From: Chloroflexota bacterium
GTDB taxonomy: Bacteria; Chloroflexota; Dehalococcoidia; DSTF01; JACRBR01
Direction: 5' to 3'
DNA length: 64,000 bases
Assembly (NCBI GenBank): GCA_031400455.1
Contig: JANNPX010000025.1
Coordinates: 64,345 to 128,344, forward strand
Below the pieces are notes generated by a model. That model made no database searches, was not told the DNA's origin, and worked only from the letters and a program-made list of their open reading frames with translations. This document shows, piece by piece, positions 1 to 64,000 of the stretch; positions within the stretch are counted from its first letter, which is position 1, and the number at the start of each line of letters is the position of its first letter. Made by a program: the position numbers and the translations under genes.

Positions 1-49
1 CGAGGCGGAACAGTCGATTCACCCCTCGTCCAGATTCGAATCTGACGGC

Positions 50-78
50 TTGACAAACATCTGTGCTGATCGTATCCT
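50..78 (+). promoter_or_regulatory. sigma-70-like promoter, TTGACA-17-TATCCT
   Basis: TTGACA at 50-55, 17-nt spacer, TATCCT at 73-78; about 45 nt upstream of the radical-SAM ATG. Confidence 0.45.
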
Positions 79-121
79 CTGGTTCCCCGCAGATAGAACG
101 GGTGTTCTAGGAGCAGCAGTC

Positions 122-1021
122 ATGCCAGATGTCGTGTTTGAAGAGATCGAATGTAAGAGCGCCGTACATAAGGTGTCGCCGGGCGCGGCGCGGATGATGC
201 CGTTCCGCTGGACCCTGAACCCCTATCGAGGATGCCAGCACGCCTGTACCTACTGTTTCGCGCGCGGCACGCACGAACACCTGGGTTTCGATGCCGGGCG
301 CGACTTCGAGAGCCGCATCGTCGTGAAGGTGAACGCCCCGGAGATGCTGCGGCAGGATCTGGGGCGGCCGGGCTGGCAGCGCGAACTGGTGGCGATCGGC
401 ACGGCGTGCGATCCGTACCAGGCGGCTGAGCTGAAGTACTCGCTGACACACCGCATCCTCAAGGTGATGCGCGACTTCGCGAATCCGGTGAGCATCGTCA
501 CGAAGTCGCCGCACGTCGTTCGCGACCTCGACGTGCTCGAGCAGCTGAGTGCCGTCGCGGATGTGACGGTGAGCTTCAGCGTTTCGACACTGGACGAAGA
601 AGTGTGGCGGCGGATCGAGCCGGCGACGGCGAAGCCGCGCAAGCGGCTGGAGGCGATGCGCCTGCTGGCCGAACGCGGCATCCGATGCGGCGTGATGCTG
701 GCGCCGGTGCTGCCAGGAGTCACCGACGAACCTGCTGCGCTCGAAGAAGTCGTCGAAGCGGCGCGCGAGCACGGTGCGTCGTTCATCCACGACAACGTGC
801 TATACTTGAAGTCAGGCACGAAGGAATGGTTCATGCCGTTCCTGCGAGAAGCCTACCCGCACCTCTCCGAACGCTACGCCAAGTACTACCGCGGACCGTA
901 CGCGCCGAAGTCGTACACGCAGGACGTCCATCGCGTTGTGGATCGCTTACGCCTCAAATACGGGCTGATCGCCCCGAGGCGCGTGCAGCCCTCGGCCGGG
1001 CAGCTCGAACTGGCGATGTAG
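122..1021 (+). CDS. radical SAM protein (SplB / DNA-repair-photolyase-like family)
   Basis: CQHACTYC (Cx3Cx2C) radical-SAM motif. ATG at 122 preceded by AGGAG 8 nt upstream, preferred over the TTG at 50 in the ORF track. Confidence 0.8.
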   Translation: MPDVVFEEIECKSAVHKVSPGAARMMPFRWTLNPYRGCQHACTYCFARGTHEHLGFDAGRDFESRIVVKVNAPEMLRQDLGRPGWQRELVAIGTACDPYQAAELKYSLTHRILKVMRDFANPVSIVTKSPHVVRDLDVLEQLSAVADVTVSFSVSTLDEEVWRRIEPATAKPRKRLEAMRLLAERGIRCGVMLAPVLPGVTDEPAALEEVVEAAREHGASFIHDNVLYLKSGTKEWFMPFLREAYPHLSERYAKYYRGPYAPKSYTQDVHRVVDRLRLKYGLIAPRRVQPSAGQLELAM

Positions 1022-1198
1022 ATGTAGCCGAAGCGCGCTGTGGCTTCGCCCGAAGCTGCCGGATCGGCAAGGTTCATCACGGTTTAACGAGCGGTTAATA
1101 GGAACCCAGGTCTGTTGGCCGATACTTAGGTGGAACCCCGTAGTGGTTCTGCCCAGTACTGACCACCCGAGATAAGAACGAGGAACAGAATCGAAATC

Positions 1199-1537
1199 AT
1201 GCCCGCACCAAAGGCCCAGAACGCCATCGACATTGCGCTGCCACCCGCGGCGGCGCCACGGCTCGCCCGGTTGGGCGCTGCTGTCGAGGCGATAGACGGG
1301 CGCGTCCTCACCCGCGGCATTGCGGAGATCACGGCGACAGGCGGTCGCTGGACCGCGCGTCTGACCCAGCTCGATCGGCCGGGCGTCATCGCGTCGATGT
1401 TCTTTGCCGAGAAGGCGCGCGACATCGTCCTGCGTCTAGACGACGGACGGCACGCGCGTGCGCGGCTCGCCAGTACGAGCTTTCTCGCTGCGAGCGAGCG
1501 CGTGTGCGATCTGACGGGTCTCGAGCCGCTCACCTAG
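1199..1537 (+). CDS. hypothetical protein
   Basis: GC3-rich ORF with GAGGAA RBS-like sequence upstream. The overlapping antisense ORF is Arg/Ser-rich junk. No recognisable motif. Confidence 0.35.
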   Translation: MPAPKAQNAIDIALPPAAAPRLARLGAAVEAIDGRVLTRGIAEITATGGRWTARLTQLDRPGVIASMFFAEKARDIVLRLDDGRHARARLASTSFLAASERVCDLTGLEPLT

Positions 1538-1585
1538 CGCGTTCGATGCCGTCCATCAACGCCGCTCCTGTCCTACAATAGTCCC

Positions 1586-2632
1586 GTGATCCATCTCCTT
1601 CATGGCAAAGACGATTACCAGGTGCGCGCGGCTGCGCGCGCTATCCGCGACGGCCTCAAGCAGTCGGACGACATGCTCGACAGCAACACGACCGTGCTGG
1701 ACGGGCGAACGATCACGCCGCTCGAGTTGCTCGAACACGCGACGGCGATGCCGTTCATGGCCGACGGCCGACTGGTGATTGTCGAAGGACTCCTCGGCAG
1801 CGTCGGCACGCTGAAGGGTGGTGGCCGTCGCAAGAAGAAGAGCGACGGCGACGATCCGCTCGATCCGTGGCGTAGCGCGGCGAAGCAACTCGGCGACAAG
1901 GCCACGATGCCCGACACCACGACGCTGATCTTCATCGAGGGCGACATCGCGAAGAACAACGCCGCCTTCACGATCTTTGCGCCGATCTCGCACACGCGTG
2001 AGTTCTCGGCGCTTGATGCCGGTGAGCTGAAGAAGTGGCTGCATGAGGCCGAGAAGACCGAAAAGGTGACGTTCACCGACCGTGGCGAGCAGGCCTTACT
2101 GGCAGCGCTCGGCCCCGACCTGTGGGCGATGAAGAACGCCGTTGCGATGCTGGCGACGTATACGGCGGGTGAGCCTGTGGATGAGAAGCTCGTCGGTGAT
2201 CTGATCACGGCGACTGACGACCCCAAGTTCTGGACGATGACGGACGCCGTCGTCGCGGGCAGCGAACGCAAGGCGCTGGCCGCGCTGCAGCGGCTACTCG
2301 TTGATGGCTCCCCGCCCGTGATGCTGTCGGCGATGCTTGTCCGCCAGTACCGGCAGCTCGCGATCGTGAAGGACATGCGCGAACGGCGCGCGGGGCAGGA
2401 CGAGATCTCGCGCGCAGCAGGCGTGCCGGCCTTCAAGGTCGCGGAGGTCAGCGCGCTGGCGTCGCGCTACTCGTGGCCGCAGATCCGTGCGGCCTACGAG
2501 CGCTTGCTCGAAGCGGACCTGAGCGTGAAGCGCGGCTTGCAGGACGACGAGTCGGCACTGCAGCTTCTGGTGCACGAGTTGTGCGCGATGGCGCCGAAGG
2601 GCGCCGCGCCGCGCGCGTCGTACGCGCGGTAG
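1586..2632 (+). CDS. holA: DNA polymerase III subunit delta
   Basis: GTG start. Size (348 aa) and overall similarity to HolA family proteins (N-terminal MIHLLHGKDDY, delta clamp-loader-like). Confidence 0.65.
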   Translation: MIHLLHGKDDYQVRAAARAIRDGLKQSDDMLDSNTTVLDGRTITPLELLEHATAMPFMADGRLVIVEGLLGSVGTLKGGGRRKKKSDGDDPLDPWRSAAKQLGDKATMPDTTTLIFIEGDIAKNNAAFTIFAPISHTREFSALDAGELKKWLHEAEKTEKVTFTDRGEQALLAALGPDLWAMKNAVAMLATYTAGEPVDEKLVGDLITATDDPKFWTMTDAVVAGSERKALAALQRLLVDGSPPVMLSAMLVRQYRQLAIVKDMRERRAGQDEISRAAGVPAFKVAEVSALASRYSWPQIRAAYERLLEADLSVKRGLQDDESALQLLVHELCAMAPKGAAPRASYAR

Positions 2633-2660
2633 CGGCGTCACACGCCCGCCGGAGGCAAGG

Positions 2661-3764
2661 ATGGGAACACGCCGCTCGCCAACTGTCCGGGACGTGAGCG
2701 CCGTGGGACCGGCGCACGGCTGGCTGCAGGCATTGAGGGCCGATCCCTTGCCGTGGCTGCTCGAAAACGACGACCCGGCCGTGAAGCACTTGACCCTCCG
2801 CTTGTTGCTGGGCCGGAGTGCCGGCGACCGCGACGTTCGGCGCGCACAGGCAGTGGCGATGCGCGCGGATCCGATCGCGAGCATTCTCGCTGCGCAGCAG
2901 CCGCACGGACACTGGTTGAACCCGGGGCCCGGGTACTCGCCGAAATACCGCAGCACGGTGTGGCAACTAACCTTTCTGGATCAGCTAGGCGCCGACGGCA
3001 ATGACCGGCGCGTGCATGCCGCTTGCGAGTACGTGCTGTCTTACGCGCAGGCAGAGTCCGGCGGTTTCGGAGCAAAAGGTGGAACGGACCAGAGACCGCC
3101 AGAACCGTCGCGCGCCATCCATTGCCTGAACGGCAATCTCCTGCGAGCGTTGATCGGATTCGGCTGGATGGACGACGCTCGCGTGCAACGGGCGATCGAC
3201 TGGCAGGCGCGGTCGATCACGGGTGAGCGGTTCGACCAGTACTACCGGTCTGGGACGAGCGGTCCAGGTTTCTGCTGCGGTGCCAACCAGCAATTACCGT
3301 GTGCCTGGGGCGCGATCAAAGCGCTGCTCGCGCTGGTACGCGTTCCGGCGGAGCGCCGCGCCCCGCACGTGCGACGGGCGATGCGGGCAGGCGGAGACTT
3401 CCTGCTGAGCCGCGACCCGGCCATTGCCGATTACCCGATGATCCCCGGCAACCAGACGCCGAACCGGTCATGGTTCAAACTCGGCTTTCCCTCGGCATAC
3501 GTTGCTGACGTGTTGCAGAATCTCGATGTGCTGTGCGAACTAGGGTTTGGCGGCGACGGGCGATTGCGGCCCGCGGTCGAATGGCTGCTGTCGAAGCAGG
3601 ACCGCCAGGGCCGGTGGAAGAACGAGTACGCGTACAACGGCAGGACGTGGGTGGACTTCGAGAAGCAGGGCCAGCCGAGCAAGTGGGTGACGCTTCGAGC
3701 GTGTCGCGTCATCAAGCTGGTGCACGAGGCGAGACGCCCCGTGAGCAGGCGGCCGAGTGATTAG
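2661..3764 (+). CDS. prenyltransferase/squalene-cyclase-repeat (alpha/alpha toroid) protein
   Basis: Repeated QW-type motifs (QQPHGHW, AESGGFGA, KQDRQGRWKNEY). GGAGG RBS 6 nt before the ATG. Confidence 0.55.
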   Translation: MGTRRSPTVRDVSAVGPAHGWLQALRADPLPWLLENDDPAVKHLTLRLLLGRSAGDRDVRRAQAVAMRADPIASILAAQQPHGHWLNPGPGYSPKYRSTVWQLTFLDQLGADGNDRRVHAACEYVLSYAQAESGGFGAKGGTDQRPPEPSRAIHCLNGNLLRALIGFGWMDDARVQRAIDWQARSITGERFDQYYRSGTSGPGFCCGANQQLPCAWGAIKALLALVRVPAERRAPHVRRAMRAGGDFLLSRDPAIADYPMIPGNQTPNRSWFKLGFPSAYVADVLQNLDVLCELGFGGDGRLRPAVEWLLSKQDRQGRWKNEYAYNGRTWVDFEKQGQPSKWVTLRACRVIKLVHEARRPVSRRPSD

Positions 3765-4747
3765 CCTTCGTTTGCTGCGTAGAACATCGGATTGAAGCAG
3801 GCTGCTGCGTGGGCGGGCGCGGTCTCGCGCAGCGGTGGCCAGGCGTCGTTGCGGCAGACGTTCACGATCTTCGTGCAGCGCGGCAGGAATGCGCACTCGG
3901 CGGTGAGGCGCGAGAGATCGGGCGGGGCGCCGCGGATCGGCTGGATGCGGCGGCCAGGATCGTCGATGCGCGGACGGGCTGCGAGCAGTGCTGCGGTGTA
4001 CGGGTGCTGCGGCCGCGCGTACACGTCCACGGTGGCGCCCTGTTCGACGATGCGGCCGGCGTACATGACGGCAACCTCATCGGCCACCTGCGCGACGACG
4101 CCGAGATCGTGCGTGATCAGGATGATGCCAGCGCCGAGGCTGTCGCGCAGTTCCTGCAGTTCGTAGAGGATGGCTGCCTGTACCGTGACATCGAGCGCGG
4201 ATGTGGGCTCGTCGGCGATGATCACGGACGGGCGCATCACGGTCGCGATCGCGATCATCACGCGCTGGCACATACCGCCGGTGAGCTGGAACGGGAACGA
4301 GCCGGCGACGCGCTTCGGCTCGGACAGGCCCTGCGCGCGCAGCGCGTCGAGCATGATGCGGCGCGATTCGGCCTTCGAGACGTCCAGGTGTGTGCGGACG
4401 ATCTCCTCGACCTGTGACCCGATCTCCATGACGGGATTGAGTCCGCTCGTCGGGTCCTGGAAGATCATCGAGATCGCGCGGCCCCGGACGCGGCGCAGCT
4501 CCTCGCCCTTAAGTGACAGCAGGTCGCGGCCCTCGTAGATGACGCGCCCGCTCTCGATGCGGCCCGGGTGCGGCACGAGGTTCAGGATCGAGAGCGCGGC
4601 GGTGGTCTTGCCGCAGCCGCTCTCGCCGACGATCGCCAGCGTCGTGCCGCGCCGCAGCGCCAGGTCGATGCCGTCGACGGCGCGGACGGTGCGGTCGCGC
4701 TCGTGATACGAGACGCGGAGGTCTTCGATGCGGAGGATCTCGTCCAT
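3761..4747 (-). CDS. ABC transporter ATP-binding protein, oligopeptide/dipeptide type (OppD/DppD-like)
   Basis: Walker A GESGCGKT, signature LTGGMCQR, Walker B IIADEPTSALD, and an OppD-type C-terminal extension. No permease or SBP partner adjacent. Confidence 0.85.
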   Translation of the reverse strand: MDEILRIEDLRVSYHERDRTVRAVDGIDLALRRGTTLAIVGESGCGKTTAALSILNLVPHPGRIESGRVIYEGRDLLSLKGEELRRVRGRAISMIFQDPTSGLNPVMEIGSQVEEIVRTHLDVSKAESRRIMLDALRAQGLSEPKRVAGSFPFQLTGGMCQRVMIAIATVMRPSVIIADEPTSALDVTVQAAILYELQELRDSLGAGIILITHDLGVVAQVADEVAVMYAGRIVEQGATVDVYARPQHPYTAALLAARPRIDDPGRRIQPIRGAPPDLSRLTAECAFLPRCTKIVNVCRNDAWPPLRETAPAHAAACFNPMFYAANEG

Positions 4748-4967
4748 GGAGCTCTCCGTGCGGCTGGCGGGGTTGGAGTATAGCTCCGGGGGTTACGGGA
4801 ACCACGAAGGACACGAAGGATCACGAAGCAGTTAGTGCGGGTGCAGTCATTCGAATCCACACTCGTTAAGGCGCCGCGAAGCGTGGAGCATAGCCGCCCC
4901 GGCTGTGTGTCCGGCGGAGCCGGACCGCGGCGGCACGGGTCGTCGTCCAACCGACGCAATCCGCGCG

Positions 4968-4997
4968 CGAAGAGAAGGGCGGCCACTGGGGCCGCCC
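4968..4997 (-). terminator. rho-independent terminator candidate downstream of lexA
   Basis: Hairpin GGGCGGCC-actgg-GGCCGCCC at 4977-4997 followed, on the minus strand, by UUCUCUU. Confidence 0.4.
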
Positions 4998-5023
4998 CTA
5001 CGAATTCCGTGATGGAATGGTGG

Positions 5024-5659
5024 TTAGTCGCGGCGGCCGACGGTGGCCAGCACTTTGCCCTGGATCTCGACGTTGTTGGCTTCGGTGAAGATGGGTTTCA
5101 TCGTGCTGTTCGCGGGCTGGAGGCGGACGCGGTCGCCTTCGCGGTAGAACTTCTTGAGCGTGGCCTCGTTTTCTTTCTTCAGCCACGCCGCGACCATGTC
5201 GCCATCATCGCACGAGCTTGCCTGCTCGAGAATGACGATGTCGCCGTCGTTCACGAGGGCATCGATCATCGATGTGCCCCGTACCTTCAGCGCGAAGACG
5301 TTCTCGCGGCCGCGCGTCATTTCTTCCGTGGCCTCGAAGACGTTGTCGAAGTCGATGTTATCGGGCGACGGCACCGGGATCGGCTGGCCGGCGGCGATCG
5401 TGCCGATCAGCGGCACCGAGACCGTGCGCGAGCGGCGGCCGCCGGAGCGGTCGAGCAACTCGATGGCGCGGGAGACCTCGCGGTCGCGGCGGATGAAGCC
5501 GAGGCGCTCGAGCGCCTTGAGGTTGTAGTCGACGACGGAGGTGGAGCTGACATCGCACCCGACCTGGATGTCGCGGATGCTCGGCGGGTAGTCATGCTCA
5601 TCGATGAACTCGCGCATGAACTTGAGGATGCCCTGCTGCTTGGGGGACAGTCCCTTCAT
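5024..5659 (-). CDS. lexA: LexA repressor
   Basis: N-terminal winged HTH, AGQP autocleavage site, Ser (GTSM) and Lys catalytic dyad. GAGGAG RBS 7 nt upstream. Confidence 0.9.
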   Translation of the reverse strand: MKGLSPKQQGILKFMREFIDEHDYPPSIRDIQVGCDVSSTSVVDYNLKALERLGFIRRDREVSRAIELLDRSGGRRSRTVSVPLIGTIAAGQPIPVPSPDNIDFDNVFEATEEMTRGRENVFALKVRGTSMIDALVNDGDIVILEQASSCDDGDMVAAWLKKENEATLKKFYREGDRVRLQPANSTMKPIFTEANNVEIQGKVLATVGRRD

Positions 5660-5726
5660 GTGGATGCTCCTCTCGTCGCGCTGCTACCGGCGCGGTTACC
5701 GATCATAATCCGGCAATCGTATGTTT

Positions 5727-5778
5727 CAAACGCCTGTTCTGTTGCCGCAATCGTACGGGGGTAGAACATGCTTGTCAA
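5727..5778 (-). promoter_or_regulatory. lexA promoter with candidate Cheo-type LexA box
   Basis: On the minus strand: TTGACA-17-TACGAT. Immediately downstream is AGAACaggcGTTTG (GAAC-N4-GTTT, one mismatch to the Gram-positive-type LexA box) at plus 5727-5741. Confidence 0.45.
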
Positions 5779-5813
5779 GAGGCCGTGGGTTCTTGGAGAT
5801 GGGGGCGGTGCTA

Positions 5814-6287
5814 CTAGTTGGGGTCGCCGGTCTCCAGGACGCGCTTAAAGCGCGCCTGCTGCTTTCGGGCGTTGCGGCGCATGGCAATGGTCATCACCCG
5901 CCCGAAAAAGCGACCGCCGAAGCCCGTCGGCGTTATCTCCATCGACCACGTGTAGCGCGTGCCCTCGGGAACCTCTTCAAAGAGGTGGGTGGCCGTGCCG
6001 CGGATCGGACGGGCCGGCTGAACGGACTCGATCACCATGCGGCGCCCCTCCTCCCACTCGATCGTGCGGCTCACCATCGTCACCGGGATGCCATACATCC
6101 GAACCCGGATCGTGTTTCGGGTTCCGCTCCGCATCGGGAGCGAATCAGGCTCGTACGAAATGACTGCCGGATCGATGATCGACGCAGTGGACGGATCGGC
6201 CAGATACGCGAATGCGGCGTGCGGCGAGGACTTGATGATGATCGATTCACTGAAGTGCATCGACCCGAGTATCAGCCCGGCGTGCAT
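5814..6287 (-). CDS. SRPBCC (START/polyketide-cyclase-like) family protein
   Basis: 157-aa protein with the typical SRPBCC length and pattern (ligand-binding cavity fold). Upstream of lexA on the same strand. Confidence 0.6.
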   Translation of the reverse strand: MHAGLILGSMHFSESIIIKSSPHAAFAYLADPSTASIIDPAVISYEPDSLPMRSGTRNTIRVRMYGIPVTMVSRTIEWEEGRRMVIESVQPARPIRGTATHLFEEVPEGTRYTWSMEITPTGFGGRFFGRVMTIAMRRNARKQQARFKRVLETGDPN

Positions 6288-6337
6288 ACGCTGTCAACGG
6301 CAGCATTGAATCAGCTTTGCGCTGAATCACGGATTCC

Positions 6338-6366
6338 TTGACGTATTCGGGGGGCGCGGTTAGTAT
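6338..6366 (+). promoter_or_regulatory. candidate promoter of the str/ribosomal superoperon
   Basis: TTGACG-17-TAGTAT. It is followed by a ~230-nt GC-rich structured leader before the rpsL GTG. Confidence 0.45.
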
Positions 6367-6595
6367 TCGGTGTTGTCTCTCGCCCCGGCGGGAGGCATCA
6401 TGACGCCAGACTCACCTACAGGTCGGAAGACCCCAAAGTGACAACGGCCGGCACATAGTGGTCACAGGCCCGCGGGCGTGGTGGCTACGCCGGACTGGCT
6501 CAGTAATAAGGCTGCCGGCCTTTCGTGCGCCCTATCCACGGGCGTGCCTGACGCCAATGGCCACTTGGTTACGTAGCAGAAACGCAGGGTGAATC

Positions 6596-7006
6596 GTGCC
6601 CACGATTAGTCAGCTTGTGCGCAAGGGCCGGAAGAAGGCCATCAAGAAGACGAAGGCGCCCGCATTGCGGTTCACCTTCAACTCGTTGAAGAACCGCACC
6701 GTTCGCGGCAAGGGTTCGCCGCAGAAGCGCGGCGTGTGCACGCAGGTGCGCACGATGACGCCGAAGAAGCCGAACTCGGCGCTGCGCAAGATCGCGCGTG
6801 TGCGTCTGACGAATGGCATCGAAGTGACCGCGTACATTCCGGGCGAGGGTCACTCGCTGCAGGAGCACTCGGTAGTGCTGATCCGAGGCGGCCGCGTGAA
6901 GGACCTGCCGGGCGTGCGCTATCACATCATCCGCGGCGCGCTGGACGCGCAGGGCGTTGCGAACCGCAAGCGCGGCCGCAGCAAGTACGGCACGCGCAAG
7001 ACGTAA
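6596..7006 (+). CDS. rpsL: 30S ribosomal protein S12
   Basis: [13 protein letters not shown]..., universally conserved S12. GTG start. Confidence 0.97.
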
Positions 7007-7034
7007 CGGCCGAGGGAGCAAGAGAGAAAAGAAG

Positions 7035-7505
7035 ATGCCACGACGCGCAAGAATCGTGAAGCGGGAGATCCTGCCGGACGGCAAGTACGGCAATCGCACG
7101 ATCACGATGTTCGTGAACAAGATCATGGAACGCGGCAAGAAGAGCACCGCCGAGCGCATCGTGTACGCCGCGCTGGAGCGCGTCGAAGCTCAGACGCACA
7201 AGAACCCGATCGACACGTTCGAGATGGCGCTGCGCAACTCGACGCCGACTATCGAAGTGAAGCCGCGGCGCGTCGGTGGCGCGACGTACCAGGTGCCGGT
7301 CGATATCCGTGCAGAGCGCCGCATGGCGCTGGCGATCCGCTGGTTGCTGAAGTCGGCTCGTTCGCGCGGCGGCCGCTCGATGGCGGAGCGTCTTGCGGCG
7401 GAGCTGATCGATGCGGCCGGCGGACAGGGCGCGACGATCAAGAAGAAGGACGATACCCACCGCATGGCCGAGGCCAACCGGGCCTTCGTGCATTATCGGT
7501 GGTAG
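7035..7505 (+). CDS. rpsG: 30S ribosomal protein S7
   Basis: [15 protein letters not shown]... Start trimmed to the conserved ATG; the track ORF is extended upstream. Confidence 0.95.
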
Positions 7506-7600
7506 TGGGATAAGCATCCGCTTTCGGGCGGACGAATAACCGCCGGAGACTCAGCGTCGCCGGCGGTGAACTTTGCCAGCGGGGCTGGCACATTGGAGCC

Positions 7601-9715
<2,115 letters not shown>

Positions 9716-9780
9716 CGCCGGAATAGATGTAGGGGCGCTGTTGCGTCCGCGGTCGCCGAAGGCGACCGAAGAAGGAAGTT

Positions 9781-10089
9781 ATGGCCAGGCAGAAGATTCG
9801 GATCAGGCTCAAGGCGTACGACCACCGCATCCTCGACCAATCGGCCGAGCAGATCGTGGAGGCCGCCGAACGCACGGGCGCCGCTGTCGCCGGTCCGATC
9901 CCTCTGCCGACCGAGATCAAGAAGTTCTGCGTGATCCGCTCGCCGTTCATCGATAAGGACTCGCAGGAGCAGTTCGAAATCAGGACGCACAAGCGGCTCA
10001 TCGATATTTTGGAGCCGACGTCGAAGACGGTGGACACGCTGATGCGGCTGCAGCTGGCATCCGGCGTGGACATCGAGATCAAGCTGTAG
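9781..10089 (+). CDS. rpsJ: 30S ribosomal protein S10
   Basis: [19 protein letters not shown]... Confidence 0.97.
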
Positions 10090-10132
10090 GGGCACGCGGT
10101 GGCGTGCGTGAACGAGTAATAGAGGGCTGACG

Positions 10133-10768
10133 ATGCCAATCGAAGGACTGCTCGGGCGCAAGCTGGGCATGACCCAGGTGTTCGACTCCACCGGCAAGAT
10201 CCACGCCGTCACCGTCGTTGAGGCGGGGCCGATGGTGGTGACGCAGGTGAAGACGTCGTCGAAGGACGGCTACGACGCCGTGCAGGTCGGCTACGGTGAG
10301 AAGAAGAAGATCAACAAGCCGATGCGCGGCCACCTGAAGGGCTCAGGGTCGAACGCGCGGCTCGTGAAAGAGTTCCGATCGCCGGCCGCCAGCGAGTACA
10401 GCGTCGGCGACAAGATCGGCATCGAACTATTCACGGAAGGCGACCTCGTGCACGTCACCGGGACGTCGCGCGGACGTGGGTTCTCCGGAGGCGTGCGCAG
10501 GCATAACTTCCACGGCGGACCGAAGACACACGGTCAGTCGGACCGTCACCGCGCTCCTGGCTCGATCGGGTCGGGCACCACGCCGGGGCGCGTGCTCAAG
10601 GGCCAGAAGATGGCGGGCCACATGGGTGCCGTGCAGGTGACAGCGAAGAACCTGCGTGTGATTGCGAAGGATGAGGGCAAGGGACTGCTGCTAATTGAAG
10701 GCGCGGTTCCGGGCGCAACGAACGGGACGGTGCGGGTTCGCCGTGCCATCAAGCAAGACAAGAAGTAG
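10133..10768 (+). CDS. rplC: 50S ribosomal protein L3
   Basis: conserved L3 N-terminus GRKLGMTQVF. Confidence 0.96.
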   Translation: MPIEGLLGRKLGMTQVFDSTGKIHAVTVVEAGPMVVTQVKTSSKDGYDAVQVGYGEKKKINKPMRGHLKGSGSNARLVKEFRSPAASEYSVGDKIGIELFTEGDLVHVTGTSRGRGFSGGVRRHNFHGGPKTHGQSDRHRAPGSIGSGTTPGRVLKGQKMAGHMGAVQVTAKNLRVIAKDEGKGLLLIEGAVPGATNGTVRVRRAIKQDKK

Positions 10769-10808
10769 GGGCGCACGGCTGTGCGCCCGGTTTGAGCAAG
10801 AGAAGAAG

Positions 10809-11486
10809 ATGAAACTCTCCGTCCACAACGCGGCAGGAAAAGAAGTCGAAACGATCGACGTCGACGACGCGGTCTTCGGCATCGAGCCGAACTCGCCCGT
10901 CGTCCACCAGGCGCTCGTTGCCACGCTGGCGAACAAGCGCGTCGGGACGGCGACGACGAAGACGCGCGGCGAAGTGCACGGCTCCACGCGAAAGATCCGG
11001 CGCCAGAAGGGCAACGGTACATCGCGCCAGGGCTCCATCGGCGCGCCGCAGCACCGCCACGGCGGTATCGTCTTCGGCCCGCACACTCGCAGCTACGCGA
11101 AGGATCTGCCGAAGAAGATGCGCCGCCTAGCGATTCGCTCGCTGCTCTCCGCCAAGGCGGCCGATGGCTCGCTGCGCGTCGTCAACGACCTCGGCGTCAG
11201 CACGCCGAGCACGAAGGCGATGAGCAGCGTGTTGAAGGCGATGGGGTTCGAGCGCTCGGTGCTGGTCGTGACGGGTGTGGCCGACGACGCCGTGAAGGCG
11301 AGCGTAAGCAACCTCGAGAAGGTGAACCAGATTCCGGCGGCGTACCTGAACGTCGGCGACATGCTGGCGGCGCAGGGACTGCTGATGACGGTTGACGCCG
11401 TGCGCGGCGCCGAGGCGCTCTGGGGCGGCGAGCGCGCTGGGACGAAGCGTGCGCGCACCGAGGGTGCGGCGAAGGTGGAGGCCTAA
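10809..11486 (+). CDS. rplD: 50S ribosomal protein L4
   Basis: Start set at ATG 10809 (MKLSVHNAAGKE...). The track ORF starts inside rplC. Confidence 0.93.
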   Translation: MKLSVHNAAGKEVETIDVDDAVFGIEPNSPVVHQALVATLANKRVGTATTKTRGEVHGSTRKIRRQKGNGTSRQGSIGAPQHRHGGIVFGPHTRSYAKDLPKKMRRLAIRSLLSAKAADGSLRVVNDLGVSTPSTKAMSSVLKAMGFERSVLVVTGVADDAVKASVSNLEKVNQIPAAYLNVGDMLAAQGLLMTVDAVRGAEALWGGERAGTKRARTEGAAKVEA

Positions 11487-11489
11487 GCG

Positions 11490-11789
11490 ATGCCGAAGCA
11501 ACTGCACGCATACGGCATCATCTTGCGCCCGCTGATCACGGAGAAGGCGCAGACCATGGCCGCGCAACAGAACAAGTACGCCTTCGAGGTGGACAAGCGC
11601 GCCAACAAGATGCAGATCAAGGACGCCGTCGAAGTGGCGTTCACGGTGAGCGTGAAAGAAGTGAACACCTGCGTGATGAAGGGCAAGCGCCGTCGCTATG
11701 GCCGCGCCCTGACGAAGCAGCCTGACTGGAAGAAGGCTATCGTCACGCTGGCACCCGGCGAAAAAATCGAACTGTTCGAGGGCGTGTAG
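11490..11789 (+). CDS. rplW: 50S ribosomal protein L23
   Basis: 99 aa, L23 family, operon position. Confidence 0.95.
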
Positions 11790-11791
11790 CA

Positions 11792-12622
11792 ATGGCAGTA
11801 AAGCAGTTCAAACCGACATCGCCCGGCCGCCGCGGCAGCTCCGGCTTCACCTTCGAAGAGATTACGAAGAAGAAGCCCGAGAAGTCGCTGATCATGACGC
11901 GCAAGCGCCAGTCCGGTCGCAACAACCAGGGCAAGATCACGGTGCGTCACCGCGGTGGCGGCCCGAAGCGCCGGATCCGCATCGTCGACTTCAAGCGCGA
12001 CAAGATCGGCGTCCCCGGCCGTGTCGCCGCGATTGAGTACGACCCCGGTCGCACGTCCCGTATCGCGCTGGTCAACTATCGCGATGGCGAGAAGCGCTAC
12101 ATCATCGCGCCGGTCGGACTGAAGGTCGACGAGATGATCCAGTCCGGTCCCGAATCGGAAGTGAAGGTCGGCAACACGCTGCCGTTGCAGAACATGCCGA
12201 ACGGCACGGTGATCCACAACATCGAGCTGACGCCGGGTCGCGGCGGACAGATCGTGCGCAGTGCCGGTACGTCGGCGCAGCTGATGGCGAAAGACGGCGA
12301 CTACACCCTCCTGCGTCTGCCCTCCGGCGAGATGCGGCGCGTGCTTTCACGCTGCCTCGCAACCGTAGGGCAGGTCGGGAATCCGGAGAACAGCCTGATC
12401 AAGCTCGGCAAGGCAGGGCGCACGCGCCACCGCCGCCGCCGGCCGCAGGTGCGTGGTGTAGTAATGAATCCGAACGACCACCCGCACGGTGGTGGTGAAG
12501 GCAAGGCGCCTATCGGTATGCCCAGCCCGAAGTCGCCGTGGGGCAAGCCGACGCTCGGCAAGCGCACACGCGCGCGGACGAAGGCGTCGGACAAGTTCAT
12601 CGTGCGGCGGAGGCAGAAGTAA
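11792..12622 (+). CDS. rplB: 50S ribosomal protein L2
   Basis: [29 protein letters not shown]. Confidence 0.97.
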
Positions 12623-12625
12623 CCC

Positions 12626-12934
12626 ATGTCTCGATCAATCAAGAAGGGCCCGTTCATCGAGCCCAAACTTATGAAGAAGGTCGAAGAGGTGAAGCGCACG
12701 AATGCGCGCACCGTCATTCGCACGTGGTCGCGCGCATCGACGATCCTGCCCGACATGGTCGGCCTGACGATCGGCGTACACGACGGCCGGCGGCACGTGC
12801 CGATATTCGTGTCGGAGAACATGGTCGGACACAAGCTGGGCGAGTTCGCGCTCACGCGGCATTTCCGCGGACACACGACGAAAGCAGAGAAGACGTCGCA
12901 GCAGCGTGGCGGCGCGCCAGGCGGCAAGGGCTAA
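12626..12934 (+). CDS. rpsS: 30S ribosomal protein S19
   Basis: S19 core with a short Gly-rich C-terminal tail. Confidence 0.96.
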
Positions 12935-12937
12935 ACA

Positions 12938-13270
12938 ATGGAAGTCAGTGCGACAGCCAAGCATTTGCCTATTTCAGCCCGCAAGGTGCGGCTGGTTCTG
13001 GATCAGCTGCCCGGCAAACGTGTCGAAGAGGCGATGGTGATGCTTCGATTCCTGCCGACGCCGCACGCGCGCGTGGTGGCGAAGGTATTGAAGTCGGCCG
13101 CGGCGAATGCGGAAAACAACTTCGCGCTCGATGCGGCGGAGTTGCGCGTGAAGCGCGCGTTCGCCGGCGAGTCTCAGACGCTGAAGCGATTCAAGGCGAA
13201 GTCGCGCGGACGCGTCGCGCCGATCCTGCGCCGCACGAGTCACGTGACGGTGATCGTCGAGGGGGTTTAG
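12938..13270 (+). CDS. rplV: 50S ribosomal protein L22
   Basis: L22 family, operon position. Confidence 0.95.
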   Translation: MEVSATAKHLPISARKVRLVLDQLPGKRVEEAMVMLRFLPTPHARVVAKVLKSAAANAENNFALDAAELRVKRAFAGESQTLKRFKAKSRGRVAPILRRTSHVTVIVEGV

Positions 13271-13271
13271 G

Positions 13272-14045
13272 TTGGGTCACAAAGTACATCCCACAGGGTT
13301 CCGCCTCGGCGTCATCTACGACTGGCAGAGCAAGTGGTACGCCGGCAAGAACTACCGCACCCAGCTGCACGAGGACCTCGCGATCCGCAAGCGGATCATG
13401 GAGGGTGGCGCCACGGATGCCGGCATCTCGCACGTCGAGATCGAGCGCAACGTCAACCAGATGACGGTGACGATCCACACAGCGAAGCCGGGCATCGTCA
13501 TCGGCAGGAGCGGCGCGAATGTCGACCTGTTGCGGACGGAGCTCGAGAAGACCACCGGCCACCGCGTACGCGTGAACATCAACGAGATCCGCACGCCGGA
13601 GCTGGATGCGTACCTCGTCGCGCGCAGCATCGCCGAGCAGCTGCAACGCCGCGTCGCGTTCCGCCGCGCGATCAAGCAGACGGTTGGACGGACGATGCAA
13701 CGAGGCGCGAAGGGCATCAAGGTGACCGTCGCCGGCCGCTTGGGTGGCTCGGAGATGTCGCGGCGCGAGTCGGAGAAGCAAGGACGGATTCCGCTGCACA
13801 CGCTGCGCGCGGACATCGACTTCGGCATCGCCGAGGCGCACACGACGTTCGGGCGCATCGGCGTGAAGGTGTGGATCTACAAGGGCGACATCATGCCGCC
13901 GCCGAAGCGGCCGCGCGCCGACGGCGACTTCTCCGGCATGGACGCCGAGCAGCGTGCAGCAGCGATGGGGACGACGCGGGCGCCGGTCGCCGTCGCGGCC
14001 GTCGCTACAGAACCAGAAGAGCCGGCAAGCACGGTGAGCGAGTAA
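13272..14045 (+). CDS. rpsC: 30S ribosomal protein S3
   Basis: TTG start, MGHKVHPTGFRLG...; C-terminal low-complexity tail. Confidence 0.96.
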   Translation: MGHKVHPTGFRLGVIYDWQSKWYAGKNYRTQLHEDLAIRKRIMEGGATDAGISHVEIERNVNQMTVTIHTAKPGIVIGRSGANVDLLRTELEKTTGHRVRVNINEIRTPELDAYLVARSIAEQLQRRVAFRRAIKQTVGRTMQRGAKGIKVTVAGRLGGSEMSRRESEKQGRIPLHTLRADIDFGIAEAHTTFGRIGVKVWIYKGDIMPPPKRPRADGDFSGMDAEQRAAAMGTTRAPVAVAAVATEPEEPASTVSE

Positions 14046-14051
14046 CGAGCG

Positions 14052-14471
14052 ATGCTGCAACCAAAGCGCACCAAGTTTCGCAAGCAGCACCGCGGCCACC
14101 GGCGTGGTATCGCCGGCCGCGGCGATGAGATCAGCTTCGGCGAGTTCGGGCTGCAGGCAGTCGGCCACGCCTGGATCGACAGCCGGCAGATCGAGGCCGC
14201 CCGCCGTGCGATTACCCACGAGTTGAAGCGTGGCGGCAAGGTGTGGATTCGGATCTTCCCGGACAAGCCGGTGACATCGAAGCCCGCGGAGACGCGGATG
14301 GGTAGCGGTAAGGGCGCGCCGGACCACTGGGTGGCCGTAATCAAGCCCGGACGCATGCTGTTCGAGGTCGCGGGCGTGAAGGAAGACCTGGCCCGAGAGG
14401 CGCTGCGCTTGGCCGCGCACAAGTTGCCGCTGGAAACACGCACGGTGATCAAGGAACACGAGGGGATCTGA
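14052..14471 (+). CDS. rplP: 50S ribosomal protein L16
   Basis: [15 protein letters not shown]... Confidence 0.97.
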
Positions 14472-14710
14472 TGGCCGGTCGTAAGACGAAGGAGCGCTCG
14501 GAAGAGTTGCGGGCGATGTCCGACGAGAAGCTGGCGAATGAGTTGCAGGAGACGTACCGCCGGCTGTTCACGGTGCGGCTGCAGTTGAGTACGCGCCAGC
14601 AGACGAACACGACCGAAGAGACGAAGGTGCGGCGCCAGATCGCGCGGCTCCGGACTCTCCAGCGCGAGCGACAGCTCGCGGCCGCGTATGCGGCGCAGAC
14701 CGGAAAATAG
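14471..14710 (+). CDS. rpmC: 50S ribosomal protein L29
   Basis: 79 aa helical L29; start overlaps the rplP stop. Confidence 0.93.
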   Translation: MAGRKTKERSEELRAMSDEKLANELQETYRRLFTVRLQLSTRQQTNTTEETKVRRQIARLRTLQRERQLAAAYAAQTGK

Positions 14711-14719
14711 CGAGGACGT

Positions 14720-15193
14720 ATGGGTTCGACAGAGAAGCTTCAGTTGGGCACGGTGGTCAGCAACAAGATGGATAAGACCGTCGTGGTGCGCATCGACCGC
14801 CACAAGCGCCACCGGCTCTACGGGAAGACCATTCGCGTCACCCGCCGCTACAAGGCGCACGACGAGAACAACGAGTGCCGCCTCGGCGACATCGTGAAGA
14901 TCTCGGAGACGCGGCCGCTCTCGCGCGACAAGCGCTGGCGCGTCGTTGAGGTCGTCGTCAAGGGCGACGTCGCGGAAGTGGCGCCGACGGAAATCGGATC
15001 GAGCCTGAGCGGAGAGATTCGCGCGGCGCAGTCCCAGGCGGCCGCGAAGACAGCTGCCGACGAGCGCGCGGCGAACATCGCGGCGCGAGAAGCCGCTGCC
15101 GCTGCAGCGGCATTGGCGCCTGCACCGGAAGTCGCATCGACGCCGGAGCCGGTGGCCGAGGACGCCCCGGCGCCTGAGGAGAACGAGTCGTGA
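14720..15193 (+). CDS. rpsQ: 30S ribosomal protein S17 with ~70-aa Ala/Glu/Pro-rich C-terminal extension
   Basis: The S17 core occupies residues 1-85. A low-complexity tail ([31 protein letters not shown]...) follows. Confidence 0.93.
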
Positions 15194-15558
15194 TCCAGTC
15201 GTACACGCGGCTCAAGGTTGCCGATAATTCGGGCGCGCGGTCGCTCATGTGCATCACGGTGCTCGGTGGTTCCGGCCGCCGCTATGCAGCCGTGGGCGAT
15301 GTCATCGTCTGCTCCGTCAAGACGGCACAGCCGGGCGGCGGCGTGAAGAAGGGTGAAGTCGTGAAGGCCGTCGTTGTGCGCACCGCGAAGCCATACGGCC
15401 GCGCGGACGGCTCCTACATCCGCTTCGACGAGAACGCCGCCGTGGTGCTATCCGACAAACAGAATCCCAAGGGCACGCGCATCTTCGGACCCGTGGCGCG
15501 CGAACTGCGCGACAAGAACTTCATGAAGATCGTCTCCCTGGCGCCGGAGGTCGTGTAG
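15190..15558 (+). CDS. rplN: 50S ribosomal protein L14
   Basis: [16 protein letters not shown]... Confidence 0.97.
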
Positions 15559-15560
15559 CC

Positions 15561-15914
15561 ATGCGGAAGATTAAGCGCGACGACAACGTGCTGATGCTCG
15601 CGGGCAAGGATCGCGGCAAGGTCGGCGTTGTGCGGCAGATTGTCGGCGGTGGCGACCTGGTGAAGGTGAAGGGGCATCGCCCGAAGGTGACGGAAGACAA
15701 AGTGTTCGTCACCGGCCTCAACATGGTGAAACGCCACAAGAAGGAGCAGCAGGGCGCGGCGCACGCAGGCATCATCGAGAAAGAGATGCCGGTACCGCTC
15801 GCGCGCGTGATGCTGATCTGTAAGAGCTGCAACAAGCCTGTCCGCGTCGGATTCATCACGCGCGGTGATGGCAAGCACCGCGTATGCCGCAGCTGCGGCC
15901 AGGACGTCGACTGA
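15561..15914 (+). CDS. rplX: 50S ribosomal protein L24 with C-terminal CxxC-x18-CxxC zinc ribbon
   Basis: KOW domain followed by a C-terminal CKSC...CRSC zinc ribbon. Confidence 0.93.
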
Positions 15915-16468
15915 TGGCATCTCCACGACTCAAGGAACGTTACAAGGCGGAGATCGCGCCCGAGCTGATGAAGCAGTTCAGCTACGGGAACGTGATGCAG
16001 GTTCCGCGCGTACAGAAAGTGACCGTCAACATCGGCCTTGGCGAAGCGCGCGACAACGCGCGTGCCGTCGAGTCCGCGACATCGGAGGTCGCGACGATCA
16101 CGGGCCAGAAGCCGGTCGTGACGAAGGCGAAGAAGGCCATCGCGAACTTCAAGATCCGCGAGAACATGGCGATCGGCGTGGCGGTGACGCTGCGCGGCGA
16201 CCGCATGTACGAGTTCCTGGATCGCCTGCTCAATGCCGCCCTCCCGCGCATCCGTGACTTTCACGGCGTGCCGACGAAGGCGTTTGACGGGCGCGGCAAC
16301 TTCAGCCTGGGTGTGCGGGAGCAGCTGATCTTCCCGGAGATCGATTACGACAAGGTGGACAAGATCCGCGGCATGCAGATCAACATTGTCACCAGCGCGA
16401 AGACGGACGAAGAGGGACAGCGGCTGCTCGAACTGATGGGCATGCCGTTCTCGAAGGAGCGTGTCTAG
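15914..16468 (+). CDS. rplE: 50S ribosomal protein L5
   Basis: The ATG overlaps the rplX TGA by 1 nt ([11 protein letters not shown]...). The track ORF is extended upstream. Confidence 0.95.
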
Positions 16469-16470
16469 CC

Positions 16471-16656
16471 ATGGCGAAGACATCGATGATCGTCAAGGCG
16501 AACCGGGAGCCGAAGTTCTCGACGCGCAAGAAGAATCGCTGCAAGTTGTGCGGCCGGCCGCGGGCGTTCATCCGCCACTTCGCGCTGTGCCGCATCTGCT
16601 TCCGCGGTCTGGCGTTGAAGGGGCACCTGCCCGGGGTAATGAAGTCGAGCTGGTAG
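16471..16656 (+). CDS. rpsZ: 30S ribosomal protein S14, zinc-binding type Z
   Basis: 61 aa, CKLCGR...CRICFR. Confidence 0.96.
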
Positions 16657-16735
16657 AGAAGCCGGCCGGAAGGCCTTTCCGTAGCTCGGCCGCCGTTGGC
16701 GGACGAAAGCACGGGAGAATGAGGAGGCGGAAGCC

Positions 16736-17134
16736 TTGAACATGACGGATCCAATCGCGGACATGCTGACGCGCATCCGCAACGCGGTGACGGCCAAGCA
16801 CGAGTACGTCAACATCCCCGCTTCAAAGATGAAGCTGGCGATTGCGAACGTGCTGCGGAACGAAGGCTTCATCCGTGAGTACGAGATGCAGGAGGACGGG
16901 GTCCGCAAACTGCTCCGCGTCCACCTGAACTACACCGGAAAGAAAGAACCGGTGCTGTCAGGCCTGCAGCGCATCAGCAAGCCGGGTCTGCGGGTGTACG
17001 TGCAGAAGCGCGAGATCCCGCGCGTTTACGGCGGCCTGGGGATCGCGATTCTTTCGACGCCTCAGGGCGTAATGACGGGTCAGGACGCATGGCGGCGCAG
17101 CATCGGCGGCGAAGTCATCTGTTACGTGTGGTAG
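16736..17134 (+). CDS. rpsH: 30S ribosomal protein S8
   Basis: [15 protein letters not shown]; start is either the TTG at 16736 or the ATG at 16742. Confidence 0.95.
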
Positions 17135-17138
17135 AGCA

Positions 17139-17684
17139 ATGTCACGAATAGGCAAGCTGCCGATCCCGGTTGCGAAGAACGTACAGGTCGATGTTGACGG
17201 CTCGACTGTGAAGGTGAAAGGCCCGAAGGGCGAGCTCGTGCGCGACTTTCCGGCCGGCATCTCGTTCACAACAGCCGAAGGCACGATTACGGTCGTCCGT
17301 CCGAACGATGAGAAGAAGTCGCGCGCGCTGCACGGGCTGTCGCGCTCGCTGTTGGCGAACATGGTGACCGGCGTCGCCGATGGCTATACGAAGACGCTGG
17401 AACTGCAGGGCGTCGGTTACCGCGCGACGCAGTCCGGTGACAAGGTAACACTGGCCGTCGGATTCTCGCATCCCGTTGAAGTCGTGCCACCCGCGGGCAT
17501 CCAACTGGCAGTCGAAGGCACGACAAAGGTCCACGTCACCGGCATCGACAAGGAACTGGTCGGGCAGGTCGCGGCAAACATCCGTAAGGTGCGCAAGCCG
17601 GAGCCGTACAAGGGCAAGGGCATCCGCTACCTTGGTGAGTACGTGCGCAGGAAGGCCGGCAAGGCCGGCAAGGCAGGGAAGTAG
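17139..17684 (+). CDS. rplF: 50S ribosomal protein L6
   Basis: L6 family; ends in a [10 protein letters not shown] repeat. Confidence 0.95.
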
Positions 17685-18047
17685 ATGAAGGCATCCAAGA
17701 CAGGCCGCGCAGCGCGCATCCGGCGGCACGAGCGCGTGCGAAAGACCGTCTCAGGCACGGCCGAGCGGCCGCGGCTGGCGGTATATCGCAGCCTGACGCA
17801 CATCTACGCGCAGGTGATCGACGACGAACGCGGCCACACGCTGGCGGCAGCCTCCACGATGGAGAAGACGCTGAAGGGAACCAGCGGCGACAAGTCGGCA
17901 CGAGCGAAGGCAGTCGGCGCGGCTGTCGCGAAGAAGGCGATGGATACAGGCGTCACGAAGGTCGTCTTCGACCGCGGCGGAAACAGGTACCACGGTCGCG
18001 TCAAGGCGCTGGCCGATGCGGCCCGGGAAGCGGGCCTGCAGTTCTAG
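17685..18047 (+). CDS. rplR: 50S ribosomal protein L18
   Basis: L18 family, operon position. Confidence 0.94.
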
Positions 18048-18084
18048 GTAGAGTGTCCGCGTACCAGCGGACGAGGACAACGAC

Positions 18085-18636
18085 ATGACCGCACCAAGAA
18101 TGCCGAAGATTGAGCCGCGAGACCTGGACCTGCAGGAGAAGGTGGTCTTCATCAACCGCGTCTCCAAGGTGGTGAAGGGTGGACGCCGATTCAGCTTCAG
18201 CGCCGTCGTCGTTGTAGGGGATGGCCACGGCCACGTCGGCGCCGGCATGGGCAAGGCGAACGAAGTGCCGGACGCCATCAAGAAGGGCTCCGCCGTCGCA
18301 CGGAAGAATCTGATCTCGGTGCCGATGAATAAGGGCACGATCGCGCACCCCATCGTCGCCCACTTCGGCGCAGCCAAGGTGATGATGAAGCCGGCGTCGC
18401 CGGGTACGGGACTGATCGCCGGCGGTGGCGTGCGGGCCGTGATGGAGTCGGCGGGCATCAAGGATGTGCTGACCAAGTCGCTCGGCTCGTCGAACGCACT
18501 CAACGTGGTGAAAGCGACAATGGTGGGCCTCTCGCAACTGCGTGACCCCAAGGCCGTGACGGCTCGCCGCCGCGCGGCCGCCAACCGCCATTCGACCGAC
18601 GCGCTGCCGTCGACCGTTGCTCCGGTGGAGGCGTAA
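18085..18636 (+). CDS. rpsE: 30S ribosomal protein S5
   Basis: [26 protein letters not shown]. Confidence 0.96.
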
Positions 18637-18639
18637 GTC

Positions 18640-18819
18640 ATGGGAAAGATTAAGGTTACGTGGGAGCGCAGCGGCATCAACCAGAAGGAAGACCAGAAGC
18701 GCACGATTCGCGCGCTCGGTTTGCGCAAGCTGGGACAGACCGTGATTCACGACGATACCCGAACGATCCACGGCATGGTGACCAAGGTGCGGCACCTCGT
18801 CACGGTCGAGGAGGCGTAG
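18640..18819 (+). CDS. rpmD: 50S ribosomal protein L30
   Basis: 59-aa ORF (MGKIKVTWERSGINQKEDQKRTIRALGLRKL...) missing from the track because it is under 60 aa; operon position. Confidence 0.85.
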   Translation: MGKIKVTWERSGINQKEDQKRTIRALGLRKLGQTVIHDDTRTIHGMVTKVRHLVTVEEA

Positions 18820-19437
18820 ATGCAACAGCATGAACTGCGACAGGCTCCCGGCGCGACGCACAAGCGGAAGCGTGTAGGGCGCGGTAACGCCAGCGGCCAC
18901 GGCACGTACGCTACGCGCGGCCGAAAGGGACAGAAAGCGCGCTCGGGTGGAGGCGTGCGTCCCGGGTTCGAGGGTGGCCAGCTGCCGCTTATCCGCCGCA
19001 TGGCGTCAAAGCGCGGGTTCCGCAATCCGTTCCGAGTTGACTACGAAGAAGTGAACGTCGGCATGCTGTCGATCTTCTCAGGCGGCGCCGAAGTCAACGC
19101 CGAGTCTCTGGCGGCTACGCGCCTCGTGCGCACCGGCAAGCCGGTGAAGGTGCTCGGCGAGGGCGATGTCACCGCAGCGCTCACGGTCGAAGCGGCCAGC
19201 TTCTCGAAGTCCGCGATCGCGAAGATCGAAGCCGCGGGCGGCAGCGTACGCTGGTTGAACGGTGTGCCGGAGCCGAAGCCCGCCGAGCGAAAGCCGAACT
19301 CGGTGCGCGTGCGCAATGCCGCCAAGAAGCTCGCTGCTGCTGGCAAGCAGGCGGCGAAGGAATCGGCTGACGCTGCGGGCAAGCAGGCGAAGACGGACGC
19401 GAAGGACGAGGCGAAGGAAGAGGCGGCGGAGGCGTAA
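18820..19437 (+). CDS. rplO: 50S ribosomal protein L15 with Lys/Ala/Glu-rich C-terminal extension
   Basis: L15 core ending at about residue 150, then a KKLAAAGKQAAKESADAAGKQAKTDAKDEAKEEAAEA tail. Confidence 0.94.
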   Translation: MQQHELRQAPGATHKRKRVGRGNASGHGTYATRGRKGQKARSGGGVRPGFEGGQLPLIRRMASKRGFRNPFRVDYEEVNVGMLSIFSGGAEVNAESLAATRLVRTGKPVKVLGEGDVTAALTVEAASFSKSAIAKIEAAGGSVRWLNGVPEPKPAERKPNSVRVRNAAKKLAAAGKQAAKESADAAGKQAKTDAKDEAKEEAAEA

Positions 19438-19438
19438 T

Positions 19439-20818
19439 ATGGCGCTTGCAGCGAGCCGGCAACAAGCCAGCAGCCGACCGCGGCTGCTTCAGGCCGTCTT
19501 CGACGCGGTGCAGCAGCCGGACATCCGCAAGAAGCTGCTGTTCACGGCGGCGATGCTCGTCATCTTTCGGTTCGTCGCGCACATCCCGGTGCCGGGCGTG
19601 GATCCACGTCAACTCGAAGATGCATTCAACGAGAGCGCGCTCCTCGGTCTGTTCAACCTGTTTAGCGGTGGAGCGCTGCGGCGCGTTAGTATCGCTGCGC
19701 TGGGTGTGTATCCGTACATCACCGCCAACATCATCATGCAGCTTGTCACGCCGATCTTCCCGTCGCTCGCGAACCTCCAGAAGGAGGGCGAGGCGGGGCG
19801 CCACCGGCTGGAGCTGTATCAGCACTGGGCGACGGTGCCGCTCTGCTTCGTGCAGGGATACGCACAGCTCGTCATCCTTCATACGACCGTCTCGTCCGCA
19901 GCGCCCGGCGCCATGTTCGATCCCTCGTTCAGCGGCGATCAGGCGCTCGTGACGTTCACTGCGCTGTTCTCGATGACGGCGGGGACGCTCTTCTTGGTCT
20001 GGATCGGTGAGTTGATCACGGAGAACGGCATCGGCAACGGGATATCCGTGATCATCTTCGGCGGCATTGTCGCGGGCATGCCAGGCCTGCTGAATCAGCT
20101 CTTCAACTCGTCTATCGGCATCTTTGGCATCGGGTTACTGGCGGCGCTCACGGTGCTCCTCATCGCGGCGATCGTTTACATGCAGGAGGCGACGCGCAAG
20201 ATCCCCGTGCAATACGCGAAGAGCGTGTTCAGAGCCGGGAAGATGTACCGGCAATCGGGGCAGAGCCATATTCCCCTGCGGGTTAACTCGGCCGGCATGA
20301 TCCCGCTCATCTTCGCGTTCTCCATCGTGATCTTGCCGGCGTACATGGCGCAGTTCGTCCGAGACTCGTCCAGCACGCCATGGATCCGCAGCACGGCGAG
20401 CTTCGTGAACGATCTCGTGTCGCCGGGTACCGGGACCGGCCAGGGTACAAGCCCCGGCTTCTACATCTTTGTGTTCCTTCTGGTCATTGGATTCAGCTTC
20501 TTCTACACGCTCGTGGTGTATCAACAGCAGAATCTTGCGGAGAACCTGCAGAAGCAGGGTGGTTTCGTGCCGGGCATTCGTCCCGGCCGGCCCACAGGCG
20601 AGTACATCATGCGCGTCCTCGTGCGCATCACCTGGGCTGGCGCGATCTTCCTGGGGATCGTCGCGGTCCTCCCGTACCTCGTCACCAACTGGTTCGATAC
20701 GACATCGCTGAGCATCAGTAGTACCGGCATGCTCATCGTCGTCGGCGTCGTGCTGGATACGATGAAACAACTCGAAGCGCAGCTCCTGATGCGCAACTAC
20801 GAGGGGTTCATCCGCTAG
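19439..20818 (+). CDS. secY: preprotein translocase subunit SecY
   Basis: Start trimmed to the ATG just after the rplO stop (459 aa); ten predicted TM segments. Confidence 0.95.
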   Translation: MALAASRQQASSRPRLLQAVFDAVQQPDIRKKLLFTAAMLVIFRFVAHIPVPGVDPRQLEDAFNESALLGLFNLFSGGALRRVSIAALGVYPYITANIIMQLVTPIFPSLANLQKEGEAGRHRLELYQHWATVPLCFVQGYAQLVILHTTVSSAAPGAMFDPSFSGDQALVTFTALFSMTAGTLFLVWIGELITENGIGNGISVIIFGGIVAGMPGLLNQLFNSSIGIFGIGLLAALTVLLIAAIVYMQEATRKIPVQYAKSVFRAGKMYRQSGQSHIPLRVNSAGMIPLIFAFSIVILPAYMAQFVRDSSSTPWIRSTASFVNDLVSPGTGTGQGTSPGFYIFVFLLVIGFSFFYTLVVYQQQNLAENLQKQGGFVPGIRPGRPTGEYIMRVLVRITWAGAIFLGIVAVLPYLVTNWFDTTSLSISSTGMLIVVGVVLDTMKQLEAQLLMRNYEGFIR

Positions 20819-21412
20819 ATGTACGTCATCTTTTTCGGCCCCCCCGGCGTCGGCAAGGGCACGCAGGCCATGATCATCGCCGAGCGTATGGGTTGGGCGC
20901 ACATTTCGACCGGCGACATGCTGCGCGCGCACGTGAAGGATGGCACCGAGTTGGGCCTGAAAGCCAAGGCGATCATGGACGAGGGCTTGCTGGTGCCGGA
21001 CGACCTGGTGATCAACATGTTCCTGCAGCGGCTCGGCGAACTCGCGCCCGACCAGGGCTTCGTGCTTGATGGCTTCCCGCGCACGCTTGTGCAGGCGCAG
21101 GCGCTCGATGCCGCGCTCGCGAAGATGGGGAAGGCGATCGACATCGCGATGAACATCACGGCGCCGGACGACATCCTCATCGACCGCATGTTGCTCCGCG
21201 CGAAGGATTCGGGTCGGGCGGACGACACGCCCGAGGCGATCAAGACGCGGCTGGAAGTGCAGAAGCCGGCGGCGGAGCTGCTCGCGCACTATCGGGCGTC
21301 CGGCAAGTTGAAGGATGTCGATGGCATCCCCGAGATTCCGTTCGTGACGCGAGCGATCGTTGCTGCGCTGGGTGTGGATGGTTCGGGCGGCGCCGTTCGG
21401 GTCGGGAAGTAG
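20819..21412 (+). CDS. adk: adenylate kinase (short LID form)
   Basis: P-loop GPPGVGKGTQA; 197 aa with no Cys4 zinc lid. Confidence 0.94.
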   Translation: MYVIFFGPPGVGKGTQAMIIAERMGWAHISTGDMLRAHVKDGTELGLKAKAIMDEGLLVPDDLVINMFLQRLGELAPDQGFVLDGFPRTLVQAQALDAALAKMGKAIDIAMNITAPDDILIDRMLLRAKDSGRADDTPEAIKTRLEVQKPAAELLAHYRASGKLKDVDGIPEIPFVTRAIVAALGVDGSGGAVRVGK

Positions 21413-21425
21413 GCAAGTTCCCGAC

Positions 21426-22181
21426 ATGCCCATCATCATCAAGTCCGATGACGAGATTGCCATCATGCGCGAGGCCGGGCGCATAGTGGCCCAGACGATG
21501 CAGAAACTGCTCGATGAGCTACGGCCGGGGCTGGTCGTGAAGGAGTTGGACACGCTGGTTCGCAAGGAGTTCGCGAAGCACAACGTGATCCCAACGTTCC
21601 TGGGATACGCGCAGCCGCCATACCCGGCGACCGTCTGCGTGTCCGTGAACGAGGAGATCGTGCACGGCATCCCGCTGAAGCGCGTGCTGCAGGACGGCGA
21701 TGTCGTGAGCATCGACCTGGGGTGCACGTACAAGGGCTTCGTCGCGGATCACGCCATTACGGCGATCGTCGGTACGCCGAAGCCGAAGATGCAGGAACTA
21801 GTGGACGTAACACGCGGAGCATTGCAGGAAGGGATCAGCCACCTGCGCGCCGGAAACAAGCTTGGTGAAGTCTCCCACGCCATCGGCGAGTACATCGAGG
21901 CGCGCGGCTTCGGCGTTGTGCGCGAGTACGTCGGCCACGGCGTCGGGCGTTCGATGCACGAGGAGCCGTCTGTGCCGAACTTCGGCCCCGCCGACCGTGG
22001 ACCTGTGCTGAAGAAGGGAATGGTTCTGGCGCTGGAGCCCATGGTCACGGTGGGGGACTTCCGCACCCGCCAGCTCGACGATCACTGGACCGTCGTGACG
22101 GCGGACGGCAGCTGGGCTGCCCACTTCGAGCACACAATAGCCGTCACGGATGGCGATCCGCTGGTGCTGACGGTGCCGTGA
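21426..22181 (+). CDS. map: type I methionine aminopeptidase
   Basis: Pita-bread fold metal ligands in the conserved spacing; start trimmed to MPIIIKSDDEIA. Confidence 0.93.
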   Translation: MPIIIKSDDEIAIMREAGRIVAQTMQKLLDELRPGLVVKELDTLVRKEFAKHNVIPTFLGYAQPPYPATVCVSVNEEIVHGIPLKRVLQDGDVVSIDLGCTYKGFVADHAITAIVGTPKPKMQELVDVTRGALQEGISHLRAGNKLGEVSHAIGEYIEARGFGVVREYVGHGVGRSMHEEPSVPNFGPADRGPVLKKGMVLALEPMVTVGDFRTRQLDDHWTVVTADGSWAAHFEHTIAVTDGDPLVLTVP

Positions 22182-22225
22182 GGCATCGACGGCTCGACGT
22201 TAGGAGCGCGCAGGTATAGAATCTT

Positions 22226-22276
22226 TTGTTCGCGCTCCAGCGATGTATTTGGTATAACAATTCGCTTGAGGCGAAT
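22226..22276 (+). promoter_or_regulatory. possible internal promoter and small hairpin upstream of infA
   Basis: TTGTTC ... TATAAC (long spacer) and a perfect IR ATTCGC-ttgag-GCGAAT at 22260-22276 in the 111-nt gap before infA. Confidence 0.25.
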
Positions 22277-22292
22277 CTCGGGGAAGGAGCGC

Positions 22293-22511
22293 ATGCCGAA
22301 AAAGGACGCGATCGAGGTAGAGGGCGTAGTGAGAGAGCCCCTGCCGAACGCGATGTTCAAGGTGGAGCTGCCAAATGGGCACCAGGTGCTGGCGCACATC
22401 TCTGGAAAGATTCGGCTGAATTTCATCAAAGTGTTACCGGGCGACCGTGTGCTTGTTGAGTTGTCACCGTACGACCTGACGCGCGGGCGCATTACGTATC
22501 GATTCAGGTAA
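22293..22511 (+). CDS. infA: translation initiation factor IF-1
   Basis: 72 aa S1-like OB fold; AGGAG RBS. Confidence 0.94.
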
Positions 22512-22529
22512 ACGCAGACAGGAACAGAC

Positions 22530-22643
22530 ATGAGAGTTCGCGCGTCGATCAAGAAGCGGTGCGAGAAATGCAAGATTATCAAGCGGCACGGCGTGCTGCG
22601 GGTGATCTGCGAAATACCGAAGCACAAGCAGCGGCAGGGGTAA
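22530..22643 (+). CDS. rpmJ: 50S ribosomal protein L36 (zinc-binding C-x2-C-x12-C-x4-H)
   Basis: 37-aa [40 protein letters not shown], absent from the track. Confidence 0.9.
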
Positions 22644-22647
22644 GAAG

Positions 22648-23031
22648 ATGGCACGTATCGCTGGCGTCGACATCCCGCGGGACAAGCGAGTAGACATCTC
22701 GCTGCGGTACATCTTTGGCATCGGTGGAACCACCGCCTCGCGCATCGTTGCGCAGGCGCAGGTGAACCCGGCGACGAAGGTGCGCGACCTGACGGACGAA
22801 GAGGTAAACCGCATCCGCGAGCTGATCGACAAGGGGCTCACCGTCGAAGGTGACCTACGGCGTGAAGTGCGGCAGAACATCCAGCGGTTGATCGAGATCA
22901 ACTGTTACCGCGGCGTCAGGCACCGCCGCGGACTGCCCGTACGCGGGCAGCGCACGCGCACGAACGCGCGCACGAAGCGAGGCGCGCGTCGCACGGTGGC
23001 GGGCAAGCGCAAGGCAGCCGCGAAGAAGTAG
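22648..23031 (+). CDS. rpsM: 30S ribosomal protein S13
   Basis: [15 protein letters not shown]... Confidence 0.96.
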
Positions 23032-23094
23032 ACAATCGCGCGGGGACCGGCACGGTGTACCGGACTTCGATGACTCGCGCGCAAGAGGAGACGT

Positions 23095-23496
23095 ATGGCC
23101 GAGCGTAAGGCGACAACCAAGAGCAAAGGGCGCAAGCGCGAAAAGAAGTCGGTGCCGCGTGGGCGCGCCTACGTGCAGTCGACGTTCAACAACACGTTGA
23201 TCACGCTGACCGACCCGAACGGCAACGTGCTCTCGTGGGCCAGCGCCGGCCAGTCGGGCTTCAAGGGCTCGCGCAAGAGCACGCCGTACGCCGCGCAAAT
23301 TGCGGCCGAGGGTGCGGCGCGGCGCGCGATGGAGCACGGTCTGCGGCAGGTAGAAGTGTTTGTTAAGGGTCCGGGCGGAGGGCGCGAAGCCGCTATACGC
23401 GCACTCCAGTCCAGTGGCTTGATGGTACTGAGCATTAAAGATGCGACGCCGGTCCCGCACAACGGCTGCCGGCCGCCGAAGCGACGTCGCGTCTAG
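23095..23496 (+). CDS. rpsK: 30S ribosomal protein S11
   Basis: S11 family. Confidence 0.96.
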
Positions 23497-23514
23497 GGCG
23501 GCGGGAGGAAACGA

Positions 23515-24138
23515 ATGGCACGATATACGGGACCCGTCTGCCGCATCTGCCGTCGCTATGGCGACAAGCTGATGCTGAAGGGCGACAAGTGCGTCACGAA
23601 GTGCACGCTGGACAAGCGGCCCGCACCTCCAGGCATGCCGGCGACACGCCGGCGCAAGCTCTCCGATCGCGCGCTTCAGCTGCGCGAGAAGCAGAAGGCG
23701 CGCTACTCATACGGCGTGCTCGAGAAGCAGTTCGTCCGCTACTACAAGGACGCAGTGCGCCGCCCGGGCGTCACCGGCGCGAACCTTGTGCAGTCGCTGG
23801 AGCTGCGGCTCGATAACATCGTGCACCGCATGGGCTTCGCGGACTCGCTGAAGCAGGCGCGGCAGGTCGTGCGCCACGGGCACATCATGCTGAACGGCCG
23901 CAAGACGGACATCCCGTCGGCGACGACGAAGGCTGCCGACGTCATTGGCTGGACGGCGACCAGCAAGAAGACCGAGTACTACAAGACCGCGCACGCGAAC
24001 ATGTCGAGCAAGTCCGCGCCGGCCTGGCTGAACGTCGATGCCGCTCAGATGACGGGCCGCATCGTCGCAGCGCCGGGGATCGCAGAGACGCCGGTGAAGT
24101 TCGACCCGGCCGTGATCGTCGAGTACTACTCACGGTAG
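23515..24138 (+). CDS. rpsD: 30S ribosomal protein S4 (zinc-binding N-terminus)
   Basis: CRICRRYG...CVTKC Cys cluster. Confidence 0.96.
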   Translation: MARYTGPVCRICRRYGDKLMLKGDKCVTKCTLDKRPAPPGMPATRRRKLSDRALQLREKQKARYSYGVLEKQFVRYYKDAVRRPGVTGANLVQSLELRLDNIVHRMGFADSLKQARQVVRHGHIMLNGRKTDIPSATTKAADVIGWTATSKKTEYYKTAHANMSSKSAPAWLNVDAAQMTGRIVAAPGIAETPVKFDPAVIVEYYSR

Positions 24139-24212
24139 CCGCGGTACGAGAGGGAGACGCGCTTGCGCCGGACGCGCTGGATGCGCTCGCTTTTCGCCCA
24201 GGGAGGAACACG

Positions 24213-25316
24213 TTGAACGAACTTGAGCCCGCGCACATCGAGGTAGAGGAAGAAACCGAGACGTACGTGCGCATCGTCGCGGAGCCGCTGAACGCCGGAT
24301 TCGGCACGACGCTGGGCAACGCACTACGGCGCGTGCTGCTCAGCTCGCTGCCGGGCGCCGCCGTTACGTCCGTGCGGATCGAGGAAGTGGAGCACGAGTT
24401 CTCCACGATTCCGCACATGAAGGAAGACACCACGGAGTTCCTTCTGAACATCAAGGAGCTCCGCCTCCGCTCGCTGAGCGACCGGCCCGCGAAGCTCTAC
24501 CTGGAAGCGCAGGGCGAAGGCCCCGTGACCGCGCAGGCCATCCAGGTCACCGCCGACTACGAGATCGTTAACCCGGATCTACAGCTCGCGACGCTGGACG
24601 CGCCGGAAGGCCGCCTGACGGTCGAACTGAACGTTGAGCCCGGTCAGGGATACGCGCCCGCCGGCCAGTCCGATGGGCTGCCGATCGGCGTCATTCCGGT
24701 CGACGCAATCTTCTCGCCAGTGCGGCGCGTGAACTTCCACGTCACGCACACGCGCGTCGGCCAGATGACCAACTACGACAAGCTCACGCTCGAGGTGTGG
24801 ACCGACGGCACGATGACGGGCGTCGACGCGATCAGCCGCAGCGCCGACATCATCGTCGATGAACTGCGGATGTTCACGATGCTCGGCAAGCCGCTGCCGC
24901 CGACCGTGGATCGCGGTCTCGGCGTCGGCACGTCGCTGCCGCCGGACAAGTACAACATGCCGATCGAGGAGCTGAACCTCTCGGTCCGCGCCTACAACTG
25001 CCTCAAGCGCAGCGGGCTGATGACGGTCGGCTCAGTGCTCGAGAAGAGCGAAGACGAGCTGCTCTCGCTCCGTAACTTCGGTCGCAAGTCGTACGACGAA
25101 CTGAAGGACAAGCTGATCGAGCTGGGCCTGCTGCAGCCGTCCGACGACACGGACGAAGGCGCCGGCGGCGTGCCGCTGGGCCGCGCTCCGTCAGGACCTT
25201 CGAGCAGCGAAGACGGCGAGGACCTGAGCCCGCTTGGCGCTGCGCTCATCGAGGCGCTGCGCGAAGCCGGCGAGGATCCGTCCGAGCTGATCAAGCGCAA
25301 GGAGAGGGACGACTAG
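24213..25316 (+). CDS. rpoA: DNA-directed RNA polymerase subunit alpha with acidic C-terminal tail
   Basis: TTG start. NTD and CTD are conserved; ~40 extra acidic residues at the C-terminus. Confidence 0.95.
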   Translation: MNELEPAHIEVEEETETYVRIVAEPLNAGFGTTLGNALRRVLLSSLPGAAVTSVRIEEVEHEFSTIPHMKEDTTEFLLNIKELRLRSLSDRPAKLYLEAQGEGPVTAQAIQVTADYEIVNPDLQLATLDAPEGRLTVELNVEPGQGYAPAGQSDGLPIGVIPVDAIFSPVRRVNFHVTHTRVGQMTNYDKLTLEVWTDGTMTGVDAISRSADIIVDELRMFTMLGKPLPPTVDRGLGVGTSLPPDKYNMPIEELNLSVRAYNCLKRSGLMTVGSVLEKSEDELLSLRNFGRKSYDELKDKLIELGLLQPSDDTDEGAGGVPLGRAPSGPSSSEDGEDLSPLGAALIEALREAGEDPSELIKRKERDD

Positions 25317-25318
25317 CC

Positions 25319-25681
25319 ATGCGCCACAAAGTAAGCGGCCGACGATTTGACCGCGCCGGTGACGAGCGTCAGACGCTCTTCAAGGGCCTCGTGAAGGATC
25401 TCGTCAAGCACGAGCGTATGAAGACGACCGAGGCGAAGGCCAAGGAAGTACGGCCGCTCGTCGAGAAGATGATCACGCTCGGCAAAGATGGCACCGTCCC
25501 CGCGCGGCGGCGGGCGATGGCGTTCCTGAACGACAAGGATCTCGTGAAGAAGCTCTTCGACGATCTCGGACCGCGCTTCGCGGCGCGCCCGGGCGGATAC
25601 ACGCGCATCATCAAGCTCGGCCCGCGTCTCGGCGATGGCGCGCAGATGGCACAGCTCGAACTCGTGGAGCGCGCGGGGTAG
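25319..25681 (+). CDS. rplQ: 50S ribosomal protein L17
   Basis: MRHKVSGRRFDR... Confidence 0.96.
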   Translation: MRHKVSGRRFDRAGDERQTLFKGLVKDLVKHERMKTTEAKAKEVRPLVEKMITLGKDGTVPARRRAMAFLNDKDLVKKLFDDLGPRFAARPGGYTRIIKLGPRLGDGAQMAQLELVERAG

Positions 25682-25685
25682 GGCG

Positions 25686-26489
25686 ATGGACGGCGACGCA
25701 GGCGCCCCGGTCGCCGGGCGACGCATCGCCGTATTGTTGGAGTACGACGGGATCGCGTACAGCGGCTCGCAGTACCAGGAGAACGGTCCCAGCATCCAAT
25801 CGGAGCTGGAATCCGCAATCCGCAAGCTGACATCGGAGGCGGCGCGCGCGGCATTCGCCGGACGCACCGACGCCGGAGTCCATGCGCTCGGCCAGGTGGC
25901 AAGTTTCGAGACGGTATCGAGGCTGACGCCGGCAGAGTTCGTGAGCGGACTGAATCACTTCCTGCCGGGGGACATCGCAGTCCGGACGGCGAAGGAAGTG
26001 GCGCAGGCATTCGACCCGAGGCGGCACGCGCTCGGACGGCAGTACCAGTACCGCATCGATACGCGAGCGGTACGGTCGCCGCTGGAGCGCAACCGGTCGT
26101 GGCACGTGGGGCGTCCGCTGGACGTAGTCGCGATGCAGCGAGCGGCGAGGCTGCTGGAGGGGAAGCACGATTTCGCGGCGTTCGCCGGCTCGTACGACGG
26201 GCTGACTGAGCGGACGTTGCGGCGGTGCGATGTGTCCGCAGCAGGCGGGCACGTCACGGTGGAGATGGAGGCGCAGGCCTTCCTCCCGCACCAGGTGCGC
26301 CGCACGGTGGGACCGCTGGTTGAGCTGGGGCTCGGCCGGATCGACGAGAAGGCGCTGTTGGCGTGGCTCGATGAGGCACGGCCGTCAGTGGCAGGGCCAG
26401 CCGCGCCGGCGCGCGGGTTGTACCTGGTGAGCGTAGCGTACGATGGGCTCGATTTCGGGCTCGAACAGGGTGAAGGACAGAGCGCATGA
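25686..26489 (+). CDS. truA: tRNA pseudouridine(38-40) synthase
   Basis: TruA family with the catalytic Asp in RTDAGVHA; start trimmed to the ATG after the rplQ stop. Confidence 0.88.
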
Positions 26490-26920
26490 CGACGTACATA
26501 CTGAGGCCGAAGGACATCGTCGAGCAGTGGCACGTCGTCGACGCGACGGACAAGGCGCTCGGGCGCCTGGCGTCCGAAGTGGCGGCGACGCTGCGCGGCA
26601 AGAACCGCCCGACCTTCACGCCGTCCATGGGCGCCGGCGACTTCGTCATCGTCGTGAACGCGGCGAAGATCAAAGTGACCGGCGATACGGTCGCGAAGAA
26701 GTACTACCGGCACTCGATGTACCCGGGTGGTATGAAGTCGGTGACGCAGGAGAAGCTGCTGGCGACGAAGCCGGAGCGCGTGGTGCAGTTCGCCATCAAG
26801 GGTATGCTGCCGCACAACGCACACGGCGCGAAGCTGCTGAAGCACCTCAAGGTCTACGCGGGCGCTGACCACCCGCACCAGTCGCAGGTGAACGCGGGTA
26901 CGGCCAAGGCGAAGGCCTAA
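26486..26920 (+). CDS. rplM: 50S ribosomal protein L13
   Basis: L13 family; overlaps the truA stop. Confidence 0.96.
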
Positions 26921-26964
26921 CAGGCGGACCCAGACGGGCAAGCGCCCAACGAAGGAATCAGACT

Positions 26965-27366
26965 ATGGCGACAGCAGGCGAGCGATATTTCTACGGCACG
27001 GGACGGCGCAAGACCGCCGTCGCGCGCGTGCGCCTCTACCCGGGCACGGGTGAGATCGTGATCAACGGCAAGGGCTACCTGACCGTCTTCACGCGCGGGT
27101 CGCACCAGGCTGCCGTGCTGGCGCCGCTGAAGGCCACTGCGGCCGAACAGCGCTTCAACGTGCAGGCTAAGGTCGCCGGTGGCGGAATCACGGGCTGGGC
27201 CGGCGCGGTCTCGCACGGCATCGCCCGCGCGCTCGTTGTCTCCGACGAGAGCCTCAAGATTCCGCTGCGCCGCCAGAGCTTGCTGACGCGCGACTCCCGC
27301 ATGAAGGAGCGCAAGAAGGTCGGCCTCAAGCGCGCACGTAAGGCGCCGCAGTACACGAAGCGGTAG
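26965..27366 (+). CDS. rpsI: 30S ribosomal protein S9
   Basis: C-terminal ...RKAPQYTKR. Confidence 0.96.
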   Translation: MATAGERYFYGTGRRKTAVARVRLYPGTGEIVINGKGYLTVFTRGSHQAAVLAPLKATAAEQRFNVQAKVAGGGITGWAGAVSHGIARALVVSDESLKIPLRRQSLLTRDSRMKERKKVGLKRARKAPQYTKR

Positions 27367-27410
27367 CGGGGTCGGTCGGTCAGTCTTTCGGTCTATTGGT
27401 CACTGCACAG

Positions 27411-27449
27411 TTCGAACGCCCGCCAACTTGGCGGGCGCTTTCGTTCGAA
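27411..27449 (+). terminator. long bulged hairpin after rpsI (operon terminator candidate)
   Basis: TTCGAACGCCCGCC-aactt-GGCGGGCG(cTTTC)GTTCGAA. Confidence 0.5.
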
Positions 27450-27561
27450 GCCAGCTTGCCACAAGACCATCTCGCGAAGGGGCCGATTGGCAGTGTGGCG
27501 CACGTCTGTTGAGCGGGTACCATGAACTCAGTGCAGTCTTGCGCGAACAAGGAACGGCATC

Positions 27562-28887
27562 ATGCGCCGGATCGTCATCGTTGTCGTCTCGGTCCTCATG
27601 AGCGTGGTCGCGATTGGAGAGAGCTCTTCGTTTCGGTCGCCAAGCGTCCGCGCTAGTGGTTGGGGCGGCGATATCACGCTCGCGTGTCCAGCATACGTAA
27701 ATCAGGGCTGGAGCTTTGCGTGCACTATTGGCCTCGGCACAATGCCGGACCCGATCACTGGTTACCAATTTTCCCTGATTTACGACAGCCCGATTGGTCC
27801 CTCAGGTACGCCGAGTGGCGCTGGCTTAGCGTTCACGGCAGTCGGGTTCACCAACGATTACATAGCCGCAACGCTCTGGGGCGGTCAGGAGTACTGCCCG
27901 GCTGACGTCTTGAACGCCGCTGACGCGCTGCTCCCAACGGGCTACGTGCGATCAATCCATAGCTGCGTGTCACTGGCGAATCCTGCCCCGGCCGGAGCGA
28001 TCCCGGACTTCGTCCAGTTCAACGTCGTTGCGAACGGCTTGGGTTCTTCCCCGATCCACATGGTGACTCTGTACCCAGGCGGCTGGCCAGTCGGATCGTA
28101 CACGATGGACGGGGCCAGTTCGCCCCACACCAACACCTACATCTGCACAGGCGCCAATTGCACTTCAACGCAGTTCTCGGGGGATAGGAACCTTGCTGAT
28201 CCGATCGTCACGGTGGAAACGGCGCCACCGGCGCTCGTCCTCGCCCTTACTGCCAGTCCAGACACTTATCTCGCAGGGCAACCTGTGTCACTCGCACTCA
28301 GTATGAACGGCGTGTTCGGTCGTCGCGCCCCGACCGACGTAACGGTCACGGCTGCGCTTCCGATGGCATTTCCGACTGAAGATGTCTCGTTGAGCGGCCC
28401 GGGGGCCGCTGACTGCCTGCTCGTTGACCGGATCGTCACATGTGACCTTGGAACTCTTACGCCAGGAAGCGCGTTTGCGCTCAGCATCGACGCTGCCGCT
28501 ACGCAGACGAATTGGTGGCATCGGAACCAGAGTAGCTGCGCCGCCGTCAGCTACCTCGACGCGGGGCTGTATCCGCCGACAGGCGGTACAGCCTGTGCGG
28601 AATTGACGATGATTTGTAGCAGTGATTGGGACTGTGACGGCTATACCGACTTCCAAGAGGCCGATCTGGGGCACGACCCGCTCACCTACTGCGCAACAAT
28701 GCGCGCTGACGTTGACGGAGATCACGTCGTCAGCATCCTCGACCTATCGTATGCCGCGAGGAACTTCGGACAGCTCGTGCCGCCCGCTCCCGCGCGAGCT
28801 GACCAGGATGGGGACAACGCGATCAGCATTCTTGATCTCTCACGCCAGGCTAACGTGTTCAGCCAGAACGTCGCTGGATGTCCATGA
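27562..28887 (+). CDS. secreted protein with DUF11/CARDB-like repeat and two C-terminal dockerin-like Ca-binding repeats
   Basis: Signal peptide MRRIVIVVVSVLMSVVAIG. Motifs DVDGDHVVSILDLSYAARNF and DQDGDNAISILDLSRQANVF. GC noticeably lower than the flanks. Confidence 0.6.
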   Translation: MRRIVIVVVSVLMSVVAIGESSSFRSPSVRASGWGGDITLACPAYVNQGWSFACTIGLGTMPDPITGYQFSLIYDSPIGPSGTPSGAGLAFTAVGFTNDYIAATLWGGQEYCPADVLNAADALLPTGYVRSIHSCVSLANPAPAGAIPDFVQFNVVANGLGSSPIHMVTLYPGGWPVGSYTMDGASSPHTNTYICTGANCTSTQFSGDRNLADPIVTVETAPPALVLALTASPDTYLAGQPVSLALSMNGVFGRRAPTDVTVTAALPMAFPTEDVSLSGPGAADCLLVDRIVTCDLGTLTPGSAFALSIDAAATQTNWWHRNQSSCAAVSYLDAGLYPPTGGTACAELTMICSSDWDCDGYTDFQEADLGHDPLTYCATMRADVDGDHVVSILDLSYAARNFGQLVPPAPARADQDGDNAISILDLSRQANVFSQNVAGCP

Positions 28888-28987
28888 TGAGGTTCATACA
28901 CATACTGCTAGCGGCTCACGCGAATCTTTCGGCGCCGTCAAGACGATAGACCGTCGTGCGGTCGCAACTGAAGGAGCTCAGCGTCAG

Positions 28988-29725
28988 TCACGACGTAGGC
29001 TTCTCCCACAACATCACGTTGAACAGCGGTACGCGGAACCAGTCTTCGAACTGCGGATCTTCGCGCAGCGAATGATCTTCTGGCACGGGCGTCTGGAAGT
29101 AGCGGAGGATGAGGCCGGACGAGAGGAACGCGCGCATGTAGTTCGCGAGCGGGCGGTGCCAGTTGACGATGCGCATGCCGGACCACTCGTAGGTTTGTGG
29201 CCACTCTTCGGCGTAGCGGTCGACTCGATGGTAGAGGCGATTGCCGTCGGCGTCGCGCTGCCATCCTTGCGAGGCAGTCACGAAGTTGAGGTTCGCGACG
29301 ACGAATCGTCCGTCGGGGCGCAGCACGCGCGCCGCTTCGCGAATGGCAGATGCGTAGTCGAAGATATCGACGAGCGTGATGTAGCTGACGGCGAGATCGA
29401 ACGACGCGTCGGCGAACGGCAGTTGTTCCGCGCCGGTGCGGATGTACGTGTCGGATGGTCCGCCGCGATCGCGGGCCGTCTGCACCATCGCCGTGATCGG
29501 GTCGATACCGGTGACGATCGCGCCGCGCTCGGCGAGCATGCGGCAGAAGCGGCCCTCGCCGCAGCCGATGTCGAGTATCCGCTGGCCGCGGACGTCGCCG
29601 CAGAGATCGAGCATCACAGGATCGAGGAGCATCGTGCGGTTGCGGTCGCCGGCGTCCTGAAACGCGATGTAGGCGTCGGCGGAGTGCTCCCACGAGCGGA
29701 TCGTTTCGAGCGTGTCGTCGTCCAT
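28988..29725 (-). CDS. class I SAM-dependent methyltransferase
   Basis: Motif I ILDIGCGEGRF; GGAGG RBS. Confidence 0.8.
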   Translation of the reverse strand: MDDDTLETIRSWEHSADAYIAFQDAGDRNRTMLLDPVMLDLCGDVRGQRILDIGCGEGRFCRMLAERGAIVTGIDPITAMVQTARDRGGPSDTYIRTGAEQLPFADASFDLAVSYITLVDIFDYASAIREAARVLRPDGRFVVANLNFVTASQGWQRDADGNRLYHRVDRYAEEWPQTYEWSGMRIVNWHRPLANYMRAFLSSGLILRYFQTPVPEDHSLREDPQFEDWFRVPLFNVMLWEKPTS

Positions 29726-29761
29726 CGATGCCTCCCCCAGTACGATGCTCGTCAGGCAACA

Positions 29762-29784
29762 GAAAAGCGCCCGCGGAACGGGCG
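29762..29784 (-). terminator. rho-independent terminator of rpsT
   Basis: GCGCCCG-cggaa-CGGGCGC followed on the minus strand by CUUUUCUG. Confidence 0.6.
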
Positions 29785-29807
29785 CCTCACGTTCAGGTGC
29801 GGGCGGA

Positions 29808-30209
29808 CTACTCCTTGGCGGCGGCCTTGGGCTTCGTGGCGCGGGGCTTGGCGGGCGTCTTTGCGACTTTGGCCTTCGCCTTCGGCGGCGCCTTGGCGGT
29901 AGTCTTCTTCGCCTTCTTCGGCTTCACCACTGCGACGGTGCCACCGCCGGCGATGTGGTTCGCGTGCTTCATCAGACGCGATTTGTGGCGCGAGGCGGCG
30001 TTCTTGTGGATGACACGGCGCTTGGCCGCGCGATCGAGGATGCCTTCGGCTGCGCGGATGGCGGCCTGTGCGTCATCGGCGACGCCGGAGGCGATGGCCG
30101 TGCGCGCCGTCTTGACGGCGGTGCGGGCCTCGCTGCGGACGGCTTTGTTTCGCACCCCGGCCGCATCGGCCTGGCGCCAGCGCTTGAGCGCGGATTTCGA
30201 GTGAGCCAA
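29808..30209 (-). CDS. rpsT: 30S ribosomal protein S20 with Lys/Ala/Pro-rich histone-H1-like C-terminal tail
   Basis: TTG start with GGAGG RBS. S20 core (...VIHKNAASRHKSRLMKH...) then KPKKAKKTTAKAPPKAKAKVAKTPAKPRATKPKAAAKE. Confidence 0.85.
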   Translation of the reverse strand: MAHSKSALKRWRQADAAGVRNKAVRSEARTAVKTARTAIASGVADDAQAAIRAAEGILDRAAKRRVIHKNAASRHKSRLMKHANHIAGGGTVAVVKPKKAKKTTAKAPPKAKAKVAKTPAKPRATKPKAAAKE

Positions 30210-30426
30210 CGGTGATACCTCCAGCGTCCGCGCGGGTCATGGGCAACCTGCTGCGGAATCAAATGAACGGGTCATGGTACCGATGAGGAGGGCGTGCGTC
30301 CAGCCGCATCGCACATAACGGCTTCGCTACGGCTCGCACGCTGAATTGTAAGCGCGCGTCGGCCGGTAGTATGATGCGGCAACGCGCCGGAAGCCGCGCG
30401 AGGGCACCCCGAGATACGGAATCGCT

Positions 30427-32067
30427 ATGATGCGGACGTTGAGAGCCCGTTTCGCCGCGGACGAAGGCGAGCCTGCGGTTGGGGCGGGTGGCCCGCCGAC
30501 CCTGGCGATGGCCGCATCGGTGGTCGCGCTTGGCTTTCTCGGCAGCCGGCTGCTCGGGCTGCTGCGGTCGGTCGTGCTGGCACACCAGTTCGGCACCAGT
30601 CCAGACCTCGACGCGTACTTCGTCGCATTCCGCATCCCCGACCTGATCTTCCAGCTTCTTGCCGGCGCGACGCTGGGGAGTGCGTTCATCCCGACGTTCG
30701 CACGGCTCACTGCGGATCAGGGCGAGCGTGAGGGGTGGCGTCTGGCATCCGGCGTGATGAACCTACTCTTCGCTGCCACGCTCTTCTTCGCGATCCTCGG
30801 CGCTCTGCTGGCGCCGCTGCTCGTGCCGCTGACCGCTCCCGGGCTGGGCGATGGCACGGGGCAGGAGGCGCGCCTCACGTCGCTCTCAGTCGACCTGACG
30901 CGGATCATGATGCTGTCGCCGGTGCTCTTCGCGGTCAGCGGCATGTTCATGGGCATCCTCAACGCAAAGCATCACTTCCTCGCGCCCGCCTTCGCGCCGA
31001 TGTTCTACAACGCCGCGATCATCGTCGGTGCGCTGATCTCGAAAGACGTGAAGGTGCTCGCGGTCTGCGTTGTGCTGGGCGCGATGCTGCACCTGGCTGT
31101 GCAGCTGCCCGCGCTGCGGCTCGTCGGCATGCGATGGCAGCCGGTGTGGGACTGGCGCGATAAGGCCGTGCGCGAAGTGGCACGCCTGATGGGGCCGCGC
31201 GTCATCGGCCTGGCGGCGTTCCATCTCAACTTCGTCGTCGCGACGTTCTTCGCATCGACCGTCGGCAGCGGGGCGATCTCGGCGGTCAACTACGCGTGGC
31301 TCATCGTGATGACGCCGCTCGGACTCTTCGGGATGGCCATCTCCACGGCCGTCTTCCCCCGTATGGCCGAGCAGGCGTCACGCGACGAAGGTCAGCTGCG
31401 GGACACGGTCTCGCGGTCGCTGCGGCTGATCCTCTATCTCACCATCCCCGCCAGCGTCGGCCTGGTGATCCTCGCCCGGCCGATTACGGCCTTTCTCTTG
31501 CGGAGCGGATCATTCGACGCCACATCGACGCAACTCGTGGTCTCGGCGCTCGTCTTCTATTCGATCGCGCTCTTCGCCCATGCCGGTATCGAGATCCTGA
31601 GCCGCGGCTACTACGCGCTCAGCGACACGCGGACGCCGGTCGCGTTCGCCGTGATCTCGATGGTGATCAACCTCGTGCTGTCGCTGGTGCTGGTCTGGCC
31701 GTTCGGCATCAAAGGCCTCGCTGCCGCACTGTCCATCGCCACGATCGTCGAGTTCACGCTCCTCATCCGCAACCTCGAGCACCGGCTGGGCGGGTTGGAC
31801 GCGGCGCACCTGATGGCGTCGCTGACTCGGACGATCGTCGCAAGCGTGCTGATGGCGGAGATCGTGCTGCTCTGGCTGGCGCTCCTGCGTCTTGCGGGCA
31901 TCCTCGATCTGGCCAGCAAGCCGCAAGCTGGATTCGCCGTCATCGGCGCGTTGATGCTGGGAGCGTCGAGCTTCTTTTATGGCAGCCGTGCGCTGCGCAG
32001 CGACGAGGCGGAAGTGCTGGTGCAGCGCCTGCCCATCCCTGAACGCTTCCGCGCGTATCTGGGCTGA
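30427..32067 (+). CDS. murJ: lipid II flippase MurJ/MviN
   Basis: Polytopic membrane protein with a MurJ-type N-terminus (FRIPDLIFQLLAGATLGSAFIPTFA); start codon uncertain. Confidence 0.85.
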   Translation: MMRTLRARFAADEGEPAVGAGGPPTLAMAASVVALGFLGSRLLGLLRSVVLAHQFGTSPDLDAYFVAFRIPDLIFQLLAGATLGSAFIPTFARLTADQGEREGWRLASGVMNLLFAATLFFAILGALLAPLLVPLTAPGLGDGTGQEARLTSLSVDLTRIMMLSPVLFAVSGMFMGILNAKHHFLAPAFAPMFYNAAIIVGALISKDVKVLAVCVVLGAMLHLAVQLPALRLVGMRWQPVWDWRDKAVREVARLMGPRVIGLAAFHLNFVVATFFASTVGSGAISAVNYAWLIVMTPLGLFGMAISTAVFPRMAEQASRDEGQLRDTVSRSLRLILYLTIPASVGLVILARPITAFLLRSGSFDATSTQLVVSALVFYSIALFAHAGIEILSRGYYALSDTRTPVAFAVISMVINLVLSLVLVWPFGIKGLAAALSIATIVEFTLLIRNLEHRLGGLDAAHLMASLTRTIVASVLMAEIVLLWLALLRLAGILDLASKPQAGFAVIGALMLGASSFFYGSRALRSDEAEVLVQRLPIPERFRAYLG

Positions 32068-32211
32068 AGCTGAGGCGTAGGCGTTTGCCCGGCTTGTGAG
32101 GCTTCTGACCGGCTCGATATACTGATGCCAGATGGTCACAGGCTTGGCATGTATCGGGTGCGGCCTTGAGGGCCGCACGTTTGTGTCCCCGACACGGGAA
32201 GAGGTCGTTCA

Positions 32212-32577
32212 TTGAGCTTCGTAGACAAATCGCTGGCGTGCCGAGACTGCAAGCAGGCCTTCACGTTCACGGCGGGTGAGCAGGAGTTCTATGCGAACAA
32301 GGGCCTGCAGAACGAGCCGGTCCGCTGCTCGTCTTGCCGCTCGAACCGCAAGACCACGCGCACCAATGAGCCGGAAGAGGGGTACGTGCGCTACGGCGTC
32401 TTCGCCAGCTTCGGCGGCCGCACGCCCCGCCAGATGCATCCGGCCACCTGCGCCGAATGCGGCATGATGACCGAAGTGCCGTTCCAGCCGCGCGGCGACC
32501 GGCCGGTGTACTGCAGCGCCTGCTACTCCAAGGTGCGCCCGCCCGAGACCGAAGGTTCGTCGGAGCGTTTCGGCTAG
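32212..32577 (+). CDS. double zinc-ribbon protein (probable zinc-binding zf-trcl-like domain)
   Basis: CRDCKQAFTFTAGEQEFY...CSSCR and CAECG...CSACY; TTG start. Confidence 0.6.
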   Translation: MSFVDKSLACRDCKQAFTFTAGEQEFYANKGLQNEPVRCSSCRSNRKTTRTNEPEEGYVRYGVFASFGGRTPRQMHPATCAECGMMTEVPFQPRGDRPVYCSACYSKVRPPETEGSSERFG

Positions 32578-32605
32578 CTGCCCACGTCCCAAGTAAGAAG
32601 TCGAA

Positions 32606-32635
32606 GAAGACCTCGAGCAATCGAGGTCTTCTCGT
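32606..32635 (+). terminator. rho-independent terminator
   Basis: Perfect 11-bp stem GAAGACCTCGA-gcaa-TCGAGGTCTTC followed by TCGTT. Confidence 0.6.
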
Positions 32636-33006
32636 TGCCCCGTGCAGGCGGGCCCGCGCCGCGGACGGCGCCGCGGACGGCGCCGGTTGATAGCTGGTCT
32701 GCGCGGCCTTCGGCTCGCGGGAAGAGGATGCTGCGCTTCTCGGTCATGTCCGCATTCGCGAGCCGAAGGCAGCCGTCGCACAGCGGCGATGCGCTGTACG
32801 ACGTGCGGCAGCGGTCGCACAAGTGCACCGTGGAGGCTGCGATCCGCCACGATACGATGCTGTTGCCGGGGTCGTGATAGTCACCCACAGGCTGATTCGC
32901 GGCTAGCTGCCGTGGCCGCGCCCTTCTGCAACTATAACGCGCCTATCGTTACCGGCATATCGCACACCTGTCATATCAGCATTACAAACGCTCATCTTGT
33001 GCGCCT

Positions 33007-33750
33007 TTACGACGCCTGGGCGACCACCTGCACCTGAAGCGTCACCGAGTCCTGAACGGAGACGAAGTTGGCGATGTTGAGGATCGGGATGTTGAAGTCG
33101 GCGTAGTTGAACTTGAGCGTCGCCAGGGCGGTGATGACGTTGCCTTCGCGGTTGGCCTTCACCTCCCACGTGACCTCTTTCTGCACGCCGTGGAGGTCGA
33201 GCGTCCCCGTCAGCTGCAACGTCTGCTCCTGATCGGACGGCAGACTGGAGTCGAAGCCGGTGAGCTCCGTCGCCGTGAAGGTCGCCTTAGGGTACCTGCC
33301 AGTTTCCAGCCCCATGCTCTGCACGCGGTTGTCGCGCATGGTCTTGTCGCTCTTGATTGTCGTGAGGTCCACGGTGAACGTGGTCGGCTTCGACGTATCG
33401 AGATCGAACCCGTCCGCCGTCAGTTGAAACTGCCCGGTGATGTCCTTGGTCGAACCCTTCGCGGTTGACGGGAGCGGGAGCGACGCGAGCTTCTCGTCAG
33501 CAAAGTACGCCGCTTCGGATCGGTCGGAGATGATGGTGAACGTGAGCCCGCCTGTCGTGGTTGTGGAGCCCGTGGCTGGCGTACCTGCCGCGGCGCTTGA
33601 GGACGGCGTCTTGAGGTCGGCGGGGATCTCTGGCGCGTTAGTCGCCAGCTGCGCGTCTTCGCGGACGAAGAACCACCAGCCACCCACAGCTATGGCTACC
33701 AGTACGATGATCGCGGCCGCGCCGCGGATGAGGAGTTTCATGTATTCCAA
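33007..33750 (-). CDS. YceI-like (polyisoprenoid-binding) family protein, membrane-anchored
   Basis: N-terminal TM helix, Thr/Ser-rich linker, YceI-like beta-barrel motifs. Confidence 0.7.
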   Translation of the reverse strand: MEYMKLLIRGAAAIIVLVAIAVGGWWFFVREDAQLATNAPEIPADLKTPSSSAAAGTPATGSTTTTGGLTFTIISDRSEAAYFADEKLASLPLPSTAKGSTKDITGQFQLTADGFDLDTSKPTTFTVDLTTIKSDKTMRDNRVQSMGLETGRYPKATFTATELTGFDSSLPSDQEQTLQLTGTLDLHGVQKEVTWEVKANREGNVITALATLKFNYADFNIPILNIANFVSVQDSVTLQVQVVAQAS

Positions 33751-33878
33751 CCTTCCATGGAGACCAGTACGTACCGGTCGAACGTCATAGATGTGTACAG
33801 CCTAACCATTGGAAGATCGATGTTGGGTTAAGGAACTGTTGCCGGGGCATCGCAAAGCCGTAAGGTGGCCGCGCAGCT

Positions 33879-35246
33879 TCAGTTCACGCAGACGATCGAG
33901 CAGCCTGCGCCATGCGCGCCTTCGGCGGCGCGAATTGCGTCCTCGACCGATGGCGCGTATTCGAACCCGATATGTTGCGGCACGGATGCATCTTGCGCGC
34001 CCGCCACGATCACGCGCGACGCATGCTTGAGGCGGCGCAGAGGATGGGTCGCTAGCACGGCGTGCACCGGGTGGAAGGCGACGTCGTTACGGTAGCGCTC
34101 GATGTAGGCGGCGTTCGTCGCGAATTCATCACCGAAGCGCCGCATGATCTCGTACGGGTCGCACGTGACGGGGAGCACTCGATCCCACGCTTCGCGGTAC
34201 GAGGGATGATGCGCCATATCCCATGTCTCCGGGCACGGCGTCGCGAGGATGACGGTGCAGCCAGGCTTGCCGAGCGCCTCGATGTAGCCGCCGAGATATC
34301 CGAGGCCGGATGAGATCAGCGTCAGGATCGGGTTCATCGATCCGAAGATGGCGTACGGGCTCCACGCCGGCAGGCCGTAGACGACGACGTCCGCTGGCTC
34401 CGCCTGCGAGCGCCGCGGCGGATTGCGTGATGCCATCACTTCGAGTGCGGCCGCACGCGTCTCGGTGACACCGCCCGCCCACACGTGCGCGATCTTCGTC
34501 GGACTCGACTGCACGCATTCGACCTTGTAGATGCGCTTGCCCATCGATGCTTCGAGATGCGCGCCCATCTCGTTCAGTACATCATGCATGCGGTTGTTGA
34601 GCACGGACATCGACATGCCGTCGGGATGATGCGTGTGGCGGATTGATCGCCACGTCGAGAGCCCGACGGCTACCGACTTCCAACCACCGCTGAACCCGAG
34701 GTGCAGGCCGGCGTTGATGTAGACGCAGAGGTCCGCGTCGACGGCGTGGCGGCTCAACTCGACGTCGTAGCCATGCTCGGTCGTGCCGAAGTAGACGAGG
34801 TTCGCGGCGTCCTCCGCATCGTGGCAGAACAGCCGATCGCCGAATCGGTCGACGAGGTCGTGTCCGATGATCGTCGCGAGCTCGTCGCGCGTGAATTTCC
34901 GATGCAGGGCGTTGGCGCAGATGAGCTGAACGTCGGTCTCGCGCACGCCGGCTTCGGCGAGCTGCGCCAGCACGCCTTCGATTGCGACCCTGCGGATCGG
35001 GCCGAACGACGTCACGGTCGGATCGTCGAATGCGATGACGACGCGCGTACCGGGTCGCACGATCTCGCGGATCGGCGGCAGCCCGAGCGGATGATTGAGG
35101 GCGTCCCGCACCGCCGCGTCGAGATCGTTCACCGCAGCGAGCCCACCACCGGATCCAGCCGCGCCGCCACGCGAGACAATACGAGCACGATCAGGAAGTT
35201 CGACATCGATAGTCGCTTCACCGAAGGGCAAGGTGGCGTGCGTCAT
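33879..35246 (-). CDS. LarA-like (nickel-dependent lactate racemase family / DUF2088) protein
   Basis: IAFDDPT and ICANALHRKFT resemble LarA active-site segments; 455 aa. Start set at the internal ATG (MTHATLPF), which is uncertain. Confidence 0.55.
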   Translation of the reverse strand: MTHATLPFGEATIDVELPDRARIVSRGGAAGSGGGLAAVNDLDAAVRDALNHPLGLPPIREIVRPGTRVVIAFDDPTVTSFGPIRRVAIEGVLAQLAEAGVRETDVQLICANALHRKFTRDELATIIGHDLVDRFGDRLFCHDAEDAANLVYFGTTEHGYDVELSRHAVDADLCVYINAGLHLGFSGGWKSVAVGLSTWRSIRHTHHPDGMSMSVLNNRMHDVLNEMGAHLEASMGKRIYKVECVQSSPTKIAHVWAGGVTETRAAALEVMASRNPPRRSQAEPADVVVYGLPAWSPYAIFGSMNPILTLISSGLGYLGGYIEALGKPGCTVILATPCPETWDMAHHPSYREAWDRVLPVTCDPYEIMRRFGDEFATNAAYIERYRNDVAFHPVHAVLATHPLRRLKHASRVIVAGAQDASVPQHIGFEYAPSVEDAIRAAEGAHGAGCSIVCVN

Positions 35247-35352
35247 GCGGCGATTGTACACCCGGCCGGACGCGGCGCAAGGCACATGGGTTCAAGGCTC
35301 TTCGGCTCCAGGTTCTCCTCGCGCTACACTCTATGAAACGGAGGTACATCCC

Positions 35353-36186
35353 ATGCCCGAAGGCGGCCTGCTCGCAATCTTCGCCCACCCAGACGACGAG
35401 ACGTTCGGCCTCGGCGGCACGATGGCGCGCTACGCCGCGCGCGGCATTCCCGTGACGATGCTCTGCGCCACGCGCGGGGAGGTCGGCGAGATCTCGCCCG
35501 GCACGGGGGCCACGCCGGACACGTTGGGCCGCTTCCGCGAGGAGGAACTGCGCGTCGCCATGGCGATGCTGGGCGTTACCGATGTACGGATGATGGGCTT
35601 CCGCGATTCCGGCATGATGGGAACGCCCGAGAATGACGACGAGCGGGCGCTGATGAAGGCGCACCCGGACGCCGTGACGCACATGATCGTCCGCCAGATC
35701 CGCGAGTTGCGTCCGGCGGTGGTCGCCACGTGGGATGAGAGCGGCGGCTACGGGCACCCGGACCACGTCGCCGTCCACCATCACGCGACAGCCGCGTTCC
35801 ATGCCGCAGGAGACGCGAGCCGCTATCCGACCGCCGGCGAACCGTGGCAGCCTGAGCGTCTCTTCTACACCGCGATTCCGATCAAGGAGTTCATGCGCTT
35901 GATGGAGGAGATGCGGGCGGCCAGCGGCGAAGTTCCGAGCGTCGCCGAAGACGACAACGCGATGGCCGAGTTGCGGCGCGTCGAACCCAACTGCATCATC
36001 GACGTCGGCGATCTGGTCGCGGTGAAAGAGCAGGCGATGCTCGCTCACCGCACGCAGATCTCCGATATGGATCCGTTCATGAACCTGCCCGAGGCGAGCC
36101 GCAATCGCTTCTTCGGCAAGGAGTACTTCTACCAGGCGCATCCCGCGCTGCCTGCCGACACCATGCTGGACGATCTCTTCGCGTAG
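35353..36186 (+). CDS. PIG-L/LmbE-family N-acetylglucosaminyl deacetylase (MshB/BshB/Mca-like)
   Basis: AHPDDETFG zinc-binding motif and HPDH; GGAGG RBS 8 nt before the ATG. Confidence 0.8.
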   Translation: MPEGGLLAIFAHPDDETFGLGGTMARYAARGIPVTMLCATRGEVGEISPGTGATPDTLGRFREEELRVAMAMLGVTDVRMMGFRDSGMMGTPENDDERALMKAHPDAVTHMIVRQIRELRPAVVATWDESGGYGHPDHVAVHHHATAAFHAAGDASRYPTAGEPWQPERLFYTAIPIKEFMRLMEEMRAASGEVPSVAEDDNAMAELRRVEPNCIIDVGDLVAVKEQAMLAHRTQISDMDPFMNLPEASRNRFFGKEYFYQAHPALPADTMLDDLFA

Positions 36187-36216
36187 TTCCTCGAGACCAT
36201 CGCAGGGCTTGAAGAT

Positions 36217-36255
36217 ATTAAGTAGGGCCGATGATCGTCATCGGCCCCACTTAAT
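36217..36255. repeat. 18-bp near-perfect inverted repeat (AT-rich palindrome)
   Basis: ATTAAGTAGGGCCGATGA-tcg-TCATCGGCCCCACTTAAT, 30 nt after the deacetylase stop. Confidence 0.7.
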
Positions 36256-36310
36256 CGATGCTGCTGGTGCAGGCATCCCCTCCGCGCACCGACAACTCGG
36301 GCGGGCGCAG

Positions 36311-36553
36311 TTACGCCGGCGACGGCCCTTCGAGCAGGCGCATCCTGCGCCGTCTGCGCTCGAGGCGCCGCAACGGCAGCGTGGCCGCTGCCCGGCGCTC
36401 GTACGTAGCGATGCGCTGGTACGTGCGGGCGCGCGCGTGCACGGCGGCTGGTTCGTCGTCGGCTTGATCCGCGCCCGCGGCATCCTCGCCCGAGCTGAGC
36501 GCGACCATGCGTTCGACCGCCTTCTGCTTATCGAGTATCAGCATTGATGGCAT
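36311..36553 (-). CDS. hypothetical small protein overlapping the 3' end of the HTH gene
   Basis: GC3-rich 80-aa ORF with GGAG 4 nt before the ATG; no motif. Confidence 0.25.
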   Translation of the reverse strand: MPSMLILDKQKAVERMVALSSGEDAAGADQADDEPAAVHARARTYQRIATYERRAAATLPLRRLERRRRRMRLLEGPSPA

Positions 36554-36743
36554 TGATCTCCTGCCTGACGATCTGGCTGACGCGCTGGCGGGTGACGCCA
36601 AAGTGCTCTGCCAGCCGCGATTGCAGTCCCCAGCGACCGCCGTTGCCGGCGACGCCACGCTTGATCAATACCCGCGCCGCAATGCGCAGCTTCTCGGTCC
36701 GGGTCAACTCCTCCTCTTCGAACGTCTGCAACTCCATGGTCAT
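36528..36743 (-). CDS. small HTH protein resembling sigma-70 region 4.2
   Basis: LAEHFGVTRQRVSQIVRQEI; GGGAGG RBS 6 nt before the ATG; 71 aa. Confidence 0.5.
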   Translation of the reverse strand: MTMELQTFEEEELTRTEKLRIAARVLIKRGVAGNGGRWGLQSRLAEHFGVTRQRVSQIVRQEINAINADTR

Positions 36744-37070
36744 CCCTGCCCTCCCAGTGAACGCCCGTTGCCGGGCCAGTGCGTATCCGTGCCCGTCGGA
36801 CTTGACGAGCAAGATCGACTTTACATAGACGCTCTCACCGGACGCGTTCGCGGCTCTTACCATCTTTTTGGGTTCATTTCGCTGGCTAACCACAGCACTA
36901 GGACGGCGTCGGTTGGCCAGGTCATTGGTCGTTGGACGATTGAGGTTGGAACGGTTGAGGCCTACGAAGGGGCGGTGGCGCCGACTGGAGAAGGTCCTTC
37001 GCTGCGCTCTGGACGACACACACCAAGGCCAGCCAACTCGCCGCGACCACGCAGGTGCTACGATCTCGTC

Positions 37071-37919
37071 ATGAGCCGCCGCGCGATCCCCGTCGTGGCT
37101 GCGTGCGCCCTGGGCGTGCTGGCCACGGCTTGTTCGGGGGGAGGGCAGTCGGCGACTTCCACTCCATCACCATCCGATACGGCTACCTTCGCTCCGGCGA
37201 CGCCGACACCGTTCCCGACGTTCACCCCGACGCCCGTGCTCCGTGCCGGGGTGCAGATCGTCGTGGGCGGTGATCTGCGTGTACGGAGCGGGCCGGCGAC
37301 AACGGCGCCGCCCGTGAAGACGCTGAAGGACATGACGCCCGTGCTGATCGATGTGGCGGTCGAGGGCGAGAATGTGCTCGTCGGTAAGCAGACTTGGGTG
37401 CCGACGGTGCCGGACTGGACTCGGACGTGGTTCCGTCTGACCGACGGCACATTCGTGTACTCGGCCTTCGTTTTCATCCAGCAACTCGGCGAAGAGTCTC
37501 CGCTGGTCGACGCGAAGGGGCAGGAGAAGTGGATCGACGTGAACGTCACGGCGCAGACGGCGACGGCGATGGTCGGCGTAACGCCGGTGTACACGGCGCC
37601 GGTCTCGACGGGCTCTCCGGGCTTCCCGAGTCCGCTAGGGTCGCATCGCATCGAGAAGGACGGCCGCCTCGCCGTCGAACGCATGACAGCGTCGCAGGCA
37701 GGCTACTCGGCGGAGCAGGCGGTGTACGACGTCGAGAACGTGCTCTTCACGCAGTACTACGACCAGAAGGGCGACGCGCTCCACCTCAACTACTGGCGCC
37801 CGAAGGAGGTCTTCGGTCAGACGGCGACGAGCCACGGCTGCGTCGGCATGCAACTCCACGATGCGCAGTGGTTCTGGCTGTTCGGGTCGGCGAACATGCG
37901 GGTGGAGATACATGGGTAG
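37071..37919 (+). CDS. lipoprotein with SH3b-like and L,D-transpeptidase (YkuD) domains
   Basis: Lipobox LATAC and catalytic SHGCVGM; the track ORF is over-extended upstream. Confidence 0.75.
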   Translation: MSRRAIPVVAACALGVLATACSGGGQSATSTPSPSDTATFAPATPTPFPTFTPTPVLRAGVQIVVGGDLRVRSGPATTAPPVKTLKDMTPVLIDVAVEGENVLVGKQTWVPTVPDWTRTWFRLTDGTFVYSAFVFIQQLGEESPLVDAKGQEKWIDVNVTAQTATAMVGVTPVYTAPVSTGSPGFPSPLGSHRIEKDGRLAVERMTASQAGYSAEQAVYDVENVLFTQYYDQKGDALHLNYWRPKEVFGQTATSHGCVGMQLHDAQWFWLFGSANMRVEIHG

Positions 37920-37954
37920 TTTGCAGTTCGTGGTTCGTAGTTTGTAGTTCAGGA
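37920..37954. repeat. STRR-like heptamer tandem array (TTYGYRG x5)
   Basis: TTTGCAG TTCGTGG TTCGTAG TTTGTAG TTCAGGA directly after the ldt stop. Confidence 0.8.
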
Positions 37955-38070
37955 CGACCCGTTCGGCCCTTCCGCCTAAGCGCGCGAGCCACAATGCTTA
38001 GTGGCGATTCGCGAGGTCCGGCCCCACCTCCGGTCTCCCACGTCTCATAGCCTCTCAAACAGGAGCGCCC

Positions 38071-39306
38071 ATGTACACCGACCTCAACAAGGAACTCACC
38101 GACGAGCAGAAGATGCTCAAGCAGCGCACGCACGAGTTCGCGGCGCAGGTGCTGCGGCCGGCGGCATGGGAGCTGGACAAACTCACGCCGGAGGAGACGA
38201 TCGCGCAGGGATCGCGGATGCGGGACGTGTTCCGCATCGCCTACGAGCAGGAGTTCCACCTGCGCGGCTTTCCGGAGGCGCTGGGCGGCGCGCATCTCGG
38301 GCCGCTGGAGTCGCACATCGTAAACGAAGAGATGGGCTGGGGCGCATCGGACTTCTCGATCGCGCTCAGCGTCACGTCGTTCCCGTTCTCGTTCGCGTCG
38401 AGCCGCCAAGATCCGGACATGATGCGTGACGTCGTGATGCCGTTTGTGAACGACCGCAAGGGCGAGTACATCGGCTGCTGGGCGATCACCGAGCCGGGCC
38501 ACGGCTCCGATACGCTGATGCCCGGCACGAAGATGTGGACCGATCCGAACATCCACTACGGCCTGACCGCGACCGCCGATGGCGACGACTATGTGCTGAA
38601 CGGCCAGAAGTCGGCTTGGGTCTCGAACGGCACGATCGCTACGCACGCGCTGGCGTTCCTGGGCGTTGAGCGCAAGATGGGCATGGCGGGAGGCGGCGTC
38701 GCGCTGGTGCCGCTCGATCTCGCGGGCGTGTCGAAAGGGCCGCCGCTGAACAAGATCGGCCAGCGCGCGCTGAACCAGGGCGAGATCTTCTTCGACGACG
38801 TGCGGCTGCCGAAGAAGTACATGCTCGTGCCACCGGAGCACTACACCATGGCGATCGATGCGGTGCTGGCCGGAGCGAACGCCTACATGGGCTCGACATT
38901 CACGGGCCTGGCCCGCGCGGCGTTCGAGGAGGCGCTCGAGTACACGAAGAACCGCGTGCAAGGAGGCGTGCCGATCAGCGAGCACCAGCTCGTGCAGAAG
39001 CGGCTCTTCGATATGCACACGAAGGTCGAGACGTCGCGACAGCTCTCGCGCGCGGTGGTGCTGTACAACGAGCACCAGTTCCCGCCCGGCACGCAGTACT
39101 CCATCACGTCGAAGGTCTACTGCACGACGGCGGCATTCGAGGTGGCGAGCGATGCCCTCCAGCTCCACGGCGGCTATGGCCTGACGAAGGAGTTGTTGAT
39201 CGAGAAGCTCTTCCGCGACGCCCGCGCCTCGATGATCGAAGACGGCTCGAACGACATCCTCTCGCTGACCGCCGCGAAGAAGATCCTCGACCAGTACGTG
39301 GTGTGA
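38071..39306 (+). CDS. acyl-CoA dehydrogenase family protein
   Basis: ACAD three-domain architecture with C-terminal QLHGGYG. Confidence 0.85.
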   Translation: MYTDLNKELTDEQKMLKQRTHEFAAQVLRPAAWELDKLTPEETIAQGSRMRDVFRIAYEQEFHLRGFPEALGGAHLGPLESHIVNEEMGWGASDFSIALSVTSFPFSFASSRQDPDMMRDVVMPFVNDRKGEYIGCWAITEPGHGSDTLMPGTKMWTDPNIHYGLTATADGDDYVLNGQKSAWVSNGTIATHALAFLGVERKMGMAGGGVALVPLDLAGVSKGPPLNKIGQRALNQGEIFFDDVRLPKKYMLVPPEHYTMAIDAVLAGANAYMGSTFTGLARAAFEEALEYTKNRVQGGVPISEHQLVQKRLFDMHTKVETSRQLSRAVVLYNEHQFPPGTQYSITSKVYCTTAAFEVASDALQLHGGYGLTKELLIEKLFRDARASMIEDGSNDILSLTAAKKILDQYVV

Positions 39307-39434
39307 GCATAAGAGCGCGAATCGTCAACTTGATTTCGGGCATCGCCGCGGGTGGCCGGTACGTGGGGCGGAAGCGGGCGGCGTAGGCGGGTACTTGACG
39401 CCGCCGTTGTAATGGCTGCCTGATGCACCTACGA

Positions 39435-39459
39435 TCCCTCCACACGCTAGATGGAGGGA
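39435..39459 (+). promoter_or_regulatory. hairpin sequestering the RBS of the downstream gene
   Basis: TCCCTCC-(11 nt)-GGAGGGA. The right arm is the GGAGGG RBS 5 nt before the ATG at 39465. Confidence 0.35.
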
Positions 39460-39464
39460 CTGTC

Positions 39465-40376
39465 ATGCACACATCGAACCGCACCACCAACATCCTGCTG
39501 GTCGTGATGATCGCCGTCGGCTTCGGCATCGTGGCGATGCTCGCGTCGGGCGTGCGGGGAGGGCCGCTCGCCCCGTCAGGGCCACCGGCCTCGACGAGCA
39601 GCGTGCGCCTTCCCGGCACGCCAATCGATCCCCCCTCCAGTCCGGCGAGCTATCCCATTGTCATCTCGGCCCCCGGCCACTACTATCTCACCGGAAATCT
39701 CAATCCTCCCGCCAGCACACGCGCGCTCACCATCAACAGCAGCGATGTCTCACTGGACCTGGGAGGGTTCACTGTCACAGGAAGCGGTAGCGGCCCCGTC
39801 GCGGGCATCCTCGTGTTCGGCGTGCAAACGCGGGTGCGGATCACGAACGGCACCGTCAAGGGCTTCCCTGGCAACGGCATCAGCGCAGTGGGGATCACAC
39901 ATGTCGTCATCGAAGATGTCACGGTCTCCGGGACGGCGATCGGTATTCAGGTCGGTTCGTACAGCGTCGTGCGCAACTGTTCTGCGTCGGAGAACACCGA
40001 GTACGGCATGCTGATCTCGGGAAGCTTCAGCACCATCGACAACTGCATGGTCGAGTCCAATGGTTACCTTGGAGTCTCGCTCCAGAGTGGCAGCGGGCAC
40101 GTTGTGAAGAACTCGACCTTCCGCAACAACGACACTTCGGGGTTGTCGGAGGGCGGAATCAGCTTCAATCAAGTGGACGGCAGTACGGTCCGTGGTAACG
40201 ACTTCTGGGCGAACGTCCCCGTGGACGTGCTGATGAACAGTCTCTCCGACGACAACGTGTTCATCGGTAATACGTTCACTTGCCCCACGGCTCTCACCAA
40301 TTCCGGAAGCAACAACTTCGCTCCAGTGAATACCACCGATCCAGCCACGAACAGGAGCCACAGGACCAGCTGTTGA
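39465..40376 (+). CDS. membrane-anchored right-handed parallel beta-helix repeat protein (pectate-lyase/NosD-like)
   Basis: TM helix then repeated GxxxxNxxxxN-type beta-helix turns (NCSASEN, NCMVESN, NSTFRNN); lower GC. Confidence 0.6.
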   Translation: MHTSNRTTNILLVVMIAVGFGIVAMLASGVRGGPLAPSGPPASTSSVRLPGTPIDPPSSPASYPIVISAPGHYYLTGNLNPPASTRALTINSSDVSLDLGGFTVTGSGSGPVAGILVFGVQTRVRITNGTVKGFPGNGISAVGITHVVIEDVTVSGTAIGIQVGSYSVVRNCSASENTEYGMLISGSFSTIDNCMVESNGYLGVSLQSGSGHVVKNSTFRNNDTSGLSEGGISFNQVDGSTVRGNDFWANVPVDVLMNSLSDDNVFIGNTFTCPTALTNSGSNNFAPVNTTDPATNRSHRTSC

Positions 40377-40608
40377 CGGCTCCTGGCGACAACGATATCG
40401 GGCCGGGTGATCGCGGAACGACACAAGGTAAGTGACGCGTTTCTGATGCACCGCGCACGACTGACGCACAGCGCATAGCCCCGGACATTCGACCCGTATG
40501 TGGCGTAAGCTCCGGCCGATCGCCAAATTCGAAGCTGGTGTCCGCAGGGAACGGCGCTCTCTGCGCGGCGAATCGTCAAGAATTCGCTAATAAGCATATA
40601 TCTGCCTA

Positions 40609-40638
40609 TTGACGCGATAGGGCCCCCTGGCGCATAAT
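40609..40638 (+). promoter_or_regulatory. padR promoter driving a leaderless transcript
   Basis: TTGACG-18-CATAAT ends 6 nt before the ATG. An IR CGCGAT(N17)ATCGCG overlaps the spacer. Confidence 0.45.
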
Positions 40639-40644
40639 CGCGGC

Positions 40645-41004
40645 ATGAAGCGAAAAGCCGGAGCACTCCTGTCGATCGAGATCGCCATCCTGCAGGCTGG
40701 CATCGCCATGCTGCGCGGCAGCGATCCCGAGTTCCACGGATACGCCATCGCACGGGAGATGCGAGACCAGGAAGGCGCTCGCAGCCTCACGGCCCATGGC
40801 ACGCTGTACCGGGCGCTGGAGCGCCTCGAGATCCGCGGGCTGCTGGCGTCGCGGTGGGAGGACCCGGAGATCGCTGCGGCCGAAGAGCGCCCGCGTAGGC
40901 GGATGTATCGCGTGACTGCCGAAGGCGAGGCGGCGGTGCAAGCCGTCGGGGAGCCGGCGACGGCCCCCGCGAAAGCCCTCAAGCGCGGACTGGCGGCGTC
41001 ATGA
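40645..41004 (+). CDS. PadR family transcriptional regulator
   Basis: Winged HTH GYAIAREMRDQ...LYRALERLEIRGLL. Confidence 0.85.
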   Translation: MKRKAGALLSIEIAILQAGIAMLRGSDPEFHGYAIAREMRDQEGARSLTAHGTLYRALERLEIRGLLASRWEDPEIAAAEERPRRRMYRVTAEGEAAVQAVGEPATAPAKALKRGLAAS

Positions 41005-41987
41005 GCAGCATCACAGCGGGCGGCACGGGCATGAGCGGCATTGCAGGACTGGCCTGTGGCGCGGCGCGCGGTTGGACAGCGGTCTACACGCTGGGACTCG
41101 CGTCGCACGTGCGGGACGCGCGCCGCGCCGAGGTGGCTTCCGACGTGTGGGAGCATCACCGGGACATCATCAGCGAGGGGCGCTCCGTGTGGACGTTCCT
41201 GGGGAGCGTGTTCGGCCGTGTCGTGCGCGGCGCACCGGCCGACCTGCTGTGGAGAGTGAACGTGGAGGGACCGAAGATGGACATCAAGATTCCGTTCGAG
41301 CGCATCGTTGGAGGATTGCTGCTGGCGATGGTCGTGCTGCTGATGATCACGACATCGATCAGCGGCTACGACACAGGCCGCGAGGGCTTCGATAGCGAGC
41401 TGCGCCGCCTAGCGGGTCTGGGCGACGCTTCCCACAGCGGCAACGCGTTTTCCCGTGCTGTAACGGGCGTCGCGCTGATCGCCGCGGCCGCCGCGCTCTA
41501 CACGAACCTGAAGGATCGTTCGCCGTTGCTGTCCGCGATGGCGGCGTTTGGCATCGCTGCTGCCGGTGTGCTGGCGCTGATCGCCGGTGCACTGCAACTC
41601 GTGTTTGTCGAACTGGCGCAGGAGTACGTGGCATCGAGCGGCGCGCAACAGGAGCAGGTGCTGGTCACCGCGCGAGGCTTCGCGTTGGCGACCGATAATA
41701 CCGTGGGCGCGGCGTTCATCGCGCTGGTCCTGAGCATCTACGTGATGGCGATCCTCGCGGGGCGCGAGGGGCTGGTGCCGCGCTGGCTCATCGGCATCCC
41801 GGTCATCAGCGCCGCGGTCGTCGGAGGGTCGCTCATCGCGGAAGCCGCTGGAGCCGACCTCCAGTGGTGGATCCTGATATCGGGCTTGTTCATGAGCGTG
41901 ATCTGGCTGCTGATTGCGGGTCTGTGGCTGATCTTCACGCCGGGCGAAGGCCGGGCGCCGGCAGCGTCCGGCCGTGCCGCGGCATAG
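41001..41987 (+). CDS. integral membrane protein (PadR-associated, DUF4386-like)
   Basis: Multiple TM helices; start overlaps the padR stop. Confidence 0.55.
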   Translation: MSSITAGGTGMSGIAGLACGAARGWTAVYTLGLASHVRDARRAEVASDVWEHHRDIISEGRSVWTFLGSVFGRVVRGAPADLLWRVNVEGPKMDIKIPFERIVGGLLLAMVVLLMITTSISGYDTGREGFDSELRRLAGLGDASHSGNAFSRAVTGVALIAAAAALYTNLKDRSPLLSAMAAFGIAAAGVLALIAGALQLVFVELAQEYVASSGAQQEQVLVTARGFALATDNTVGAAFIALVLSIYVMAILAGREGLVPRWLIGIPVISAAVVGGSLIAEAAGADLQWWILISGLFMSVIWLLIAGLWLIFTPGEGRAPAASGRAAA

Positions 41988-41996
41988 GAGGGCAAG

Positions 41997-42095
41997 ATGA
42001 ACGACACATCAGCGAGGGCTGCGTTGGTCCTGGGGCTGACTGCGGTAATCCTCGCAGCGCTGACCGCCGTCGCAGTGGTGGGCCTGCCTCATTAG
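41997..42095 (+). CDS. 32-aa single-TM peptide
   Basis: MNDTSARAALVLGLTAVILAALTAVAVVGLPH; strong GGAGGG RBS 5 nt upstream; absent from the track (under 60 aa). Confidence 0.35.
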   Translation: MNDTSARAALVLGLTAVILAALTAVAVVGLPH

Positions 42096-42169
42096 TCGTG
42101 TATGGCGTCTGACGCGCCTCTGGCATACTCAATCGCCGGGGAGGCCGAAAGGACGCCGCTCGCGACGCT

Positions 42170-43393
42170 ATGACGCTACCACGGCCTGCGCCTCCCGCCC
42201 CGATCCGTATTCTCGTCCGTCCGCTGCAGGAGTTTCTCGCCACGGAAACCGCCGGCGGTGCGCTGCTGCTCGTCGCGGCGGCCGTTGCGCTGTTCTGGGT
42301 GAATGCGCCGTTCGGCGGGACGTACGGCGACTTCTGGGGCACGCGCGTAGCCATCGATCTCGGCATCGTCGATCTGGATGTGACGCTCGGTGCGTGGGTG
42401 AACGATGCGCTGATGGCGGTCTTCTTCTTCGTGGTCGGGCTGGAGATCAAGCGCGAAGTGCTGGTCGGCGAACTCGCGGCGCGGCGGCGTGCGGCGCTGC
42501 CCGTGTTCGCCGCGCTGGGCGGCATGATCGTGCCGGCGTTGGTCTTCCTCGCGTTCAACCTTGGCGGCGACGGCGAGCGCGGATGGGGCATACCCATGGC
42601 CACCGACATCGCGTTCGCCGTCGGTGTGCTGTCGCTCGCTGGATCGCGCGTGCCGACGTCGCTGAAGGTGTTCCTGCTCGCACTGGCGATCGTCGACGAT
42701 CTGGGTGCGATCGCCGTCATCGCTGTCTTCTACACCGACTCGATCGCGCCGGGTTGGTTGATCGCGGCCGCCGGGTTGTTCGTGTTGACGCTTGTGCTCG
42801 GTCGAATGGGCGCGCGCAACGTCTTCGTCTATCTCGGTGTTGGCGTTGTCGCCTGGCTGGCGGTACACGAGTCGGGTGTGCATGCGACGATCGCCGGCGT
42901 CGTGATGGGGCTGCTGATGCCGGTCGAGCATGGCGCTCGCGAGGAGCAGGGGGCGTCCGTACTCGACAGGCTCGAGCACCTGCTGCATCCATGGACGAGC
43001 TTGGTCGTCATCCCGATCTTCGCGCTGGCGAACGCTGGCATCGCCATCGATGGCGGCGTCGTGCGCGATGCCGCGTCGTCGCCCGTTTCGCTGGGTGCGG
43101 CGCTTGGGTTGATGCTCGGAAAGCCGATCGGCATCACGCTGTTCGCGCTACTCGCCGTCAAGCTGGGAATCGCCGCGCTCCCCGATGATGTGCGCTGGCC
43201 GCAACTCGCCGCGGTCAGCATGGTTGCCGGCATCGGCTTCACGGTGTCAATCTTCGTCACCGGGCTCGCCTTCACCGATGCCGCGCTCGTGAACGATGCC
43301 AAGATCGGCATCCTTGTCGGATCGGCGATCATCGGAGTGCTGGGGCTGTTGATGATCCGCTTCTTGCCCGCTGCCGGAGATCCGGTCGCCTGA
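42170..43393 (+). CDS. nhaA: Na+/H+ antiporter NhaA
   Basis: NhaA family TM pattern with conserved DD in LALAIVDDLGAI. Confidence 0.85.
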   Translation: MTLPRPAPPAPIRILVRPLQEFLATETAGGALLLVAAAVALFWVNAPFGGTYGDFWGTRVAIDLGIVDLDVTLGAWVNDALMAVFFFVVGLEIKREVLVGELAARRRAALPVFAALGGMIVPALVFLAFNLGGDGERGWGIPMATDIAFAVGVLSLAGSRVPTSLKVFLLALAIVDDLGAIAVIAVFYTDSIAPGWLIAAAGLFVLTLVLGRMGARNVFVYLGVGVVAWLAVHESGVHATIAGVVMGLLMPVEHGAREEQGASVLDRLEHLLHPWTSLVVIPIFALANAGIAIDGGVVRDAASSPVSLGAALGLMLGKPIGITLFALLAVKLGIAALPDDVRWPQLAAVSMVAGIGFTVSIFVTGLAFTDAALVNDAKIGILVGSAIIGVLGLLMIRFLPAAGDPVA

Positions 43394-43480
43394 GCCGCAT
43401 CAATCGCCTCTCCCCCGCTGGAAGCTGGCGCGCCGGTGGCGTAGGCTATGCCAAACGGGCACAACTCACGTGGAGGCGGC

Positions 43481-44593
43481 ATGGGCACTGCTATCGCGAT
43501 TCCGACGACGCTGGACGAACTCACAGCGCCGTGGCTTACCGACGCGCTCCGTTCGAGCGGCGTCATCGGCGCCGATACACGCGTGACGGCGGTCTCGCAG
43601 CAAACGCTCGGAGGGGGTGCGGGCTTCATCGGCCAACTCGCGCGCCTCACGCCGACGTACGACGGACCGGCCGATGGCGCTCCGAAGACGCTGATCGCGA
43701 AGATGCCGGCGCTCGATCCAGGCGCGCGCGAGGTCGCGGCGATGTACGGCCTGTACGAGCGCGAGTATCGCTTCTACCGTGAGTTGGCTGACCAGATCGC
43801 GTTCCGCACCGCGCGCTGCTACTACAGCGCCGGCGACGCCGAGAAGGCGCAGTACATCCTGCTGCTCGAGGACCTCGGCGCGACGGGCCGCGCTGGCGAT
43901 CAGGTGCAGGGTTGTACGGCGGACGAGGCGCACGTCGTGTTGCGCCATCTCGCGCTGCACCATGCGCAGTGGTGGGGCGCCGACCGGCTTGACCGCGTGC
44001 CCTGGCTCGATCTTGGCATCGACCTCGTTGCCGGCGCGATGCAGCAGGCGTACCCCCTGTCGTGGGAGCGCACACAGGAGCTGTTTGGCTCTCTCATGCC
44101 TGCGGAGATAATCGACGTTCTTCCGGGCCTCGGCGAGCGGCTCGTGACGCTGATGGAACCGTTCCGCGGCGCGTCGTTCGAGACGATGTCGCACGGCGAC
44201 TTCCGGCTCGACAACATGTTCTTCGGCAACCCTGGCAGCGACTACGAACTGGCGGTGCTCGACTGGCAGAGCCCGAGCCGCAGTTGGGGCGCGTACGACA
44301 TCTCGTACTTCCTCTACGGCAACGTCGACACCGCGACCCGCCGCGCGCACGAGATGGACTGGCTGCGCGAGTACCACAATACGCTCGTCGCGAACGGCGT
44401 CACGGGCTACGGGTTCGACGACCTCATGCGCGACTATCGCTCGTCGCTGCTCGTGAGCCTCGGCATCTTCGTCGTCAACGGCGCAACGCTCGACCCGGCG
44501 AACGAGCGCGGCAAGGCGCTGTTCGATCTGTTCTTCGACCGCCTCAGCGCGGCGATCATGGATCTCGACGCGCTGGCGCTGCTGCCGGCGTAG
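43481..44593 (+). CDS. phosphotransferase family protein (APH/CHK/EcKinase-like)
   Basis: Brenner motif HGDFRLDNMFF; GGAGG RBS; pairs with the downstream acyl-CoA dehydrogenase. Confidence 0.75.
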   Translation: MGTAIAIPTTLDELTAPWLTDALRSSGVIGADTRVTAVSQQTLGGGAGFIGQLARLTPTYDGPADGAPKTLIAKMPALDPGAREVAAMYGLYEREYRFYRELADQIAFRTARCYYSAGDAEKAQYILLLEDLGATGRAGDQVQGCTADEAHVVLRHLALHHAQWWGADRLDRVPWLDLGIDLVAGAMQQAYPLSWERTQELFGSLMPAEIIDVLPGLGERLVTLMEPFRGASFETMSHGDFRLDNMFFGNPGSDYELAVLDWQSPSRSWGAYDISYFLYGNVDTATRRAHEMDWLREYHNTLVANGVTGYGFDDLMRDYRSSLLVSLGIFVVNGATLDPANERGKALFDLFFDRLSAAIMDLDALALLPA

Positions 44594-44775
44594 TGGCGCC
44601 CTCACCCGTCGCCTTCGGCGCCACCCTCTCCACCAAGGGGAGAAGGACCGGGGATCGGCTACAGCGACAGCGACGGGATTTTCGATCACACGGCGATCGG
44701 CCGCCCGTAAAGGCGCAACCTGTTGCGCCCTCGTTCGTGCGCGTCGATCGTTCTACTCCCGCCCCATCCTTCTCA

Positions 44776-44840
44776 TCTGAGGGAGAGGAACGACCGCCAC
44801 GAGAACATCGCCCATCCCTCTCCCCCTGAGGGAGAGGGAC
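44776..44840. repeat. CTGAGGGAGAGG direct repeats and CCCTCTCCC/GGGAGAGGG hairpin
   Basis: Two copies of CTGAGGGAGAGG. The second forms a 10-bp perfect stem TCCCTCTCCC-cctga-GGGAGAGGGA. Confidence 0.7.
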
Positions 44841-44908
44841 AGCGGAGCCGTCAGGCGACGCAGGGTGAGGGCCCGCCCCAAGACCATAAGCCCACGCGCG
44901 GATACACT

Positions 44909-44943
44909 CGACTACCCACTACGAACTACCAACTACGAACTAG
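44909..44943. repeat. STRR-like heptamer array, reverse orientation (CTACRAA-type x5)
   Basis: CGACTAC CCACTAC GAACTAC CAACTAC GAACTAG, then GGAGCCCCCC-ATG of the ACAD gene. Confidence 0.8.
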
Positions 44944-44954
44944 CGGAGCCCCCC

Positions 44955-46151
44955 ATGACCGACTTCAACCTCACTCCCGAAATCAAGGCGCAGCGGGCGA
45001 AGGCGAAGGCCTTCCTCGACGAGCACATCATCCCGAACGAGCACATCCTCGATCAGCACGACGACGAGTCGGCGGTGCTGATGAAGGACCTGCAGTCGCG
45101 TGTGAAGGCGATGGGGATGTGGGCGACGTTCATCGGGCCCGAAGCGGGCGGCACCGGCACCGGCTTCCTGCCGCATGCGTACATCAACGAGATCCTCGGC
45201 CGCAGCCCGTACGCGCCGCGTGCGTTCGGTTCGGCGGCGCCGGATACGGGCAACGCGGAGATTTTGCACCAGTTCGGATCGCCGGACCTCAAAGAGCGCT
45301 TCATGAAGCCTCTCGTTGCCGGCGAGATCCGGTCGTGCTTTTCGATGACGGAACCCGAGGTGTCGGGCGCCGACCCGACGGGGCTGCGGACGCGCGCGGT
45401 GCGCGACGGCGACGAGTGGGTGATCAACGGGCACAAGTGGTTCACCAGCGGCGCCATCGGGGCGTCGTTCGCCATCGTCATGTGCGTCAGCGATCCGGAT
45501 GCGGAGCCGCACCGCCGCATGAGCCAGATCGTTGTGCCGACGGACACGCCCGGCTTCAACATCATCCGCCCCGTGCCGGTGATGGGCGAGACGGACGGCG
45601 CGCACTGCGAGATCATCTACGACAATGTGCGCGTGCCGGTGACGAACGTGCTGGGCGAGCCGGGCGACGGCTTCCGCATCGCGCAGCGGCGGCTGGGGCC
45701 GGGGCGCATCCACCACTGCATGCGCTGGCTCGGCCAGATGCAGCGCGCGTTCGAGATCATGTGCAACTACGCGCTCACCCGTCAGGTCGGCGGCGCGCCG
45801 TTGGCCGACAAGCAGACGATCCAGAACTGGATCGCCGACTCCGCCGCCGAGATCCAGGCGTGCCGGCTGCTGACGATGCACGCCGCGCACAAGATCGACC
45901 AGGGCGACGAGGCGCGCGTCGAGATCTCGATCATCAAGTTCTTCGGCGCGAAGGTGCTGCACGACGTCATCGACCGCGCGATCCAGGTGCACGGCGCGCG
46001 CGGCGTCAGTGGCGATACGCCGCTGGAGAGCATGTACCGCAACGCCCGCGCCGCCCGCATCTACGACGGCCCCGACGAAGTCCACCGCATGGTAGTCGCG
46101 CGGCGCGTGCTGCGCGCCTTCAAGGACGGCGCCGCCTGGGAGTTTGAGTAA
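44955..46151 (+). CDS. acyl-CoA dehydrogenase family protein
   Basis: ACAD family; start trimmed to the ATG (MTDFNLTPEIK), since the track ORF translates the repeat array. Confidence 0.85.
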   Translation: MTDFNLTPEIKAQRAKAKAFLDEHIIPNEHILDQHDDESAVLMKDLQSRVKAMGMWATFIGPEAGGTGTGFLPHAYINEILGRSPYAPRAFGSAAPDTGNAEILHQFGSPDLKERFMKPLVAGEIRSCFSMTEPEVSGADPTGLRTRAVRDGDEWVINGHKWFTSGAIGASFAIVMCVSDPDAEPHRRMSQIVVPTDTPGFNIIRPVPVMGETDGAHCEIIYDNVRVPVTNVLGEPGDGFRIAQRRLGPGRIHHCMRWLGQMQRAFEIMCNYALTRQVGGAPLADKQTIQNWIADSAAEIQACRLLTMHAAHKIDQGDEARVEISIIKFFGAKVLHDVIDRAIQVHGARGVSGDTPLESMYRNARAARIYDGPDEVHRMVVARRVLRAFKDGAAWEFE

Positions 46152-46163
46152 GGAGACCGCTGC

Positions 46164-47150
46164 ATGCCGGAAGTCGGAAAACTCGAAAAAGTTCCGCTTC
46201 GCGCGATCTGGAAGGATGAAGCCCGAGACTTCACGCCGTGGCTTGCCGAGAACATCGAGGTTCTAGGTCAAGCCCTCGACCTTTCGCTTAGAGTTGTCCA
46301 GAAGGAGAAGACTGTGGGAACCTTCTCGCTCGACATTCTCGCGGAGGACGAGAATGGTGAATTCGTCATAGTCGAGAACCAGATCGAGAAGACCGACCAC
46401 GATCACCTCGGCAAGGCCGTCACGTACCTCACCAACCTCGGCGCGAAGACCGCCGTTTGGTTGACCTCCGATCCACGCCCGGAGCACATTCGCGCGATGG
46501 CGTGGCTAAACGAAGCTTCGCCACCAGACATCGCCTTCTACTTGGTGAAGGTAGAGGCCTATCGAATCGGCGACTCTCTCCCGGCTCCGGTGTTCACGAA
46601 GATCGTCGAGCCTAGCGTCGAAGCAAAGGAAGTCGGCCAACAAAAGGAAGAGTTAGCACAACGGCATGTGGATCGGCTCGAATTCTGGTCGGAGCTGTTG
46701 GCCACCGCGAAGACCCGCTCGGCCCTCCACGCGAATGTTTCGCCGAGGAAGGACAATTGGGTCGGTACCACAGGTGGCCTTCCTGGCGTAGCCTTCAACT
46801 TCGTCATTCTGATGGATGACAGCCGCGTCGAGATGTATGTCGATCGCGGGCCTGGATGGAGGAACTGGAATAAGGGGCTCTTTGACCTTCTTTTTGATCA
46901 GCGAAGCGCTATCGAGGCGAGTTACGGCGGTCCCATTCTGTGGGAGCGTCTCGATGACGGACGTGCGTGCCGAATTTCGGTTACCTTAGGAAGTGGAGGT
47001 CTCCGCAATCGCGCAAACTGGTCAGCTATTCAGGATCGGATGGTTGATGCCATGATTCGGTTGCATTTGGCGCTGGAGTCTCGCACGCAAGAAGCCACGG
47101 TTAAAGCACAGCTTGCGGGGCGAGATCCAATGGATGCGAGCGCCGACTAG
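46164..47150 (+). CDS. PD-(D/E)xK nuclease-like N-domain + DUF4268-like C-domain protein
   Basis: LDILAEDENGEFVIVENQIEKTDHDHLGK (D...E.Q/K core). C-terminal FW...LWERL pattern. GC visibly lower (~55%) than the flanks. Confidence 0.5.
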   Translation: MPEVGKLEKVPLRAIWKDEARDFTPWLAENIEVLGQALDLSLRVVQKEKTVGTFSLDILAEDENGEFVIVENQIEKTDHDHLGKAVTYLTNLGAKTAVWLTSDPRPEHIRAMAWLNEASPPDIAFYLVKVEAYRIGDSLPAPVFTKIVEPSVEAKEVGQQKEELAQRHVDRLEFWSELLATAKTRSALHANVSPRKDNWVGTTGGLPGVAFNFVILMDDSRVEMYVDRGPGWRNWNKGLFDLLFDQRSAIEASYGGPILWERLDDGRACRISVTLGSGGLRNRANWSAIQDRMVDAMIRLHLALESRTQEATVKAQLAGRDPMDASAD

Positions 47151-47154
47151 GACC

Positions 47155-47709
47155 TCATACCGGCTGCAGCCGCTCCGCGGCCGCCGCGCCTGACGGCGCC
47201 TTGACGCGGATGGCGTCGCCGGGGCGGACGGTGCCGCCTTCGAGCACGATTGCCATGATGCCGGCTTTGCGGGTGATGCTGCCGTCGTCGGCTTTCATCG
47301 CCACTTGCTGGAGCAGTCGCTCGTCGACGCCATTGAGCTGCGCGCAGGGGTTGCGGACGCCCGTCACTTCGATGATGGCGCTGTCGCCGAGATAGAGCTT
47401 CGTGCCGGGCGCGAGATCGAGGATCGCGAGGCCGCGCGTCGTGATGTTCTCGCCCATCGCGCCGGGCGTGACCGTGATGCCGATGGCGGCCATCTCGTCG
47501 AACAGCTCGGAGTGCATCAGGTGCACCTGGCGGATGTTCGGCAGGTCGGGCGTCGCCGCCGCGCGGCTGCGGTGCCGCACCTTCGCTCCGGCGTGGTAGT
47601 CGCCCTCGACGCCGTGGCCGGCGATGAGCATCACGCTCTCGCGCGGGATCTTGCCGACGCCCGGCGTCTCTTTACTGTTGACGGAGATGATGGTGGGTGT
47701 GGACTTCAC
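47155..47709 (-). CDS. MOSC domain-containing protein
   Basis: GHGVEGDYHAG and a beta-barrel MOSC pattern; start either the GTG at 47709 or an internal ATG. Confidence 0.75.
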   Translation of the reverse strand: MKSTPTIISVNSKETPGVGKIPRESVMLIAGHGVEGDYHAGAKVRHRSRAAATPDLPNIRQVHLMHSELFDEMAAIGITVTPGAMGENITTRGLAILDLAPGTKLYLGDSAIIEVTGVRNPCAQLNGVDERLLQQVAMKADDGSITRKAGIMAIVLEGGTVRPGDAIRVKAPSGAAAAERLQPV

Positions 47710-47760
47710 AGTTTGCGGTTCACAGTTTGCAGTTCGTGGTGGGTGGTTGGTAGTTCGTAG
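47705..47760. repeat. STRR-like heptamer array (x8)
   Basis: TTCACAG TTTGCGG TTCACAG TTTGCAG TTCGTGG TGGGTGG TTGGTAG TTCGTAG abutting the MOSC start. Confidence 0.8.
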
Positions 47761-47786
47761 CTTAGCAGGCGGCTCGTGGAGAGGAC

Positions 47787-47847
47787 GTAGGGACGCACCT
47801 TCAGGTCCGTCCCGAACCGCCGGACGGAGCTAAAGCTGCGTCCCTAC
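47787..47847. other. nested hairpin structure
   Basis: GTAGGGACGCA ... TGCGTCCCTAC (11-bp perfect) enclosing GTCCGTCC...GGACGGAG. Confidence 0.5.
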
Positions 47848-47968
47848 GGTCTGCGTTTCGTACGTCTTGCGCGGATACGAGAACGCCGCCAGGAGCCCGC
47901 GCTACGCACGGAGATGGAGCCTGCATGGAGACGATGCTTCCGCTTCGCTCTGCATGACAGGCGGCGTG

Positions 47969-48880
47969 TCACCCCTCGTCGCGGGTCGACGGCACATCTG
48001 GTGATTCGGCGGGCGGGGCGGCCTTCAGGAAGTCGGGCGGCGTTGCGCGCTTGCCTTCGGTCGCTACGGACGAGCCGATCTCTTCGATGATGCGGAAGTC
48101 GTCGTCGGCCAGCGGGGCAAGTTCGCCGCGGCGGTGGGCGTCGAACAGCTCGAAGAGGTGCTTCTTGTGTGGGCGCTTCTTGCCGATTGGGCACGCGGCC
48201 CAGTCCTCGAGCGACTCGTCGCAGTAGCCCCAGCGCTTGTCGCCGCACTTCGGCTGGATGTACTTCGCCAGCTCCGGGAACTTGCGGTTGATCTCGCCGC
48301 GCATCTGCGACGCGGTCTGGCGGAACTCCCACTGCGCGCGCGTGCAGAGCCGCAGGTCGCAGATGTGCAGCAGTTCGAGGAAGTTCACGACGATCTTGAA
48401 GTTCGTGTTGGCGGCGTTCGGGATCAGGAACCGCGCGTCCTCGGCGGGCACCCCGGCGTCGAGCATCTCCTGGTAGAGGTCGCCGAGCTTGCCGAACGCG
48501 TCTTCCATCTTGTCCGCCATGCCCGCGCGCTTCACCGTTTCCGGGATGGTGTACGGGAATTCGCCCTTCTTGAAGGCGACGTAGCGCTGGCTCTGCTGCT
48601 CGAAGCTGATGCCAATGTGGTGGCGGACGAACTGGTGACTGAATGCGCGGCTGACGCCGGAGATCGCGAACTCGAACCACACCTGCTCGAGCGGTGAGGC
48701 GTGCCCGGTCTCAAGCCGCTTCTCGATGAACTCTTCCATCTGCGCCCGCGTGATCTTCTCCGACGTGATCTGATCGACGATCTTCTGCGGCGTCAGCGCC
48801 GAATATGCGGTGCGATACGCGACGTACAGCGAGCGCGCCGGGTCGGTAGTGTGGTCAAGCAGCCGGACGTTGATGGGCAT
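47969..48880 (-). CDS. thyX: FAD-dependent thymidylate synthase ThyX (extended form)
   Basis: ThyX signature RHHIGISFEQQSQRY (RHR-x7-S variant) with N- and C-terminal extensions. Confidence 0.8.
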   Translation of the reverse strand: MPINVRLLDHTTDPARSLYVAYRTAYSALTPQKIVDQITSEKITRAQMEEFIEKRLETGHASPLEQVWFEFAISGVSRAFSHQFVRHHIGISFEQQSQRYVAFKKGEFPYTIPETVKRAGMADKMEDAFGKLGDLYQEMLDAGVPAEDARFLIPNAANTNFKIVVNFLELLHICDLRLCTRAQWEFRQTASQMRGEINRKFPELAKYIQPKCGDKRWGYCDESLEDWAACPIGKKRPHKKHLFELFDAHRRGELAPLADDDFRIIEEIGSSVATEGKRATPPDFLKAAPPAESPDVPSTRDEG

Positions 48881-48888
48881 GGGGGGAG

Positions 48889-48923
48889 TTTACAGTTTGT
48901 AGTTTGTAGTTCACAGTTGGACG
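48889..48923. repeat. STRR-like heptamer array (x5)
   Basis: TTTACAG TTTGTAG TTTGTAG TTCACAG TTGGACG. On the gene strand it reads ...AACTCCCCCC-ATG(thyX). Confidence 0.8.
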
Positions 48924-49015
48924 GCGGTCAGCGTGTCAGCCAATCAGGCCGTCAGCGCGTGAGCAGCAGCGCCTCCCGGCGAAGCAGTGCTAGGCGACGT
49001 AACGGAGGACCCGGG

Positions 49016-49108
49016 CTGAAAGCCCGCGCTACCGAAGAAGGTGGCTACTGAAAGCCCGCGCCCACAGAAGATGCTACGGCTGAGAGGCTGACTAGCTGAC
49101 CCGCTACG
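49016..49108. repeat. direct repeats CTGAAAGCCCGCGC (x2) and octamer array NNGCTGAC
   Basis: 49016-29 and 49048-61 are identical. AGGCTGAC TAGCTGAC CCGCTACG overlaps the peptidase stop. Confidence 0.75.
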
Positions 49109-49841
49109 ACATCGAGTAGAACGCGCTGCCCTGGATTAACAGCACGACCAGCGCAGCACCTGCGATGAATGGCGCGTACGGGATCGGATCTCCCTTGCCC
49201 CGCAGCCTGGTGATGAGCAGGATGGCTGCCGCGAGGCCGCCGGACATCGCCATAATGAGCATCGCCGGCACGACGAACGTCAGCCCAAGCGCGAATCCGA
49301 CGAAGAACGCCAGCTTCACGTCACCCATCCCCATCGCACCGCCCGTGAGCAGCGATGGGATGAACAGCATGCCGCCGAAGACGAGGCCCCCGGCGACGAC
49401 GTCGAGTCGGTTCGCACCCGGCACGACCATACCGAGGATGAGTGCGCCGAGGATCGCCGGATACGTCACGGCGTTCGGTACGCGGTAGGCGAGCAGATCC
49501 GTCGCGGTGCAGATGATCAGCACGGACGCGTAGAACGCGACGATCGCCAGATGCCAGTCCTCGCCAACGTACTGGCGACCGAGGAGGGCGAAGATGCCGG
49601 CCGTCGCGGCGACGACGAAGATGCGTCGCAGCGGCGCTCCCGTCGTCAGCAGGCGAGGCATCTCGATGGCACCGGTCTCGCTCGCGAGTTCGAGCTGGCC
49701 GCCCGGGCCCCGGCGCTTCGGCTGCGGCATGTCCTCAGCATCGTCGCCGCGTTCGTACGGCTCCCGCGCCAGGCGCGCGATCAGCGCGTCGAGCACGAAG
49801 CCGACGATCACGCCGAACATGGCCATGATGATGATGGTCAA
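49104..49841 (-). CDS. A24-family prepilin (type IV leader) peptidase
   Basis: Polytopic; catalytic Asp motif MGMGDVKL; no pilin genes nearby. Confidence 0.75.
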   Translation of the reverse strand: MTIIIMAMFGVIVGFVLDALIARLAREPYERGDDAEDMPQPKRRGPGGQLELASETGAIEMPRLLTTGAPLRRIFVVAATAGIFALLGRQYVGEDWHLAIVAFYASVLIICTATDLLAYRVPNAVTYPAILGALILGMVVPGANRLDVVAGGLVFGGMLFIPSLLTGGAMGMGDVKLAFFVGFALGLTFVVPAMLIMAMSGGLAAAILLITRLRGKGDPIPYAPFIAGAALVVLLIQGSAFYSMS

Positions 49842-49922
49842 GAACGCTCCTCAGTGAGAATGATCGGCAGCAGGATAGCAATTCTGCGTAGGGAGTTTAC
49901 GTAATGCGAGCAGCGACGCAGG

Positions 49923-51785
49923 TCATCGCGGGCGCCACGCTGGGTGCGTCGTATCGAGCCAGACGTCCGCGCGCGCGTCGTCGTGTCCATACCAGATGGG
50001 GAGCGTCGCGTTGCGGATGTAGCCCCATCGCAGGCGCCGCTGCACGGGCGCGCAGAACTCGAGACGTGCGTTCACCTTCGCCATCAGGTAGTCCTGCACA
50101 TCCAGCCCGATCCGGCGACGTGCTTCCGGGTCGAACTCCGCCCGCGACCGGTCGAGCAGCGCGTCCACCTGCCCGTCCTGCAGTCGGTACGAGTTCATCG
50201 GCTGGCCGCTGCGGAATTGCGGGTACAGCCAATCATCCAGATCCACGCCGCCGTCTTCCATCGCGAAGGTGAACGGCGCCACACCCTCGGTGGCGCCCTC
50301 GACATTGCGCAGTAGCGCCGACGCGATCAGCGCCTGCCCGGTAGGGTCCGTTTCCGGCACGACGTTCGCGCCCAGCACGCTGGAAAGTTGGCGGCTGATG
50401 GCGCCGATCGCGCGCTCAGGAAGCGCTTTGGGCTGGCCCGCGAAGGTAATGCGCAGTTCGGTGACGGCCCCGCCAGTCGCCGCGTCCCAGAGCTGCTTCG
50501 CCGCACGGATGTCGTCAGCGCGGCCGGAGCTGTCCGATCGGTAGCCGCCGCGATGCGCGAGATCGGCGCCCGCCACGGCGAATCGGCGCATCACGGGCGC
50601 GATCGGCCCGGTGAGTTCGGCGGAGGGGCGACCATCCATCGCCGGGTAGAGCACCTGGATCAACTCCGCCCGATCGATCGCAAGATGGATCGCCCGCCGG
50701 ACGCGGTCGTCGTTGAAGGGACGGCGGTCCAGCAGGAAGCGGCTGGCAAGGATGCCGCCGGCGCCCGTTTCGTCAAGTGTGACGTCTTCAAGATTCGTCT
50801 TGCGTTCCGCGTCGAGCGTCGCCGCATCGACGAACTCTGTCGCATCGACGGCACGCTGCTGGAACGCGGCGCGCTGGAACGCATCCTCCTGCGGCGAGAA
50901 GAACGCGTCGTATCCATCGAGAAACGGACGTCCGGTACCGATGCCGTGCGGGTTATCGTTCCGCGCGAACCACGACGGGTTGCGTCGCAGTCTGACGGCT
51001 ATCTCCGGCTCGAACGTGTCGAGAATGAACGGCCCGGTGCCGATCATCGCGGCGTCCGCGGCGAGCCGGTCGCTGCCGTCGGCGACGTCCGCCGGGATGA
51101 TGAAGGCGTGTCGTCCCGCCAGGAAGTTCAGGAACGGCGCGACAGGCGACGTCGTTGTGATGACGGCCGTGCTCGCGTCACGCACTTCGATCTTGTCGAT
51201 GACGTTCCAGTTGCTCTGCCGGAAGAAGAGGCGCCCCTGCTCGCTGTTCTTGTTGAGCTGCCGCTCGATGCTGTACTTCACGTCGTCAGCCGTCAGCGCG
51301 CGCCCCGCGGCTCGCGGGTAGGCTGTCCGGTACTTCGGCGTGTCGTGGAACGTCACGCCTTCGCGGAGGCGGATAATGTACGTGGTTTGATCCGGTTGCT
51401 CCGGCATCGCGGCTGCCAGCTCCGGTGCGAGCGCACCCGCGCGCTCATCCTCGTAACGCAGCAGCTTGCTGAACACGGCGGAGTGCATGTTCGCGACCGG
51501 CCCCATCTGCGTGAGGTGCGGGTCGAGGGAGTCGTACACACTGGCATCGAAGTTGTAGACACGCAGCGTGCCGCCTCGTGTGCCAACGGGCGCTGACGAC
51601 GGCGTCGCCGTTTCCGCCAGCACGTCGCTCTGCTTGCGCGCTCCGCCGCCCCGTTTGTAGCCGAAGACCGCGACGCCTGCCGCGGTCGCGGAGATGGCAG
51701 CCCCCGCCGCAAGGAAGCTTCGGCGGTTGATGCGGCGAAGGTGGGCGTGCTGTCGCTGAGATGGGGGGCGGGAGGGCAGCGTCAT
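49923..51785 (-). CDS. ABC transporter substrate-binding protein, family 5 (peptide/nickel type), Tat-secreted
   Basis: Twin-arginine RRSFLAAGAA; SBP_bac_5-like length of 620 aa. Confidence 0.8.
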   Translation of the reverse strand: MTLPSRPPSQRQHAHLRRINRRSFLAAGAAISATAAGVAVFGYKRGGGARKQSDVLAETATPSSAPVGTRGGTLRVYNFDASVYDSLDPHLTQMGPVANMHSAVFSKLLRYEDERAGALAPELAAAMPEQPDQTTYIIRLREGVTFHDTPKYRTAYPRAAGRALTADDVKYSIERQLNKNSEQGRLFFRQSNWNVIDKIEVRDASTAVITTTSPVAPFLNFLAGRHAFIIPADVADGSDRLAADAAMIGTGPFILDTFEPEIAVRLRRNPSWFARNDNPHGIGTGRPFLDGYDAFFSPQEDAFQRAAFQQRAVDATEFVDAATLDAERKTNLEDVTLDETGAGGILASRFLLDRRPFNDDRVRRAIHLAIDRAELIQVLYPAMDGRPSAELTGPIAPVMRRFAVAGADLAHRGGYRSDSSGRADDIRAAKQLWDAATGGAVTELRITFAGQPKALPERAIGAISRQLSSVLGANVVPETDPTGQALIASALLRNVEGATEGVAPFTFAMEDGGVDLDDWLYPQFRSGQPMNSYRLQDGQVDALLDRSRAEFDPEARRRIGLDVQDYLMAKVNARLEFCAPVQRRLRWGYIRNATLPIWYGHDDARADVWLDTTHPAWRPR

Positions 51786-51816
51786 CGGCGGTGGTCGGCT
51801 CGGTCAGACGGGAAGG

Positions 51817-54288
51817 TCACGCGGACGCTTTGGCCAGCTCGGGCTCGTCGGCCGATTCGTCGACGGGGCCCTTCCACTCGCACTTCGTGCATTTCGCCTC
51901 ACTCTTGCCCGCCATGACGACGAGGCCGGCGCAGTCCGGGCAGGGTTGCTTCAGCGGGCGCGTATTGCTCGTGAAGTCACAGGCAGGATACTTCTCGCAC
52001 CCGTAGAAGGTGCGCGCGCGGCCCCGGCGCGTCTTGCGCTCGATGATCTCGCCGCCATCCTTCGGGCAAAGTACGCCGATCTTCTGCGCGATCGAGCGTC
52101 GCGTCTTGCACTCTGGATACTGCGTGCACTCGAGGAACTGGCCGAACGGGCCGCGCTTGCTCACCATGGGCGACTCGCAAACCGGGCACTTCTCGTCGGT
52201 GGGCTGCGGTTCGGGCGCGGCGTCCTCGCCCAGCGGGCGGGAGCTCTTGCAGTCGGGAAATCCGCTGCACGCGAGGAACTGGCCGAAGCGCCCCCAGCGG
52301 ACGATCATCGGCTTGCCGCACTTCTCGCACTTCTCGTCCGTCTGCTGCTCGACGCGGGGAACGTCGACGACCCGCCCGAGCGCGAGTTCCAGCGGATCGT
52401 AGAACTCTTGGACGACGGTCGGCCAGGCGCGCTCGCCGTTGGCCACGTCGTCGAGTTCGTCTTCCATGCGCGCGGTGAAGCCCACGTCCACGACTTCCGG
52501 GAAGTGCTCCGTCAGCATGTCGCTGACGATGAATCCCAACTCCTCCGGCTTCAGTGCGCGTCCATCCTTCAGCACGTAGTTGCGGTCTTGAATCGTCGAC
52601 ATGATGGCCGCGTACGTGGACGGGCGGCCGATGCCGTTCTCTTCGAGCGCCTTCACGAGCGTTGCTTCCGTGAAGCGCGGCGGCGGCTCGGTGAAGTGCT
52701 GGTCGGGCGTGACCTGGAGCAGGCGTAGCAGGTCGCGCTCGTTGAGGTCGGGCAGCGTCTTCTCCGCGTCCTCATCGTCGTCGGTGTCCCGGCCCTCGAT
52801 GTAAACCTGCCGGAATCCCGGGAACCGCATGTGGCTGGCGGACGCGCGCAGCAGGTAGGGCGCCGGTTGCGTATCGACGGCCGCGTCGATTTCGGCGCTG
52901 ACCTGGTCGAACACAGCGTCCGCCATCTGGCACGCGAGGAACCGCTGCCAGATGAGCGTGTAGAGTTTGGCCTGGTCACCCGTCAACGACTTGCTCAGAC
53001 TCGCAGGGTCGCGGAAGGCCGATGTCGGACGGATCGCTTCGTGGGCCTCTTGCGCGCCCTTCGACTTCGTCTTGTAGAAGCGCGGTTCGGTCGGCACAAA
53101 GTCCGCGCCGTAGCGCTGCGCGATGGCGCCCCGCACCTCGTTGCGCGCGGTCTCTGCGATGTTCAGCGAGTCGGTGCGCATGTAGGTGATGAGACCGACC
53201 TGACCCTGGCCCGGTACCTTCAACCCTTCGTAGAGCTGCTGCGCAACGGCCATCGTGCGCTTGGCCGAGAACCCGAAGCGGCGTGAGGCTTCCTGCTGCA
53301 GCGTGCTCGTCGTGAACGGCGGCGAGGGCCGGCGCAACTGCTGCTTCTTCTTCACGTCGCGCACGCTGTAGGCCGCGCGCCGCAGATCGGCGGTGATCGT
53401 CTGCGCTTGTTCGCCCGTGCCGATTTCGGCCTTCTTCGTGCCGGGCAGGCCGGCGAGACGTGCGGCAAACGCCTGGCCGTCGGCGTCCGCCTGCTTGGCG
53501 AGTTGCGTCTCGATCGTCCAGTACTCCTGCGGCACGAATGCCTGGATCTCGCGCTCGCGGTCGACGACCATCTTCAACGCAGGCGACTGTACGCGGCCCG
53601 CGCTCAGCCCGCGGCGGATCTTGCTCCAGAGCACGGGGCTGATCTTGTAGCCGACGAGGCGGTCGAGGACGCGGCGTCCCTGCTGGGCGTCGACGATGCG
53701 CATATCGATCTCGCGCGGGTGCTCAAAGGCCTCGTGGATGGCGTCCGCCGTGATTTCGTGGAACTCGACGCGCTGGTATCCCTTCGTCGCCAGGTCCATC
53801 GCTTCCATGAGGTGCCACGAGATCGCCTCGCCCTCGCGGTCGGGGTCTGTGGCGAGGTAGACCTGCTTCGCGTCCTTGGCGGCAGCCTTGAGCTGCTTGA
53901 CGACTTCCTTCTTGTCCTTCGGGACGATGTAGCGCGGCGCGAAGCTGTCGTCGACGTTGACGCCTAGCTGCGACTTCGGCAGGTCGCGCACGTGGCCGAT
54001 CGAGGCGCGCACATCGTAGTCGCGGCCCAGAATGCTCGAGAGGGTGCGCGCCTTCGCGGGGGACTCGACGATAACGAGCCGCTTGCCCTTGGCGCTACGG
54101 GTCGTCGGCGCGTTGGCGCCAGCTGCCTTTGAGGGCGCCTTCTTCTTCTTGGCAGCCGGCTTCTTTTTGGCGCCCGCCTTCTTGGCAGCCGGCTTCTTCG
54201 CCTTGGGAGGCGCGGGAGCCTTTACCTCTATAGGCGTGATCGCCTGTCCGGTGCCGGTTGGGGCTTCGATGCCCATTTCGTCTGCCAT
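51817..54288 (-). CDS. topA: DNA topoisomerase I with Lys/Ala/Pro-rich N-terminal tail and four C-terminal zinc ribbons
   Basis: TOPRIM LVIVESPAKA and the active-site Tyr region. KAKKPAAKKAGAKKKPAAKKKK tail. Four Cys4 ribbons near the C-terminus. Confidence 0.92.
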   Translation of the reverse strand: MADEMGIEAPTGTGQAITPIEVKAPAPPKAKKPAAKKAGAKKKPAAKKKKAPSKAAGANAPTTRSAKGKRLVIVESPAKARTLSSILGRDYDVRASIGHVRDLPKSQLGVNVDDSFAPRYIVPKDKKEVVKQLKAAAKDAKQVYLATDPDREGEAISWHLMEAMDLATKGYQRVEFHEITADAIHEAFEHPREIDMRIVDAQQGRRVLDRLVGYKISPVLWSKIRRGLSAGRVQSPALKMVVDREREIQAFVPQEYWTIETQLAKQADADGQAFAARLAGLPGTKKAEIGTGEQAQTITADLRRAAYSVRDVKKKQQLRRPSPPFTTSTLQQEASRRFGFSAKRTMAVAQQLYEGLKVPGQGQVGLITYMRTDSLNIAETARNEVRGAIAQRYGADFVPTEPRFYKTKSKGAQEAHEAIRPTSAFRDPASLSKSLTGDQAKLYTLIWQRFLACQMADAVFDQVSAEIDAAVDTQPAPYLLRASASHMRFPGFRQVYIEGRDTDDDEDAEKTLPDLNERDLLRLLQVTPDQHFTEPPPRFTEATLVKALEENGIGRPSTYAAIMSTIQDRNYVLKDGRALKPEELGFIVSDMLTEHFPEVVDVGFTARMEDELDDVANGERAWPTVVQEFYDPLELALGRVVDVPRVEQQTDEKCEKCGKPMIVRWGRFGQFLACSGFPDCKSSRPLGEDAAPEPQPTDEKCPVCESPMVSKRGPFGQFLECTQYPECKTRRSIAQKIGVLCPKDGGEIIERKTRRGRARTFYGCEKYPACDFTSNTRPLKQPCPDCAGLVVMAGKSEAKCTKCEWKGPVDESADEPELAKASA

Positions 54289-54611
54289 CAGCTTCTTTCT
54301 TCTCCTGCCCACGCAGGCCCCGAGTGTTATACACGACGCGGACGGCGGCACAACAGCTTCTTCGGTTGGGGGTACGTCCGTCTGAATACGGCCGCAGCCG
54401 CGTTCAGAACCGGCGATTCACCCTCAACGTCAGTGGGTCGCTGCTCTTCGAGCGTAGCAGGCCATGTCAAGCCCGGCGCGCTGGGAGCGTCAAATCAGCC
54501 CTCGCCGACGCTCGGCGACCGACACGTGAGAGTGACAGAGGCCACGGCACGGGCGTACCCGCGGAGCTTCAGCTCCGCCCCGCTCATCGCTTCGAGCTGA
54601 GAGCATCGAAG

Positions 54612-54631
54612 TAGGGGCACGCGGTGGCGTG
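54612..54631. repeat. 20-bp exact copy of TAGGGGCACGCGGTGGCGTG (also at 10087-10106)
   Basis: Identical 20-mer including the hairpin GCACGC-ggtg-GCGTG. Confidence 0.8.
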
Positions 54632-54652
54632 TCCTCGCGCAGCGAAGCGTCG

Positions 54653-55192
54653 CTACGGCGTGGCGAGCAGTTTGCGCACCAGCGGCGGCATCAGTGCGGC
54701 GAGCGGCGAGGCCGGTTCGGAGACGTCGTTGACTTCGAACCCTCGCGGCGTCGTGCGCCACGTGCGGTAGCCACCGACGGGGATCTTGAGCCGCTTGCAG
54801 ATACGCTTGGCCGCGGCGCCGTAGCCGACGGGCACGTAGAGGTAGAAGATCTGATCGGGGATGGCCGCGTATCGCGCCCAGGCGCGCTGCGCTTCGCCCT
54901 CGGTTACGCCTTCGATGTCGACGACCGCAGCCGTCATCACCAGCTTCGTCTCGCCGGTGCTCACCTTCTCGACGACGATGATGTCCGGCGCGATCTGCTC
55001 GTCGCCGACCTGCACGGCCATCGTCACCGCCGGCACGTTACTGTGCGCCCGGTACGCCGGGTGCTCCTTCGTTGGGAAGGTGAACCGCGCCTCGACCACA
55101 CCCTGCACCGCCTTCACGAGCGACTCATCCTTCGAGCGCGTGGTCCGGTTCAGCAGCGTATCGACGTCTTCCCAGCGCGTATCGAGAGTCAT
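54653..55192 (-). CDS. hypothetical protein
   Basis: Possible PD...ExK arrangement (PDIIVVEKVSTGETK); GGAGGG RBS; no firm family. Confidence 0.45.
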   Translation of the reverse strand: MTLDTRWEDVDTLLNRTTRSKDESLVKAVQGVVEARFTFPTKEHPAYRAHSNVPAVTMAVQVGDEQIAPDIIVVEKVSTGETKLVMTAAVVDIEGVTEGEAQRAWARYAAIPDQIFYLYVPVGYGAAAKRICKRLKIPVGGYRTWRTTPRGFEVNDVSEPASPLAALMPPLVRKLLATP

Positions 55193-55263
55193 GTAGCCCT
55201 CCGGTGAGGCAGCGGTAGATTCGCCCGCAGATTAGTGCACGCCGTCACGAAGTTCAAGCGGAG

Positions 55264-55351
55264 TGGCGGAGGGGGTGGGATTCGAACCCACGGTGGTTTG
55301 AGCCACAACCGTTTTCAAGACGGTCTCCATAGTCCACTCGGACACCCCTCC
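55264..55351 (-). tRNA. tRNA-Ser (anticodon UGA), CCA encoded
   Basis: GGAGGGGTGTCCGAGTGG...ACCGT-cTTGAaa-ACGGT...long variable arm...GTGGGTTCGAATCCCAC-CCCTCCGCCA, 88 nt. Confidence 0.9.
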
Positions 55352-55467
55352 GTTCGGTGCAATTGTAGGGGATTGGTCTTCAGTCGTCAGTTGAAGGTCG
55401 TCGGGGGCGGCGTCCGATCGGCTCTGTTACCATGCGCCGTGTTGGCGAACCGCGACGAGTTCCCGCG

Positions 55468-55515
55468 AAGCTGACCCGCTGACAGGCTGACCCGCTGACT
55501 AGCTGAAAGCTACCC
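55468..55515. repeat. octamer tandem array NNGCTGAC x5-6
   Basis: AAGCTGAC CCGCTGAC AGGCTGAC CCGCTGAC TAGCTGAA AGCTACCC, immediately before the GTG of the GT4 gene. Confidence 0.8.
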
Positions 55516-56802
55516 GTGAAGATCTGCTTCCTCATGTACCAGGGCAACATGTACTCGGGCGGGCAGGGCGTATACCTGTTCTACCTGACGCGCGAACTGG
55601 CGCGCATGGGGCACGAGGTGCATGTCATCGCAGGGCCGCCGTACCCGACACTCGATGAGCGCGTGACGACGCACAACGTCACCGACTACAGCTACTGGAC
55701 GTACCACCACTACAAGAAGGACTTCGTCTTCAACCGGCCGCCGCTCAGCTACTTCCACCCGGTCAACCTCTACGACTTCATCTCGACGCGCATCGCCCTG
55801 TCGTCGCTGCTGGCGAACTTCAGCGTGCGGGCGTACTTCAAGCTGCGTGAGCTGGCGCGCGAGCATCGATTCGACGTCGTGCACGACAACCAGACGCTGA
55901 GCTACGGAGTCTGGGCAACGCACGCAAGCGGCTTTCCGCTGGTGGCGACGATCCACCATCCGCTGTCGTACGACCTGAAAAACCAGCTCCGGCAGGCGCG
56001 CTCCACGTACGAGAAGGCACGTCGCATCCTCTGGTCGCCGTGGTACATGCAGGAGTGGACGGCGAAGAGCGTCGACCGCGTGATCGTCGTGTCCGAGACA
56101 TCGCGCGTCGACGTCGAGGAGGCGTTCCAGCTTCCACCCGAGAAGGTGCGCACCGTGTACAACGGCATCGACGTCGACACCTTCCGGCCGCTGCGGGGTG
56201 TCGAGCGCCAGCCCGACAAGCTGCTGTACGTCGGCAACTCCGAGGATCGCAACAAGGGCGCGCGCTACTTCCTCAAGGCGCTCGACATCCTCAAGGACGA
56301 GATTGACTTCCGCGTCACCTTCGTCGACAACGTGAAGCACAACCTGAAGCTGGCGCCGAAGCTGGTCGATGACTACGGCCTGAATTCGCGCGTCGACTTC
56401 ACCGGCCGCATCCCGACGGAAGACCTCGTGCGCCACTACAACGAGGCGAAGCTGCTCGTCACGTCGTCGGTACACGAGGGGTTCGGGCTGCCGCTCGCGG
56501 AGGCGATGTCGTGCGGCACGCCGACCGTCGCGACCGATATCGGCGCGTACCGGGAGATCGTCGAGCACGGCAAGAGCGGCTGGCTGGTGCCGCCGTCCGA
56601 TCCGCGGGCGCTTGCGGACGCGATCCGTATGATGTGGAATGACGTTGGCCTTCGTCAGCGGCTCAGCGAGGGCGGCCGCCAGCGCATCGAGGAGAAGTTC
56701 AACTGGCGGAAGGCCGCCGAGGAGACGCTGGCCGTGTACGAGGAGATAGTCCCGGCCAAACGCCGCACCTTCGCCATGCCGGAACAGGTTCCGGGCGCGT
56801 AG
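55516..56802 (+). CDS. GT4-family glycosyltransferase (GT-B, PimA-like), paralog 1
   Basis: GTG start; MYQGNMYSGGQGVYLFYLTRELARMGHEVHV; C-terminal EX7E-like region. Confidence 0.85.
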   Translation: MKICFLMYQGNMYSGGQGVYLFYLTRELARMGHEVHVIAGPPYPTLDERVTTHNVTDYSYWTYHHYKKDFVFNRPPLSYFHPVNLYDFISTRIALSSLLANFSVRAYFKLRELAREHRFDVVHDNQTLSYGVWATHASGFPLVATIHHPLSYDLKNQLRQARSTYEKARRILWSPWYMQEWTAKSVDRVIVVSETSRVDVEEAFQLPPEKVRTVYNGIDVDTFRPLRGVERQPDKLLYVGNSEDRNKGARYFLKALDILKDEIDFRVTFVDNVKHNLKLAPKLVDDYGLNSRVDFTGRIPTEDLVRHYNEAKLLVTSSVHEGFGLPLAEAMSCGTPTVATDIGAYREIVEHGKSGWLVPPSDPRALADAIRMMWNDVGLRQRLSEGGRQRIEEKFNWRKAAEETLAVYEEIVPAKRRTFAMPEQVPGA

Positions 56803-56817
56803 TTCCAGGTTTTCAAC

Positions 56818-57588
56818 TTGCCCGACAACATCGTCAACGTCGATTTCAAGCGCCACTTCCAAATCGAGCCCGGCGAGCGCGTGCTTGACCTCGGCTGCGG
56901 CAACGGCCGTCACACCATGGAAGCCGCGCGCTACCCCGGGCGTATCGTCGGCCTAGACTTCTCACGCGATGATCTGGTTGCGGCCAAGTTCATGTACGAC
57001 GATATGGTGCGGCAGGGGAAGATCCGCGGCCGCGCCGACTTCATCGTCGGGGACGCCCAGAACCTGCCGTTCAAAGACGGAGCGTTCGACAAGTCTCTCT
57101 GCACCGAGGTCTTCGAGCACATCCCGGACGACCGCCGCGGCATCGCGGAGTTCCTGCGCGTCACGAAGCCTGGCGCGCAGACGGTCGTCAGCATCCCGGC
57201 GTACTGGCCGGAGCGGGCGTACTGGGCGCTGAGTTGGGATTACTGGCACTCGCCGGGCGGACACGTGCGGTGGTACCGTCCGGGGCAGATGCGGCAGATC
57301 CTCGAAGAGAGCGGTATGGATGTCGAGTTCCAGCGGCGGCGGCATTCGTCGCAGAGCTTCTACTGGTTCCTGCGCTGCATCCACGGCCTGCCGAACGAGA
57401 ACTTCTTGCCGGTGCGCCTGACGTGGAAGCTGATCAACGTCCACCACAACCGCCGCCTCAAGCTGCTCGAATACATCGAGACGATCGCGAACCTCGTCAT
57501 CGGCAAGGATCTGATCCACTACGGCCACAAGCGCGGAGCGGCGAAGACGGCCGAGCCGGCGCACGAATTTGCCGGCGTGTCGCGCTAG
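56818..57588 (+). CDS. class I SAM-dependent methyltransferase, paralog 1
   Basis: VLDLGCGNGRH and LPFKDGAFD; TTG start. Confidence 0.8.
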   Translation: MPDNIVNVDFKRHFQIEPGERVLDLGCGNGRHTMEAARYPGRIVGLDFSRDDLVAAKFMYDDMVRQGKIRGRADFIVGDAQNLPFKDGAFDKSLCTEVFEHIPDDRRGIAEFLRVTKPGAQTVVSIPAYWPERAYWALSWDYWHSPGGHVRWYRPGQMRQILEESGMDVEFQRRRHSSQSFYWFLRCIHGLPNENFLPVRLTWKLINVHHNRRLKLLEYIETIANLVIGKDLIHYGHKRGAAKTAEPAHEFAGVSR

Positions 57589-57605
57589 CTCGCGAGGCTC
57601 CACGA

Positions 57606-59000
57606 ATGACCATCCAGAACGCGAGGCGCCTGCCATCTTCGGCGGAGATGACCGAGCGGTTGCAGTCGTGGATCGAGCGCTTTCGCGTTACCGGCGCGTC
57701 GATCGCTTGGATGCACGGCGACGAGGTCGCGACCGCTGCGGCGGGCGCAATTAACCTGAACACGGGCGTCGACGTCACGCAGGATACGCTGTTTCAGATC
57801 GGCTCGATTACCAAGATCTACACGACGACGCTGATCATGCAGCTCGTGGATGAAGGGCGGATCGAACTCGACGCGCCGGCGACGAATTACCTTCCCGAAC
57901 TGAGGTTCGGCAACGGAACAGCGTCGCGCACAGTCACAATCCGCCAGTTGCTCACGCACACGAGCGGCGTTGATGGCGACTTCTTCGACGACTTCGGGCG
58001 TGGCGACGATTGTGTTGAGAAGTACGTGGCTGCGTGCGGGAACCTGCCGGAGGTCTTCCCGGCCGGCACCATGTGGTCGTACTGTAATGCCGGCTTCGTG
58101 GTGCTTGGGCGCATCGTCGAGTTGATGACCGGCATGAACTGGGACGCCGCACTCAAGACGCGCATCCTCGACCCGATTGGCGCGTCCCACACTGTCACGC
58201 TTCCCGAGGTGGCGCTGTTGCACCGCACGTCTGTTGGACATGGATTCAACCTATCGCTACAGATCGAGCGCAGCCCGTACTGGAATCTCGCGCGTGCCGC
58301 CGGACCGGCAGGAGCTACTCCGTGCGCAACGGCGGCGGATCTGCTGACGTTCGCGAAAGTGCACATCGACGGCGGCGTTGCCGTAGGCGGCGCGCGCGTC
58401 CTGTCCGAAGCGTCCGTCCGGGCGATGCAGCAGTCGCAGTTCGACCTGCCGCGGGTGCCCGGTGAGGGAGCAGCGCACTGGGGACTCGGCTGGATGCTGT
58501 TCGACTGGGACGGGCGCCGAGTCATCGGCCACGACGGCGGTACGATCGGCCAGCTCTCGTCTCTGCGCATCCTGCCCGAGGAGCGCTTCACCGTTGCTGT
58601 CCTGACCAACACGACCCCAACGGGCGGGTTGCTCGGTAGCCGTGTCATGCGCTGGCTGTTCGAAGAGACGCTTGGCATCGAGATGCCGGCGCGGCCGAAG
58701 CCACCGGAATCGCCGGTAGAGATGGATGTGCGACCTTACGCCGGCGTGTACGAGCGGCTCGGGCTGCGCGTGGACATAGCGGAGAAGGACGGTCAGCTGT
58801 CGGCGAAGTACACGGGCAGCGGTGCGCTCTCGGATCTTCAAATCGATCAGCCGCCATACGACCTGATACCGGTCGAGCACGGGCTATTCGTCGAGAGGAA
58901 CCCATACACGGGGACGTACGCTCCCGTGACGTTCAGTGGATTTGAGAACGGGCGTCCGCGCTTTATAGAAGCGACACGCGTCGCACGGCGCGTAGGCTAG
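57606..59000 (+). CDS. serine hydrolase, beta-lactamase/transpeptidase fold (class C / esterase-like)
   Basis: SxxK motif IGSITKIY and later YxN/HxG-like elements; start trimmed to the ATG at 57606. Confidence 0.8.
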   Translation: MTIQNARRLPSSAEMTERLQSWIERFRVTGASIAWMHGDEVATAAAGAINLNTGVDVTQDTLFQIGSITKIYTTTLIMQLVDEGRIELDAPATNYLPELRFGNGTASRTVTIRQLLTHTSGVDGDFFDDFGRGDDCVEKYVAACGNLPEVFPAGTMWSYCNAGFVVLGRIVELMTGMNWDAALKTRILDPIGASHTVTLPEVALLHRTSVGHGFNLSLQIERSPYWNLARAAGPAGATPCATAADLLTFAKVHIDGGVAVGGARVLSEASVRAMQQSQFDLPRVPGEGAAHWGLGWMLFDWDGRRVIGHDGGTIGQLSSLRILPEERFTVAVLTNTTPTGGLLGSRVMRWLFEETLGIEMPARPKPPESPVEMDVRPYAGVYERLGLRVDIAEKDGQLSAKYTGSGALSDLQIDQPPYDLIPVEHGLFVERNPYTGTYAPVTFSGFENGRPRFIEATRVARRVG

Positions 59001-59043
59001 CTCCCTGCGTCGGCGCGCCGCAATCCGCTACCATGCCCCCGAT

Positions 59044-60489
59044 ATGGTGTCCACGCTCGACCGCTTCCAGTCCATCGATCCCGCGCTGCTCGATATCGGG
59101 CCCGCGGATCGCGTCATCGATCTGGGCTGCGGCACGGGGCGTCACGTGCTGGAACTTTCGAAGATCCCGGCCGACATCATCGGCGCTGACATCTCGCGCA
59201 CCGATATCCGCGCCGGGCGCTACCTGCTCGAGATCATGCGGCGACGCGACGAAGTGAAGGCGCGCGTCCACTGGCTGCAGACGGCGGGGGAGCGGCTGCC
59301 GTTCAAGGATGGCGCCTTCGACCGCGTCATCTGCACCGAGACGCTGGAGCACGTCGACGACGAACACGTGCTGGCGCGCGAGCTGGCTCGCGTGCTCAAG
59401 CCAGGGGGCATCCTGGCGATCAGCGTGCCAGACGAGTACTCCGAGAAGGTGTTCTGGAAGCTGTCGAAGAACTACCGCACGCATGCTGGTGGGCATGTCC
59501 GCATCTTCGGCCGCAGTGAGATCGTGCGCCTCATGCGCACATCCGGGCTGGAGCCGTACGCCGTTCGCTATCGTCACTCGCTCGAGACGGTGTACTGGCT
59601 CAGCCACGTCGCGTTCTGGAGCGACTGGGGCAAGCAGGGGCCGATCACCAGCGCCTTCCGCCGCATCCTCGACTCGCAGCGGGCGCGCGCATCCGGCATC
59701 GTCACCGCGCTCGATGACATCGGCAACCGCATCCTGCCGAAGAGCATCGTCGTATACAGCCGCAAACCGCTGCAAGGCGCGTCGCGCAACGGCGCGAGCA
59801 CCAACGGACACAGCCTCGTCGATATCGACGAGCGCACGAAGGTGGAAGTGCGAGCCGTACCAGCGCCGTTCGCCATCGATCCGGGCGCGCCGGTTGTCAC
59901 GGGTGACATCCCCGCGACCGCATTCTCATTGAAGGACGAACTGCGCATCGCGCTCAAGCTCGATCCGGAGCCGCAGAAGGCGCGGCTGATCGAGCTGCTG
60001 CGCTCGTGCCGCTTCAGCATGATGCGCGAAGTGCAGGCGCTCAGCGGCGAGCAAGCGTCGACGCCGTGGACGCCCGACGGCCGCTCGATGAAGGAGATTG
60101 TCGGGCACATCACGGGGTGGGAACGCTGGGCGACGGCCGCCCTCGATCAGATCGCGACGGGCGTCTCGGAGCCGTCCATCATGTCGCTCAGCGGCTACCC
60201 GGAGGGCATCCGCCGCTACGGTTCGGTCGAGGCGTTCAACGCCGCGCGCATGGGCGAAGCGCGCGAACAGCCATGGGCGGAGATCCTCGAGCAGAGCGAC
60301 GCGATCTTCGACGCACTGATCGCCGCAGCCGAACGTACGCCAGCCACGTCGCTATCACAGACCGCCGATTTCTTCTGGCCGGATCTCGGTGGGACGGTCC
60401 CTTGTGGCATGTATCTGCTGATGGTCTCCGCGTACCACTACCAGGAGGAACATCTGCCAGAGGTTGTCGGGCGAGTTGGTAGTTCGTAG
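59044..60489 (+). CDS. fusion: class I SAM methyltransferase (paralog 2) + C-terminal ClbS/DfsB-like (DUF1706) four-helix-bundle domain
   Basis: N-terminus: VIDLGCGTGRH and LPFKDGAFD. C-terminus: IVGHITGWERW ... AYHYQEEH. The stop TAG lies inside the heptamer array. Confidence 0.65.
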   Translation: MVSTLDRFQSIDPALLDIGPADRVIDLGCGTGRHVLELSKIPADIIGADISRTDIRAGRYLLEIMRRRDEVKARVHWLQTAGERLPFKDGAFDRVICTETLEHVDDEHVLARELARVLKPGGILAISVPDEYSEKVFWKLSKNYRTHAGGHVRIFGRSEIVRLMRTSGLEPYAVRYRHSLETVYWLSHVAFWSDWGKQGPITSAFRRILDSQRARASGIVTALDDIGNRILPKSIVVYSRKPLQGASRNGASTNGHSLVDIDERTKVEVRAVPAPFAIDPGAPVVTGDIPATAFSLKDELRIALKLDPEPQKARLIELLRSCRFSMMREVQALSGEQASTPWTPDGRSMKEIVGHITGWERWATAALDQIATGVSEPSIMSLSGYPEGIRRYGSVEAFNAARMGEAREQPWAEILEQSDAIFDALIAAAERTPATSLSQTADFFWPDLGGTVPCGMYLLMVSAYHYQEEHLPEVVGRVGSS

Positions 60490-60510
60490 TTGGCAGTTAG
60501 TAGTTCTTTG
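60476..60510. repeat. STRR-like heptamer array (left flank of the 4HB gene)
   Basis: TTGGTAG TTCGTAG TTGGCAG TTAGTAG TTCTTTG. Confidence 0.8.
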
Positions 60511-60529
60511 GTGCTGAGTTGGATGATGC

Positions 60530-60892
60530 GTGCAGGACTATAAGAAGCTCAAAGTGTGGGAGAAATCGCACGCGCTGACGCTCGCGGTCTACCGCGCCAC
60601 AAGCAAGTTCCCCAAGCACGAACAGTACGGGCTCGTCAGCCAACTGCAGCGCTGCTCCAGTTCCGTGCCGTCGAATATTGTCGAAGGTTGCGGCCTCAAC
60701 ACGAAGCCCGAACTTCTCAAGCATTTGCACTATGCGATGGGCTCGGCGAAAGAGATGGAATACCAGCTGCTACTTGCGAAGGACCTCGGCTACGTTCCGA
60801 ATGCGGCGTACGAATTGCTTGCGAAGGATGTGGACGAAGTCGAACGCATGCTCTCCGCCCTGATCTCGACGATCCGCCGAGGCAGCGCGTAG
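60530..60892 (+). CDS. four-helix-bundle protein (23S rRNA intervening-sequence protein / Avd-like family)
   Basis: WEKSHALTL...QLQRCSSSVPSNIVEG...GSAKEMEYQLLLAKDLGY is the typical signature of this family. GTG start. Markedly lower GC. Confidence 0.8.
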   Translation: MQDYKKLKVWEKSHALTLAVYRATSKFPKHEQYGLVSQLQRCSSSVPSNIVEGCGLNTKPELLKHLHYAMGSAKEMEYQLLLAKDLGYVPNAAYELLAKDVDEVERMLSALISTIRRGSA

Positions 60893-60899
60893 CGTGGAA

Positions 60900-60934
60900 G
60901 AACTACAAACCACAAACTACGAACTACAAACTCC
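60900..60934. repeat. STRR-like heptamer array, inverted orientation (right flank of the 4HB gene)
   Basis: GAACTAC AAACCAC AAACTAC GAACTAC AAACTCC, the reverse complement of the left-flank type. Confidence 0.8.
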
Positions 60935-60953
60935 CCTCAAAATCGCCTTCATC

Positions 60954-62216
60954 ATGTACCAGGGCAACATGTACTCGGGTGGGCAGGGCGTCTACCTGCA
61001 CTACATCACGCGCGAGCTCGTGAGACTGGGGCACGAAGTGCACGTCATTTCGGGGCGGCCGTATCCGCGGCTCGTCGATGGCGTCGTACACCACAAGCTG
61101 CACACCTACACGCTGTGGGCGTTTCTCGACGGGCGCGACGAACTGGCGTACAACGACGCGCCGTTCGCAATGCTGCACCCGTGGAACTTCTACGAGTTCG
61201 CTTCGACGCGCGTGTCGCTCGGCTCGCTGTTCTTTTCGTTCAGCGTGCGCGCCTACCAGAAGCTCGCTGAAATCGAGCGCCAGTACGGGCCGTTCGACCT
61301 CGTGCACGACAACCAGACGCTCGGTTACGGCATCCTCGCCATGAAGAAGCTGATGGGCAAACCGGTCGTCGCGTCGCTCCACCACCCGCTCGCGATCGAC
61401 AAGGCGAACAACTTGCGGGAGGCGAAGACCGTCGTCCGCCGCCTCTCGCGCGAGATCTGGTTCCCGGGACGCATGCAGTCGATCGTCGCGAACGGCATCG
61501 ACATGATCTTCACGGGATCGCGGAACTCCGCGCAGAGCGTCAGCGCATCGATGGATATCCCGCTCGAGCACATTCGCCAGACGCCGTACGGCGTCGACCA
61601 CGAGATCATGCACCCGCTATCCGACGCCGCGCGCGTCCCCGGTACGATCCTCTTCGTCGGCGACTCCGAAGACCGAAACAAAGGCGCACGCTTCCTCATC
61701 GAAGCCTGCGCGCAGCTGCAGCACGACACCGACTTCCGCCTGCTCTTCAAGGACAAGAAGGAGAGGGATATGACGGTCGTGCCGCCGCTCGTCTGGAAGC
61801 ACGGGCTGCAGCGATTCGTCGAGTACATCCCGCGGCTGGAGACCGACGAACTGGTGAGGCTCTACAACAGCGCCCAGATCGTCGTGTCGCCGTCGCTATA
61901 CGAAGGCTTCGGCCTGCCCGCTGCCGAGGCGATGGCCTGCGGCGCCGCAGTCATCGCAACGACGGCCGGCGCCTTTCCGGAGTTCATCGAGGACGGCCGC
62001 ACCGGCATCCTCGTCCCGCCCGGCGACGCCGACGCGCTGGCCGCCGCCATCCGCTCGCTGCTTGCTGATCCCGAACGCTGCGTCCGCATGGGCGCCGCCG
62101 CGAGCGAGCACATCCGCACGAACTTCACCTGGGAGCGCACGGCGAAGATCACGCTCGACCTGTACGGCGAGGTGCTGGCGAAGCAACCCCGTCGTCCCAC
62201 ATCCATCGTCTCGTAG
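60954..62216 (+). CDS. GT4-family glycosyltransferase, paralog 2 (possibly 5'-disrupted)
   Basis: MYQGNMYSGGQGVYLHYITRELVRLGHEVHV. The ancestral MKI... start is now LKI (CTC), so translation must begin at the ATG at 60954 or the GTG at 60894. Confidence 0.7.
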   Translation: MYQGNMYSGGQGVYLHYITRELVRLGHEVHVISGRPYPRLVDGVVHHKLHTYTLWAFLDGRDELAYNDAPFAMLHPWNFYEFASTRVSLGSLFFSFSVRAYQKLAEIERQYGPFDLVHDNQTLGYGILAMKKLMGKPVVASLHHPLAIDKANNLREAKTVVRRLSREIWFPGRMQSIVANGIDMIFTGSRNSAQSVSASMDIPLEHIRQTPYGVDHEIMHPLSDAARVPGTILFVGDSEDRNKGARFLIEACAQLQHDTDFRLLFKDKKERDMTVVPPLVWKHGLQRFVEYIPRLETDELVRLYNSAQIVVSPSLYEGFGLPAAEAMACGAAVIATTAGAFPEFIEDGRTGILVPPGDADALAAAIRSLLADPERCVRMGAAASEHIRTNFTWERTAKITLDLYGEVLAKQPRRPTSIVS

Positions 62217-62324
62217 GAGCAGGTCTTCAGACTGCGCCGCGGGTGCGACGAGGCCGATGGCACCGTTAACGGCCCGTTAACCCGCGTTCACGCGCTGATA
62301 ATCTCGCTGCCCGATGCTGATAGC

Positions 62325-62708
62325 ATGACAATCGAAACATCCCAGAACCGACCCGGCGACGCGCATGCCGCAGCCTCCTGCCCGGATGGGGTCGCGCTTG
62401 TGCGAGGCACGCCCGCGGCGCGTGATACTCACGCCGGTATCGCTCGCGTGATCGCCAATGGCGACGACATCGCCAGGATTCAGCCGGACGACGTGCTGGT
62501 CTGCGCGGTCGTGTCTCCGATCATGCTTGCGGCGCCCATCGGCGCGCTCGTGGCCGACGTCGGCGGCATGCTTTCGAATCCGGCGATCATTGCTCGGGAG
62601 CGGGGTATTCCCGCAGTCTTCGCGACGCGCGACGGCACGCAACGTATCCGCGATGGCCAGCGCATCGCGGTTGATGGCGCGCGTGGCGTCGTGACGATCC
62701 TCGAGTAA
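62325..62708 (+). CDS. stand-alone PEP-utilizing-enzyme mobile domain protein with His->Asn at the phospho-acceptor position
   Basis: GGMLSNPAIIARERGIPAV versus the consensus GG.TSHAAIIARE.GIP. Confidence 0.6.
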   Translation: MTIETSQNRPGDAHAAASCPDGVALVRGTPAARDTHAGIARVIANGDDIARIQPDDVLVCAVVSPIMLAAPIGALVADVGGMLSNPAIIARERGIPAVFATRDGTQRIRDGQRIAVDGARGVVTILE

Positions 62709-62733
62709 GCTCTGCTCTCCATTGGCGCGACCC

Positions 62734-63684
62734 TCACGCGTCCTGCACGCACCTGAATCCCATATTCCCCGTCGAGCTGCCCGGCGTGTTGGCGCTGCGC
62801 GCGGCGACGCGATAGCGGTAGCAGTACGACTCGTGGCAGAGGTACGAGCCGCCGCGGATGACGCGATGTGTGCCGTCGGGAGGGCCTGCGGGATTCCCGC
62901 GCGGGCCATCGATGTGGTAGCGGGGGCTGAACCAGTCGGCGCACCACTCCCACGCGTTGCCGGACATGTTGTACAGGCCGAAGCCGTTCGGCGCGAACGA
63001 ATCGACCGGCGCGGTGCCGTAGTACCCATCGGCGACGGTGTTGGTGCGCGGAAACTCGCCCTGCCAGATGTTGCAGCGATGCTCTCCGCCCGGCGTCAGC
63101 TCGTCGCCCCACGGATACCGCTTCTGTTCGAGGCCGCCGCGCGCCGCGTACTCCCACTCTGCCTCTGTCGGCAGACGCGCGCCCGCCCACGCGCAATACG
63201 CCATTGCGTCGCCCCACGTGACGTGCACGACGGGATGCTGCCCTCGCAGGTCGATATTTGAATGCGGGCCTTCGGGATGGCGCCAGTTCGCGCCCTCGAC
63301 TTCACGCCACCACGGGGCGGCGGCGACGCCGCGCGTGTCGGGGAAGTCATCCGGCAGCAGGCCGCCGAATACGAACGATGCCGCGAAACGCTCGGCGTCG
63401 GTCACGTACGCCGTGGCGGTGACGAACGCGGCGAAGCGCTCGTTGCTGACGGCCGTGGGGTCGATCCAGAACGGCCGCACCGACACGCGCCGGACTGGCC
63501 CCTCGCCGTCCTGCGGATATCCAACACCGTTGTCCGTCCCCATCAGGAACGAGCCACCCGGTAGCAACGCCATGCGGGGAGTCGAGTCGGCCGATCGCAG
63601 AGTCGCCTTGGAGACAGGCCGGGGGTGAGGTGCTCGATCTGCCGCGGGCGCACAGCACGCAGAGTCGCGCTCGTCCTCACACAT
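62734..63684 (-). CDS. formylglycine-generating enzyme (SUMF1/FGE) family protein
   Basis: FGE-sulfatase domain (WGDAMAYCAWAG, RGGSY, GFRCV); start trimmed to MCEDE, which is uncertain. Confidence 0.75.
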   Translation of the reverse strand: MCEDERDSACCAPAADRAPHPRPVSKATLRSADSTPRMALLPGGSFLMGTDNGVGYPQDGEGPVRRVSVRPFWIDPTAVSNERFAAFVTATAYVTDAERFAASFVFGGLLPDDFPDTRGVAAAPWWREVEGANWRHPEGPHSNIDLRGQHPVVHVTWGDAMAYCAWAGARLPTEAEWEYAARGGLEQKRYPWGDELTPGGEHRCNIWQGEFPRTNTVADGYYGTAPVDSFAPNGFGLYNMSGNAWEWCADWFSPRYHIDGPRGNPAGPPDGTHRVIRGGSYLCHESYCYRYRVAARSANTPGSSTGNMGFRCVQDA

Positions 63685-63733
63685 CTCGATCCTCTGCGCT
63701 CTCTGCGGCTCTGCGGTGAATCCCGTCGCACAT

Positions 63734-64000
63734 CTACTGGCGCGCCATCTCGATCCGCGCCTCCTGCTCGAGGTCCCGCGGCGGCTCCGGCCCCGATACA
63801 TCGACGATGACCCTGCGCAGCGTGCCCGTGAACCGGAACGGCGAAGCGTAGTCGTTCGTCACCGGATTGCCCTCGTCACGCCCGACCTGGAAGCCGACGC
63901 CCAGGCCGAACAGGAACGGCACCGTGCGCGGGATCTGTCCCTCGCCGCACGCCTGCCCGTTGATGTACAGCCGGAGCACGCCGCCCGGACCGAACGGCTG
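63734..64000 (-). CDS. sulfatase, C-terminal fragment (gene continues beyond the window)
   Basis: Typical sulfatase C-terminus; FGE lies immediately downstream. Confidence 0.5.
   Translation of the reverse strand, partial: QPFGPGGVLRLYINGQACGEGQIPRTVPFLFGLGVGFQVGRDEGNPVTNDYASPFRFTGTLRRVIVDVSGPEPPRDLEQEARIEMARQ

Follow-up and report, generated by a model that had tools for sequence, protein, structure and literature searches.

A MeT3-like methyltransferase fused to a predicted DinB-fold domain in a conserved Chloroflexota operon with ManT-like glycosyltransferases

In this study, we asked what protein is encoded at positions 59044-60489 of a 64,000-nucleotide stretch of DNA from a Chloroflexota bacterium (this whole stretch is referred to as the window), and in what kind of pathway it could act. 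The original prediction held that a class I methyltransferase (MT) is joined here to a C-terminal domain of the ClbS/DUF1706 type, or broadly of the DinB type, and named no earlier description of such a fusion; as an idea on function, it suggested that the protein could couple methylation with hydrolysis or thiol transfer on a shared substrate. Our best reading is that the open reading frame (ORF) encodes an O-methyltransferase of a methylated-glycan pathway, to which an accessory and predicted metal-binding DinB module is attached. The features of the ORF are as follows.

59044-60489 (+): whole ORF, 481 aa from ATG to stop, MeT3-like methyltransferase plus DinB-fold domain
59044-59769 (+): MT domain, aa 1-242, class I SAM MT (Pfam E 1e-21)
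59770-59928 (+): linker, aa 243-295, predicted to be disordered (pLDDT <50-60), with length and sequence differing among homologues
59929-60477 (+): predicted DinB-fold helical-bundle domain (C-domain), aa 296-478 (AF2, Foldseek, Pfam)
60106-60108 (+): codon of the invariant His355 in IVGHITGWERW, which aligns with YfiT His67
60436-60453 (+): codons of the invariant His465, Tyr466 and His470 and the near-invariant Glu469 (HYQEEH), in the last helix

Long antisense ORFs also occur in this region, for example at 58963-59811 (-), and are composition artefacts in DNA of 66% GC.

The fused gene and its two domains

The gene at 59044-60489 is real. A search for the same architecture in other genomes, which had been proposed together with the original prediction, returned full-length homologues, more than 110 in number and 446-570 aa long with 50-92% identity, in Chloroflexota/Dehalococcoidia MAGs, as well as 21 related genomic loci. 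In a comparison with the orthologue from one of these loci (L002), the MT domain had a dN/dS of 0.07 and the C-domain one of 0.13, so that both are under purifying selection, and the linker had a value of 0.24. That an assembly error or a frameshift has joined two separate genes, for which the disordered linker is the sole suggestive feature, is practically inconceivable and was ruled out by this selection and by conservation, since independent assemblies (NCBI, JGI, ENA, Logan) contain the identical fusion in more than 110 clusters, it recurs in the 21 genome loci and in a subgroup of 50% identity, and no split pair of MT and DinB genes is present among the 120 homologues listed or in any fetched locus. 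The few shorter homologue matches are fragments on contigs of <2 kb. The homologues are already deposited in public databases, where their sole annotation is that of a class I SAM-dependent methyltransferase, and our literature search found no paper describing an MT-DinB fusion. No transmembrane segment was found in the 481-aa protein (maximum Kyte-Doolittle 19-residue mean 1.1).

The assignment of the N-terminal part to the class I methyltransferases was borne out by matches of aa 18-171 to Methyltransf_11/23/25 (E 1e-19 to 1e-21), and the scores lie well above the Pfam cutoffs (PF08241, 77 bits against 21.2; PF13489, 77.3 bits against 27). The SAM motif VIDLGCGTG is located at aa 24-32, and D26, G28, G30, G32 and D49, the last being the acidic residue after strand 2, are invariant across 36 sequences, with the invariant columns of the domain extending up to P242. 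When the full-length model was used in Foldseek, RebM, AtmM, TleD and MitM were matched at E ~1e-13. This model has a pTM of 0.50 and does not predict the relative orientation of the MT domain and the C-domain.

As the full-length model gave MT matches alone in Foldseek, a domain-only model was needed for the C-terminal part. This AF2 model (pLDDT 94.6, pTM 0.90) was compared with known structures by Foldseek, and the top 50 PDB matches all belong to the DinB superfamily, with TM-scores of 0.5-0.67. The best TM-scores were those of ClbS (7mtl_B, 0.67/0.76; 6anr, 0.64/0.71), with 5civ of the ClbS/DfsB group at 0.54/0.60, and the best E-values that of YfiT, together with those of MDMPI and M. 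tuberculosis MST; the N-domains of EgtB, OvsA and SenA were also among the fold matches. On the sequence level, the match to DinB_2 (cutoff 24.8 bits) rose from 22.7 bits for the full-length protein to 24.2 for aa 261-481 and 24.8 for aa 293-481, and the C-terminal part alone gave E-values of 3e-5 to 5e-5 for DinB_2 and 1e-4 for MDMPI_N. A match to Pfam MST was also obtained. For DUF1706 the C-terminal part reached E 8e-4 and 19.8 bits over profile positions 6-156 of 166, which is below the cutoff of 24.2 bits; three homologues pass this cutoff (P0002, 26.1; P0018, 24.6; P0036, 30.3 bits). Among 26 family members, 25 match DinB_2 at E<=1e-4 (best 8e-12) and 20 match DUF1706 at this threshold. 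A search of the PDB with the C-domain as a single sequence gave no match, and two C-domain profiles gave marginal YfiT matches only (E 0.007 and 0.075).

Profile scores and predicted fold place the C-domain in the DinB superfamily, between DinB_2 and DUF1706. The two motifs on which the original prediction was based are present (IVGHITGWERW at aa 352-362 and AYHYQEEH at aa 463-470), and its broader wording, a DinB-like domain, is upheld by the domain scan and the model. The narrower ClbS/DUF1706 assignment has to be modified, as DUF1706 stays below its cutoff here and DinB_2 scores better, so that the name 'ClbS/DfsB' describes the domain less exactly than a position between the two families. 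The nearest stand-alone relatives of ~200 aa (P0124, P0129, P0131 and P0132) are on short contigs and have no recurring neighbour.

The operon and its relation to methylmannose polysaccharide genes

The gene context, which was not part of the original prediction, consists of the following genes on the same strand as the ORF.

55516-56802 (+): GT4a, ManT-like glycosyltransferase with which the operon begins (PDB 7qsg, E 2e-57)
56818-57588 (+): MT1, stand-alone MeT3-like methyltransferase, 32% identical to its paralogue, the fused MT domain
57606-59000 (+): serine hydrolase of the beta-lactamase fold (PF00144, E 7e-64)
60530-60892 (+): four-helix-bundle protein of the 23S rRNA IVP family (PF05635, E 2e-36; TIGR02436)
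60894-62216 (+): GT4b, second ManT-like glycosyltransferase (7qsg, E 7e-58), 44% identical to GT4a

The order GT4a - MT1 - MT2/DinB - GT4b is conserved in Chloroflexota. The first three genes are kept together in 16 of the 17 loci with enough upstream DNA, and GT4b adjoins the MT/DinB gene in 13 loci and is not adjacent in four, where crude ORF calls in this high-GC DNA revealed no obviously shared downstream genes. In the ~50%-identical subgroup, the four genes are tightly packed and their stop and start codons overlap. A promoter/terminator scan, otherwise uninformative, found no plus-strand terminator inside the cluster. The serine hydrolase insertion was seen only in the window and in two other loci (L006 and L007) and is therefore probably not part of the operon core, and the gene of the 23S rRNA IVP family is an optional insert between MT/DinB and GT4b (11 of 20 loci).

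ManT is the α-1,4-mannosyltransferase of mycobacterial methylmannose polysaccharide (MMP). Both GT4a and GT4b match the ManT structure 7QSG (PMC9883506) over their full length, and the next GT4 structures reached only 1e-23 to 1e-26. A locus from Nonomuraea (L023) contains orthologues of ManT (E 4.5e-144), MmpH (7e-121) and MeT1 (8e-77), and the methyltransferase encoded between its ManT and MmpH genes (L023:7278-7988) aligns end to end with MT1 (34% identity, E 2e-51) and with the fused MT domain (aa 10-242, 36% identity, E 2e-45); in plasmid records totalling 7.3 Gb, the next-best MT reached only 7e-12. The C-terminal end is shared as well, with PKSIVVYSRKP in our protein and GKSVVLYVRKP in the Nonomuraea protein at the pMeT3 position. 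Judged by this homology, the MT domain is a sugar-type, pMeT3-like class I SAM methyltransferase, with 3-O-methylation as a putative activity, pMeT3 being itself described as a 'putative' 3-O-methyltransferase of the MMP cluster (PMC9883506). As the identities to ManT and MeT3 are 32-36%, the Chloroflexota enzymes may use another sugar, form another linkage and methylate another position.

Using the Nonomuraea proteins as tblastn queries, MmpH and MeT1 were found to be absent from the window and from loci L001-L022, and neither the window nor any fetched locus contains GDP-mannose genes. The literature searched holds no report of a methylated polysaccharide from Chloroflexota, nor did we find in it MeT3-like systems outside actinobacteria. 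Taken together, we somewhat favour the view that the product of the ORF is a soluble, cytoplasmic enzyme with two domains, and that its operon is related to the actinobacterial ManT and MeT3 module for MMP elongation and methylation.

Possible roles of the DinB-fold domain

The invariant residues of the C-domain are H355, H465, Y466, H470, W362, W411 and W445, and a helix face formed by R314/E317/R320/S321/R323 is conserved. In the marginal profile match, His355 is aligned with the metal-ligand His67 of YfiT; the histidines of the last helix are spaced HxxxxH, in contrast to the usual HxxxH, and the His/Glu set is also kept in the stand-alone ~200-aa relatives.

In the pathway that we propose, GT4a and GT4b would use a nucleotide sugar to make an oligo- or polysaccharide and the MT domain (aa 1-242) would use SAM to O-methylate sugar residues of that glycan. 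The DinB-fold domain may bind a divalent metal via His355, His465 and His470/Glu469, and, through its tether, could act on, or hold, the same glycan as the MT domain. The chain-end steps in actinobacteria rely on two separate enzymes, MeT1 and MmpH. As the operon contains neither the end-capping enzyme MeT1 nor the hydrolase MmpH, our preferred guess is that the DinB domain provides a chain-end processing or recognition step. That it would do so as a metal-dependent carbohydrate-active module, in priming, capping, or cleavage/recycling at the chain end, is a tentative suggestion which we regard as rather doubtful.

The DinB-fold domain could also be non-catalytic and serve in dimerisation, scaffolding or glycan/lipid binding, so that it oligomerises the MT or docks it to the GT4 polymerases. 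It would then be comparable to the non-catalytic C-terminal region of WbdD, a polymannan chain terminator, and MT1 weakly matches WbdD MT structures. We consider such a role possible, if on the unlikely side: a flexible linker suits a tethered accessory module, the many invariant Trp and Arg residues could make a binding surface, and most DinB-superfamily proteins are homodimers (PMC10693628). However, three His and a Glu at the DinB metal-site positions are invariant or near-invariant over ~50% divergence, and this pattern, with its recurrence in the stand-alone relatives, fits a catalytic or metal site better than an interface.

A role of the C-domain as a thiol S-transferase of the DinB type or another thiol-dependent enzyme, in the manner of YfiT/BstA, mycothiol S-transferase or maleylpyruvate isomerase, is decidedly unlikely; the protein would then combine thiol chemistry with small-molecule methylation, and the GT4 enzymes would make a low-molecular-weight thiol that contains a sugar, or a conjugate. 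Although YfiT, MDMPI and M. tuberculosis MST have the top Foldseek E-values, the Pfam matches include MDMPI_N and MST, the sole PDB match by sequence profile is to YfiT, aligned at the metal-ligand His, and the GT4 proteins have a secondary similarity to MshA and BshA, the latter similarity (1e-18 to 1e-22) is far below that to ManT (1e-57). In addition, the MT domain is the end-to-end homologue of a sugar-polymer MT, and no locus contains a deacetylase, a cysteine ligase or any other thiol-pathway gene. A pathway of the MshA/BshA type was therefore rejected.

Lastly, the C-domain might act like ClbS, as a metal-independent hydrolase of an electrophilic natural product or as a DNA-binding protector, in which case the fusion would function in self-resistance or detoxification. 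This role we consider very improbable. The high TM-scores of ClbS, the matches to DfsB family structures and the spread of DUF1706 matches through the family would fit it; however, DUF1706 is below the cutoff for the 481-aa protein, the gene is locked into a glycosyltransferase/methyltransferase operon, and there is no polyketide or NRPS cluster nearby. Furthermore, ClbS and DfsB have been reported to be without the DinB metal motif (PMC10693628), and as the C-domain has three invariant His, its fold does not imply a ClbS-like mechanism.

Significance and comparison with known systems

Polymethylated polysaccharides (MMP, MGLP), to which a role as fatty-acid chaperones is ascribed, are to our knowledge seen as a speciality of actinobacteria. 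With a conserved ManT/MeT3-like operon, uncultured Dehalococcoidia would carry this chemistry to another phylum, and, if the DinB domain does act at the chain end, it would be the first glycan-processing activity for this fold and the first polymethylated-polysaccharide system beyond Actinomycetota. The obligate fusion of an MT to a His-bearing DinB-fold domain offers a testable handle on a large and poorly understood superfamily, and on how a glycan may be started or terminated without MeT1 and MmpH. Should the C-domain prove to be only a dimerisation module, the fusion would be a case of ordinary domain accretion.

The closest counterpart of the fused MT domain is pMeT3, to which it is similar end to end, with a common C-terminal lid and terminal motif and with ManT-family GT4 genes adjacent. 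However, the fused protein is found in Chloroflexota rather than Actinomycetota, it carries in addition a linker and a DinB-fold domain of 185 aa, and the MT is duplicated (MT1 and the fused MT). The same applies on the operon level: like the MMP cluster (ManT, pMeT3, MmpH, MeT1), the Chloroflexota operon is small, self-contained and cytoplasmic and combines ManT-like GT4 with MeT3-like MT, but it has the order GT-MT-MT-GT with two GT4 and two MT paralogues, lacks the (alpha/alpha)6 hydrolase and the MeT1-type 1-O-methyltransferase, and has gained the DinB-fold domain.

With ClbS/DfsB, the C-domain shares the helical-bundle fold (TM 0.64-0.67, query-normalised), and with DUF1706-scoring proteins the motifs G(G/R)xS.K[DE]..xH..xWE and HY.EH; in contrast to ClbS and DfsB, which are stand-alone proteins of ~170 aa, it is fused, and it is found outside any colibactin or toxin context and away from pks-like genes. 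The metalloenzymes of the DinB_2/DUF664/MDMPI_N group (YfiT/BstA, mycothiol S-transferase, MDMPI) resemble it by the best Foldseek E-values, and the C-domain has an invariant His set; however, identity is only 13-14%, the spacing is HxxxxH as opposed to HxxxH, and a thiol pathway is not evident.

EgtB consists of a DinB domain and an FGE domain, to which OvoA adds an MT domain. We rejected a split OvoA/EgtB-like system involving the FGE-sulfatase gene at 62734-63801 (-), as this gene is on the opposite strand and gives generic FGE matches; its adjacency is confined to the three closest loci. Our protein is like OvoA in that a DinB-fold, predicted metal-binding domain and a SAM methyltransferase are present in a single polypeptide, but it differs from OvoA/EgtB in the reversed domain order, the lack of an FGE domain and an MT of a different subfamily.

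A conserved methyltransferase–DinB-fold fusion

The gene at 59044-60489 on the plus strand runs from ATG to stop as one ORF of 481 aa, in which a methyltransferase domain (aa 1-242) is joined by a linker (aa 243-295) to a C-terminal domain (aa 296-478). Since the G+C content of the window is about 66%, long ORFs in other frames are expected, and judging from its composition the antisense ORF at 58963-59811 is not a gene. As originally predicted, the N-terminal part is a class I SAM methyltransferase, which Pfam places at aa 18-171 (Methyltransf_23 and Methyltransf_11 E ~1e-21, Methyltransf_25 1e-18). The full-length AlphaFold2 model (mean pLDDT 81, pTM 0.50) consists of two confident domains with a disordered segment (aa 246-292) between them, so that their relative orientation is undefined; in Foldseek it matched exclusively small-molecule and sugar O-/C-methyltransferases (RebM, AtmM, TleD and MitM). 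No transmembrane segment is present in the protein.

The same architecture was sought in other genomes: among 5.8 billion proteins searched, over 110 full-length homologues (446-570 aa, 50-92% identity) were found, drawn from independent NCBI, JGI, ENA and Logan assemblies. All contain the methyltransferase part, and precomputed matches to DinB_2 or DUF1706 are found in most. Every named homologue stems from a Chloroflexota or Dehalococcoidia MAG and is annotated solely as 'class I SAM-dependent methyltransferase'; a genome scan yielded 21 loci, all 21 from Chloroflexota. In a 36-protein alignment, invariant columns extend through the methyltransferase region up to Pro242, are missing from the variable stretch at about aa 243-295, and reappear from Glu299 to His470. 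Compared with the orthologue in the related locus L002, dN/dS was lowest in the methyltransferase domain (0.07), higher in the C-terminal domain (0.13) and highest in the linker (0.24). This conservation of both domains across independent assemblies excludes a frameshift joining two genes, the artefact of which the original prediction had warned.

Fold and conserved residues of the C-terminal domain

The C-terminal part had been likened to ClbS/DUF1706, or more broadly DinB-like, proteins on the strength of two motifs. Both occur, IVGHITGWERW spanning aa 352-362 and AYHYQEEH aa 463-470, and the motif comparison was sound, since related motifs, SHLTAWE and HYxEH, are found in bona fide DUF1706/DinB_2 repeat proteins. 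In the full-length Pfam scan, DinB_2 (22.7 bits, cutoff 24.8) and MDMPI_N were sub-threshold and MST was faint (E 0.07). Scanned separately, aa 261-481 gave 24.2 bits for DinB_2, E 1e-4 for MDMPI_N and 19.8 bits for DUF1706 (cutoff 24.2; profile positions 6-156 of 166), while aa 293-481 scored exactly the DinB_2 cutoff of 24.8 bits. The DUF1706 cutoff is exceeded by the homologues P0002, P0018 and P0036.

Pfam families matched at E<=1e-4 among 26 members of the fusion family
DinB_2: 25/26 members, best E 8e-12
DUF1706: 20/26 members, best E 1e-8
MDMPI_N: 14/26 members, best E 1.1e-7

These profile scores place the domain in the DinB clan, between DinB_2 and DUF1706. An AlphaFold2 model of aa 293-481 alone (pLDDT 94.6, pTM 0.90) folds into a helical bundle that includes a short hairpin, and its 50 best PDB matches in Foldseek are without exception DinB-fold proteins. 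The best E-values were obtained with YfiT (1e-3), mycothiol-dependent maleylpyruvate isomerase and the M. tuberculosis mycothiol S-transferase, and the best TM-scores with ClbS (7mtl 0.67/0.76, 6anr 0.64/0.71); DfsB, IRC4 and the N-domains of EgtB, OvsA and SenA also matched. The DinB fold and the closeness to ClbS in shape stood, but the DUF1706 score of this protein lies below the cutoff and the histidines are retained.

His355, His465, Tyr466 and His470 are invariant, together with a number of Trp and Arg residues, among them W362, W411 and W445 and the face R314/E317/R320/S321/R323; Glu469 is near-invariant. YfiT, the sole solved relative by sequence profile (E 0.007), aligns its His67, reportedly a metal ligand in the YfiT structure, with His355. 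The last helix of the fusion family reads HYQEEH, one residue more than the usual HxxxH, and we infer a candidate metal-ligand set of His/His/His or His/His/Glu. The DinB metal motif has been reported to be missing from ClbS and DfsB (PMC10693628), and the domain is therefore ClbS-like in shape whereas its conserved residues resemble the metalloenzyme branch of DinB.

When 1.84 billion representatives were searched exhaustively by profile, only one cluster, the fusion family itself, was found at E<=1e-30. The next matches were stand-alone proteins about 200 aa long (22-33% identity), mostly with no Pfam match or a weak DinB_2 match, in which the histidines are retained, as are the motifs DGR..QVVGHIA.W[DE]R and EH..VEH. 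P0124, P0129, P0131, P0132 and similar proteins, an unannotated DinB-clan subfamily, are the nearest relatives of the C-terminal domain. Fusions of related DinB-clan domains with glyoxalase, GNAT and further small-molecule enzyme domains also exist.

The operon and its surroundings

The fusion is the third core gene of a plus-strand cluster that begins directly after a tRNA-Ser gene.

Genes of the operon and its neighbourhood
51817-54351, minus: topoisomerase I, beyond tRNA-Ser (TIGR01051, E 6e-251)
54653-55192, minus: 179-aa ORF, no Pfam/NCBIfam match
55264-55351, minus: tRNA-Ser(TGA), directly upstream of the operon
55516-56802, plus: GT4a, ManT-like glycosyltransferase, core (ORF, Pfam/family assignment)
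56818-57588, plus: MT1, stand-alone MeT3-like methyltransferase, core (ORF, Pfam/family assignment)
57606-59000, plus: beta-lactamase-fold serine hydrolase, insert (PF00144, E 7e-64)
59044-60489, plus: fusion, core (ORF, Pfam)
60530-60892, plus: 120-aa four-helix-bundle protein, insert (PF05635, E 2e-36; TIGR02436)
60894-62216, plus: GT4b, second ManT-like glycosyltransferase, core (ORF, Pfam/family assignment)
62325-62708, plus: stand-alone mobile (swivel) domain of PEP-utilising enzymes, 127 aa (PF00391, E 7e-15)
62734-63801, minus: FGE-sulfatase family protein (PF03781, E 7e-90)

GT4a and GT4b share 44% identity, and MT1 and the fused methyltransferase domain 32% over their whole length. 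Among the 21 loci compared, 16 of the 17 with sufficient upstream sequence preserve the order GT4a-MT1-fusion, and GT4b adjoins in 13, in three of them inverted. In a subgroup of about 50% identity (L024, 4901-9609; L025, 2-5826) the genes form a compact operon, GT4-MT-fusion-GT4, in which stop and start codons overlap, and the fusion, of 446-448 aa, has a shorter linker; in L025 a third GT4 follows downstream.

The four-helix-bundle gene, at which the G+C of the window dips to about 0.60, recurs in this position in 11 of 20 related loci and is 56-94% conserved, below its flanks; where it is missing, GT4b is sometimes inverted. PF05635 is the family of 23S rRNA intervening-sequence proteins, and there is a weak Avd/bAvd match. 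The gene has the appearance of an insert that is optional or mobile. The hydrolase is found only in the window, L006 and L007; its best NCBIfam match, methyl acetate hydrolase AcmB, is far under that model's cutoff, and it may encode an esterase for an acylated glycan or be a mere passenger gene.

Upstream of GT4a and antiparallel to it, the 179-aa ORF is conserved in nine related loci (64-88% identity); by eye alone, its 'DIIVVEK' stretch looks nuclease-like. Catalytic partner domains are lacking in the swivel protein, which none of the related loci encodes. In EgtB and OvoA the DinB domain is paired with an FGE fold, and the FGE-sulfatase protein also matches the C-domains of SenA and EgtB. 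A functional link with the fusion is unsupported, because the gene lies on the opposite strand and adjoins only in the three closest relatives (L002-L004).

Relation to the methylmannose polysaccharide (MMP) cluster

By far the best structure for GT4a and GT4b was 7QSG (E 2e-57 and 7e-58, full length, ~35% identity), the structure of ManT, the alpha-(1->4)-mannosyltransferase from the mycobacterial pathway for 3-O-methylmannose polysaccharide (PMC9883506); the next GT4 structures reached 1e-23 to 1e-26 and MshA 1e-18 to 1e-22. A tblastn search of plasmid records led to a mislabelled Nonomuraea gerenzanensis chromosome, in which the gene immediately downstream of a ManT homologue encodes a methyltransferase matching the fusion at E 2e-35, with the runner-up in the whole plasmid collection at 7e-12. 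The record (NZ_LT559118.1, 10953000-10967000), of 11.85 Mb, is listed among the plasmids of PLSDB and carries almost no annotation. Judged by its homologies, the locus is a canonical, complete MMP-type cluster, and it adjoins a GDP-mannose 4,6-dehydratase-like gene.

Genes of the Nonomuraea cluster
ManT: E 4.5e-144 to 7QSG
Methyltransferase in pMeT3 position: between ManT and MmpH
MmpH: E 7e-121 to 7QSJ
MeT1: E 8e-77 to 6G7D

The pMeT3-position methyltransferase aligns end to end with fusion aa 10-242 (36%, E 2e-45) and with MT1 (34%, E 2e-51), and its C-terminal ending ...GKSVVLYVRKP is common to both. Homologues of MmpH, MeT1 and the GDP-mannose dehydratase are absent from the window and all related loci.

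The operon would make a methylated oligo- or polysaccharide, probably in the cytoplasm, as the lack of a transmembrane segment in the fusion suggests. The fused methyltransferase would O-methylate its sugars, with the caveats that pMeT3 is itself only putative (PMC9883506) and that identities stand in the 30s per cent, so that the sugar and the linkage may differ. The DinB domain may bind a metal and act on or hold the same glycan; our preferred guess, held with low confidence, is a role at the chain end, because the actinobacterial end-capping enzyme and recycling hydrolase are missing here. One rival, with perhaps one chance in four, is a non-catalytic dimerisation or docking module, most DinB proteins being dimers (PMC10693628). 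A thiol S-transferase-type activity is improbable, and a ClbS-type hydrolase much less likely given the metalloenzyme-like residues.

In the literature searched, we found no paper on the methyltransferase–DinB architecture or on ManT/MeT3-type operons outside actinobacteria; the fusion proteins are already deposited in databases under generic annotation only. The protein is best classed as an MMP-type methyltransferase joined to a DinB-fold domain. In comparison with the actinobacterial MMP cluster, the four genes are rearranged here, belong to another phylum, and include a methyltransferase with an added DinB-fold domain.
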